Source: Eledone cirrhosa
Taxonomy: Eukaryota
Reading direction: 5' to 3'
Assembly (NCBI GenBank): GCA_964016885.1
Contig: OZ024751.1
Location: forward strand, 11,408,001 to 11,472,000
Length of the DNA stretch: 64,000 nucleotides
A model generated the notes under the pieces. It made no database searches. It was not told the origin of the DNA and was given only the letters and a program-made list of their open reading frames with translations. Below, piece by piece: positions 1 to 64,000 of the stretch. How positions within the stretch are numbered: position 1 is the first letter of the stretch; each line of letters opens with the position of its first letter. The position numbers and the translations under genes were made by a program.

Positions 1-900
1 TCAATCACACTTAGAATAGAAAATGTTGAATCGTTTTTTTTTCTTTTCTATTAAGTGATAGAATATCAGTAATGGAGTGGTTTAATAGCATCAGCGACAA
101 ACATCATTCTAAATTTCCTCCAGTTCGATATTATTGATTTTTGTACATCCATAACTGAACCACTTTTGAAAGCTTTAGCTCTATAGAACTGCATTGTACC
201 TATCAGTGGATCTGATATTAATATAATTATGCACGCAAAGGAATCCATTTTTTTCTTTTGTTCTATTCTATTTTATTTATTTATTTTTGATTTTGAGAAT
301 TCAATCTGGATAAAAAATAAATGTAGACGAAATGTTTGATGTCTCCATGTGAATATACAATAAGGCTGAACTATGCAAAATAATCTGAATTTGTTCTTTA
401 GTTTATTTGCATATAAATATTTTCTCCCTCCCTATTAAGCCTTTATAAAGACAAGTCTTTAATCTTAGGCTCTTCATCTCAAATATTATGAATACCTATG
501 AATTATATAGACTCAGAAATTATGTTATGAAATTATTTAGTAAAATAAGTTAAAGAATTACAATTGACACTACTAATCTTAGTACAATCAATTATTTTTA
601 GATATCACTTAAAATTCAAATAAGAATACATTCCGCCATTATATAAGACATAACAGAAAAGGGTTATATATCAATAAAGAATGAAGCGATCTGATCCGCC
701 TATGTTTCTATGAAACTTAATTATAAATATTAATAAACCTATTTCGCCATTTTCTTCAGATAAACCCAAGCTTCCCATTAGTAAAAGGAAACATTACCCT
801 ATAGTTCCTCTTTGTATAAAATCAGGGTGGTCACGGATAGCACGCCTTTTCTTCAAAGGTTTGCTATATCTAGGCGATTACACGGCTTCAACAAACTATC
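1..900 (+). pseudogene. Degraded reverse transcriptase of a Penelope-like element (Nematis-like)
   Basis: Manual translation across stops and frameshifts gives MEWFNSISDK..FLQFDIIDFCTSITEPLL..IIMHAKESIFF..WIKNK..MFDVSM*IYNKAELC..NLSTINY/FLDIT..YINKE. This is collinear with the PLE RT motifs FDIxxFYPSI, FDVTMGSYDGAEVC and NFLDV. Confidence 0.8.
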
Positions 901-1104
901 TCAAACTATCTCTTCTTCGACATCGGTTACCACATAAGAAGTACCATTGTTTCAAATACCGCCAACACCACAACTAACTACCCGCACCATATTGACTACC
1001 ACCACTACTGTTGCCAACACTACAAATGTCACTACTACCACCGCAACCATAGTCTCACAACTCAGTAATGCGACGTACACATAGACAGGTAGCTCATACA
1101 CACA

Positions 1105-1880
1105 CATGAACTCTCAACATATATACACATGCACACACATCATACTCACACAACGTATGAACTCACAACATACACACACATCCCTTGCACTCACAACATA
1201 CGACATATTAACTCACAACATACTCACCCAACGGATGAACTTACAACATATTCACCCAACGCATGAACTCACAACATACCCACTCAACGCGTGAACTCCC
1301 AACATATATACAACGGATGAACTTACAACATACACACACATCCCTTGCACTCACAACATACACATACAACATATGAACTCACAACATACTCACCAAACGG
1401 ATGAACTCACAACATACACACCCAACCCTTGCACTCACAACATACACATACAACATATGAACTCACAACATACTCACCAAACGGATGAACTCACAACATA
1501 CACACATACCCCTTGCACTCACAACATACACATACAACATATGAACTCACAATATACTCACCAAACGAATGAACTCACAACATACACACTCAACCCTTGC
1601 ACTCACAACATACACACTCAACGTAAAACTCACAACATACATACTCAATGGATGAACTCACAACATACACACTCAACGTATGAACTCACAACATACACAC
1701 TCAACCCTTGCACTCACAACATACACACACAAAACATCCACTCACAACATACACACACAAAACACGGACTCACAACATACACACACAAAACACGCACTCG
1801 CAACATACACACACAAAACATGCACTCACAAGATACACACACAAAACACGGACTCACAACATACACACACAAGGAGTTAC
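1105..1880. repeat. 28-bp minisatellite (core actcacaacatac) with an 84-bp higher-order trimer
   Basis: Three 28-bp unit variants alternate. The marker ccttgc recurs at about 1343, 1427, 1511 and 1595, a period of 84. Confidence 0.9.
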
Positions 1881-2079
1881 ATCACACACAACAGATACAC
1901 ACACCTGTACACACAATATACATACACAACGGTTACACGACATATTATCCACACAATATACACAGACAATGTCATGTCCAATCTTTGCCTCCATACAAAA
2001 CCTCCTTGCCATAAAGTAAGATTGTTTTCCATATCTATCTACACCAAAGCTTAACACATACACATATACGTTCAGCAGA

Positions 2080-4857
2080 TATACACACACACGTACACAC
2101 TTGTGTGAGCACACACACACACACACATACACACTTGTGTGAGCACACACACACACACGTACACACTTGTGTGCGCACACACACATACACACACGTACAC
2201 ACTTGTGTGAGCACACACACACACACACGTACACACTTGTGTGAGCACACACACACACACACACACGTACACACTTATGTGCGCATACACACACTAATAC
2301 ACTAATACACTAATACACACAAACAGGCTCACGCGTAGATACACATTTGCACATACAAACATTAATAACCACACACATGCGTACACGTACATACACATTC
2401 GAAAACACACACATACACACACACACACATGTACAGAGGCACATATACGACACATACACACATAAACAACACATACGTACACACATTATATGCACATACA
2501 ACAATATACACGCATACCACACATAAACAATAACATAAGCAAACATGACACATGCACATATACACTGAGACACACATACACATAGACACGCATACACAGA
2601 GACACACTAATACACTGAGACAAACATACACAGAGACACACACATATACAGAGGCACACATACACAGAGACACACACATACACAGAGACACACATACACA
2701 GAGACACACACATATACTGAGACACACATACACGGAGACACACATACACAGAGACACACATGCAGTGAGACACACATACACAGAGACACACACATACACT
2801 GAGTCACATACATACACAAAGACACACACATACACAGAGTAACACATACACAGAAACACACATACACAGAGGCACACATACACAGAGACACACACATACA
2901 CTGAGACACACATACACTGAGACACACATACACAGAGTAACACATACACAGAGACACACATACACTGAGTAACACATACACTGAGTCACACACATACACA
3001 GAGACACACACATACAGAGTAACACATACACAGAGTAACACATACACTGAGTCACACATATACACTGAGTCACACACATACACTGAGTAACACATACACT
3101 GAGTAACACATACACTGAGACACACACATACACTGAGTAACACACATACACTGGGTAACACATACACTGAGTAACACATACACTGAGTAATACATACACT
3201 GAAACACACGCATACACTGAGTAACACACATCCACTGAGTAACACATACACTGAGTCACACACATACACTGGGTAACATATACACTGAGTAACACATACA
3301 CTGAGACACACAGACACTGAGTAACACATACACTGAGTAATACATACACCGAGACACACACATATACACAGACACACACACACAGAGACACACATACGGA
3401 GACTCACATACACAGAGACACACATACACAGAGACATACATACAGAGACACATACACAGAGTAACACATACACAGAGACACATACACAGACTCACATACA
3501 CACAGACACACATACACAGAGTAACACATACACAGAGACACACATACACAGTCACGCATACACTGAGTCACACGTACACAGAGACACACATACAGAGACA
3601 CACACATACACAGAGTGACACATAGAGACATAAGCCCACACATACATAGAGTCACGCATAGAGACATAATCACTCACATACACATAGTGACACATAGATA
3701 CATAAGCACACACATACCCAGAGTGACACAGTGAGACATAAGCGCACACATACACAGAGTGACACAGAGAGACAGGCACACAGATACACATAGTGACACA
3801 TAGAGACATAAGCACACACAAACACAGAGTGACACATAGAGTCATAATCACACACATACACAGAGTGACACATAGAGACAGGCACACACACATACACATA
3901 GTGACACAGAGACATAAGCACACACACATACACAGCGTGGCACAGAGAGACAGGCACACAGATACACAGAGTGACACATAGAGACATAAGCACACACATA
4001 CACAGAGTGACACATAGAGACAGGCACACACATACACATAGTGAAACGGAGACATAAGCACACACACATACACTGCGTGGCACAGAGAGACAGGCACAAA
4101 GATACACAGAGTGACACACAGAGACATAAGCACACACATACACAGTGACATATAGAGACAGACACACACACATACACATAGTGACACAGAAACATAAGCA
4201 CACACACATACACAGCGTGGCACAGAGAGACAGGCACACACATACACAGAGTGACACATAGAGACATAAGCACAGACACACATACACAGAGTGACACAGA
4301 GACATAAAGCACACACATACACAGAGTGACACATAGAGACATAAGCACACACATACATAGAGTGACACATAGAGACATAAGCACACACACATACACAGAG
4401 TGGCACATAGAGACAGGCACACACACATACACATAGTGAAACAGAGACATAAGCACACACACATACACAGAGTGACACATAGAGACATCATCACACACAT
4501 ACACATAGTGTCACAGAGACATAAGCACACACATACACAGTGACACAGAGACATAAGCACACACACACATAGACAGAGTGACATAGAGACATTAGCACAC
4601 ACATATAAACACATAGACATAAGCACACATATTCTCAGAGTGACACATAGAGACATCATCACACACATACACATAGTGACACAGAGACATAAGCACACAC
4701 ACATACACATAGTGACACAAAGAGACATAAGCACACACACATACACAGAGTTGTACATAGAGACATGAGCTCACACACACATACACATAGTGACAGAGAC
4801 ATAAGCACACACACACATAGACAGAGTGACATAGAGACATTAGCACACACACATAAA
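2080..4857. repeat. Series of (CA)n-derived minisatellites
   Basis: Successive unit types: acacgtacacacttgtgtgagc, then gagacacacatacaca / ctgagtaacacataca, then gtgacacatagagacataagcacacacatacacaga. Confidence 0.9.
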
Positions 4858-4858
4858 C

Positions 4859-5063
4859 TGTTTCTACTTTAGGCACAAGGCCAGCAATTACCCAGTGCAT
4901 TACTGGTACTTTATTTTATCGACCCCGTAAGGATGAAAGGCAAAGTCAACCTCGGCGGGATTTGAACTCAGATCGTAAAGGGACGTAACTATGCTGGAAA
5001 GCATGGCGTCCGACTCTCCACCGATACTGCCAATCCACCGCCCTTACTGCCAATCCACCGCCT
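4859..5063 (-). mobile_element. tRNA-derived SINE (short form) with 19-bp target-site duplication
   Basis: A-box-like tggcagtatcgg, B-box gagttcaaatcc and central ctttgcctttcatccttacggggtcgataaaataaagtaccag. Flanked by ttagcacacacacataaac at 4840-4858 and 5064-5082. Confidence 0.9.
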
Positions 5064-5289
5064 TTAGCACACACACATAAACATAGAGACATAAGCACAC
5101 ATATACACAGAGTGACACATAAGCATGCTAATGTTGATGGCGGTCCCTAGACAGACTGCGGTGTCTGTGGTACACCGCAACACCACAGCTAAACCGAGAC
5201 GTCTCACATCCCGTCCATGTAATCCATCAACTAATTTTGGCCGCGAGCACGTCAAAAATAAGGCTACACACAGACACACACACACTCAT

Positions 5290-5343
5290 ATATGAGTGTG
5301 TGTGTATATATGTATGAATGTATGTGTATACATAGATATACAT

Positions 5344-5381
<38 letters not shown>

Positions 5382-5741
5382 TCATATTTATATATATATA
5401 TATGTATATATATATGTATAAATGTATATTCATATATATATATATTAATATTAATATATATATACGTATGAATGTATATACATATATATATATATGTATA
5501 TATGTATATATATATATATTTATATATATTAATATATATATGTATGAATGAATATATATATATATATATAATGTATGTATATGTATATATATATACATAT
5601 ATATATTAATGAATATATATATATATGTGTATATATATTAATGTATATTTGTATATATATATATGAATATATGTATGAATGTATGTGTATATAGATATAT
5701 ATTAATATATATATGTGTATATATGAATATATGTATGAATG

Positions 5742-5777
<36 letters not shown>

Positions 5778-5823
5778 TAGATATATATACATACAAAGAT
5801 GTATATATATATACGCACACACA

Positions 5824-5907
<84 letters not shown>

Positions 5908-5935
5908 TATATATACATACACATGTACACATTCA
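5290..5935. repeat. Compound (TA)n/(TATG)n microsatellite, representative of many such tracts in the window
   Basis: Direct inspection. Confidence 0.95.
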
Positions 5936-6102
5936 CACACTCTGCCTCGTTATTTTATTCTTTGAGTAGATATTTTATTATTATTTTGTATTGTTATTTT
6001 TTTGTGCATTTTTTTTTCTCCATTTTCTGCATTATTGTTCCTTCTTAATCCCTTTCCTTCCCGAATTTTCCCTATTGTTTCATCCAGCCCCAATATCAGC
6101 CC

Positions 6103-6144
<42 letters not shown>

Positions 6145-6435
6145 ACTCCGTCAGCTTGTCTGTCTGACTGCCGGACTGCCAGTGTGTCTGTCTGCCTGCA
6201 CGGCCATCTCCTGTCGCTTCATCATTATCACCATACCTTGTCTCTTTAGTTGTCCATCTCAATACATAATTCATCATCACTCTTACTCGCCGTCTTCCCT
6301 GCGCCCCTGCACTCCTATCCTTCACCACTCCACCTCTGCACCCCTGCACCACCCCACCTCCTCCCAGTTTTGTCTCAATTTTCCGAACCTCCGTCTACAT
6401 ATCCATATAATTATATCTATCTACTTATCTATCTA

Positions 6436-6492
6436 TAAACTTCCCCCTTTGTATTTGTCTCCTTCATTTGTGCCCCTGTGGCTAATAACGAA
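6436..6492 (+). mobile_element. Short 3' tail of a Tx1/L1-like LINE in an (ATCT)n tract
   Basis: aaacttccccctttgtatttgtctccttcatttgtgcccctgtggctaataa is nearly identical to about 56552-56603. Its end resembles the end of the Tx1-like copy at 17126-17493. Confidence 0.6.
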
Positions 6493-6678
6493 ACATATCT
6501 ATCTATCTATCTATCTAACTACCTACTTCTCTATCTATCTACCCCTCTATCTAACTATCTATCACTCTCTCTCTCTCTTTTTCTCTATCGCCCATCTCTA
6601 TTTCTCTATCGCCCATCTCTCTCTCTCTATCGCCCATATCTCTCTCTCTATCGCCCATCTCTCTCTCTCTATCGCCCA

Positions 6679-6730
<52 letters not shown>

Positions 6731-7142
6731 ATATATATATACACTCACCCACTATATGTACGTATATATATATATATCTATATCTATATATATATGAACG
6801 GGCATATATATTGTAACATACAAGCACCTACAAATGTGTGCACATATAAAGACCATTCTCCTTCAAATCATATTGGACAATGTTAAAAGACGACAATGAA
6901 GGATAGAGTCACGTACAGAGAATCTTTGATCAGAGGTTGGTCCAATCACAACTGACCTACAGCAATAACAATAAGAATAACTAATAAACTCACGCAAATC
7001 CAAGTGTGGGGCGACATTATAGTCGCTAGTTTTAACGGCAGTTATATTCTGATATTTCATAACTTTTCCAGATAAATGTCATATAATAAATAGAAGAACG
7101 ACATGAAACTCGAAAAAAATTCTAATGTATATATATATATAC

Positions 7143-7202
7143 AAGGGCGGTGCCCCAGCATGGCCTCAGACGGATGGCTGAAACAGGTAAAAGAGTAAAA
7201 GA

Positions 7203-7204
<2 letters not shown>
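7143..7204 (+). mobile_element. 3' end fragment of a common octopus SINE/LINE
   Basis: ggcggtgccccagcatggcc...ctgaaacaggtaaaagagtaaaagag with a short tandem tail. Recognised from recall of octopus repeats, not from a database search. Confidence 0.6.
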
Positions 7205-7233
<29 letters not shown>

Positions 7234-7465
7234 AATATATATGAAAAGGCTGAATGCACGGTGTGGTATATACATACATACAAACACACACTCACACTCA
7301 CACACGCACTCATATATATATATATATGAATGTATGTTGAGTATATTTGGCAATATACTGTATGTTTAATTAAAAATATTTAGAAGATCTGAGTTTTAAA
7401 ATAGTGACTACGTCACTTACTTAATCTCGGCAAAAGTAACAGATATTGTATATATATATATATAA

Positions 7466-7580
7466 TCTCTGATGATATGGGATCGATTGTGCATTGGATA
7501 TCGATTGCTCTACTAAATATATAATATTATAGATGTAGCGAGATCTAGGCAAATAGATGTCTATTGAAACGTACGTAAGA
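7466..7580 (+). ncRNA. Type I hammerhead ribozyme motif with long stem II insertion
   Basis: tct-CTGATGA-tatgg...ctatt-GAAA-cgtacg-TA-aga. Core is intact and stem III is minimal and palindromic, but stem I has only 3 bp. Confidence 0.6.
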
Positions 7581-7624
7581 ACCGAATAAATCTCTTTTAC
7601 TGCATCTTTCTGTTCTTTTTAATT

Positions 7625-7682
<58 letters not shown>

Positions 7683-8200
7683 GTACAGGATATTCGAAGT
7701 TCGATCAGCAGCTAAACCAACGAATGCCTTCAGCAGTGCAGCCAAGCACTCGACAAGGTATAGACCTCAGAGTAATAACATACAGTTTAAAGGGCTTCGT
7801 AAATTGAAAATAGCAACGCTAATTCAGCCGGGTGATCTGTAGCAACGAAAGAACTGACTTGTGAGAAAAGGAAATACACACACACACATACATACACACA
7901 CATACATATATATATATGCATATTAAAATATACATACATACATATATGCCCATATCTGTATATATAACATACCTGGACCGCACTTGGAAATTACTGAATA
8001 TCCAAGTGAGGTTTCTGTAAATCCGAAATCATCAAAATCTGCTTGAGGTGTATACAAGTTAGGTTTCTGGAAGATCGAACAGAGGAATTTACTTTCTCAA
8101 CAGGCTTTCGTTCTAACCCAAAACCCGGTGTGAAGCACATGTTACTCCAAAGGGAGGTAACCCCGGTTTCAGGCGGTCAATTCAAAAATAATGGGCAATG

Positions 8201-8226
<26 letters not shown>

Positions 8227-8231
<5 letters not shown>

Positions 8232-8416
8232 AAGGAAATGTGGTAAGGAACCAGGTGGACCATAACGCACCAAAGTACTCAATACTTGGGGTAGTAGAGT
8301 GGGTAATAGGAACAAGTAAGACCCCGACGGCTGAGCTCAAGCCGTTTCGACGGCTAATTCTGTACTGAATTAGCCGTCGAAACGGCTTGAGCTTAGCCGT
8401 CGGGGTCTCACTTGTT

Positions 8417-8420
<4 letters not shown>
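8227..8420 (-). mobile_element. Truncated PLE-type terminus with fold-back hairpin (8307-8420) carrying the 3' half of a hammerhead
   Basis: Near-perfect inverted repeat; both arms read GAAA-cggc...gccg-TC-ggggtc. A related copy lies at 41784-41900. Flanked by (TA)n. Confidence 0.65.
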
Positions 8421-8478
<58 letters not shown>

Positions 8479-8489
8479 ATCTGTATATA

Positions 8490-8528
<39 letters not shown>

Positions 8529-8529
<1 letters not shown>

Positions 8530-8716
8530 CTTTGCCTTTCATCCTTACGGTAGAGGGTCGGACGCCATGCTTTCCAGCATAGTTACGTCCCTTTGCGGTC
8601 TGAGTTCAAATCCCGCCGAGGTTAACTTTGCCTTTCATCCTTACGGGGTCGATAAAATAAAGTACCAGTAATACACTGGGTTATTGCTGGCCTTGTGCCA
8701 AATGAAGAAACAATTA
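8529..8716 (+). mobile_element. tRNA-derived SINE with an internal fragment fused at the 5' end
   Basis: Matches the other SINE copies. actttgcctttcatccttacgg is duplicated in front of the truncated head. Confidence 0.85.
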
Positions 8717-8798
8717 TGTGTCTTCCAAAAACAAAATACAAAGTACAACTTCGATATCTTCAACTACATTGATAATGAAAGGTAAAGTTACTTTCGAG

Positions 8799-9136
8799 GA
8801 TGATGATGATGATGATGATGGTGGTGATGATGATGGTGGTGATGATAGTGATGATAGTGATGATGATGATGATGGTGGTGGTGATGATAGTGATGATAGT
8901 GGTGATGATGATGATGGTGGTGGTGGTGGTGATGATAGTGATGATAGTGGTGATGATGATGATGGTGGTGGTGGTGGTGATGATAGTGATGATAGTGGTG
9001 ATGATGATGATGATGATTATGAAGATGGTGATATTGATTGTGATGACAGTGATGTGGATGATGGTGGTGATGATGATGGCGATGATGATGATGATGATGA
9101 TGTTGATTGTGATGATGGTGGGGGTGATGATGATGG

Positions 9137-9171
<35 letters not shown>

Positions 9172-9659
9172 TTGATTGTGATGATGGTGGGGGTGATGAT
9201 GGTGGTGATGATGATGGTGATGCTGATGATGATGTTGATTGTGATGATGGTGGGGGTGATGATGATGGTGATGATGATGGTGATGCTGATGATGATGACT
9301 ATGTTGATTGTGATGATGGTGGGGTGATGATGATGGTGATGATGAAGATGATGATGATGTTGATTGTGATGATGGTGGGGAGGGGGGTGATGATGGTGGT
9401 GATGATGGTCATCCTTATCGGTAGGACGACGATAATAACCGTGATGATATTGTTGATGATGCTGATGATGATGATGGTGATGGTGATGATGATGATGATG
9501 ATGATGTTGATAATGTTGATAATGTTGATGATGAGGGTGATGATGGGGGATGGTGGCGATAATGATATTGTCATTGAGAGGGGATGACGGTGGTGGCAGT
9601 GTTGTTTTGTGGGGATAATGTGGGTAGGGGTTGTCACATCATGATGGTGCATTCATTGC

Positions 9660-9700
<41 letters not shown>

Positions 9701-9780
9701 ATGATGATGATGATGGGGCTGATGCGTCTGCTGCTGTTTACCTTACCACCATGCTGATGCTGATGATGGTAATCATGGCT
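8799..9780. repeat. (GAT)n/(GGT)n/(GCT)n low-complexity tract
   Basis: Direct inspection. Source of the poly-D and poly-M ORFs. Confidence 0.9.
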
Positions 9781-10052
9781 ACTGCTTCAATGATGGTGGC
9801 GGGGAGGAAGTAAACCAACGTTACACAGACACTGCATCAGTTATAAGGTCTACTCCATTACTTATTTAAAACTCAATTTATATCCCTCAACAAACATCGC
9901 GTTCATAATTAGTATTAGAGCATTGGTGATGATGATGATGATGATGTTGGGGGAGATGATGATGATGATGATGATGAGGTTGGGGGAGATGATGATGATG
10001 ATGATGATGATGATGTGAAGGAGGACGACGATGATGATGATGAAGATGAAGC

Positions 10053-10098
<46 letters not shown>

Positions 10099-10102
<4 letters not shown>

Positions 10103-10566
10103 TTTTCTAGTATAGGCACAAGGCCAGTAATCTGGGGGAGGGGCAACTCGATTAAATCGACCCCAGTACATTACTGCTACTCTATTTTATCGACCTCGTC
10201 AGGATGAAAGCAAAGTTAACCTCGGTGAGTTCAAATCCCGCCGAGATTAACTTTGCCTTTTCATCCTTACGGGGTCGACGAAATAGAGTACCAGTCACGC
10301 ACTGGGTTCGATTTCATCGACATTCCCCTCCCCCAAAATTGCTGGCCTTGAGCCAAAAGTAGAAACCAATAATAATAAAAATTGTTTCTACTTTTGGCAC
10401 AAGGCCAGCGATTACCCAATGCATTACTGGTACTTTATTTTATCGACCCCGTAAGGAGGAAAGGCAAAGTTAACCTCGGCGGGATTTGAACTTAGACCAT
10501 AAAGGGACGTAACTCTATGCTGCAAAGCATGGCGTCCGACACTCTACCGATACTGCCAATCCACCT
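10099..10566. mobile_element. SINE cluster: inverted pair of headless long-form copies plus a full short-form copy on the minus strand
   Basis: 10100-10225 (-) is joined to 10226-10367 (+). A full copy occupies 10381-10566 (-). Embedded in (AAT)n. Confidence 0.85.
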
Positions 10567-10739
10567 AATAATAATAAGAAGAAGAAAAATGTTAATAAGT
10601 ACTTTTGTGTTCCACAATAGTGAAACATGAGGAGATATTCGAAACCGAAATTATTAAAACTGTTTAGTGTTTCGTGGAATCGATTATGGAAAGAAATCGG
10701 CCTGGATAATAATAATAATAATCCAAGTAAAATATACAT

Positions 10740-11540
10740 ATTGTTAGCAACGCAGGGCTTACATTAGGAGAATGTAAGCCCTGCGTTGGGAAGGGAAAAC
10801 GTTTCACAACAAAGACCAAAAATAAACATTAAAAACATCAAGCATAACAAAATCCCCCAAAGTGGGGGTACCTACGAGGGTCACGTGTGGAGAAAGCCCA
10901 CAAAAAAGCCATCGTAACCTTGCGTGCTAGAACAAGTGCATACTCAGAGCGAGCCCATTCACTCGGACCATGCTTGCATCTCACACCCATCTTTTAACAA
11001 ACTGGTTAGGAGGCAGCATTTTCCTCTTCCCTCTGGTGAAACATGTAAAAGTTAATTAGGGATTCGTGGAAGAGGAAAATGCTTGTATTCAACGCTTTCA
11101 AACATGTCCACCACATGTACCATTTCACCACGGCTACCTGGCAGATACAATTACCTGTCCTTCCCCTCTAAAAGAAGACGGCGGAGTGATCTTCACTCAG
11201 TTCATAGTCGGTTCCGTCCCACACGTGACAGTATGTACACGCAGAAGTCAGCAATGCTTGGACACTCGATAAGTCCGTGCACGATGGTTTCCTCGCCCTG
11301 GACCAATTTCGGGCAGGCGCGGCTGACGACACTTCCATGTCTGTAGAGTTTATCTCAGACTAGCAAAGTTCCTCGGTAGCACTGTTGGGCACGGGATTTC
11401 TGGATGCTATCCATGGGACCTGAACTGAAAAAGAGTCTGGCCAGAGTCTCGCCAAGAACTTCAACGTCTTTACCGGACACTAAATATCTATGTAAAGCTA
11501 AGGTGGTTTTTCCACCGATTGACCAGGCACTCCCCCATGT
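10740..11540 (-). mobile_element. 5'-truncated degraded Tx1/L1-like LINE (ORF2 C-terminal zinc finger and 3' UTR)
   Basis: Minus-strand translation QQCYRGTLLV*DKLYRHGSVVSRACPKLVQGEETIVHGLIECPSI (zf-RVT-like), then PPNQFVKR..ASMVRVNGLAL. Homologous to 17126-17493. Confidence 0.8.
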
Positions 11541-11747
11541 ATATATATATATATATATATAATAAAAGTATGTGTTCCTACATGTAAATAATACACATAG
11601 AGATACAAGTATAGTCCGACCGTATGCAAGCCTAGTTCAATGGCAAGTTAATAAATTAACAAGCCAGAACATATAAAATCAAGGGAAAGCAAATAAAGAA
11701 AAAAATGTTAAATAAATTTCAAAAAATTCACTCTACTTACTATATGT

Positions 11748-11829
11748 GCCTTTACCGCGGTTTCAGATCCCAAAACGAATAGATGATCCAAGCAGATTCA
11801 CATTGAGAAAATGATCCTCGTCAGAAGGC
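11748..11829 (-). ncRNA. Type I hammerhead ribozyme inside an inverted-repeat module (arms 11671-11732 and 11860-11921)
   Basis: gcctt-CTGACGA-ggatc...gatct-GAAA-ccgcgg-TA-aaggc. Intact core, 5-bp stem I, palindromic stem III. Confidence 0.85.
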
Positions 11830-11932
11830 TTTTCTCTCTCGGAGAATATACGTAAGTCCAGTGAATTTTTTGAAATTTATTTTCAAATTTTTTCTTTATT
11901 TGCTTTCCCTTCATTTTATATATATATATAGC

Positions 11933-12118
11933 AATGGCTTCTACCGGATTAGAACCCTTTCATTCGTGAGAAATCTTTAGGAAAGCTTTCCTGATAATTT
12001 CTCCCGTATGAAACAGTTCTAGTCCTGTAGAAGCCATTTCTATATTAAATATTTATACTCTGCTATATATTGAGTACTTTACTCACTGTAGTTACCCCCG
12101 ATTCAATCCGGGATAAAC
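11933..12118 (+). mobile_element. Palindromic double-hammerhead short element, family A copy 1
   Basis: Fold-back centred on aagctt. Right arm gctttc-CTGATAA-...-GAAA-cag..ctg-TA-gaagc has a mutated core. Shares the tail tattgagtac...ccgattcaatccggga with the other copies. Confidence 0.75.
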
Positions 12119-12245
12119 ATATATATATATATATATGATCGAAGGCTTTCCAACCGTGATGATCCCATCATATATACAGACTTTTCTACAAATCTGCTTA
12201 TCTACGCTAGTTGGTATGGCTTGGCCCAGCCTTCCATGATTGAAC

Positions 12246-12310
<65 letters not shown>

Positions 12311-12990
12311 ATGGAAGGCATTCCAAACGTGGTCATCCCATCATATAGACAGAATGTACAACTAATCTACCCTTGTTTCATTCCATATTTAAAGGGAAGA
12401 TACTATGATTTAAGAAAGGTTTTCTATCAATTTTAGCACGTAGTTCGACCCCATAGAAGGCGTAGTCAGTGGCATAAAATTCGGCTAATAAGTCAAATTC
12501 GATCATTATCGAATCGAAGTCTCAATTACACAAGTAACTGTCATGGATTTAATGGTCGATTCCTACAAATATATACCGCAGCAACGATATTGTTTTGTAG
12601 CTTACCAAATTATGAAATAATAATTATATTTTTCGAACGATAATATCGAAAATAATGTTCGGAATTATTACAGAAAGAGAAGGAGAATAGAAGAACTAAA
12701 CAGACTACAGCAAATAAAATGATATAGAAATAAATAAAGAAACGAAGAAATAGATGTGGAGTAAAATAAGTGGCAGGCTGGCTGGTAGTTAAGTAATAAA
12801 TTAGATATAATATTCAAGTTGTAGTTGGTTGACAAGACAGATACATACTTACACACACAGACATATACATATTATATATATATATATACGTGTGTATATA
12901 TATATATATAAATGTGTGTATTTATACATATAAGTTTGAGTGTATATATATATTTGTATATATATATATACATATATATATATACATATG

Positions 12991-13022
<32 letters not shown>

Positions 13023-13080
13023 CATTATATATATATATACATATATATATATATACATATGAATATATATATATATAATG

Positions 13081-13170
<90 letters not shown>

Positions 13171-13576
13171 CATTATATATATATATACATATGTATATAT
13201 ATATATATATATATATAATAGATAGATATATAGATAGATAGACACATATATATATATGTATGTGTGTGTGTACAACATATATGTATATATATGTAGTAAG
13301 ATTGTATGTGTGTATATATAATCATGGGGCCAATTTAGGATACAGAGAGGTGTGTGGTGGAAGAACGGTAAAGTGCGAGAATTATTGAGAAAATGATACA
13401 TTTATGGTGACACATAGAATCCAATCAGAATCAAAACCTGAACATAAATCGGTTTATAAAATCTATGGTTTGTGAATCTACCTCTTCTTTTAAAAACACG
13501 TCCTTCAGATTTTCTCTCTTTTTGTAATTGTCTTCGATGGTTTTTCTTGTTCTTTCTGTCTCTATGATATTACTAT

Positions 13577-15005
13577 CACCAGCTTCACCAACAGTACCAC
13601 CACCATCGCCATTAGCACCACCAACAGTACCACCACCATCGCCACTAGCACCACCAACAGTACCACCACCATCGCCATTAGCACCACCAACAGTACCACC
13701 ACCATCGCCACCAGCCTCACCAACAGTACCACCACCATCGCCACCAGCACCACCAACAGTACCACCACCATCGCCATTAGCACCACCAACAGTACCACCA
13801 CCATCGCCACTAGCACCACCAACAGTACCACCACCATCGCCATTAGCACCACCAACAGTACCACCACCATCGCCACTAGCACCACCAACAGTACCACCAC
13901 CATCGCCACTAGCACCACCAACAGTACCACCACCATCGCCACCAGCACCACCAACAGTACCACCACCATCGCCATTAGCCTCACCAACAGTACCACCACC
14001 ATCGCCACTAGCACCACCAACAGTACCACCACCATCGCCACCAGCACCACCAACAGTACCACCACCATCGCCACCAGCCTCACCAACAGTACCACCACCA
14101 TCGCCACCAGCACCACCAACAGTACCACCACCATCGCCATTAGCACCACCAACAGTACCACCACCATCGCCATTAGCACCACCAACAGTACCACCACCAT
14201 CGCCACCAGCACCACCAACAGTACCACCACTATCGCCACTAGCACCACCAACAGTACCACCACCATCGCCACTAGCACCACCAACAGTACCACCACCATC
14301 GCCACTAGCACCACCAACAGTACCACCACCATCGCCATTAGCACCACCAACAGTACCACCACCATCGCCACCAGCATCACCAACAGTACCACCACCATCG
14401 CCATTAGCACCACCAACAGTACCACCACCATCGCCACCAGCCTCACCAACAGTACCACCACCATCGCCACCAGCACCACCAACAGTACCACCACCATCGC
14501 CACTAGCACCACCAACAGTACCACCACCATCGCCACCAACCTCACCAACAGTACCACCACCATCGCCACCAGCACCACCAACAGTACCACCACCATCGCC
14601 ATTAGCCTCACCAACAGTACCACCACCATCGCCACCAGCCTCACCAACAGTACCACCACCATCGCCACCAGCACCACCAACAGTACCACCACCATCGCCA
14701 TTAGCCTCACCAACAGTACCACCACCATCGCCACCAGCCTCACCAACAGTACCACCACCATCGCCACTAGCACCACCAACAGTACCACCACCATCGCCAC
14801 TAGCACCACCAACAGTACCATCACCATCGCCACTAGCACCACCAACAGTACCACCACCATCGCCACCAGCACCACCAACAGTACCACCACCATCGCCATT
14901 AGCACCACCAACAGTACCACCACCATCGCCACTAGCACCACCAACAGTACCACCACCATCGCCACCAGCCTCACCAACAGTACCACCACCATCGCCACTA
15001 GCACC
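13577..15005. repeat. Highly homogeneous 30-bp minisatellite (about 47 units)
   Basis: Unit ccaacagtaccaccaccatcgcca(t/c)(t/c)agc(ac/ct)ca. Reads PTVPPPSPLA on + and GGDGGGTVGG on -. Confidence 0.95.
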
Positions 15006-16029
15006 ACCACCATCACCAACACCAAAACCACTACAACCAACATCACCAACAACAACAACAACAAAAACAACAGCACCACCACAATCACCACTATCACCAC
15101 CACCACCATCACCAAAACCACCACCACCATCATCACCACTATCACCACCACCACCAACAACAACAAAACCACTATCACCACCACCACCATCACCAAAACC
15201 ACCACCACCATCATCACCACTATCACCACCACAACCACCAACAACAAAACCACTATCACCACCACCACCACCACCACTTCCTCCACCATCTATCATCACC
15301 ACCACCACCACAAGCTATCAACATCATCATCCTAATCCAGCACAGTCAGAGATGTAAAACTATTAGCAAGAAAAAGAATATTCACAAGATGTCCCCAAAA
15401 TGTTCTGTTCAATATCACCCCCACATCCCACCACCAACAACAACATCAACACCACCAACACCACCACCACCGCCTCCAACATCACCAATACCACCACCAC
15501 AACAATACCACCACCAAAACCACCACCAACACCACCAACAACACCACCACCAACACCACTACCACCACCACCACCAACAACAACACCACTACCACCACCA
15601 CCAACACCACCACCACCACGACCACCACTAACAGCACTACCACCACCACCACCACCTCCAAAATCACCACCATCAACTCCACCACCAGCACCAATACTAC
15701 CACCACCACCACCTCCAACATCACCACCACCACCAACACCATTACCACCACCACCACCACCACCACCAATACCACCACCACCACCAATACCACCACCAAT
15801 ACCATCACCAATACCACCACCACCACAACCACCAATACCACCACCACCACTACCACCATTCTACCTTACTTTTTACAAAGATCGTAGCATCTGGTTAGTA
15901 TAACCTGACGAACCACATACAACTGTCAAACTTGAGAAATGATATTTTTTTCCTATATTTTTATCATCATCAAATGACATGGCTTTTTCTTAAGAACAGT
16001 AACAAACGCCAGCAGAAACCACCACCACC

Positions 16030-16087
<58 letters not shown>

Positions 16088-16115
16088 CCACCACCACCAC
16101 AACCGTCACCATCAC
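15006..16115. repeat. (CCA)n-rich low-complexity tracts
   Basis: Direct inspection. Confidence 0.9.
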
Positions 16116-16224
16116 CTAGAAAACCGCCAAAAATCGAAAACCTTACAATCATTACAACGACAAAAATGAATGTGCAGCAGAAAGTATATATATATATGTG
16201 CATACAAATATATACATATATGCA

Positions 16225-16274
<50 letters not shown>

Positions 16275-16279
16275 CTTAA

Positions 16280-16351
<72 letters not shown>

Positions 16352-16352
16352 C

Positions 16353-16383
<31 letters not shown>

Positions 16384-16531
16384 TATATATATAAAATGCA
16401 TTTTTCTTTTTCTCTTTTCTTCTTTTGTATACGTACATACATATATGTATACAGACGTACAGTAGTACATATATATATATATATTTATATATATATACAC
16501 TTAAATACACATAAATATATGTATATATATG

Positions 16532-16573
<42 letters not shown>

Positions 16574-16909
16574 CTTTTTTCTGTCGTCTCTTCACTCTGC
16601 ATTTACTATATTTTTTTCACGTAATTTTTCATCCTTAAAGTATCTAGTGTCCGTGTCGTTTCGTTTCACTTTCCCTCCATTCCTCCTTTTTCTTGTCCTA
16701 TCTCTTTATTAACTAATGCTTCAGCGAATTAGACGCGGTGTTCCTTACGAAAATGGAGGTTCTCTATAATTTCTGACACACATGACACAATATTTATTAT
16801 CGTTGTTGTTGATGTTGTTATTGCTGTTGTCAATTGTCCTTGTGTCATTGTAATAGCATCAGCAGTATTGTTATCATTATTATTATTTATATTATTATTA
16901 TTTATAAGT

Positions 16910-17096
16910 GCGGCGGATTGGCAGAATCGTAGAGCGTCGGACGCCATGCTTTGACGCATTGAGTTACGGCCCTCGCCATTCTGAGTTCAAATCCCACCGA
17001 GGTTAACTTTGCCTTTCATCATTACGGGGTCGATAAAATAAAGTACCAGTAATACACTGGGTATTTTGCTGGCCTTGTGCCAAAGGTAGAAACAAA
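16910..17096 (+). mobile_element. tRNA-derived SINE (short form)
   Basis: Full head, central domain and tgctggccttgtgccaaaggtagaaac end, between (ATT)n tracts. Confidence 0.9.
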
Positions 17097-17125
17097 TATT
17101 ATTATTTATATTAGATAGTAGAAGT

Positions 17126-17493
17126 GAAAAGGAAAATCAGAATAGAGAGGGAAGTGCTCTCTTCCCAACATTTTGTTGAAAGGTGGGTGAGAGAAGCAAG
17201 AATGGCCCGAGTGAATGGGCCTACTCTGAGTATATATCTGTAAATTAAAGGTGGAAAACTGGGAGAGGGCACTTGCCTTGGTGGCCAGGGTCACTGTAGC
17301 CTTTTACTGGGCTTTCTCCACAAATGTCCCTCCGAAGTCTCCCCCCTATTGGGGAATTTTTCATTGTTATTTTTTGTTACATCCTCTGTTTTTGTTTTTT
17401 ACACGCAGAAATGCCCATTTGTACCGTCCTGTATTGTCCTGCACTGTCCTTAATGTCTACTTTATGTAAACCCTTGTGGTTAATAAATAAATC
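17126..17493 (+). mobile_element. 5'-truncated Tx1/L1-like LINE with 16-bp target-site duplication
   Basis: Encodes KRKIRIEREVLSSQHFVERWVREARMARVNGPTLSIYL* and ends taataaataaatc. TSD attagatagtagaagt at 17110-17125 and 17494-17509. Confidence 0.85.
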
Positions 17494-17729
17494 ATTAGAT
17501 AGTAGAAGTAGTAGCAGTGGCAGTTGTAGTAGTATTAGTATGGGTAGTAGTAGTAGTAGTTCAAATCCCACCGATGTTAGCTTTGCCTTTCATCCTTACG
17601 AGGTCAATAAATAAAACACCAGTAATGCACTGGGGTCGGTTTCATCGTCTTGACATTCCCCCCAAAATGCTGGCCTTGTGCCTATATAAGTAACCAATAT
17701 TATTGTCCAGAGGAGCAGTAATAGATTTG

Positions 17730-19890
17730 TAGAAACACCACCACAACCACGGCCACAGCCACCATCACCACCACTACAAACACCAACACGACCGCCATCA
17801 CCACCATTATAACCACCCCACAACAAACTCCACCCCAACCACCATTACCACCTCAACCACAACCACTACAAACACCCCTAAGACGACGGCGACAACCACC
17901 ACCACCACCACAACCACTACAAACACCCCTACGATGACCACCGCCACCACCATCACCACCGCAACCACTATTACCACCTCAACCACAACCACTACAAACA
18001 CCCCTACGACGACGACCACCACCACCACCACAACCACTACAAACACCCCTACGATGACCACCGCCACCACCATCACCACCGCAACCACTATAAACACCAC
18101 CACCACAACCACGGCCACTACAAACACCCCTACTACAACCACCGCCACTACCATCACCACCACAACCACTATAAACACCACCGCCACCACCACCACCACC
18201 ACCACGACCACTACAAACACCCCTACGGCAACCACCGCCACTACCATCACCACCACAACCACTAAAACACCACCACCACCACAACCGCCACTACAAACAC
18301 CCCTACGGCAAGCACCGCCACCACCATCACCACCACAACCACTATAAACACCACCACCACCACCACCACTACGAACACCCCTACGGCAACCACCGCCACT
18401 ACCATCACCACCACAACCACTAAAACACCACCACCACCACCACCACCACTACAAACACCCCTACGACAACCACCGCCACTACCATCACCACCACAACCAC
18501 TAAAACACCACCACCACAACCAATATAAACACCACCACCACCACCACAACCACGACCACTACAAACACTCCTACGACAACCATCGCCACCACCATCACCA
18601 CCGCAACCACTATAAACACCCCCACCACAAACACCCCTACGACGACCACCGCCACTACCATCACCACCGCAACCACTATAAACACCCCCACCACAAACAC
18701 CCCTACGACGACCACCGCCACTACCATCACCACCACAACCACTATAAACACCCCCACCACCACCACAAACACCACCTCCGCCTCCACCACCAACGCCACC
18801 AACATCATCACCTCGACCTCCCCTACCACCACCACCGCCTCCACCACCAATGCCACCAACATCACCACCTCGACCTCCACTACAACCACCACCACCGCCT
18901 CCACCACCAACGCCACCAACATCACCACCTCGACCTCCACTACCACCACCACCGCCTCCACCACCGACGCCACCAACATCACCACCTCGACCTCCACTAC
19001 AACCACCACCAACGCCTCCACCACCAACACCACCAACATCATCACCTCGACCTCCACTACCACCACCACCGCGACCTGCACTACCACCACCACCGCCTCC
19101 ACCAGCAACGCCACCAACATCAGCACCTCGACCTCCACAACTGTTCCCTAACCATCACCACCCTAACAACCACCACTTCCACACCACCATCTCAACGCCA
19201 TCAGCATCATCACAACGACCACTATTACCGCTCTTAAAAACGTCATTCCCCACCACACCACCACCACCACCACCACCATCTCAACGCCATCAGCATCATC
19301 ACCATGACCACTATTACCGCTCTTAAAAACGTCATTGCCCACCACCACCACCACCACAACGCCATCGACATCATCACCCCGACTGCCACTACCGGCCCCA
19401 AAGCATCATACCCCCCTTCCACCAGAACGGACACCACCGTCCCCAATGCAATAGTGCCCCCAACACCACCACCACCACCACCACCACTTCCATCTAAGCC
19501 CCCAACACCACCACCACCACCACCGCTTCCATCTAAGCCCCCACCACCACCGCCACCACCACCACCACCACTTCCATCTAAACCCCCACCACCACTACCA
19601 CCACCACCACCACCACCACCACTTCCATCTAAGCCCCCACCAACACCACCACCACCACCACCACTTCCATCTAAGCCCCCGCCACCACCACCACCACCAC
19701 TTCCATCTAAGCCCCCAACACCACCACCACCACCACCACTTCCATCTAAGCCCCCACCACCACCGCCACCACCACCACCACCACTTCCATCTAAGCCCCC
19801 CCCCCACACTTCCATCTAAGCCCCCGCCCCCGCCACCACCACCACCACCACCACAGCCATGTACTCCACCCCATCCATCACCAACACCAA
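17730..19890. repeat. (CCA)n-derived compound minisatellites
   Basis: Units such as acaaacacccctacgacgaccaccgccactaccatc, then cgcctccaccaccaacgccaccaacatcaccacctcgacctc, then ccaccacttccatctaagcccc. Confidence 0.9.
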
Positions 19891-20319
19891 AGGCCCACAA
19901 TTGGTCTTTGTGTAATGGTGGCTTACCACATCTGGTCGGAGCATAGAAGGTAAGGGTGATGTAGGAGTCATCGTTGGTTTTCATGAATTTCTAATTTACA
20001 TTTTGATTAAATCATAATAGCGAGATTAACAACAGTACTTTCCTACTGAAGAGTAAGTGCATTGAGTGGAGAGTGCCCCAGGAGGAAGCCGTATTTATAC
20101 ATGGCGTCACTGAAAGACACACACACACATATATACACACGCAGAATCCTATGTCATAAATATACACATATATGTATATATAAGGATATATAAATACATG
20201 TTTTTGTGCGTGCATATACTCAAACATATAGGCATATATACAGAGTAATACTCTGAGAAACTGCCTCGAAAAAGTAATTAAATACATATATACAAGCATA
20301 TACACATGTATTCATTCAT

Positions 20320-20354
<35 letters not shown>

Positions 20355-20596
20355 TGTATGTATGTGTGTACGTAATCTGTATGTATGTGCGTACAGAGAG
20401 TAAAAAAAATATATATGTACATATACATATACAGGCGTACGCACATACACATGCGTACGCAGACACACACACACACACATATTTTTATCGATATAAACAG
20501 AGATATGAGTGTAATTTTATGTAAAGCATGTAAGCATATATATGTATGTGTATGTGTATCTGTCTGTGTGTGCAAATATCTGTTTGCATATTTATG

Positions 20597-20634
<38 letters not shown>

Positions 20635-20641
20635 TATACAT

Positions 20642-20672
<31 letters not shown>

Positions 20673-20679
20673 CATGTGT

Positions 20680-20764
20680 GTATGTCTGTATGTGTAAATA
20701 ACTGAATATATGTGTATATATATATGTGTGTGTGTGTGTCTGTGTGTGTAAATATCTGAATAGC

Positions 20765-20829
<65 letters not shown>

Positions 20830-20834
20830 GTGTT

Positions 20835-20875
<41 letters not shown>

Positions 20876-20999
20876 ATGTCTGTATGTGTAAATAACTGAA
20901 TATCTGTGTATATATATATGTGTGTGTGTGTGTCTGTGTGTGTAAATATCTGAATAGCTGTGTATATATATATATGAGGGACTCATTTTTTCATATATA

Positions 21000-21042
<43 letters not shown>

Positions 21043-21229
21043 TATATATGTCTGTGTTTGTGTGTGTGTATATATATATGTGTGTGTGTATGTCTGTGTG
21101 TGTATATATCTGAATATCTGTGTATATATATATATATGTGTGTGTGTGTATGTGTATATATATATATATATGTGTGTATATATATATGTGTGTGTATGTC
21201 TATATGTGTAAATATCTGAATATCTGTGA

Positions 21230-21279
<50 letters not shown>

Positions 21280-21757
21280 ATATATATATTTATATATATA
21301 TATGAGTGTGTGCGAGTGTGTGTATATTTATATGTGTGTGGGTGTGTTTGTATGAGTATATGTGTCCATGTGTATAAATAATTAAGATAGGAATGGGAGC
21401 GGATTGAAGAGATATTATTCTTAATATAAACACCACCCACGATCCCTCCTCGCTCCCAAAACTGCTTGCCCCTATATTGTATACAGAACCAGGGCCAAAT
21501 AATACAGCTCCTGACCCTTTAATCCTTGTCAGTCCAAAGTGTACATAAACTCATCTACAAACACCCACACACAGACAAACAGAACCATTACACAAACGCA
21601 CGCACACACACACACACACAATATATCTATATATCTCATCTCTCACTATATATGTATATATATATATATATACATACACACACATACACAAACACACACA
21701 CACACATATATATCTATATATCTCATCTCTCACTATATATATTTATATATATATATG

Positions 21758-21796
<39 letters not shown>

Positions 21797-22005
21797 CTAT
21801 ATATCTCATCTCTCACTATATATATTTATATATATATATATGTATATACACACACACACACACACATATATATAAATCTATATATCTCATCTCTCACTAT
21901 ATATATTTATATATATATATATATATATATACATACACACACATACACAAACGCGCACACACACACACACACACACAATATATCTATATATCTCATCTCT
22001 CACTA

Positions 22006-22037
<32 letters not shown>

Positions 22038-22120
22038 CATACACACACATACACAAAGACACACACACATATATATCTATATATCTCATCTCTCACTATA
22101 TATATTTATATATATATATG

Positions 22121-22190
<70 letters not shown>
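20680..22190. repeat. Compound microsatellite-based tandem repeats
   Basis: Recurring tgtgtaaatatctgaatatctg (20680-21240) and atatctatatatctcatctctcacta (21620-22100) modules. A short unique stretch at about 21380-21590 lies between them. Confidence 0.85.
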
Positions 22191-22208
<18 letters not shown>

Positions 22209-22338
22209 GGGGGGGGGGATCTCTCCTCTATCTATCTATCAATGAAAGAAAGAGAGAGAGAGAGGGAGAGAAAGATTGACAAATATTTGAGCTTTGATTT
22301 ACGCTTTGCTTTATATGGTTATGTTATCAACTTGTGTA

Positions 22339-22440
<102 letters not shown>

Positions 22441-22442
22441 CT

Positions 22443-22788
22443 ATTAAAACAATGAAATTAAACACAAAATGGTTAATTCGTAGTAAAACTCATTATTTTA
22501 CGATCGTTTCTGGGCGGTAGTTCCCCGTATGTCCATTCAATTATTGATCTATATAAAATATTACAAAATATCATAGTAAGAAAAGATTTATACGTCTTCA
22601 CTACCCGCCGTCTTCAGAGGGTAGTGAAGACGTATGTATTTTTTCTTACTATGATATTTTGTAATATTTTACATAGATCAATAATTGAATGGACATACGG
22701 GGAACTACCCCCCCCCCCAGAAACGATCGTAAAATAATGAGTTTTACTATGAATTAACCATTTTGTGTTTAATTTCATTGTTTTAATA
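22443..22788. mobile_element. About 345-bp fold-back element containing a hammerhead core on the minus strand (22499-22617)
   Basis: Arms of about 165 bp around the loop gccgtcttcaga. Minus strand reads CTGAAGA-c-ggcgggtagt...actaccgcc-ca-GAAA-cgatcg-TA. The 5' strand of stem I is lost at the fold-back point. Confidence 0.7.
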
Positions 22789-23029
22789 TTTCTATTTTGA
22801 CTCTGTATCCAATTGAATTATATAGTTGAAAATGTTTGTATTTTAAACTTTGCTTCACGACATCTTCTACATACGGATTACGTTGAGTTCTTCATACGGT
22901 TTAGACCCTACCATTGACTGGTAGATTTATCTGAGTATATATAAATATATATACACAGATAAATCTACCAATTAATGGTAGGTCTAAACCGTATGAAGAA
23001 TTAAAATAAAAAAAAACGAAGTGTGCGTG

Positions 23030-23114
<85 letters not shown>

Positions 23115-23229
23115 TTCGTTTTTATATTTCTTTTTCAAGATTTCTTATCTGAAAACGTGTGTTGAAACAGATATTGTTTTACTTTCGGAGGGTCATGCTG
23201 CCAATATATATATGTTGCAAATTTTGGAA

Positions 23230-23850
23230 GAGAATAGAAAGGATTAGGAATAAGGCAAATAAAATCAACTCATGGTATGATATCAATAAATAGCAGTTTG
23301 TAATGTTCGTCAATACAACCCCTAGACGCGAACTAGCTTATAGATTTAGAAGGGTCCAAGACAAGCTCAAATTAAATATTAAGATAATTGAATAACCAGG
23401 TATTCCCATAAAAACCCCAATTAATAAAACATACCCATTTCAAAGATCCCTCTGCACTGATAGGAAATGCATAGTCTGCAAACTAAGCCCGCAAACTAAC
23501 TGCAAAACTAGGAACGTAGTATATAGCATATGATGTACTGAGGGACAGTGTAGGAATAAGAACATAACATACATAGGTGAAACACCCTGTAACATAGAAG
23601 AAACGAGAAGTGAACAATAGCGAGAAATGCAGGATGGGGAAATATCATCAGTACTCCACCAACAATCCAAAATAGAACATAGGGGCATATTAGAGAACAT
23701 AGAGATGAAAATTATATCCACACACAGAAGAGATGCAATACTCAGATAAATCACAGAAGCAACAAATATAGACGAACTCCAACCAAAATTAAACAGAAAA
23801 TATGAATGGAATAGCAACATCACAACTAGTAATTAAGGACAAAATGAAGA
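23230..23850 (+). pseudogene. Degraded GIY-YIG endonuclease of a Penelope-like element (Neptune-like)
   Basis: KTYPFQRSLCTDRKCIVCKLSPQTNCKTRNVVYSI*CTEGQCRNKNITYIGET...LR*ITEATNIDELQPKLNRKYEW. Homologous to 35200-35730. Confidence 0.85.
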
Positions 23851-23864
23851 CACACGCACACACA

Positions 23865-23941
<77 letters not shown>

Positions 23942-24131
23942 TTATATATATACACAATGTATATATATATATATTCACCCCTTGTTTATTTTTATTTTTA
24001 TTTTTATTTTTATTTGCACTTTTAAACAATTTCCTTTACTCTCTAAAAACATTGTTTTTTCCTCCCTTTTCTCTCCCACCCTTTTTTTAAATGGTTTCCA
24101 CCCTCGGAACTCACTTCCTACCCACTGTTCT

Positions 24132-24160
24132 CTTGATGAAGGGCTTATGTCCGAAATGTC
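24132..24160 (+). ncRNA. Degenerate minimal PLE-type hammerhead motif
   Basis: c-TTGATGA-a-gggc-ttat-gtcc-GAAA-tg-TC. C3 is altered and stem I is not evident. Confidence 0.4.
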
Positions 24161-24374
24161 GTCCCCCACCCCCACACTCAAGCGTGAAACTAAAAACCAT
24201 ATTTGTACTGCCTCTTTGTTTTTGTTCTCTTTTCATTTATTAAACTATATATATATATATAGTTTAATATATATATATATATAGTAATAATAATAAATTT
24301 GAAGACTAAAATCCAAAGAGGGCTCGATAAGGATAAATATATATAAAAAATATAAGAACCGTAGAGCAAATATT

Positions 24375-24519
24375 TATTAAAATAACAGATTAAAGTTTAA
24401 GCAAAGGATCGCTGCTTTCACCCTTAACAGGATCTTCTGAAATTAAAAAAGTTTCAGAAGATCCCGTTAAGGGTGAAAGCAGCGATTCTTTGCTTAAACT
24501 TTAATCTGTTATTTTAATA
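24375..24519. repeat. 145-bp hairpin with a degenerate hammerhead-like core in each arm
   Basis: Inverted arms; CAGAAGA-t-ccc-gttaa-ggg-t-GAAA. The same cccgttaagggtgaaa occurs at about 27627-27643 (-). Confidence 0.7.
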
Positions 24520-24729
24520 TATATATATATATATTTATAAAAATGAGGTAAATATCTCACTGAGTTCTAAGTACCCATAGAGATATATAGGGTGTCCATA
24601 ATATAATTGTTGTTATATGGTACTAATTCGAGATACCAGAACTATAAAAATTGATGAGCAGAACAAACAAACATTAAACAATCCTTTAAATAAATTAAAA
24701 AATGATTTAAATATCTACCTGTTCATAAT

Positions 24730-24807
24730 GCTATTACCGGGGGTTTCCATTTACAAAGATTGGAAATTCAGAGAATTACCAACGGAAAGTAAATTTCATC
24801 AGATAGC
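24730..24807 (-). ncRNA. Type I hammerhead ribozyme between 60-bp inverted repeats (24648-24707 / 24864-24923)
   Basis: gctat-CTGATGA-a-atttac...gtaaat-g-GAAA-cccccgg-TA-atagc. Confidence 0.75.
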
Positions 24808-24919
24808 TATTTCCTTTCTATAGGACATACGTCCCACGGTCTGCAAATATAATGCTAACTACCAATCATTTTTTAATTTATTTAAAGGATTGTTTAATGT
24901 TTGTTTGTTCTGCTCATCA

Positions 24920-24996
<77 letters not shown>

Positions 24997-24998
<2 letters not shown>

Positions 24999-25121
24999 GG
25001 GTGGCCCAAACGTCGCGATACATTAAAAAATAATTATGTTTTATAAGAAACAATTTATTCAAAATAAATAAATATGGAAACTTAATAATTTCCTATGTAT
25101 TGCGACTTTTGGGCCACCCTG
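24997..25121. mobile_element. 125-bp MITE with Tc1/mariner-type TIRs
   Basis: TIRs of about 27 bp: (t)agggtggcccaaacgtcgcgatacat / atgtattgcgacttttgggccaccctg. Flanked by TA. Confidence 0.85.
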
Positions 25122-25136
25122 TATATATGCATATGT

Positions 25137-25201
<65 letters not shown>

Positions 25202-25814
25202 CTTGTACGTGTATATATATATTATCGCAGGCCCTAATACCTACATTAATATCATACTTATCATTACAATTCTACCATTTTCCTTGTGAGAATTATCAAG
25301 AGGCGTATGAGGGTGTGGGTGGGGGTAGAAGGATTAAAACTATAAGAAAAAGATGAGCGAAAAGAGTAAGAGTAGGGCGAGCAGAAGAGGAGGAGGAGGA
25401 AGGGGGAGTTGGAGGAAAAGGAAAATATAAATAGAAGAAATACAAAATAGAACATAATAGATACAACAATAAAACTAACAATGACAAGAAATATAAGTAC
25501 GTTCGAAGCATAATTAATTAAATTAACATTTTAACTGAATTCCTGACAGTTGGACTTTAGACGGTAAAGAGAGATAAGTTTAATCTGTTTAGATTAAATA
25601 TTCTCAAAATTACTGGTACAAATAGGCACATACACACCTTTATACATATACATACATGCGTATATGAATATGTGTATATATATGTATATATAAAGACATG
25701 AGTGAATCACTGCATGGTCGAGTTTCAAAAGTATATTATATGCATAGTTTTCCTTATTATATATATATACTGTTTTCCTTATTATATAGTTTATATATAT
25801 ACTGTATATATATA

Positions 25815-26008
25815 TTTAATATAGAAATGGCTTCTACAGAAGTAGAACTGTTTCATACAAAGGAAATCATCAGGAAAGCTTTCCTGGTGATTTCTTTCGA
25901 ATGAAAAAGTTCTAATTCTGCAGAACCCATTTCTCTATCTAGAAATTATACTCTGTTACGTATTGAGTACCTTACATACTCTGGTTACCCCCGATTGAAC
26001 CCGGGATA
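25815..26008 (+). mobile_element. Palindromic double-hammerhead short element, family A copy 2
   Basis: Fold-back centred on aagctt. Minus arm 25830-25879 reads gctttc-CTGATGA-...-GAAA-cag..ctg-TA-gaagc with an intact core and weak stem II. Confidence 0.75.
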
Positions 26009-26134
26009 CACACGTGCACCCCCCACACACATATACACATATATATATACAGAGAGAGAGAGAGAGAGAGAGAGACGGAGCGATGGTAGATAGACAGACA
26101 GATAGATATACAATACCATACATATCCAATAATC

Positions 26135-26690
26135 ATTGGTGAATTGGCAGTATCGGTAGAGGGTCGGACGCCATGCTTTCCAGCATAGTTACGTCCCTTT
26201 ACGATCTGAGTTCAAATCCCGCCGAGGTTGACTTTGCCTTTCATCCTTACGGGGTCGATAAAATAAAGTACCAGTAACGCACTGGGTAATTGCTGGCCTT
26301 GTGCCTAAAGTAGAAACAATTATATTATCAGTAGAGGGTTGGACGCCATGTTTTCTAGCATAGTTACGTCCCTTTACAGTCTGAGTTCAAATCTCGCCGA
26401 GGTTAACTTTGCCTTTCATCCTTACGGGGTCGATAAAATAAAGTACCAGTAATGTACTGATAATTGCTGGCCTTGTGCAAAAAGTAGAAACAATTATTAG
26501 GGCGGTGGATTGGCAGTATCGGTAGAGGGTCGGACGCCATGCTTTGAAGCATAGAGTTACGGCTCATGCCATTCTGAGTTCAAATCCCGCCGAGGTTAAC
26601 TTTGCCTTTCATCCTTACGGGGTCGATAAACTAAAGTACCAGTAATGCACTGGATAATTGCTGGCCTTGTGCCAAAAGTAGAAACAATTA
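26135..26690 (+). mobile_element. Three head-to-tail SINE copies
   Basis: Each ends agtagaaacaatta. The copies differ at diagnostic positions. Confidence 0.9.
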
Positions 26691-27195
26691 TATTCTAAAT
26701 CCTACTGACTAATATCATTAAATATTAGGAATATATATAATCCTTATTGTTTGCATCTGAAGATGTTATAGCTTGGCTATTTTGATTCTGCGACAACTTT
26801 GTATTACAGATGTGTCACGATAGACAAAAATCACTTTTCTCCTCTATATTCACAATATATTCTTATCACCCACATTGAAACACACATACAAGCGCCCGCA
26901 CACACATCTACACACAAGCACATATATTTTTGTGTGCATATATGTGCATGTGTGTAGATGTGTGTGTGTGTGCTTGTCTGTAATTTAAGACAGCGAAAAC
27001 GTCTCATAATGGGAAAATACTTTGAAAGGAAGTTGCCCCCGAAATGGGAATACAAATGGAATAAAACCTGTTTGACGAAAATCGCAGCACAGGTTCCCGA
27101 GATAGGGTTTTTTTCTGGGTACCTTCATAAATAGAAAGCGAGAAAGATAGAGAGAAAGGGATTGTGGTTGTGAGAGAGTAAATTGGAAGAGAGAC

Positions 27196-27265
<70 letters not shown>

Positions 27266-27364
27266 CACACATAAGGGCCTTTCAATTTCATTTTGCATTA
27301 TCGACATGTCTGTGTATATTTTATTTAAAAAATTATTTTCAAGAGAACGTGACCCACGGATGGT

Positions 27365-27404
<40 letters not shown>

Positions 27405-27522
27405 TGTATATACAGTGTATTTTGCAATATACTGTATGCTTAATTAAAAGCATTTTGAAGACCTTACGCTATTGTTTTAAAGTAGTGAATATGTCACTTC
27501 TTTTTTCAGAAAACAAAGGGAA

Positions 27523-27568
27523 TAAGCTGACAGATCTGTTTCGTACTGTTGGTACTCCTCAGAGCTTA
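27523..27568 (-). ncRNA. Canonical type I hammerhead ribozyme
   Basis: taagct-CTGAGGA-gtac-caaca-gtac-GAAA-ca-gatc-tg-TC-agctta. All three stems pair perfectly and the cleavage triplet is GUC. The downstream tail (27400-27520) resembles 7327-7450. Confidence 0.9.
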
Positions 27569-29444
27569 CCACTCCTGGAATTCTATAAGAATCCAACATT
27601 CATAATTTTCAGCAGGCAAAGGGAGTTTTCACCCTTAACGGGATATGAAATCTTCGAATCTCTATATATATAAATGATACAGTTTTTGTTTTCTGTTAGC
27701 AACACCTCTACATCATGTTTTTTTAGTTTTGCAGTCAGCAGATGTTTTGATAGAAACGTCTGCAGGATATCCCTTGTATTGAAACATAAGACACATTGAA
27801 AACCAGAAAAATATTTTGTATATTAATCTCATGCTAACCTGCATCTATGTATGCTAATATATATTGTTTTAGCAACATCTAGCCACATTGTAAGGCAACA
27901 TCATTTTATGAGGCTGCGGGTACATCGGCTGTTGAAATGTGTAATACCTTCCAAAGAAATTTGGCGTGAAAGGTCGTATTTAATTGATTCGTTATTTTAT
28001 GAAGATCGAAAGAATGGTTGATAACATGGATCTGTTCAAAGTTTGAAATCATAACGAAGAGAGTAATAGCTATTAGACTATATAATGTTTCGTCTACTCC
28101 CGAAATGAGTTTGTCAATCTTGCCTCGGTTTTATTAAATTGCTACTAATCTATTCTGTGTAATAATCAGTGGGAATTTACATTTATGCTACTGAGGAAAA
28201 TGATAAAAATATTTTTTAGAAGATAAGTAGGAATTCGCAACATATCGTGAGTGAACATTCAATAACAGTCATCCAGTTCTTACTTTACTTTATCTTGATG
28301 CTGATCATTAAAAACTATTAAGATTGGAGGTACAATATATTGTCAAAAATCTACCATCTATAAACAAGATCTTTCTCTACATGGCGGCTACGAGAAGACA
28401 GTTTTAGATTTTTTATAGCTTCACTTGGTTTCCCCTTTTTTTCTCATTTTCTTCATGCTTTTTTCGTTTCCCGCTGGCGTATTTTTTAATATATTTCTCT
28501 ATCTCGTTATTGTTTCATAACTATAAGGGGTATTAAATACTTCCCGTAGTATATCATAGCTAACAAGCTATATACCGACGTATAAATTGATTAAATAAAA
28601 AAAAATCTCAACTATTGAAGGATAAATTGTAAAGATAAACTCGAGCTAGATTTGAACACAGAACATAAGGATGTATATCTAAACATCACGTGACATTCAA
28701 TCAATTCGTCTTCCGATTCAGCAAAATATATACAGAGACCTTATAATGATAATGATAATAAATATAGGGAAAATATACTGGAAAATGGGATAATAAAAGT
28801 AGATAGTAGAAAGAGTTATTCTAACTAATAGTGTATTCTTTTTTTCTTTATTCCCCGAACTATTTTTCTACATTTAATATATATATGTTTCAATGTCGGC
28901 CATTAGCAAGACGTTTGACTTCATTTATATCGCCATTTTCTCTCTTTTCGTGTTATTTTTTCATTTTCACTAGAAGTGTTAGTTTGCTTTCTTCCAGCTT
29001 ATGAATGCTTCGCCTTCAAACAACGACGGAAAAATTACAGTGTGGCTGGTACAATTTGCTTATTACACTTCAAATTTAGCAGCACTCGCTATATGATTAA
29101 AGACAAAGTTGTTTGATTAAACAGCGTAAGAGTGCAAGAAAGACGGGACACGTAGTAAAAGAAGTAAGGGCGGTCTCTTAAAGGGAGATGATTAAGGCCG
29201 TTGTACAATGAGTGTACTCACAGCCGAAGTCTACTTGATTGCTTTTAGCGCGATATTGTTTAGTCAATATGGTGGAGGTTGTAAAATACATAGAAAGAAG
29301 GAAAGAGCACAGAGAAGAAAGCAAAGGAAAAAAAAAATGAGAAAGAAAGAGATAATGAAAATGAAGAAGAAAGAATATATTATTTCCAATTTATGTGTAT
29401 TTACAGTGTTTTTTTTTACTTAGTACCTATGCTGTAACATAACA

Positions 29445-29533
<89 letters not shown>

Positions 29534-29758
29534 TGTATTTATATATGAATGTATGTATTTATGTATGCATGCATCTAGGTATGTATGCGTGTATGCTCGT
29601 ATGTTTTATGTATGTATGTGCGTATGTATGCATGCATGTTTGTATGTATGTATGTATATGTATGTATGTATAATTGCTTCTACGTAGACAATAGTCGTTA
29701 ACGATTTCACACTGGCGTATATTACCTTCTGAAGAACTCGAAATTTTTATTTATGCTC

Positions 29759-29836
<78 letters not shown>

Positions 29837-29893
29837 ATGTATACATCCATACATACATATATATCCATCTATTTATCTATCTCCTCTCCCCAA

Positions 29894-29927
<34 letters not shown>

Positions 29928-30035
29928 ATATAGTTATGTGTGTGTGCGGCCTCTCTGTGTGTATGTGTGTGTGGATGTGTATACATTCACACATACATAT
30001 ATCCATCCATCTATCAATCCGTCTCTCCCCATATA

Positions 30036-30129
<94 letters not shown>

Positions 30130-30434
30130 AGTGTGTGTGTGTGTGTGTACAGGCGTGTATACCTTATAACTTCTCATTACAATCTCATACCACCGTGTCT
30201 ATGAGATATTTGTAATATTTTTTTTATGTTCTTTTGTTTGTAAATTATTGTTTCAGCGATTTTGTTAGTTTGTTTCTCCGTTCTTATCATCGATTTTCCT
30301 ATTCCCACTTATCTACTTTTGAGTTTTTTCAATATGGTAACGAATATTCCCTTGCTGAGTTGGCAGAAATCTCTCGTAGCTAAAATCTTTATTTTCGTTC
30401 TGGTTATGTTTTAGTTAAAAATACGGTTCAGTGT

Positions 30435-31965
30435 ATGAGTTCAAATCCCACCGATGTCAACTTTTCCCTTTATCCTTCCGGCGTAGATAAAATAAAGTAC
30501 TAGTAAAACAATGGGTATGATACAGTCAATCTTCACCATCTCTTCAAGTTGCTGGCTTTGTACCTAAATCAAAAAACAATTATAAAGGGCTGTGGATGTG
30601 TAGTATCGGTAGAGCATCGTACAACATGCTTTACGCCCCGAGTTCAATTCCCACCGAGGTTACTTTTATTTCCCTTTCAACCCTGCTGTAGCGATCAAAT
30701 AAAGAATCCGCCACGCACTGGGGTCGATTTAAGTAACTTCCTTGAGCCCCAAATTGCTGGCGTAATTCCTAAATCAGAAACCCTTATTATTAAGGCGATG
30801 AGGGTGGTGGATTGGCACTATCAGTAGAGCGTCAGACGCCATGCTTTGCGGCATATAGTTACCGCCCTTTATGATCTGAGTTCAAATCCCACCGAGGTTA
30901 ACTTTGCCTTTCATCCTTACGCGGTTGATAAATTAAAGTACCAGTCACGCACTGGGACCGATTTAATCGACTTTCCCCTCCCACAAAATTGCTGGCTCTG
31001 TGCCTATATAAGAAACAATTATTATTAAGGCGGTAGATTAGTAGAAACCTTAGAACGTCTGATGAAATACATCGCAGTATTTTGTTATGACATTCTAGGT
31101 CTGGTTTCAAATACCACCGAAGTCAACTTTGCTTTTCTCCGAGGTCGATAAAACAAAGCAATCCGCAAGTTCTGGGTCTGATTTAATCGACATTCCCCTT
31201 ACCTTCAAATGTCCGGCCTTGTAATTATTGTAAACAAATTTAATAATAATTATTTTTAATTCTCTCGGGCGGTGGATTGGCAGTATCAGTAGATGGTCGG
31301 ACACCATGCTTTGCAGCAAAGAGTTACGGCCCTTTATGATCTGAGTTCAACTCCCGCCGAGGTTAACTTTGCCTTTCATCCTTACGAGGTCGATAAAATA
31401 AAGTACCAGTAATGTACTGGGTATTTGCTGGCCTTGTGGCAAAAGTAGAAACAATTATTTTTAATTCTCTCGGCACAGTGAATTTCAAGTGTTTTTAGAG
31501 CGTAGGATACATTTCTTCGCAGTATTTGCTGTTTCGAAGCTCTGAGATCAAATCCTGCTGAAGTCAAATTTACTTTTCATCGTTTTGGGGTAAAAACAAC
31601 AACGGAGAACGGCATTGGTGACGTTAAGGGTTATGGTGATAATGAAAGTGATGAGGTTGCTAATGATAGCCCCATTGATGAGGACGATAATGAAGACCTT
31701 TATGGTAATATTGAGGACGGTGATGATGATGGCCATGTGGACGATGAAGACGACAACAATGACATAGATCATCATTATAATTGTTTCAACTTTTGGCACA
31801 AGGCCAGCAATCACCTCAGTGCATCACTGCTACTTTATTTTATCGACCCCGTAAGGATGAAAGGCAAACTTAACCTCGGCGGGATTTGAACTCAGAATAG
31901 CAAGGGCCGTAATTCTATGGGTCAAAGCATGGCGTTCGACCGTCTACCGATACTGCCAATCCACC
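30435..31965. mobile_element. Cluster of at least six SINE copies of different ages
   Basis: Repeated gagttcaaatccc..cgaggt..actttgcctttcatcc motifs on +, and a young copy on - at 31780-31965. Confidence 0.85.
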
Positions 31966-32577
31966 ATAATAATGATGATTGCGAATACATCTACCTTCCA
32001 TCTACTTTTACATTAGATATTTTCACTATAATGACGACAAAGTCGTATATATTTTTACTTTAGTTATTTTCTTCATATTACTGCTGTTTCCCGTGGTTTT
32101 GTTCTGGATTATAATATAGCGGTAGTAACCATAAAAGTGACCATCATGTTGAAGCTGCTTTTAGTGGTTTAAAAATGGCATACTTAGTAAAATGTGTCTC
32201 TTCAGGCAAAACAGCACAGATTTAACGATAATATTCTAATAACGAAGAGCAGAGAACTTAACCGCCATTTTTCAGATACTAAAACATTGTTTGTGTCTAT
32301 ATTATCTTTACATTTTCTGAAGATTCTGCTTTATACATTTACTGCAAATCTAGATAATAGTTTTCTAGTTCCTAAAGTAAATTCTCAATGGCGTTCCTTC
32401 TTCAATACTCTTTATCCGTCTCAAAAATCCATTGATTTCAGTATCAGATAGATGTGCATTCAATTTTCGTAATGTAACCTGATGGTCGGGAAAACACTTG
32501 CAAGAAAGTCCAACACTTCGAGCTCATTATTGTTTATCTTGTGCAACCTTTCAGAAATGAGTGAGTGATAGAGAGAT

Positions 32578-32628
<51 letters not shown>

Positions 32629-32682
32629 TAAGTATATATATATATATACTTATGTATATATATATATGTATATATATATATG

Positions 32683-32743
<61 letters not shown>

Positions 32744-32775
32744 ATGTGTGTGTAATATATATAAATATATATATG

Positions 32776-32809
<34 letters not shown>

Positions 32810-32829
32810 TACATATATATATACAGAGA

Positions 32830-32864
<35 letters not shown>

Positions 32865-33040
32865 GGAGGGAGAGATAGTTCATATCAATGTAGTTTCTTT
32901 CAGTCTTTATATTTTCCGCTCTCAGTATTAAATACTATAAATGTCTACCGTATTGTCTTTTCAAAAGGCCGTAGTTTATCTACATTTCTTCTGTCACACC
33001 CGCTCTCGTGTCTATCTTCACTCTACTCATATCTTTATCT

Positions 33041-33095
<55 letters not shown>

Positions 33096-33647
33096 AAATT
33101 ATGCGTGTGTACATACATTCATATTCATGTGTGTGTGGAAGTACGTAAACGTGAGAATAATCTTAGGTGCATATAAAACAATCATATTTCGAACAACAAC
33201 ACCAAGAGGAGCCACATTATTAAAAGTGATTCCATTCACGACGCTGCCATTACCATCATCTTCAGTTTGATCAGTACAGTGAGCACAACTACACCGAAAT
33301 GCTTTGTCTTAATCTCTTGATGCGCAAATTTGCTGCGACACGGATTGGATGTGTTTGTATAAATCATGTTAACAGCGAGAATCAGACGCAGGCAACAGAA
33401 ACAAACCGCAGGATCACGCGATCTCGTCTGCTCCATATTACATATTATACTAAATCCTAACGCTCGCAATTCACTGAAAGATGTGTACTTCACACTTGTC
33501 AATTCGTTTTATATCCGATTTGTTCCTTTATTTCTTTTCGCTATTTACTATAATTCCCTTTCCTCTTAAACAACTCATATCCATTCTTTTCGCTGGTTAT
33601 TTCCCTGTTCTACATTCCATGTCTTACATAATCTTCAACATGGAGGG

Positions 33648-33760
33648 AGAGGCGTAGCTAAGCGGCTAGAGTTTCCTGCTCATAATTATAAGGTTGTGAG
33701 ATCCATTGCTGGACTGGGCAACGCATTGTGTCCTTGAGCAAGACACATAATTTTGTGTTT
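33648..33760 (+). mobile_element. Old tRNA-derived CORE-like SINE fragment
   Basis: ggcgtagctaagcggctagag head followed by the CORE-like segment gtgtccttgagcaagacac. Confidence 0.55.
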
Positions 33761-34824
33761 CTCTGACACCTATATTGAGGTCATATGTGTCCCTGTTTAG
33801 CTCACATACTTACCCGCTCATTTCACGAGAAGCTCGTTCCATTGGTCAAATATCCATCACCCACTATACACACACACACACACACACATAGTACAGGGAA
33901 AATGGAATTCTTACTTTATTAATAGAAATGTTCGTAAATCAATTAAATAATTTAAACTGATTTTCAGAATCACCCGCGTACCGAAACACAGCTTTATCTA
34001 GATTCTACAAATTGTGTGTTGAGGAAATTTTTTTCATACTTAAATGTAAGAATTCTATTAATCTAAGAATGAATTTATTTAATTCTTGTGGACATCGTCT
34101 GAATTCAACATTCAGAACTATATATAAATTGTAATTATACTTATAATATTTCTACTTATTTCCATAACAATCTTATCCACTTGGTTTTAATATATTGATA
34201 TCTCTGAATCATAATATCTATAAAATTCGTTATAATTCCACTTCTTAATGTTTCATAAAATATATACATACATATATAATTCTAATTTTTTTTTTAATTT
34301 TTATTTTAATTTTAATTTTAATTGTAATTTTAATCTTAATAAATTTTAATTCTTTATTTTTATTTCTTTAATTTTTATTTCTTTAAAAGTTATTTATCTC
34401 TTATAAATTATTTAAAAAAAAATTTCTTCAAATTTTTAATATTTTTTCAATATTTTTTATCAGATTTATAACCACTAACTGATTATGGCTAAATATATCT
34501 TTCAACATTTATACTTATTTTGACTAAATAGTCTCATACTAACGAATAAATAAATTAAACTGGAGTTTTTCCGTATCTTCCCATTTTAAAATATATAAAT
34601 ATAAATATTCTTATCAACTAATTTAATTTAATTTAACTTAATATTTATTTACATTAAATACAAAACCAATATCTCTCATAACTCATTAAAACAATTATCT
34701 ATAACATGATATACCCATCTATTTAATATCATTGAAAATTTACTCCAGTAACTTGTTGAGTGCTCTAAATCAGTTATAAACATTTATATTTGTCGGACTT
34801 CCAACAAATTAAATACCCCTTTTA

Positions 34825-35103
<279 letters not shown>

Positions 35104-35137
35104 TTATATATATATATATATATACATCTATATATAT

Positions 35138-36110
35138 ACTTCGTTTTTTAATTTGATGCAAATAGGACTTGCCCCTGTATAGGAGTAAATCTTGGAATAC
35201 AATAGAAAGGATTAAGAAAAAGACAAATAAAATCAACTCATTGTATGATAGCAATAAATACCAGAGTATAATGTTCGTCAATACAACCCTTAGAGGTATA
35301 ATCAGTAAAACATACCCATTTCAAAGATCCATCTGTACTGATAGGAAATTCATCGTCAGCGAGCTAAGCCCGCAAACTAACTGCACAACTAGAAACGTAG
35401 TATATAGCATAAGATGTACTGACGGACAGTGTAGGTGTAAGAGCACAACATACATAAGCCAAACAGTCCTTAGCATAGGAAAAATGATAAGTGAACACTG
35501 GCGAGATCTTCAAGATGAGAAAACCTCATTAGTACTGCACCAACAAGCCAAAATAGTACATAGTTGCACACAGGAGATCATAGAAATACAAATTATATCC
35601 ACACACAGAAAGATGCAATGCTCTGATAAATCACAGAGGCGACAAACATAAACGAACTCCAACCAAAATTAAACATAAAACATGAGTGGAATAGCAACAT
35701 CACAACTAGTAATTCAGGACAAAATGAAGACATACAGACACACACCAGTCAAAAACCAAACTAATGAAACAAATCAGACACAGACAGATAGAACAAACAA
35801 CCAACTAGTGGCAAGTAAATAAACACATAAATAAATAAATAAAAACATACTCACACCTGGATGTAACGCATGCGCAAAGCAAGCACAGAGTACACAAAAC
35901 TAAAAAAAAAAGATGGTGTAGGACAGAACAAAGTAGAGACACGATAAAAACACTGTCATTGAGGAAGTTACAGAATGAGTAACGAAAGAGCTTTGACAAT
36001 ATATGAGCAACCACCCGGTTATCGAACCAACCGGAAATTTATAATAAATTGAAGTGAAAACGAGAAGGGGCGTGTGTTTTAATTGGCAGCATGACCCTCC
36101 CAAAGTACAA
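35138..36110 (+). mobile_element. 5'-truncated Penelope-like element (Neptune-like): Cys-rich linker, GIY-YIG remnant and 3' terminal repeat
   Basis: ORF 35169-35651 reads PLYRSKSW...NCTTRNVVYSIRC...TYISQT. An HHR motif lies downstream. The 5' end abuts (TA)n. Confidence 0.85.
35954..35998 (+). ncRNA. Hammerhead ribozyme motif (C3 mutated) in the PLE 3' repeat
   Basis: tgtca-TTGAGGA-a-gttac-agaatga-gtaac-GAAA-gagc-TT-tgaca. Confidence 0.65.
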
Positions 36111-36873
36111 CAATATATATATAGTAACGACTCTTTTCGTACTATATCAAGCGTTAAACTAATTTATTTACTGTACTGTGGTTGTATGAAGTGACTGAGA
36201 GTACGCCAGTCCATCGTTAAACCACCAGCTATAGCTAGTAATCATTTTCAGCTGAGCATACGTGCAAGATTAAATGAATTATTTTGCAAAAAAAACACAA
36301 CATGCAACCCAGCCAGCCATCCCATAAATTGAACCCACGGCGTTATGATCCTCAGTCCAACACCCTTGTCACTAGAATACTTGGCCACACGCCTCCCCTT
36401 TATCGTATGATTGGTTGAAAATAAATAAATGCTCTGCAGTTCTCATATAACACAGTTTCCAATGGAGAGAACAAAGTGTTTCATTCCTTAAAATATGATA
36501 ACAGGGAAATAGGTAACGGGGTATATATGTTTCTATATGGGTATTTTTCTTCAATATCGAAACAAATATCAATTCATTTGGAATGTTTTTAGCTACGTCA
36601 CTTATTCAGTACCTCACCGACAAACTGATCCGCCTCTCTATATAATTGTTCTAATCACTCATTCAATTCTTGGTTTTACTTTCAATCTATGTGTATCCTG
36701 TATCTTTTATTTCTAGCCGTCAAATCCATTGAATATGATTAAACATCTCCTTTCACTCTTATCTCCATATTTACTAGGCTCAAATACATCATCACCTCAC
36801 TCTAATTATCAATATCTATCAATTAAAATTCACCTGTATATTTCTTTCTACTATCTGTCTACTCCTTTCTATG

Positions 36874-36937
<64 letters not shown>

Positions 36938-36940
<3 letters not shown>

Positions 36941-37112
36941 GTTTCTAGTACTGTTTCATTCGTGAGAAATCCATCAGGAAGCTTCCTGATGATTTCTCAC
37001 GAGGCAAACAGTTCTAGTCCCGTAGAAGCTCTTCTATATTAACAAGTTTATACTCTGCTAGGTATTGAGTACCTTACTTACTGTGGTTAGCTCCGATTCA
37101 ACCCGGAATAAC
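36938..37112 (+). mobile_element. Palindromic double-hammerhead short element, family A copy 3
   Basis: catcaggaagcttcctgatg centre and the same tail as copies 1 and 2. Both cores carry point mutations. Confidence 0.75.
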
Positions 37113-37139
37113 CTATATATATATATATTCGCACACACA

Positions 37140-38255
37140 CCTACAGACCCTTCCGTAAGCTTAACGAAAAACTCAATTACATTCACAAGGACTCATGCCA
37201 CCCTCCCACTGTTTTTAGAAACTTCGTAAATAATATCAGTACTAAAATCTCAAACCTCTGCTCTAATAAGGCTATCTTCAACAAAGCGCCACCCTACTAT
37301 AACACGGCGTTAGCTAACAGCGGCATCTCGCAACCTATCACTTACTCTCCCACTAACAACAACAGCAATAAGAAAAGAAAGCGTAACATTAGACAAACTA
37401 TCTGGTTCTCTCCTGCCTTCTCACTCAACGTTAAAACCAATGTAGGCAAAACATTTCTAGCCCTCTTAGATAGACACTTCCGCATAGGTCATAAATACCG
37501 CTCTATCTTTAACCGACACAAAGTTAAACAAGGACACTCCTGCGCTAAGAACATGAAGACCCACATCACCACCAGCCCTAAGAGCAACACCCCACCAGGG
37601 TGCTCTTGCCGTAAGCCCGAAGCTTGTCTCCTTCAACAGCAATGCAACACACCCGCTGTAGTTTATGAAGCTGTGGTCACTTCCAACCGACGACATCAAC
37701 CTCAGGAGGTCAAATCCGATGTGGGTATGGCGGAGGACCGATTTAAGGAACGCTTGCTGAAACACCAGTCGACATTTAGGTATCCGGACAGACGTTCATC
37801 CACGAAACTTGCGAGCCACGTATGTCTACTCGATGACTCAAGTATAGACTACTCCATTCAATGGAAAGCCATCACTAAGTCCAAGCCATACGCAAGGGGA
37901 AATCCGTCGTGTGGACTATGTATTGATGAACGAATAAATATTCTAAAGAGATTACGCAATAACGATTGCCTAAACTCAAGATATGAATTTTCACACGTTG
38001 TCCACACGTCTGGAAACCCCTCTTACATAACTGAAAAGCTCCGGATTGAATTACAACAACATCCTAATTTTCTTATCAACTAGAAACTTTCGGACTTTCG
38101 CAGTTATCTCCCTTACAACTCTCGCACGCAATTTAGTATTGCCTGAGTGAAGTGACCGTTTCTGCGCATACGGGTGTCCTTCCTGTTCCGTATAACCATG
38201 TCCATTACGAGCTGAGGATACGCTAGGGTGAAACAATTGTTCTCGGTATGGTGAA
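37140..38255 (+). mobile_element. 5'-truncated Penelope-like element (Nematis-like): RT thumb, linker, GIY-YIG endonuclease and 3' repeat
   Basis: TYRPFRKLNEKLNYIHKDSCHPP; IWFSPAFSLNVKTNVGKTFLALLDRHF; ORF 37553-38083 CSCRKPEAC..C..VVYEAVV..VGMAEDRFKER..H..CGLCIDE..LNSRYE. Confidence 0.9.
38202..38251 (+). ncRNA. Minimal type I hammerhead at the 3' end of the Nematis-like PLE
   Basis: ccattacgag-CTGAGGA-tacgctagggt-GAAA-caattg-TT-ctcggtatgg. Stem II is weakened. Confidence 0.75.
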
Positions 38256-38257
38256 TA

Positions 38258-38447
38258 TTATGCGCATTTCAAAAACAAATATCATCCAGGGACGGTATTT
38301 GCGTTCTCATCGGATAAAATAGGGAGACATGATATGAAGCTTAAAAAAGACACTTGTGAGGAAGGTAGTGTCTAAACAACATATGATATCTGATGAGAAC
38401 GCAAATATCGTCCCTGGATGATATTTGTTTTTGAAATGCGCATAATA
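38258..38447. ncRNA. Inverted pair of hammerhead motifs (38258-38318 on -, 38387-38447 on +)
   Basis: CTGATGA-gaacgcaaatatcgtcc-ct-ggatgatatttgttttt-GAAA-tgcgca-TA. The minus copy has CCGATGA. Confidence 0.7.
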
Positions 38448-39191
38448 AAATACATGGAACTTTTTAAACTATCTTTTAATTTCTTCTTATATATATATAA
38501 AAAATAATTAATCAACGAAAAAAGAGTTAGTTGATTTGTAATCAACTGACTCATATATAACAGACGGTATATATTTATCGGGAGTATTATTATAATAGAA
38601 ATAGTAATAAATGAAATATATATATATATAGATATATATATATGCATATATATACACATGAATTTATATACATATATATACATATAATTATATATACATA
38701 TATGGATATTAAAGAAAACCTTACATTCGTATACATATTACGTATATGTGTGTGCGTGTGTGTTGCTTATCATTCTCTTTACCCGATTCTCTCTGTTCCA
38801 TGTACCATCCAATCTTCACATTTCTTCAGCTATCTTCAAGTTCAACTTCTCAGCCCCTCTCTCTCTCTCCTTCTATCTCTCTCTCTCCTCCAAATTTCAA
38901 CCATCTCCTTCAATACATTATAAGTTAATCCTCAGCTAACTCTATATCTAATAAAAATTTCACCATGATTGACATATGTAATTAGCATTAAACAACAGAT
39001 CACTTACATACGGCACATAGATAGCTGTTCTTCGTGCCCCTACCCTACACAACACATATATCTGTTCCTTGCTCCTCCGCATCCCCAGCGGCTCTTCACA
39101 GTAATAAAGCGAAATTGGAAGAATATAGGCGGAGTTATAGAAAGAATTACTTAGAAAAAATAGGTAACGTGGAAGCAGGATTCAGCTGAGG

Positions 39192-39336
<145 letters not shown>

Positions 39337-39416
39337 TAAACTGTTAAACAATATTCAATGATGGTGTCAAAGAATGAGTTTTACAGTAGATTGGAAATAA
39401 TTTTCAGGAGTTATTA

Positions 39417-39718
39417 ATATTAAAATATAAGTATTAATAAAATAGATGTTCTTTTGATCAATTACATTTTATTATACATATTTCGGCGTACACAGTACAT
39501 CCTCATCAGACAAAATATAATGATACATGACATACCCTGAGATGTTAAATTGGTTAAGATTTAATCAAGGTAAATATTAACCATTTAACATCTCAGGGTA
39601 TGTCATGTATCATTATATTTTGTCTGATGAGGACGTACTGTTGTACATCCGAAATATGTATAATAAAATGTAATTGATCAAAAGAACATCTATTTTTTTA
39701 ATACTTATATTTTAATAT
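39417..39718. ncRNA. 300-bp fold-back with an intact hammerhead in each arm (39461-39521 on -, 39612-39674 on +)
   Basis: attatattttgt-CTGATGA-ggacgtac-tgtt-gtacatcc-GAAA-tatgta-TA-ataaaatgtaat. Stem I is 12 bp including G-U pairs. Confidence 0.85.
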
Positions 39719-39918
39719 ATATATATATATATATATGTAAGATTAAGAATATGATGATGATGATGATGATTTTTATCCTCAACAGTAATATAGTTGATCA
39801 TGGTGATGATGATGATGATGATGACATCAATGAGAACGATAGAGAGAACATATAATGTAGAACAGAGGGGGAGTAGAATAAGAAGAACAAAGAAGAAAAG
39901 GAAAGAAAGAAATAATAA

Positions 39919-40378
39919 TTGTTTCTACTATAGGCACACGGACAGCTATTACCCAGTGCATTACTGGTACTTTATTTTATCGACCCCGTAAGGATGAAAG
40001 GCAAAGTCAACCTCGGCGGGATTTTAACTCAGATCGTAAAGGGACGTAACTATGCTGGAAAGCATGGCGTCCGATCCTCTACTGATACTGCCAATCCACC
40101 GCATAATTATTATTATTCCTTATAAAGGCACACGGCCAGCAATTTTGGGGAAGGGGAAAGTCGATTAAATCGACTCCAGTGCATTACTGGTACTTTATTT
40201 TATCGACCCCGTAAGGATGAAAGGCAAATTTAACCTCAGCGTGATTTGAACTAAGACCGTAAAAGGCGATAATTCTATGCTGTAAAGCATGGTGTCTGTT
40301 GCTCTACTGACACTGCCAATCCACTGCCTATAATAATAATAATTGTTTCTACTTTTGGCACAAGGCCAGCAATTATTG
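39919..40378 (-). mobile_element. Two full SINE copies (short and long form) plus a tail fragment
   Basis: Sequence match to the other copies; joined by (AAT)n spacers. Confidence 0.9.
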
Positions 40379-40700
40379 CCCCCCCCCCTTCACCACTTCT
40401 ACTACTCCACGATCTTCCTCTTCTCACCTTCTTCACACCTCCCTACACATTCGTCTCCCCCTCCTCCAGTTCCTATTCCTCTAGCCCCCCCCCCCCCCAT
40501 TTACCGCTGGTTCGTCTGGTCGTTTAAGAGGGCTTCATAATTGTATTCTAAAACAATGTTAATGAACACATCTATCAGAAGGACGCAGGTGAGATTGGAG
40601 GGAGGACAGATAACTCAGGGAGACAGCGGTGGAGAGGCAGTGAAACGGAATAGAAGTATGAGAGAATGATAGAATGATAGAATGGTTTGACAGGAGAATA

Positions 40701-41503
40701 AAGAGAATATATAATGTTTCTACTTTCGGCACAAGGCCAGCAATTAACCCAGTACATTACTGGTACTTTATTTTATCGACCCGACCCCGTAAGGATGAAA
40801 GGCAAAGTTGACTTCGGCGGGATTTGAACTCAGAATAAAAAGGGCCGTAATTCTATGCGTCAAAGCATGGCGTCCGACCCTCTACCGATACTGCCAATCC
40901 ACCGAGAATATATAATAATTGTTTCTACTTTTGGCACAAGGCCAGCAATTAACCAGTGTATTACTGGTACTTTATTTTATCGACCCCGTAAGGATGAAAG
41001 GCAAAGTTGACTTCGGCGGGATTCGAACTGAGAATGGCAAGGGCCGTAACTCTATGCGTCAAAGCATGGCGTCCGGCCCTCAACCAATACTGCCAATCCA
41101 CCGAGAATATATAATAATTGTTTCTACTTTTGGCACAAGGCCAGCAATTAACCAGTGTATTACTGGTACTTTATTTTATCGACCCCGTAAGGATGAAAGG
41201 CAAAGTTGACTTCGGCGGGATTCGAACTGAGAATGGCAAGGGCCGTAACTCTATGCGTCAAAACATGGCGTCCGACCCTCTACCGATACTGCCAATCCAC
41301 CGAGAATATATAATAATTGTTTCTACTTTTGGCACAAGGCCAGCAATTAACCAGTGTATTACTGGTACTTTATTTTATCGACCCCGGTAAGGATGAAAGG
41401 CAAAGTTGACTTCGGCGGGATTCGAACTGAGAATGGCAAGGGCCGTAACTCTATGCGTCAAAGCATGGCGTCCGACCCTCTACCGATACTGCCAATCCAC
41501 CGC
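40701..41503 (-). mobile_element. Tandem array of four SINE units, period about 199 bp
   Basis: Near-identical units separated by gagaatatataataatt. The ORF starts at 40919 and 41118 differ by 199. Confidence 0.95.
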
Positions 41504-41649
41504 ACATTTTGTTTCCTATGGAAGCAGTAAACCGAGAATATAGAATAATGTTTATCATAAGGATGATAAGCTATGGTGATGATAGTAAAGATAATGAGGA
41601 TGAGCTCTGATGATGTCACCGATGCACACAGTACAAAGATGCACACAGA

Positions 41650-41692
<43 letters not shown>

Positions 41693-41730
41693 ATATATAC
41701 ATATATACACATACACGAACACGAACACGA

Positions 41731-41762
<32 letters not shown>

Positions 41763-41783
41763 GAGATAGGCTGTTTGTAAAAT

Positions 41784-41900
41784 ACCAGGTGGACCATAAC
41801 CCACCAGAGTACTCGAAATTTGGGGTAGTAGAGTGGGTAATATGAGGAGATTCAGGACCCCGACAGCTGAGCTCTGGCTGTTTCGACAGCTAGATCCGGA
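41784..41900 (-). mobile_element. PLE-type terminus fragment related to 8227-8420
   Basis: accaggtggaccataac...ttggggtagtagagtgggtaata...gaccccgac. The minus strand reads GAAA-cagc...gctg-TC-ggggtc. Confidence 0.65.
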
Positions 41901-41940
41901 TTTCATTTTTATAGGTATATATCTTTATATAAATAAGTAA

Positions 41941-42022
<82 letters not shown>

Positions 42023-42023
42023 A

Positions 42024-42751
42024 CTAGCTAAACTACCCGTCCTTTCGGACGGTTCAAGTAGCTTTCGATGTAGCTCATTAAACTAAACAAAGTAAATTTG
42101 AATACATAGAAGAAAAACGTACTTTATGTAAACATGAAACCCTAGTCACTATTCCAGCGAAATAATTAATATGTGAGCTCGGTGTCATCCGTTATACCAT
42201 GTAACAACAGAAATCCAGTCTAGTATGAATTTTTTTGACAACAGTAAAAAGCGCATCATGAAATAGAGAAGTGAAGTGAATAATAGACACTATTAAGAAC
42301 AAAGCATAATATTCACTTAATGTATGAACATCAAGCTTGAAACGATAAATTATACAACGTCAAATCTATAACTTAACTTAGTAATTTGTTAGAAATTGCT
42401 GGTTGTGAAATATACAAAATGATATTGTTAGTCTCAAGGAAGCGTACCTTTTGTTTCAAGTACAAAGAGTAAATTAAAATCCGAATGAGCCGAATTACGA
42501 AAGATAACTCTTGTCTTACTCAATCACAAAAATTGACACAAATAACCGAAACTTGTTTAATGTCTCCTAAGGCCCCAATATCGATTTTTGGAAGCCTTTG
42601 CAGATCATGTACAGGTTTTGTGCAAGGAGAAGCTCCGTAAACAATTTCAAAGAAATCGCATGAATGGTTTAGAATATATGAGCCCTCTTTAAAATTGTCC
42701 ACACTCTCATACGCACACATACAGAAATCTTCGTCTTTATATATATACAGA
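42024..42751 (-). mobile_element. Non-autonomous Helitron (about 730 bp)
   Basis: The minus strand starts TC(tgtatatatataaa) and ends CTAG. A GC-rich hairpin ccgtcc-gaaa-ggacgg lies about 10 nt before the end. Inserted between A and T with no TSD. Confidence 0.85.
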
Positions 42752-43049
42752 TATATATATATATATACAGATATATATGTATATATAATTCCTGAACTAA
42801 TGGAATCGAAAGTGAACTGCCGTGAGATGGGACGTGTGTTGGTCACATAATTATCCAACTATCTCCATATTCAATCATAGTCGACATCTTCCAGTAAAAG
42901 GTAGAGGGCACTAGAAGGACAGGTCGACCTCAGCACAGCGCTGGTATCAATATCATATGTGGGGAATTTACCATGTAAACTCAGGCCCCCGAGAAACGGA
43001 GAGCATACCGCAAATACTATTATTGGTAGCACTGTACTATCGGTTACGA

Positions 43050-43680
43050 TGATGATTGTGGTGGTGGTGGTGAAGATGATGACGGTGGTGTTTATGATGA
43101 AGATGATGGTGATGTTGATGGTGAAGTGGGTGATGTTGATGATGAGGATGATGATGATGTTGATGGTGAAGGGGAGAGAATGATATTGATGATGATGACG
43201 ATGATGATGTTGATGGGGAAGAGGATGATGTTGATGGTGAAGATGAGGATGAAGATGTTGATGGTGAAGGGGATGATGTTGTTGATGATGAGGATGATGA
43301 TGATGTTGATGGTGAAGAGGGTGATGTTGATGATGAGGATGATGATGTTGATGGCGAAGGGGATGATGATGTTGATGATGAGGATGATGATGATGATGGC
43401 GAAGAGGATGATGTTGTTGATGATGAGGATGATGATGATGATGTTGATGGTGAAGTGGGTGATGTTGTTGATGATGAAGATGAGGATGTTGATGGCGAAG
43501 AGGATGATGTTGTTGATGATGAGGATGATGATGATGATGGCGAAAAGGATGCTGATGTTGTTGATGATGAGGATGATGATGATGATGATAAACATGGTGA
43601 TGAAGATGTTGTCGCTAAAAAGCATGATGATGACGGTGATGAGCAATAAGATGATGATGATGATGATGATGATGATAAGG
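43050..43680. repeat. (GAT)n-derived minisatellite / low-complexity tract
   Basis: Recurring gatgttgatggtgaagaggatgatgttgttgatgatgaggat units. Confidence 0.9.
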
Positions 43681-43962
43681 GCAACGGTGTAACATCTTTT
43701 TATTAGGGTTGCTGCGACTGCATACATTTCCTTTGTTATAGACACTGTGGGTTACGTTGTGTTATATTCCCTGTTGATATAATCGTTGTGGCTGTTATTA
43801 TCAACACATCGAGTGTAAGGAGAAGAACAAGAAGCGAAAAGAAAGGCAAACAATAAGACCACAACAAAAACACACAAACAAATACACACACATATAGATG
43901 GGCTACCAGACATACACAAATATACATGAACACATAGACACACACACCATCAGACGCAGACA

Positions 43963-44046
<84 letters not shown>

Positions 44047-44075
44047 TATACATATATATATACATATATATATAC

Positions 44076-44115
<40 letters not shown>

Positions 44116-44230
44116 CTATATATATATATATATATATATACATATATATACATATATACATATATATAATCATATATATACATATATATATACATATATA
44201 TATATGTACATATATATATATATGTGTATA

Positions 44231-44286
<56 letters not shown>

Positions 44287-44351
44287 CATGCATATATATA
44301 TATATATATACATACATATATATATAGATATATACGCATGTATATCTATAT

Positions 44352-44396
<45 letters not shown>

Positions 44397-44403
44397 TATA
44401 TAA

Positions 44404-44492
<89 letters not shown>

Positions 44493-44533
44493 CATACATA
44501 TATATATAGATATATACGCATGTATATCTATAT

Positions 44534-44586
<53 letters not shown>

Positions 44587-44838
44587 TATATAAATAAATA
44601 TATATATATATATATAGGGAGCAGCATCTGTTAGGGCAAGACGTGTTTTCTTGGGCTCTGCTAGAGTCAGCAGCAACACACAACCACGTGTTGCTACACA
44701 CACACAAGAGGAAAGAGAAAATTTAAAATTTATGAGACCAATAGAGATATGTACATTTATATATTTATATCTAGATATTGCTATTATCATTTACAGTCCC
44801 TCTGTGTTTAATGTATGTTCATTAGTATATGTGTTGTT

Positions 44839-45129
44839 ATTTCTGCTTGCATTTTGCATATATCTATATATATGCTTGCGTGGACCCCTCTCAAAAATTC
44901 GTTGGATTTTCTAATTGGATACCCTAACACTGGATACCAACACTGAATACACCTGAACTTCTACCAGGAAATCTTTCGTTGTCATTTCTGCTTGCATTTT
45001 ACATATATAGATATATATATCAATGGTTGCGTGGACCCCTCTTAAAGATTCGTTGGATTTTCTAATTGGATACCCCGAAACTGGATACCAATTACTGAAT
45101 ACACCTGAACTTCTACCAGGAAATCTTTC
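44839..45129. repeat. About 145-bp tandem duplication of non-simple sequence
   Basis: atttctgcttgcatttt...cttctaccaggaaatctttc at 44839-44977 and 44984-45129. Confidence 0.9.
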
Positions 45130-46031
45130 ATATTAGTGAAAATTTTCTTTTCTTTGCTTCATATATATATATTATATATACTTGTCCGCCATTGCAAAAG
45201 GCCATCAATTCAAAATTTTGAAGAGAGAGGAAAAGAGAGAAGGGATCTATGAACTTGTAACATCTCACTGACCCCCCCCCCCCGTCACCACACTAACAAT
45301 AACGCCTACACTCGCTCTCCACCATCACCACATTACTCTAAGGTCGCTGTCCTGTCCCCTGTTGACATACTGCTGACTCTCTTTTGATGTATGTATGTGT
45401 ATATACATATGTGTATGTGTGTGTATATGTATATCTCAGTGGATGCGACCAGATTTCAACACAGCAACAACTACAACAACAACAGCAGCAACACCAACAA
45501 CAACAACAACAACAGCAACAACACCATCGTCTGTGTTGAATGTGTGTGTATGTATTTGTATATATGCGACAGCAATAACAGCATCAACACCATTGTCTGC
45601 AGCAACAGCAGCAGTGAAATGAAGGACAACAACAACAGTAACAACTACAATAACAACTACAGCACCAACAACTGCCACCACCATCACTGACCATCCACCA
45701 CCACCACGCTGATACCATCCACCACCACCACACTGACACCATCCACCACCGCCATTACCAGCGTAAACAAACAATTATTATTGTTATTGTTATTATATAC
45801 AAGCCGAACTGGACTGGGAAAGGTCAACAGTTGACATGATAGTGATTTTGACGATTTTAATTTTGATTTTGATTTTGACTTTGATTTTGATTTTGTATCA
45901 GTACTGTCGGTAATATATGTATATATATATATGTTTGTGAGTGGTGTGCGTGATTGTATGCATGAATGAGTGTTGGTATGGTTGTGGTTTGTATGCATGA
46001 GTATTAGTGTGTGAGTCGTGTCAATAAGTTT

Positions 46032-46065
<34 letters not shown>

Positions 46066-46254
46066 GACCATGCTGTAAAATGGAGGGGTAGAGAGGGCCC
46101 TTGAGTCTAGTAAGACATCCTCTCTAGTGCTGGTGGCACAAATAAAAGCACCCAGTCCATGCTGTAAAGTGGCGCTGGTGTTAGGAAGGGCATCCAACCA
46201 GTGTATCAATGCCAAAAAGCTTATCAGCACAGCAACAAAACAGCATAGAAAAAT

Positions 46255-48339
46255 ATGAAGACGTCGCATCTCAGAGTTGCAACACTTAATGTTGGCACTC
46301 TCAGAGGTAGGTCTGCTGAAATAGCGGAGATGCTGGAGAGAAGGCAGGTGGATGTGTGCTGCGTGCAAGAGGTGAGATGGAGGGGTGCCTCTGCGAGACT
46401 AGTCGTAGGCAAGCGTCTTAGCTATAAGCTATTCTGGGTAGGTAAGGATGATGGGTTAGGGGGAGTAGGCATTTTCCTGGCTGAGAAATGGATCAATAAG
46501 ACAATAGAGGTAGTTCGAGTTAGTAATCGAATAATTAAGCTTAGATTAGTTGTAGGTAGGAGACTACTGACAATCATCTCGGTCTATGCTCCCCAAGCAG
46601 GCCTAGGCAAAGATGAGAAAGACTGCTTTTATGAGCAACTTTTGCAAACAACCACAATGACAGAGGACGGAGACATCGTTATGCTAGCAGGAGACTTCAA
46701 TGGTCATGTTGGACAGCTCCAGGATGGTTACACTGGGGTACATGGTGGGCACGGTTACGGTTCAAGAAATGAAGAAGGAGTGAGACTTCTTGAATTTTGT
46801 GATGCAAGTACATTGACTATTTGCAACACAAACTTCCAGAAACCTGCCAATCACCTAATAACCTACAAATCTGGTGAGCACATAAGCCAGATTGACTTCC
46901 TGCTAGTTAGGCAGCGGGACAGGCAGATAGTGTCTAATACCAAGGCATACCCTGGGGAAGAATGTACCCCACAGCATAGGTTAGTTGTTAGTGATATCTC
47001 AGTAAGCAAGAGATGGAATGAGACATATAGGAAGGTGTGGAGAAGAAAGGTCTGGAAGCTAAAAGACCTTTCACTAAAATTCAAATTTAGGAAAGCCCTT
47101 CAAGATGTATATGACGAAAAAGAAGACGATTTAGAGACGTATGACATAGATAATAACTGGAAGTTCTTACGTGACAACTTGCTGAAGGCTACTGATGAAA
47201 CCTGTGGCTGGAGCAGAGCTCCAACCAGACAGAGAGTGACCTGGTGGTGGAACAGCAGTGTAGATAAGGCTATTAGAGACAAAAGACTAGCATGGAAGGC
47301 TTGGAATAAGGGTGGGAGTAGGGAAGAATATACAGCCACTAAGAGAGAAGCTAGACGTCAGGTGTACTTAGCACGCAGGGAGGCAGAGAGTAGGAGGTTT
47401 GCCAATGTTCTGCGACGGGAAGATCAGAGGCGTGCGGTGTTCCACATTGCAAGGCAGTGTGTCAATGCAAATCAGGATGTTGTTGGTGATAAATGTGTCC
47501 GGGATGATGCCGGTGTACTTAGTGTCACGAATGACCAGAAAAAGGAGGCCTGGAAATGTCATTATGAGAGACTGATGAATGTGGAGAACGAATGGGAGAG
47601 AGAGAAATTACCCTTGGTAGATCCGACAGAGGGACCAGCTATTGAGATTGACGAATATAGGGTCCAAGAGGCGATTAGGGAAATGAAAAATGGTAAGGCG
47701 GCCGGACCATCGGGAATAGTTGCTGAGATGCTGAAGGCATCAGGGGACGTAGGCACTAAACTGGTTGCACGCATAATCAATCAGGCTATATATGGTGGTG
47801 TCATACCCAAAGACTGGTGCAGCAGTATTCTCATAAATTGCTACAAAGGTAAAGGGGATGCTTTGGAGAGGAGCAATTATAGGGGTATAAAACTGATAGA
47901 TCAGGTTATGAAAGTGGCAGAAAGGATTCTAGCACAACTAATTAGAGAAAGGGTCAAACTAGATGAGATGCAGTTTGGTTTTGTGCCTGGGAAGAGTACA
48001 ACAGATGCCCTCTTCTTGGTGAGACAAATGCAAGAGAGGTTCTTAGAGAAGAATAAGCCACTATACTTAGCCTTTGTTGACCTAGAGAAGGCCTTTGATA
48101 GGGTACCCCGATCTGTCATCTGGTGGTCCCTAAGGAAGCTGGGTGTTGAGGAATGGCTTGTAAGGACAGTGCAAACTTTGTACAGAGGTACTCTCAGTAA
48201 AGTCAGGGTAGGAATGGAGTTTAGTGAGGAATTCCAGATACAAGTAGGAGTACATCAGGGTTCGGTCCTCAGCCCGCTCTTGTTCATTATAGTCCTCCAA
48301 GCCATAACAGAATTCTCTATGGGAACTTCTCTATGCTGA
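46255..48339 (+). CDS. RTE polyprotein N-terminal part: APE endonuclease and first RT domains (frameshifted near 48316)
   Basis: TLNVGTL, VQEVRW, SVYAPQ, GDFNGHVG, QIDFLL, PQHRLV; NYRGIKL, QFGFVPGKST, FVDLEKAFDRV, GVHQGSVLSPLLF. Confidence 0.95.
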   Translation: MKTSHLRVATLNVGTLRGRSAEIAEMLERRQVDVCCVQEVRWRGASARLVVGKRLSYKLFWVGKDDGLGGVGIFLAEKWINKTIEVVRVSNRIIKLRLVVGRRLLTIISVYAPQAGLGKDEKDCFYEQLLQTTTMTEDGDIVMLAGDFNGHVGQLQDGYTGVHGGHGYGSRNEEGVRLLEFCDASTLTICNTNFQKPANHLITYKSGEHISQIDFLLVRQRDRQIVSNTKAYPGEECTPQHRLVVSDISVSKRWNETYRKVWRRKVWKLKDLSLKFKFRKALQDVYDEKEDDLETYDIDNNWKFLRDNLLKATDETCGWSRAPTRQRVTWWWNSSVDKAIRDKRLAWKAWNKGGSREEYTATKREARRQVYLARREAESRRFANVLRREDQRRAVFHIARQCVNANQDVVGDKCVRDDAGVLSVTNDQKKEAWKCHYERLMNVENEWEREKLPLVDPTEGPAIEIDEYRVQEAIREMKNGKAAGPSGIVAEMLKASGDVGTKLVARIINQAIYGGVIPKDWCSSILINCYKGKGDALERSNYRGIKLIDQVMKVAERILAQLIRERVKLDEMQFGFVPGKSTTDALFLVRQMQERFLEKNKPLYLAFVDLEKAFDRVPRSVIWWSLRKLGVEEWLVRTVQTLYRGTLSKVRVGMEFSEEFQIQVGVHQGSVLSPLLFIIVLQAITEFSMGTSLC

Positions 48340-49309
48340 CGATCTGGCTCTTATGGCAGAATCAGTAGAGGAGCTAGAGAATAAATTCCGGCTATGGAAA
48401 CAGCAGTTGGAAGCAAGAGGACTGAGAGTAAATCTAGCTAAGACAAAAGTGTTGATGAGTAGAAAAGAGGACAAAACCCTGATTCCGTCAGGGAAATGGC
48501 CATGTTCGATATGCAGAAAAGGAACTGGCATAAATTCTATAAAATGCACACAATGTAGGTCCTGGGTACACAAGAGATGTAGCGGGATAGCAGGCAAACT
48601 AACAGGTAGGGAGAAATATGTATGCAGTAGATGTACAGGGAAATTAGACAGTAGAAGTCGCACTGATAGACACATTTTTCAAATGCGAGAGGGCGCTATA
48701 GAAGTGGTGGATAGCTTCCGGTACCTAGGAGATCAGATTAGCATGGGAGGAGGGTGTTCCGAGGCCATAGTATCTAGAATAAGGACGGGTTGGAAGAAGT
48801 TTAGGGAGCTGCTTCCTCTGTTGACGAAGAAGGGTTTCTCCCTGCGTACGAAAGGCCGGTTGTATGATGCCTGTGTGAGGAGCGCGATGCTGCATGGTAG
48901 TGAGACATGGGCAGCTACCGCAGAAGATATGCGACGGCTGGAGAGAAATGAGGCAAGCATGCTCCGTTGGATGTGCAGTGTAAATGTGCGTGAACGACCC
49001 AGCATAAATGTGTTGAGAGAGAAACTGTGTCTGAGAGGGATAGAATGTAGTGTACGGGAGAGGAGACTGAGGTGGTATGGACATGTGATGCGCATGGAGG
49101 ATGACCGATGGGTGAAGAAGTGCCAGGAAATGCCAGTTGAAGGAAGACGTGGTAGAGGTAGACCACGAAAAACATGGGCGGAGGTGGTGAGAACAGACCT
49201 CAGATCATTGAAGCTCACGGTGGAGATGACGAGGGACCGTGACGAGTGGAGAGATGCTGTGCTGAATAAGACCCGTCCCACCCTTGCAAGCAGGGAAAAG
49301 CGGACGTAA
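48317..49309 (+). CDS. RTE polyprotein C-terminal part: YADD, PHD-like finger, RT thumb
   Basis: LWELLYADDL (YADD at 48332-48343) is in frame with ORF 48353-49309. It continues CSIC..CTQCRSWVHKRC..CSRC, FRYLG, RLRWYGHV, GRPRKTW. Confidence 0.9.
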   Translation, partial: LWELLYADDLALMAESVEELENKFRLWKQQLEARGLRVNLAKTKVLMSRKEDKTLIPSGKWPCSICRKGTGINSIKCTQCRSWVHKRCSGIAGKLTGREKYVCSRCTGKLDSRSRTDRHIFQMREGAIEVVDSFRYLGDQISMGGGCSEAIVSRIRTGWKKFRELLPLLTKKGFSLRTKGRLYDACVRSAMLHGSETWAATAEDMRRLERNEASMLRWMCSVNVRERPSINVLREKLCLRGIECSVRERRLRWYGHVMRMEDDRWVKKCQEMPVEGRRGRGRPRKTWAEVVRTDLRSLKLTVEMTRDRDEWRDAVLNKTRPTLASREKRT

Positions 49310-49326
49310 AATGATGATGATGATGA

Positions 49327-49399
<73 letters not shown>

Positions 49400-49400
49400 A

Positions 49401-49434
<34 letters not shown>

Positions 49435-49861
49435 GGAATGGAGGGGGAATCTTGAACCTAAACGAGAAGTATTAAACTTACATATTAATGATTATAGAGT
49501 CGAAGGAAAAAAAATGTCGACTTTTCTTTTCTAAATGGCACGAATTAACGAAGAATGATGTCAGAAAATGGTGGTCCTATCGCAGTTTTCAATTCCATTA
49601 CTTTCCTCGTTACTTCCTGAAGAATATACTAGATACTTCCTTAGTTCTCGGCGTTAATTACCCAAATTCTCTTATCTGACATTACATAATGTGGGAAAGT
49701 TGAGGTGATTCAGTTTTATTGACCAACTTGGTGAGAAATTGAGGAGGGAAATAGCACTATTTAGATCAGTGACAACATAATCACACACATGCTCACATAC
49801 ATAGAATGCATATACGTTCATAAACATACACGTGATAGAAATATATATATAAATACATACT

Positions 49862-49897
<36 letters not shown>

Positions 49898-50029
49898 TAC
49901 TAAGAGATATAAATAATTGCAGGTGCAGGTGCATCCTCATGAACACATACACATATTAGTGATGTTTGCTATATCTCATCTTTTCTATCATTCACCCCCC
50001 CCCCCCTCTCTCTCTCTCTCTCCCTACAG

Positions 50030-50061
<32 letters not shown>

Positions 50062-50661
50062 CTGTATGGAGAGAGAGAGAGGGGGGAGGGATATATATAT
50101 ATATAAACAGATACACAAAGAGATAGAAAGAGAGAGAGAGACGGAGAGAGTGAAAGCGAGACAGAGTTTCTGAGAAGGAGAGACAGAGAACGGGTGGGAT
50201 ATATGTGTGAATGTCTATACACACATATATATATACACATATATATATGTGAATGTCTATACACACACAAATATATATATATATGTGTGTGTGTCTGTGT
50301 ACATACGCACATGCGTCCAGATATACGCGTACACTAAACGCAGTATCTGAATCAGAACAGCTGCCTTCAGAGATTTAGGTATATATATATATATATATAG
50401 AGGGAGAGAAATTCTATTAGATATATAGACATATGCATGTTGCAACCACCAATTTTACTAACTCATTCAAACAATCATTTGAGATGTATACATACACATA
50501 TATCTGTGTACAATCTTATGAATGCATCAATATATAATGCTTGTAATAGAAATCATATATTAATACACACATAATCGACAGGGAATACACACAGAGACAA
50601 CCATAAACATGCATACACTCATTCACTCACATATGTTTAGCCATATACATACACGAACGCG

Positions 50662-50756
<95 letters not shown>

Positions 50757-50824
50757 GTGTGTGTTTGTATATAAATTTGTATGTTTGTAAGCTTACAAAC
50801 ATACACATATACATACACACACAA

Positions 50825-50938
<114 letters not shown>

Positions 50939-51203
50939 ATATTTGTATGTTTGTAAGCGTGTGTAGGCTTATATATTTTTATGCACATCAGCACACACAT
51001 GCAAACACACGAATAACCACACACACGTCTCTGTGTGTGCTCGGTCGTGTGTGAGAGTGAGTTTGTGTGTGTATGTGTGTGGATGTTTGTGTCTCCGACA
51101 ATTTGTATATATTTTCACACATAAATACTCATTCTTGAATGTCATGACTTGCTTGTGTTTGCCGTCGTTGGATGGTTAATAAGTGTGTTCGTATATATAT
51201 AAG

Positions 51204-51269
<66 letters not shown>

Positions 51270-51275
51270 TATATA

Positions 51276-51394
51276 GGTATGTGTGTGTGTGTTATGTTTG
51301 CACATATATATATATGTATATTCGTATATATATATATATATAGATATATATAGATTTATATATATATGTTATATATACATAAATACACACACAC

Positions 51395-51462
<68 letters not shown>

Positions 51463-51493
51463 GTGTGTGTGTGTGTATTTATGTATATATAAC

Positions 51494-51564
<71 letters not shown>

Positions 51565-51615
51565 TATACGAATATACATATATATATATGTGCATACATA
51601 ACACACACACACATA

Positions 51616-51617
<2 letters not shown>
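51276..51617. repeat. About 340-bp palindrome of compound microsatellite centred on (TA)n
   Basis: ggtatgtgtg..gttatgtttgcac..tattcg..tgttata..cataaatac is mirrored by gtatttatg..tataaca..cgaata..gtgcatacataac..catacc. Confidence 0.85.
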
Positions 51618-51677
<60 letters not shown>

Positions 51678-51689
51678 TGTATGTATGTA

Positions 51690-51789
<100 letters not shown>

Positions 51790-52234
51790 AGTATCTGTAT
51801 ACAAATATACACATATAGATACATGCATACATAAACACAGACGGACACATATACGACACAATCATAAACACATGATGCAGGTTTCCATTTTGTTCTTTAT
51901 CGCCATTTCCAAGTGGCAACCCTTTACAGTCAATTAGATAGCCTATCTTCTAAACTTCCCGCAGTCTCCTTCTCTGTATCTCAGGCAATTAAACAGCCAT
52001 CGTTTCTTTAGTAATACACCTTTTAGTGATCATTTTCTGATGGCTAAAATAAATACTAAACAAATATCAAAGTTAACGAGGAGAAAGTGATGAAAAGTAT
52101 TACATCCCTTCGTATTTCCGGTTTTCTCTTAGAATAGCTTCTAACGATTTCCATAACAGCCGAGTGCACAATACATGGCAGATGCTGATACACGCTATAT
52201 GTGCATAGATAGTCACTTACCAATATATGTGTAT

Positions 52235-52300
<66 letters not shown>

Positions 52301-52343
52301 ATCTATGTATCTATATATGTATGAATATATATATATATGTATG

Positions 52344-52375
<32 letters not shown>

Positions 52376-52528
52376 TACATATATATATATAATTATATGT
52401 GTGTGTTTATATATGTATATATTATATGTATATATATACACATATATATATATATATATGTATGTATATATATACATATATATGTATGTATATTTATGTG
52501 TGTGTATATACATAAATATATATTTGTA

Positions 52529-52581
<53 letters not shown>

Positions 52582-52694
52582 ATATATAAATATATGTACA
52601 TATATATGTATATATATATTTATGCATTTATATATATGTATGTATATATATGTATATATACAAATATATGTATGTATACATATATATATTTATG

Positions 52695-52775
<81 letters not shown>

Positions 52776-53059
52776 ATACATACATATATGCATCACTATG
52801 TTAACGTATATACATACAACATATTCGGTTTTATGTTCGCCTGTGTTTGTGTTTGTGAATTTGATTATAAAAAAAAGCTGACTATCGTATTGAAAACACC
52901 AAATACAACAAGAAAGAATTCTTGTCCAATAAATCGGCCATACTTTAACACTAGCAAAGAAGAATATATATAGATGTCTAATACTTTCATGTAATAGTAA
53001 TTGTACAAACACACACTCACAATCTCAGTGACGGCGCTCACACACATGTAAATGTATAT

Positions 53060-53127
<68 letters not shown>

Positions 53128-53171
53128 TATACATATATATATACATACATACATAAATATAAACACACACA

Positions 53172-53227
<56 letters not shown>

Positions 53228-53307
53228 AATACATACTCACACACTCTCTCTCTCACACACACACACATATATATATACATACATATATGGTGTGAGTTCG
53301 TATGATA

Positions 53308-53376
<69 letters not shown>

Positions 53377-54181
53377 GAGATAACGATGATTATGAAACGT
53401 TGAGGAGCCACCAGTGTTTTTCATATTCTTCGTTCGTTTTCGTTCTATACTTCTATTCAGCTGTCCATCATTTTACCACACATTGGAGCGAGAAAGAAGG
53501 AAAATGAAGAAGAAAAAATAGTAAAAAGCACATGAGACAAACAGATGAAATATTAGATGAAAAATAAGTGTTAGAAGAAAAGAAAATGTTAACGTGATAC
53601 AGAATTTTGTTCTCTTTTGTAGTAGCCAGCTATTGCTAATGTTCTTGTTGTGGTTGGTATGTAAGATGGTGCGAACAGTATGATTTAAGTGTATGAAACG
53701 GTGCGGCTAAACGGAAACCAGAAGCAGGTGTTTTTTTTAGTTAGAAGGAGTATTTACATGATGTTTTTTTTTCTTCTGTTCTATTTATTTGACTTTTATT
53801 TAGATATAGTTTTGTTGTTTATGCCGTTAATGCCTGCAAGATATTTGCTGTCTTCAACCAATAGCCTCCACAAAGCCAACTCGGATACCACCTTATGTTC
53901 TAAATATCGAATAGAGTTGAACGTTGTTTGAAGAGAAATCTATGAAGGAAACGAAAAACGGACGAAAGAGCAAATAAAATAAACGACTTAACTAAAGAAG
54001 AGAAGGGAAGAAAATGACAGATAAATGCAAAAACGAAAAAAAAAAAAAATAGATAAAGAAATGGTTATTACCTATCAGATACATAATAACACATATATCT
54101 ACACACACACACAGACACACACACATACACGGACACACACACACAGTTCTCTCTTTCTCACTTTCTCTCTCTCTCTCTCTG

Positions 54182-54218
<37 letters not shown>

Positions 54219-55924
54219 AAGCTATACGCACGCATATACATACATACAAACAGTGAGTTATATACCGCCCATCCCCCTGCACACACATATATATATATAT
54301 TTATATATATTTATTCAGACGCTATACATGGTTACTCTTATGTACAAATTCACTATCATATTTATCATTATATATATATGCGTGTGTGTGTGTGTGTTTA
54401 TGGGGGGAGGGGGGGGGGGGTTATGAGTGTTTGACAGCAGAGTTGTAGAGTCGCATTAACATTTACAAGGAAAGGATGACGATTAAAATAAAACAGGCGT
54501 TATACCAAACAGAGACTCAAATTTAAACTATGTACAATGTAAAATCCCTTCATCCGCAATGGCAAACACACTTATAAATTGTGTAACCTAAAATATGAAA
54601 AAGCAGTTAAACTATAATGTTTGAGATGTAGTTTTTACGAATATTATTATGTTGTAGTCCTAGATTGACATTCAGAGGAAAATCACATGCACCATTGCAT
54701 TATCGAGGTAACAAAAATGATGGACGGCAATCGTTCGGCAATGTAATAAGATTGCCAGTCACTATCTAGTTAACACTGATGTTTCACCAATTTTTCAAGA
54801 CACTCTGATCATGTGGGAGACCGGTTAGACTACGGGTCTTTCAAATCCCTAAAAGGATACTGTTACTATTTGAAGCAGACGTATTCAGAGCGTTCAGTGT
54901 AACAAAACATAGATGTCCTGGTTACAAAAAAACGCAAGGTTTCAGAGAATGTTATGGTCGCAATGAGTAAACAAGAATTATTTCTAGCATATTTAAAAGT
55001 AATGTAGTCTTTCGATCCTTATTACTATTGTTGCTTTCGATCGGTATTATTCTTGCCTCAGATCTAGCCCAATATAACGAACCTATTATTTATTTATTTT
55101 TCTGTCTCAAGCTACCAAATTTTCTCTGGTTTCGTCCTCATCTACAACACCATTATGCAGCCTTTCCTTCCTTTTCTGAAGATAGTTGTCTTTGATTAGA
55201 GGGAAATTCGACTGCTATTCCTTGGATATTCAACCATCAGTGAAAGGCTTCTAACTTTGTCTTATCAGCCGCGTTCTCTTCTGATTTAATTCGTTTTTTT
55301 TTTATTTTGTTATGGTTTAGCTTTAGATTAAACGTGATTGAGTAGACCATTTATTAACCGTATTCTCAATCTACTTTTAGGGGTGACTATAACTAAAATA
55401 TCTATAAATATTTTTGCAATATCTATTTAATAAAATAAGCCGTGCGAATTGAGGAAAAATTTAACAAATGTTTCGTGTAGATCAAGCAAGTGGGTACTGG
55501 TCCCCGTGACGTCCAACTAATTTAACTCCCAAAAGTGTTGGTAACCCAAAACTATAGCAGCAGAAACATGAACATGGTGTCACGAAACGAGTACAATAAA
55601 CGAAACCACGTGATTGCAGCGCAAATTCCTGAACCTCACAAACATGTTTGCGTCTGTCGACAGAGGTGTTGAGTTGAATGTAATTTAGTGTGGTAGTCAG
55701 GAGAACGATAGAGGAAGAACAGAAAATGTGTTATATATTAAGTTGCTAGGAGAGTTTCAGCAGTTTGTTTCTAAAATTTGTCATTTTTAGAATATATAAT
55801 TCATACATACATAAATACATACAAGCACACATCCATCCATACAAACACCTATACATACTAAGATACATATATACACATACACATACCCACATACATACAC
55901 ATACATATATATATATATAAATAT

Positions 55925-55965
<41 letters not shown>

Positions 55966-56002
55966 TATTTATATATATATGCACATATATATATATACAA
56001 AT

Positions 56003-56089
<87 letters not shown>

Positions 56090-56104
56090 CATATATATAC
56101 ACAT

Positions 56105-56155
<51 letters not shown>

Positions 56156-56435
56156 TATATACACATACAAATATATGTATATATACCAATGAGCGGTAAT
56201 GGGTATATATTGTTAGCATCGTTATTGCTTTTTGTTGTAATGTATAGTAATTAGTTCGGTAACTATCTGTAGTGAAGTTGTCTTAATTAGGAGAGGTGTT
56301 GAAATGATACATTGATTTTTATTTCACATTTGTTTCAAATGTATTTATTTAATTTTTAAAATTTTCTTTCACGGAGATTGCTGACAGTTTCATTGCCTAT
56401 GTTGGTATATAACTGTCTGTCTATCTTTCTTTCTT

Positions 56436-56525
<90 letters not shown>

Positions 56526-56526
<1 letters not shown>

Positions 56527-56682
56527 CATTTTACACGTTTTTATTGTATGTAAACTTCCCCCTTTGTATTTGTCCCCTTCTTTTGTGCCCCTGTGGCTAA
56601 TAAAGAGATATATCTATCTATCTATCTATCTATCCGTCTGTCTGTCTATCTATCTACCATTGTGGCAAATAAAGAAATCTAT
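56526..56682 (+). mobile_element. Two short Tx1/L1-like 3' tails inside (ATCT)n
   Basis: ...tgtgcccctgtggctaataaagaga and ccattgtggcaaataaagaaat, each flanked by ctat repeats. Confidence 0.6.
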
Positions 56683-56702
56683 CTATCTATCTATCTATCT
56701 CA

Positions 56703-56786
<84 letters not shown>

Positions 56787-57239
56787 TTACATATGCATAC
56801 ACATCCATACACGCCCACACGTAGGCTCACACATATACGTATACAATATAGTACGTCGTGTTTCTTCTATATAAATTCTAATTAGTTATCGTGGTAGAAA
56901 AGGAAACGTGGTTTCTACAGTATGTTGTTATCACATTACTTAACATATATCAACATCACAATCTTCATTACCATCCCATATAGCCATTACTTCTCCACTT
57001 GCATACAAGGCGTGACTGAATTATTTTGACGTTCGTTTCACAATCATATATTGCCCTGGTTCGATACCACTGCATCTCATCATGGGCAAGTATTATTTAC
57101 CATAGATTAAGTTCATACCCAGTCATGTAACTAACACCGTTGCTTCTGTGTTGCATGGTTGACCCGTTGCGCAATCGTTGTATTTGTGCAGAAAGGAAGA
57201 ATTTACCTCATTAGGAAGAAACATTTCAAAACGTTAAGA

Positions 57240-58110
<871 letters not shown>

Positions 58111-58549
58111 CAAAATATATTTGATCACTTAACGACGTCGACGGTGATGACAACGACGACGTCGACGACAATGATGACGATGATGATGATGACAGTAATA
58201 ACAATACTACTGCTACTAATACTAGTAATAATAATATTTTTCATCAGATCTTGTCACTATTCTGTGTTGACCTCCATTGTGCCCCATAATATAATTGTCA
58301 ATGTAGACACTTTGATTTTTCATCTTATTTTTCACTATTTCACTTTACTCCCATATCCATTAATATATATATATACATATATACATATATATATATATAT
58401 GTATATATATATATGTATATATATATATAATATATATATATACACACACATATGTACATATATATGTGTATATATATATATACACGTATATATATATATA
58501 TATATATATATACACGTATATATATATATATATGTGTGTGTGCATGTGT

Positions 58550-58587
<38 letters not shown>

Positions 58588-58876
58588 TGTGTGTGTGTGT
58601 GTCTGTGTATTCCTGCGCCGGTACTTAGTTAAACAGTGTTTTGATTCAGTTGAAGCGAGTTAAAGCTTAAGGCAGTAAATCATAATATCTGATATCTGAT
58701 ATTGATATTTTCACTGATATATAAAAATGTGTTTGTATATAATTTCTACATACATACGTATATACACAGAGCCAGTTAGATACACATATATTTACTTACA
58801 TAAATACACACACACACATATATATATATATGCATATATAAATGTATGTATGTATATATAAATGTATGTATGTATA

Positions 58877-58931
<55 letters not shown>

Positions 58932-61486
58932 CTACTTAATAGGTACACACACTTTTTGCATATATATGCGTTAGGGTGAATATATTTTGGTGTGTGTGTG
59001 TGTATGTGTAAATATATATACATACATATATACTAATCTGTATGTATTTCTTCCATCAACCCACATGTCAATAACAACCATTTATTCATTGGTCAATTTG
59101 CATACACATTCGACACACACAGATAGACTCTCACACACACATACAATACACACATGTATACACACATATACATTTATAAATATGTATATATACACCTATT
59201 ATGATTTTCTTTATAGTATTGCAACAATATGCCTTCCAGCGCCAACATATTCACCAATATTGAATGTATTACGATACTGTTCTTCACCTTCTGAAAACTT
59301 TACGCCCGGAGACAACTGTGTCGACTTTAAGACCGTTCAGACATTTTGGGAATTAATCAATACAGCCATCATATATATATATATATAGTCCCCCTGTTAT
59401 CTTCTCCTTCACCATCACCTCTAATTGCTAATGACAATTATTAAAAGTAAATATATCTTAACCAGACACATTCTGAATTTAGTGGAAATGATCAGAGACG
59501 TACTTATTTCTCATTTTTATATTTTTGAGTGTAGTGGACGACTAGAGATTTTATAACCCCGTAGTGTTCTTCAGTTGTCATTGTTCATTAGTGTTGTTGT
59601 TGTTGTTCTCGTCATTGTTATCGTAGATTTTTGGCCCTAGGTCACTAAGTATCAAGCAGATTAAAAGGTATATCAGTTGTGATTATTCTGTCCTATTTTA
59701 ACCGAATTGTTTTCTGGTTCAATCCCTCTCTATCGTATATTATGCAACAGTCTTCTAACAAAGCCACACGATGATAACATCTCTTTGAGAGAAAACTCTT
59801 GGGAAGCGAAGTTGCAGATTCTTTACAACACAAGATTAAATACATCACGATAGTTCTTGCGGCACTTAGCGCTTTGTGTTTAATTCGCATCATTGTCAAG
59901 TTTGAATATTTCATATCCTGTTTGATATGATAATCTGACAAATTCCGTTCGTGGAGTCCATTCTGTTGCAACCGTTTGGACCAGGTCCCTGTCTGGAGAT
60001 AACTTCTTTCGTCCTATCCAACGGAATCAGTGGAACTTCAATGTTTAATGGACACTCCCTCTACCTCTCTTATTACACAGTAAAAATTAAGTCGGCTCTG
60101 ATCAAGGAAATATATGATTAAAATATGTCCAATTTTACAACTGCAGAGTGAGAATTGAAGAAGAATTGCATTCTCTTTGTAGCAAACGAATCTGGAGACC
60201 CTTCATAGTATATTTCACTAAATTTACGCATCCTTGATAAGTTGTAACACTATCAATTCCAAATTTATTGTATATCGTTTCCTGTCTCAGAACGGGGGTT
60301 GTTAACTCAAATAACATCCATGCGCTCGAGTTAATTTCATATTTTACAGCCATCCCCTTTTAATGGTTAATTATGATAGTTAATGTTAATGTTAGCCCCA
60401 GGCCAGCTTTGATTGAGGCGATATATGATCAAAGAGTTTCTGACTATCTATCCCTCCCGTCTATAACTATCTCTATCTCTCTGTATATATGGCTTATCTT
60501 AATTAACTTTTCATCAGTTTTATGCCATAATCCAATTAATTCACTCTATGTCCAACATAATGCAAACACAATGCCAAACTATTTTAATTTATTTTTTAAC
60601 GTAAACTCATTTTTCAGTTCCAAAATTATGCAGCCATCATATTCTTTTCTTTATTATTTGTTTCTCATCTTTTTTTGTTTTTAATCCTTACATATATAAT
60701 ATAATTATGTAAAAGAATAGCAACGTAAATGTTCAATTTTGAAATATTCTCTACAGAATATTTTTGAATTTTCCAGTCGAGATTTTCATCATTTTACGTT
60801 AGCATGATTATGGTTTTAACTAGCATAATTAAGGTTCTTTGAGACAAAGAGAACAGCCAAAGCTAAAATAGCCATATATAGAATAATTCATATCTGAATC
60901 TTTTGGATGTTTTATTGGTACGTTATATATATATATTTATATATTATTTTTATTTTCTAAATCATTAATATCTTCGCTCTTTTATTCTTGAAACAATTTC
61001 ACCCATTAGGTTGGAAGACTTTATTTAAATATTCCAAGCGCTGTATCATTATGTGTGATTATAAATAAAGGGCTAGTTACTAATGATACTAATTAGTAAA
61101 ATATTTTATTTATAAACAAAATGGCCGCTATCTATAAGAAAGGAATCTGATAATAAACGTTTGTAGATGTTGATCTTAAACAAAAGGTTTCTAAATAACA
61201 GGATTTGTATTCCAAATTGTACTGCTGGTGGTGGTTGAATACTTTCGAAATATTTAAGAACTAACGTAGAAACTAAATTATCCCTGGTTTAAATGTGATC
61301 AAGCACCCAAACAAACTCTAGTCCCTTCTTTTTGATTCCATTATTTACAGGGAGAAATGCATAAATGGAAAGCAGGAACTTATGATTTGAAAACGAATTT
61401 TTTTTTTTATTGTAGAATCATGACTGGCATATATGAAATGTATTCTGTGTAAATTTGTGTGAAGGTGTACGCATCGTAAACAGTTG

Positions 61487-61517
<31 letters not shown>

Positions 61518-61584
61518 TATATATATATATATATATATATATAAAGAGATAGAGAGGAAGAACATAAGCGCAATGGTTCGGTGG

Positions 61585-61987
61585 ATTATCATTATCATCA
61601 TCATCATTTTCTTTTTTCTTCTCCTCCTCCTCCTCCTCCCTTTCTTCTTCTTCTTCTTCGTCGTCTTCGTCGTCATCGTCGTCGTCGTCGTCGTCGTAGT
61701 AGTAGTAGTAGTAGTAGCAGTAGTATTAGGAATAGCAATAATAGCAGTATAGCATATATATTTTTTTATATTGTTAGTAAAGGAAATGGGAGCAATCCTA
61801 TTGGCGACCAGCATATTGATAGTGAATTAACCTAAGAGAATGAACCCAGCTCTTACAATCTGTGTGATTACCAATTTAAATTACATAGTTTATTCAAGGA
61901 AGTAATTGCAGAGTATTTGTGTGTTGTTGTCAAAGGATCGCAAATTCCACGATTTGATACATGCCAACGTCATAATTTTGACGATAT

Positions 61988-62047
<60 letters not shown>

Positions 62048-62059
62048 CATTAGTACTAT

Positions 62060-62091
<32 letters not shown>

Positions 62092-62180
62092 TTACTACTA
62101 CTACTACTATCACCACCACCACCAGCACTACTACTACTACTGCTACTACTACTACTACTACTACTACAAACAACAACAAC
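61585..62180. repeat. Trinucleotide microsatellite clusters (CAT, CCT, CTT, CGT, AGT; then CTA)
   Basis: Direct inspection. Confidence 0.9.
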
Positions 62181-63019
62181 ATTAAAATATGAAAGTATGA
62201 ATATGGAAAATAACAATGATATTCATAATAATAATAATGACAATGACGAAAACTGCAACAACATCAACAACAATCATTATACTGCTGATGACGATGATGA
62301 TAATAAAAATAATAGTATTAATGATAGGAGAAGAGAAGGTGGGAATGAATGCTAGTTACTCTTTTATCTCCTCAGCAGCAAGTGTATTTTCAAAAGACAT
62401 GCTTAATCTACCCAGTTGAAAAACCGTTACAAGATTGATTACATTCAAAACGATATGAGTCACAAATGAACTAGAAATATTAATAAAAAAAATAATATTC
62501 TATATATGAAAGAACATTACTAATGAAAGATAAAAAGACACACACAAATTAGTAATGAAATCTAAAAAAAAATATACATACGAAAGACTGAAAGGAAGAA
62601 AGTAAGAAAGAAACATGTAAAAATATAGAGATGCTAGAGAATAAGAGATGTTAGATAAAGACTTAAAGCGGAACGAATCTGACAAAAAAGATAGAAAAGT
62701 AAAGAAAAGAAAAACGAAAGTACTTGTAGAAATTAAAAATTATGTTAAAGATAAAATAAATTATTCCCTAAATACATTAAATACACACAAAAAGAAAAGA
62801 CTTATGTTCTTGGTAAATATGTCAAATTAAGGATTAAATACTTAAAATAGCGATGAGGGTTCAAAGAATTTCAGATTTTGATACTAATTTTTGCTTTCAT
62901 GATCATGAAAGATTCATCATCTTCAGATCAAGAATATGCATGATCAATTAAACGTATGATGAAAGGTGTTTCAGTCACATGCATAAAATTATTTTATTCT
63001 GAAAAGGTTATCCGTGAAT

Positions 63020-63180
63020 AGGCGGCCAAGTGGCAGAGCCGTTAGAACGTCGTATAGAAGGCTTTATTGTATTCTTCTGGCACTCTGCTCTGGAGTTCAA
63101 ATCCCACCGAGGTCAACTTTGCCTTTCATCCTTTCCGAGATCGATAAAAAAAGTACCAGTTTAGTACTAGAGTCGATTCT
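63020..63180 (+). mobile_element. Older tRNA-derived SINE copy
   Basis: ggcggccaagtggcagag..gagttcaaatcccaccgaggtcaactttgcctttcatcc..gatcgataaaaaaagtaccag. Confidence 0.85.
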
Positions 63181-63851
63181 TCCTCTATATCTCTTTCTCC
63201 TTTCCCCTCTCTAACTTTCTATATTTTTCTGGAAGAGATCTGCTTTACTCAGGCCTGGGCTCCGCTAGGTAAAATACCCAAGAAACGCTGTATGTGAATT
63301 CGGCGCCCTTACGACTCTATCGGAAATTATGGGACAATACATACAATACGATCCTAGACATCATTATCCAGTGAAGTTTACTACATTTCAGATATTACGA
63401 CTCACCGTCAAATATAAAATTGATGAGGCCTTCCCAACTTCATACATTTTCGAAGTAATTGTTCGAAATAAACAAGAGAATGCCTCGCCAATTGAAAACG
63501 TATTACCTTTTTTATTATTTTAGATCATCATGTCTTGTAAAGCTACAATAATGTACGTAAGGCTTAAAAGGTGACGGCTAAAAGCAGCTAGAAACGATTG
63601 GTGAAATACTAAAATGGGGTCGCCTGATATACGATAGATGAGGACAGTTCTGTCACCTTTTTTCTGTCTCAAAGTGTAAATTACCTGACATATTCGACTG
63701 AGATTTATAGTTAATCTACATTGTGGAGGCTTTTCAAATATATACGCACACATTCACACATGTACTTAAACACACACAGAGACACATATGCACACACACA
63801 CATACACACACACATGCACACATAGACAGACACACACACACACGAAGACAG

Positions 63852-63884
<33 letters not shown>

Positions 63885-64000
63885 CTTGTGTGTGTGTGAG
63901 AGTAATGCCATTTTTCGCTTTCATGGCAAAATGTTTGTTGCTTAGACCAAGAATATACGACGTGATCAATGAAAGTTATGATGAAATGCGTTAGGTTGAA

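Follow-up and report, generated by a model that had tools for sequence, protein, structure and literature searches.

The 46 nucleotides at positions 27523–27568 of the Eledone cirrhosa DNA analyzed here (a stretch of 64,000 nt, referred to as the window) have the layout of a hammerhead ribozyme on the minus strand. The question raised by this locus is whether the motif is a working ribozyme in its own right or a piece of something larger. We read it, with a probability of about 0.85, as a 5'-truncated, single-ribozyme copy of a 318-nt non-LTR retrozyme; a reverse transcriptase-endonuclease of the Penelope type likely copied it from a probably circular RNA and inserted it in a (TA)n tract.

Read on the minus strand from 27568 to 27523, the motif consists, in order, of UAAGCU, CUGAGGA, GUAC, CAACA, GUAC, GAAA, CA, GAUC, UG, UC and AGCUUA. 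The first and last segments form a 6-bp stem I. The catalytic core CUGAGGA (27556–27562) is complete and holds a C3-G8 pair, which is U3-A8 in a subfamily elsewhere in the genome; the 4-bp stem II (27543–27555) pairs GUAC with GUAC across the loop CAACA. GAAA is followed by stem III (together 27530–27542), whose three pairs, A-U, C-G and A-U including A15.1-U16.1, close the loop GAUC inside the 10-nt palindrome ACAGAUCUGU. This form of stem III is 2 nt shorter than the commonest one in the family, CAGAGATCTG; the latter occurs in 63 of 113 family motifs and the former in seven. The triplet is GUC, and the sequence and the hammerhead consensus place the predicted cleavage site 3' of C17 (27529), between 27529 and 27528. 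Core CUGANGA, GAAA and NUH are thus all present in type I order with three helices.

A strict descriptor, demanding Watson-Crick pairing throughout a 6-bp stem I, a 4-bp stem II and a 2-bp stem III, found one match in the window and none in 200 Markov-resampled windows, which rules out a chance origin of the motif. The Rfam scan of the window returned no family at gathering score, and no hammerhead family was among the 31 Rfam matches at E<=10 in 26500–29500; this lowers the database support and leaves the reading of the motif unaffected. The isolated 46-mer folds like its shuffles (z = −0.57), and its minimum free energy (MFE) fold pairs the CUG of the core with stem III. Judged from its sequence, the motif is a true type I hammerhead with a predicted cut after 27529. 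To this extent the original prediction, which had proposed these stems, the intact core, the GUC triplet and the cut at 27529, was borne out, as was its remark that no ORF lies beside the hammerhead: six-frame translation of 27401–29400 gave short frames only.

The motif lies within an insertion of two arms. The main arm (27392–27574, minus strand) runs through monomer positions 272–318 and then 1–142 of the 318-nt repeat, i.e., across the cut site, and is 93.5% identical to the copy at L025 (L numbers denote loci of the same genome that carry the family or related elements). At 27367–27412, where the element stops at its fixed short 3' end, is a (TA)n tract, the likely insertion target. On the other side, at 27575–27626 (plus strand), follows an inverted and shortened second arm that covers monomer 223–274. 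An older 3' fragment at 7318–7422 (minus strand), 79% identical and devoid of a ribozyme, belongs to this family or a related one and also ends in (TA)n.

In intact copies of the family the internal loop of stem I is closed by about 20 bp; in type I hammerheads a closed upper stem I holds the tertiary contact between loop 1 and loop 2. The 5' strand of this upper stem I is mostly missing from the window copy because of the truncation at monomer 272; about 16 of the 20 bp are lost, the internal bulge is kept, and the 3' strand (27500–27522, minus strand) is left mostly partnerless, with about four weak closing pairs. Retrozymes have been called 'active' where at least two consecutive complete ribozymes are found (bioRxiv 10.64898/2026.07.22.740005, as the criterion is worded there); the 5'-truncated window copy carries only one.

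Folding calculations agree with this damage. For a 104-nt region the fold z score is 0.06 in the window copy, −6.25 at L013, −4.39 at L006, −6.82 at L041 and −4.92 at L048. Forcing the ribozyme fold on the window copy costs 3.8–8.5 kcal/mol above the MFE over eight context lengths. The corresponding cost is 0.5 kcal/mol for both L013 and L031, 1.8 for L008, which has the same short loop III, 3.4 in a U3-A8 copy and 5.8 in the monomer of a 311-nt sister family. Since that sister family is young, the modeled energy gap is by itself no proof of inactivity, and MFE folds mispair the core in intact copies too. The window copy is nevertheless predicted to be a relic and a weak candidate for activity, because upper stem I is mostly lost and the ribozyme fold lies far above the best fold. 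Minimal hammerheads are expected to cut at high Mg2+, and the window ribozyme may still do so; in these models its cleavage of a minus-strand transcript would be weak at most, and no circle would arise from it because the second ribozyme is absent. The description of the motif as 'textbook-perfect' was therefore too generous, given the lost upper stem I and the predicted misfolding in context, and its rank as the window's best candidate for an active ribozyme was overstated as well (z of 0.06, against −4.4 to −6.3 in two intact copies, one with a C3-G8 and one with a U3-A8 core). What stands of that interpretation is the type I hammerhead and its cut site; its context is incomplete, and the motif belongs to a truncated copy of a mobile repeat.

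A second hammerhead-like remnant had been reported just upstream on the same strand and taken as a hint of tandem ribozymes. The remnant exists, at 27627–27656 (minus strand; stem II CCC-GTTAA-GGG followed by GAAA, damaged core), but it is a piece of another repeat family with a hammerhead-like layout. The parent repeat is abundant, carries CAGAAGA where a hammerhead has CUGANGA, shows a U-U at the foot of stem II, and is found whole as an inverted pair at about 24330–24520. The 52 nt leading up to the remnant are the inverted piece of the 318-nt element, and the locus holds a single ribozyme. In the window and at L003 alike, the remnant repeat passes into the 318-nt family immediately behind its GAAA, and the join at 27626/27627 suggests either a deletion between two neighboring TA-inserted elements or a template switch.

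Other repeats of the window may be recorded here. A relaxed descriptor returned three more motifs. Two of them, at 39473–39509 (minus strand) and 39624–39662 (plus strand), are back-to-back hammerheads of another family, with CUGAUGA, GAAA UAUGUA UA and a long AU-rich stem I, and have relatives in other loci. The third, at 11753–11824 (minus strand), has a long helix II and the palindromic helix III ACCGCGGU, with relatives at L057, L035 and L232. A hammerhead-like string at 28070–28115 was set aside, having no convincing relative in the fetched loci (one weak match). A LINE with AP endonuclease and reverse transcriptase domains, split over two frames and bearing a PHD-like finger, occupies 46249–49306 (plus strand), and an abundant SINE-like repeat, of cephalopod look, forms tandems at 26151–26694 and 40707–41502, with copies of 175 and 199 nt.

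The 318-nt repeat itself was delimited by genome comparison. A search of the 3.0-Gb genome with 27480–28200, from a window rich in microsatellites, gave 2025 candidates; among the 40 that were scored, the non-self matches span only 27480 to about 27629. The 26-nt hammerhead core has at least 71 exact copies in the genome (control, 0), and its U3-A8 form at least 39. A natural head-to-tail dimer at L031 defines the unit: 318 nt from cut site to cut site, 34% GC and non-coding. A complete unit between two ribozymes is present at L031, L032, L050, L056 (twice) and L080, i.e., at 5 of the 85 loci mapped, duplicates included. Tandem copies occur as head-to-tail dimers and a trimer elsewhere in the genome, the window copy itself having no such partner. 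Large tandem segmental repeats at C2:338.33–338.46 Mb and C12:17.0–17.47 Mb, with periods of about 44 kb and about 60 kb, carry copies of elements that are identical. Folded as a circle, the unit reaches −80.0 kcal/mol, compared with −50.9 ± 4.1 for shuffled sequences (none of 60 as good), and the ribozyme caps a stem I of about 26 bp.

Element maps of the loci examined showed no LTR layout, and neither inside the 318-nt unit nor consistently upstream of it was there an ORF for a reverse transcriptase or a GIY-YIG endonuclease. The family is flanked by (TA)n, in which a target-site duplication (criterion, >4 bp) is unreadable; short stretches of flanking DNA carry dozens of hammerhead motifs from other families. 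No RNA run was listed as containing the sequence. Three sequencing runs of unrecorded type, all from one sample, contain the family, at a depth far higher on the body of the unit than on the ribozyme part, a pattern unusable for expression or copy number. By family-level criteria that can be tested on sequence, the 318-nt repeat is a new sequence family of metazoan non-LTR retrozyme, mostly made up of dispersed truncated copies. The literature consulted, on cephalopod hammerheads and retrozymes and on the mechanism of Penelope-like elements (PLEs) since 2022, does not describe it, though most subscription journals lie outside that literature and cephalopod examples may be listed in supplements to the retrozyme papers.

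Covariation in other copies had been named as a check on the fold, and at the level of the family it is present both in the stems and in the 3-8 core pair. For the alignment, 31 of the 113 motifs were hand-picked to include divergent subfamilies. In these copies 94.3% of the helix cells are paired, as opposed to 40–50% in slid controls, and both partners change in 14 of 35 pairs, compared with 3.9 ± 1.5 after shuffling (0 of 500 shuffles reaching this number), the double-sided changes stemming from a few divergent subfamilies and hence from few independent events. Stem II was misregistered by MAFFT in two rows of the alignment. Among all 113 motifs, most of whose loci were chosen for a C3-G8 core, the 3-8 pair is CG in 104, UA in seven, UG in one and CA in one.

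In the first 100 of 136 degenerate matches, compared by eye, TGATAA occurs 27 times, always at the positions of exact U3-A8 copies, and TGAGGA 58 times, 54 of them at those of exact C3 copies. The U3-A8 subfamily comprises L006, L009, L011, L041 and L221–L240, with L041 as a more divergent branch whose stem II is GCUU/AAGC. Natural and active covariation between C3-G8 and U3-A8 has been described (PMC3088659), and a natural U3-A8 core variant has been reported (PMC4209133), in the portions of these papers drawn on here. Going by the aligned copies, the ribozyme structure of the family is under selection, and a subfamily has spread with a compensatory U3-A8 core pair. Such compensatory core changes imply that cleavage itself is under selection.

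How the family inserts was addressed by mapping the ends of 209 arms at 107 loci (113 identifiers minus six duplicates). The 3' ends fall mainly into two classes, at monomer 134–150 (short, n=95) and 160–182 (long, n=71), with ten ends at 308–318 and 33 elsewhere. TA repeats lie beside 70 of the 95 short ends and 58 of the 71 long ones, but beside none of the ten at 308–318 and only six of the other 33. Of 64 back-to-back pairs, 32 combine a short with a long end, six are short-short, two are long-long, and 24, including the window copy, have an end outside both classes. There are thus two fixed 3' ends about 26–31 nt apart, while the 5' ends are scattered round the whole monomer. The cut site is crossed by 134 of the 209 arms and 66 arms exceed 330 nt, both fractions being inflated by the choice of loci.

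A linear self-cleaved monomer cannot yield such arms, because they cross the cut site or exceed unit length. As a template it was further rejected for want of any pile-up of 5' ends at the cut site: the starts of 24 of the 209 arms fall at monomer 1–10, where about 25 are expected, given that pieces below 29 nt were filtered and starts at 291–318 therefore enter that bin. Twin priming of the L1 style fits the window copy, in which monomer 223–274 is inverted next to 272 onward, and remains a minor possibility for it; it does not fit the family, whose second arms reach fixed ends. PLEs, in the account available (PMC8557442), show 5' truncation, an inverted 5'-truncated partner, a tail of 30–40 bp at one end and a bias for (TA)n. 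The family displays 5' truncation, an inverted partner, a one-sided tail and a microsatellite target. It inserts like a PLE but is not an autonomous PLE.

A younger relative carries the same footprint. Adjoining the L048 copy is a 311-nt sister retrozyme with a hammerhead of its own (stem II AUUC/GAAU, a 1-bp helix III, palindromic ACGCGU), which resembles the 318-nt family most at monomer about 130–195. Near-identical back-to-back arrays of it are found on many contigs, with 484 matches from the 39 scored of 95 candidates. Eighteen loci were examined (L048/L089 and L154–L170). Both outer ends could be read at 14, and each of these has one at about 140 and the other at 165–173, in (TA)n; the remaining loci comprise two with a single arm, one rearranged and one running off the stretch. 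Arms contain up to 16 identical units, each ribozyme intact, and arrays up to 24 full units. Single loci have their own variants: G181T, confined to L170, is carried by 17 of 17 units across its two arms, G33, confined to L089, by nine of nine units there, and A119G marks four loci. In sequence, this pattern fits the trace expected of repeated copying of one circle from both sides of a break, and a homogeneous linear multimer is a possible explanation as well.

Taken as a cycle, the preferred reading runs as follows. Tandem copies would be transcribed, one cut per hammerhead would free the 318-nt monomer, and the monomer would be ligated into a circle. A Penelope enzyme would nick (TA)n and start cDNA synthesis from either side of the break, at about monomer 142 and 168, then travel round the circle past the ligated cut site and stop at random. 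We infer the circle from the arms that cross the cut site, which fit reverse transcription round an RNA circle, although an uncleaved linear multimer could produce identical junctions. For the window copy, the main arm would have halted after about 185 nt, just beyond the ribozyme, and the second arm would have been shortened by later deletion or template switch.

That last alternative leads to a reading in which the element is the same but its template is a long uncut tandem transcript of a genomic array, with a ribozyme that is slow or only occasionally relevant. We regard this as unlikely, though not negligible. The genome does contain tandem arrays; only one of nine frog retrozyme dimers was cleaved in vitro, by the account in bioRxiv 10.64898/2026.07.22.740005; and, as noted, the core is mispaired in MFE folds even of intact copies. 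These points have to be set against sister arms of 16 units in which every ribozyme is intact, locus-wide variants common to both arms, and core changes whose compensatory nature implies selected cleavage. Moreover, random 5' truncation should shorten the arrays at every round unless a rolling step regrows them.

Two further readings concern the origin and the present role of the window copy. It could be the solo pseudo-LTR (pLTR) of an autonomous PLE that lost its coding part through 5' truncation. Type I hammerheads occur in the pLTRs of PLEs, of which many copies are left single or on opposite strands, 100–700 bp apart (PMC4209133, in the part used here), the 318-nt family has a PLE-like end pattern, and retrozymes have been proposed to descend from pLTRs (bioRxiv 10.64898/2026.07.22.740005, in the passages relied on). 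At L059, a PLE endonuclease fragment is joined to the 5' end of an arm. However, tblastn with one PLE protein over 132 locus identifiers found only this one direct junction; the upstream neighbor of the ribozyme is the preceding 318-nt unit, an arm in inverted orientation or DNA unrelated to the element; and the ribozyme, with its canonical form and long stem I, is unlike the minimal PLE type. We therefore consider a pLTR origin improbable. Still less credit is due to the notion that the host has adopted the window copy as a functional ribozyme cutting a local transcript, which we hold to be very improbable. Its core, stems I–III and triplet are all intact, yet the copy is an ordinary one, with about 94% identity to others against a family median of 93.7%; its upper stem I is lost, its ribozyme fold lies 3.8–8.5 kcal/mol above the MFE as opposed to 0.5 in L013 and L031, and neither a gene nor a transcript was linked to it.

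The 318-nt family resembles the metazoan non-LTR retrozymes, as far as these are portrayed in the sections consulted of PMC7229834 and bioRxiv 10.64898/2026.07.22.740005. Both have a canonical type I hammerhead in a low-GC, non-coding unit of 150–450 nt, the reported units measuring 220–245 nt in coral, 350–390 nt in mussel and 330/350 nt in axolotl (Cervera and de la Pena 2020, PMC7229834). Retrozymes are defined as having under 45–50% GC, and the family has 34%. Monomers, dimers and multimers, a strongly self-paired circular fold with the ribozyme exposed, and co-occurring PLEs are likewise shared. What differs is that two-armed insertions with paired fixed ends, a feature of the 318-nt family, are not described in those sections, and that the family is a new sequence, mostly of dispersed truncated copies and known here from genome sequence.

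Compared with the EN+ PLEs Neptune and Naiad, as characterized in the part consulted of Craig et al. 2021 (PMC8557442), the family shares 5' truncation, partial tandems, a 5'-truncated copy placed inverted at the 5' end, a short tail on only one side and the (TA)n bias. It differs in having no ORF, a tail of about 26–31 nt rather than 30–40 bp and a unit of 318 nt rather than 3–4 kb. With the minimal hammerheads of PLEs (Cervera and de la Pena 2014, PMC4209133, likewise in part) it has in common the type I topology, a dimer-capable palindromic stem III and the U3-A8 variant. Those hammerheads have a long helix II and a short helix I, whereas the 318-nt family has a 6-bp helix I, a 4-bp helix II, a 3–4 bp helix III and a long closing stem I.

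Machinery of the proposed kind is present in the genome. Through a protein fragment in one of the flanks we came upon an element of very high abundance (26,770 candidates, 130 scored; L201–L220) with near-identical copies, a tandem period of about 4.1 kb and a 1217-aa ORF; a fragment lies in the window at 35166–35648. By eye, the ORF is Neptune-like, with YVDD, DKSG, a Cys-rich linker and a GIY-YIG-like end. It had no Pfam or PDB match, and its GIY-YIG stretch weakly matches a Pfam-positive fragment (26% over 46 aa, E 6e-4). The terminal repeat of the element holds a minimal hammerhead-like motif, and its two-ended, TA-flanked layout is like that of the 318-nt family. It is a fragment of this element's endonuclease that is directly joined to the retrozyme arm at L059. 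We do not claim the element as the retrozyme's partner: comparison with the 318-nt monomer revealed no significant shared sequence, and its tail of 43–58 nt is longer than 26–31 nt. The element demonstrates the presence of such machinery without identifying the partner, and fragments of other PLE families also occur in the loci. A degraded GIY-YIG gene just upstream of the window copy (27650–28300) was considered and rejected, as that region has short frames only and genome matches only at its far end, to an old unrelated repeat (28290–28590). Elsewhere in the window, a 323-aa frame (37112–38080, plus strand) resembles by eye the C-terminal part of another PLE family and has no Pfam match.

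By itself the 46-nt motif matters little, being one damaged copy among the genome's many hammerheads; the family matters more. The reverse transcription and insertion of animal retrozymes are still a proposal in the accounts given by PMC7229834 and bioRxiv 10.64898/2026.07.22.740005. We think it somewhat better than an even bet that both families record this long-proposed cycle, in which a Penelope enzyme would prime at two fixed internal sites of one circular RNA, rather than at ribozyme-made ends, and roll from both sides of a (TA)n break. Under the same proposal, the lineage would have switched between C3-G8 and U3-A8 cores and between a helix III of 3–4 bp (likely monomer-acting) and one of 1 bp (likely dimer-acting), and the conserved segment at monomer about 130–195 would be the enzyme's recognition signal. 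The fixed paired ends, the arms crossing the cut site and the conserved priming-site segment yield exact predictions for an assay of a Penelope reverse transcriptase. The sister arrays are a better experimental subject than the window copy. The natural subfamilies (C3-G8, U3-A8, long and short helix III) offer a ready series for comparing cleavage. The 318-nt family has its value as a second, older family that bears the same footprint as the 311-nt sister and, in addition, a compensatory switch of the core.
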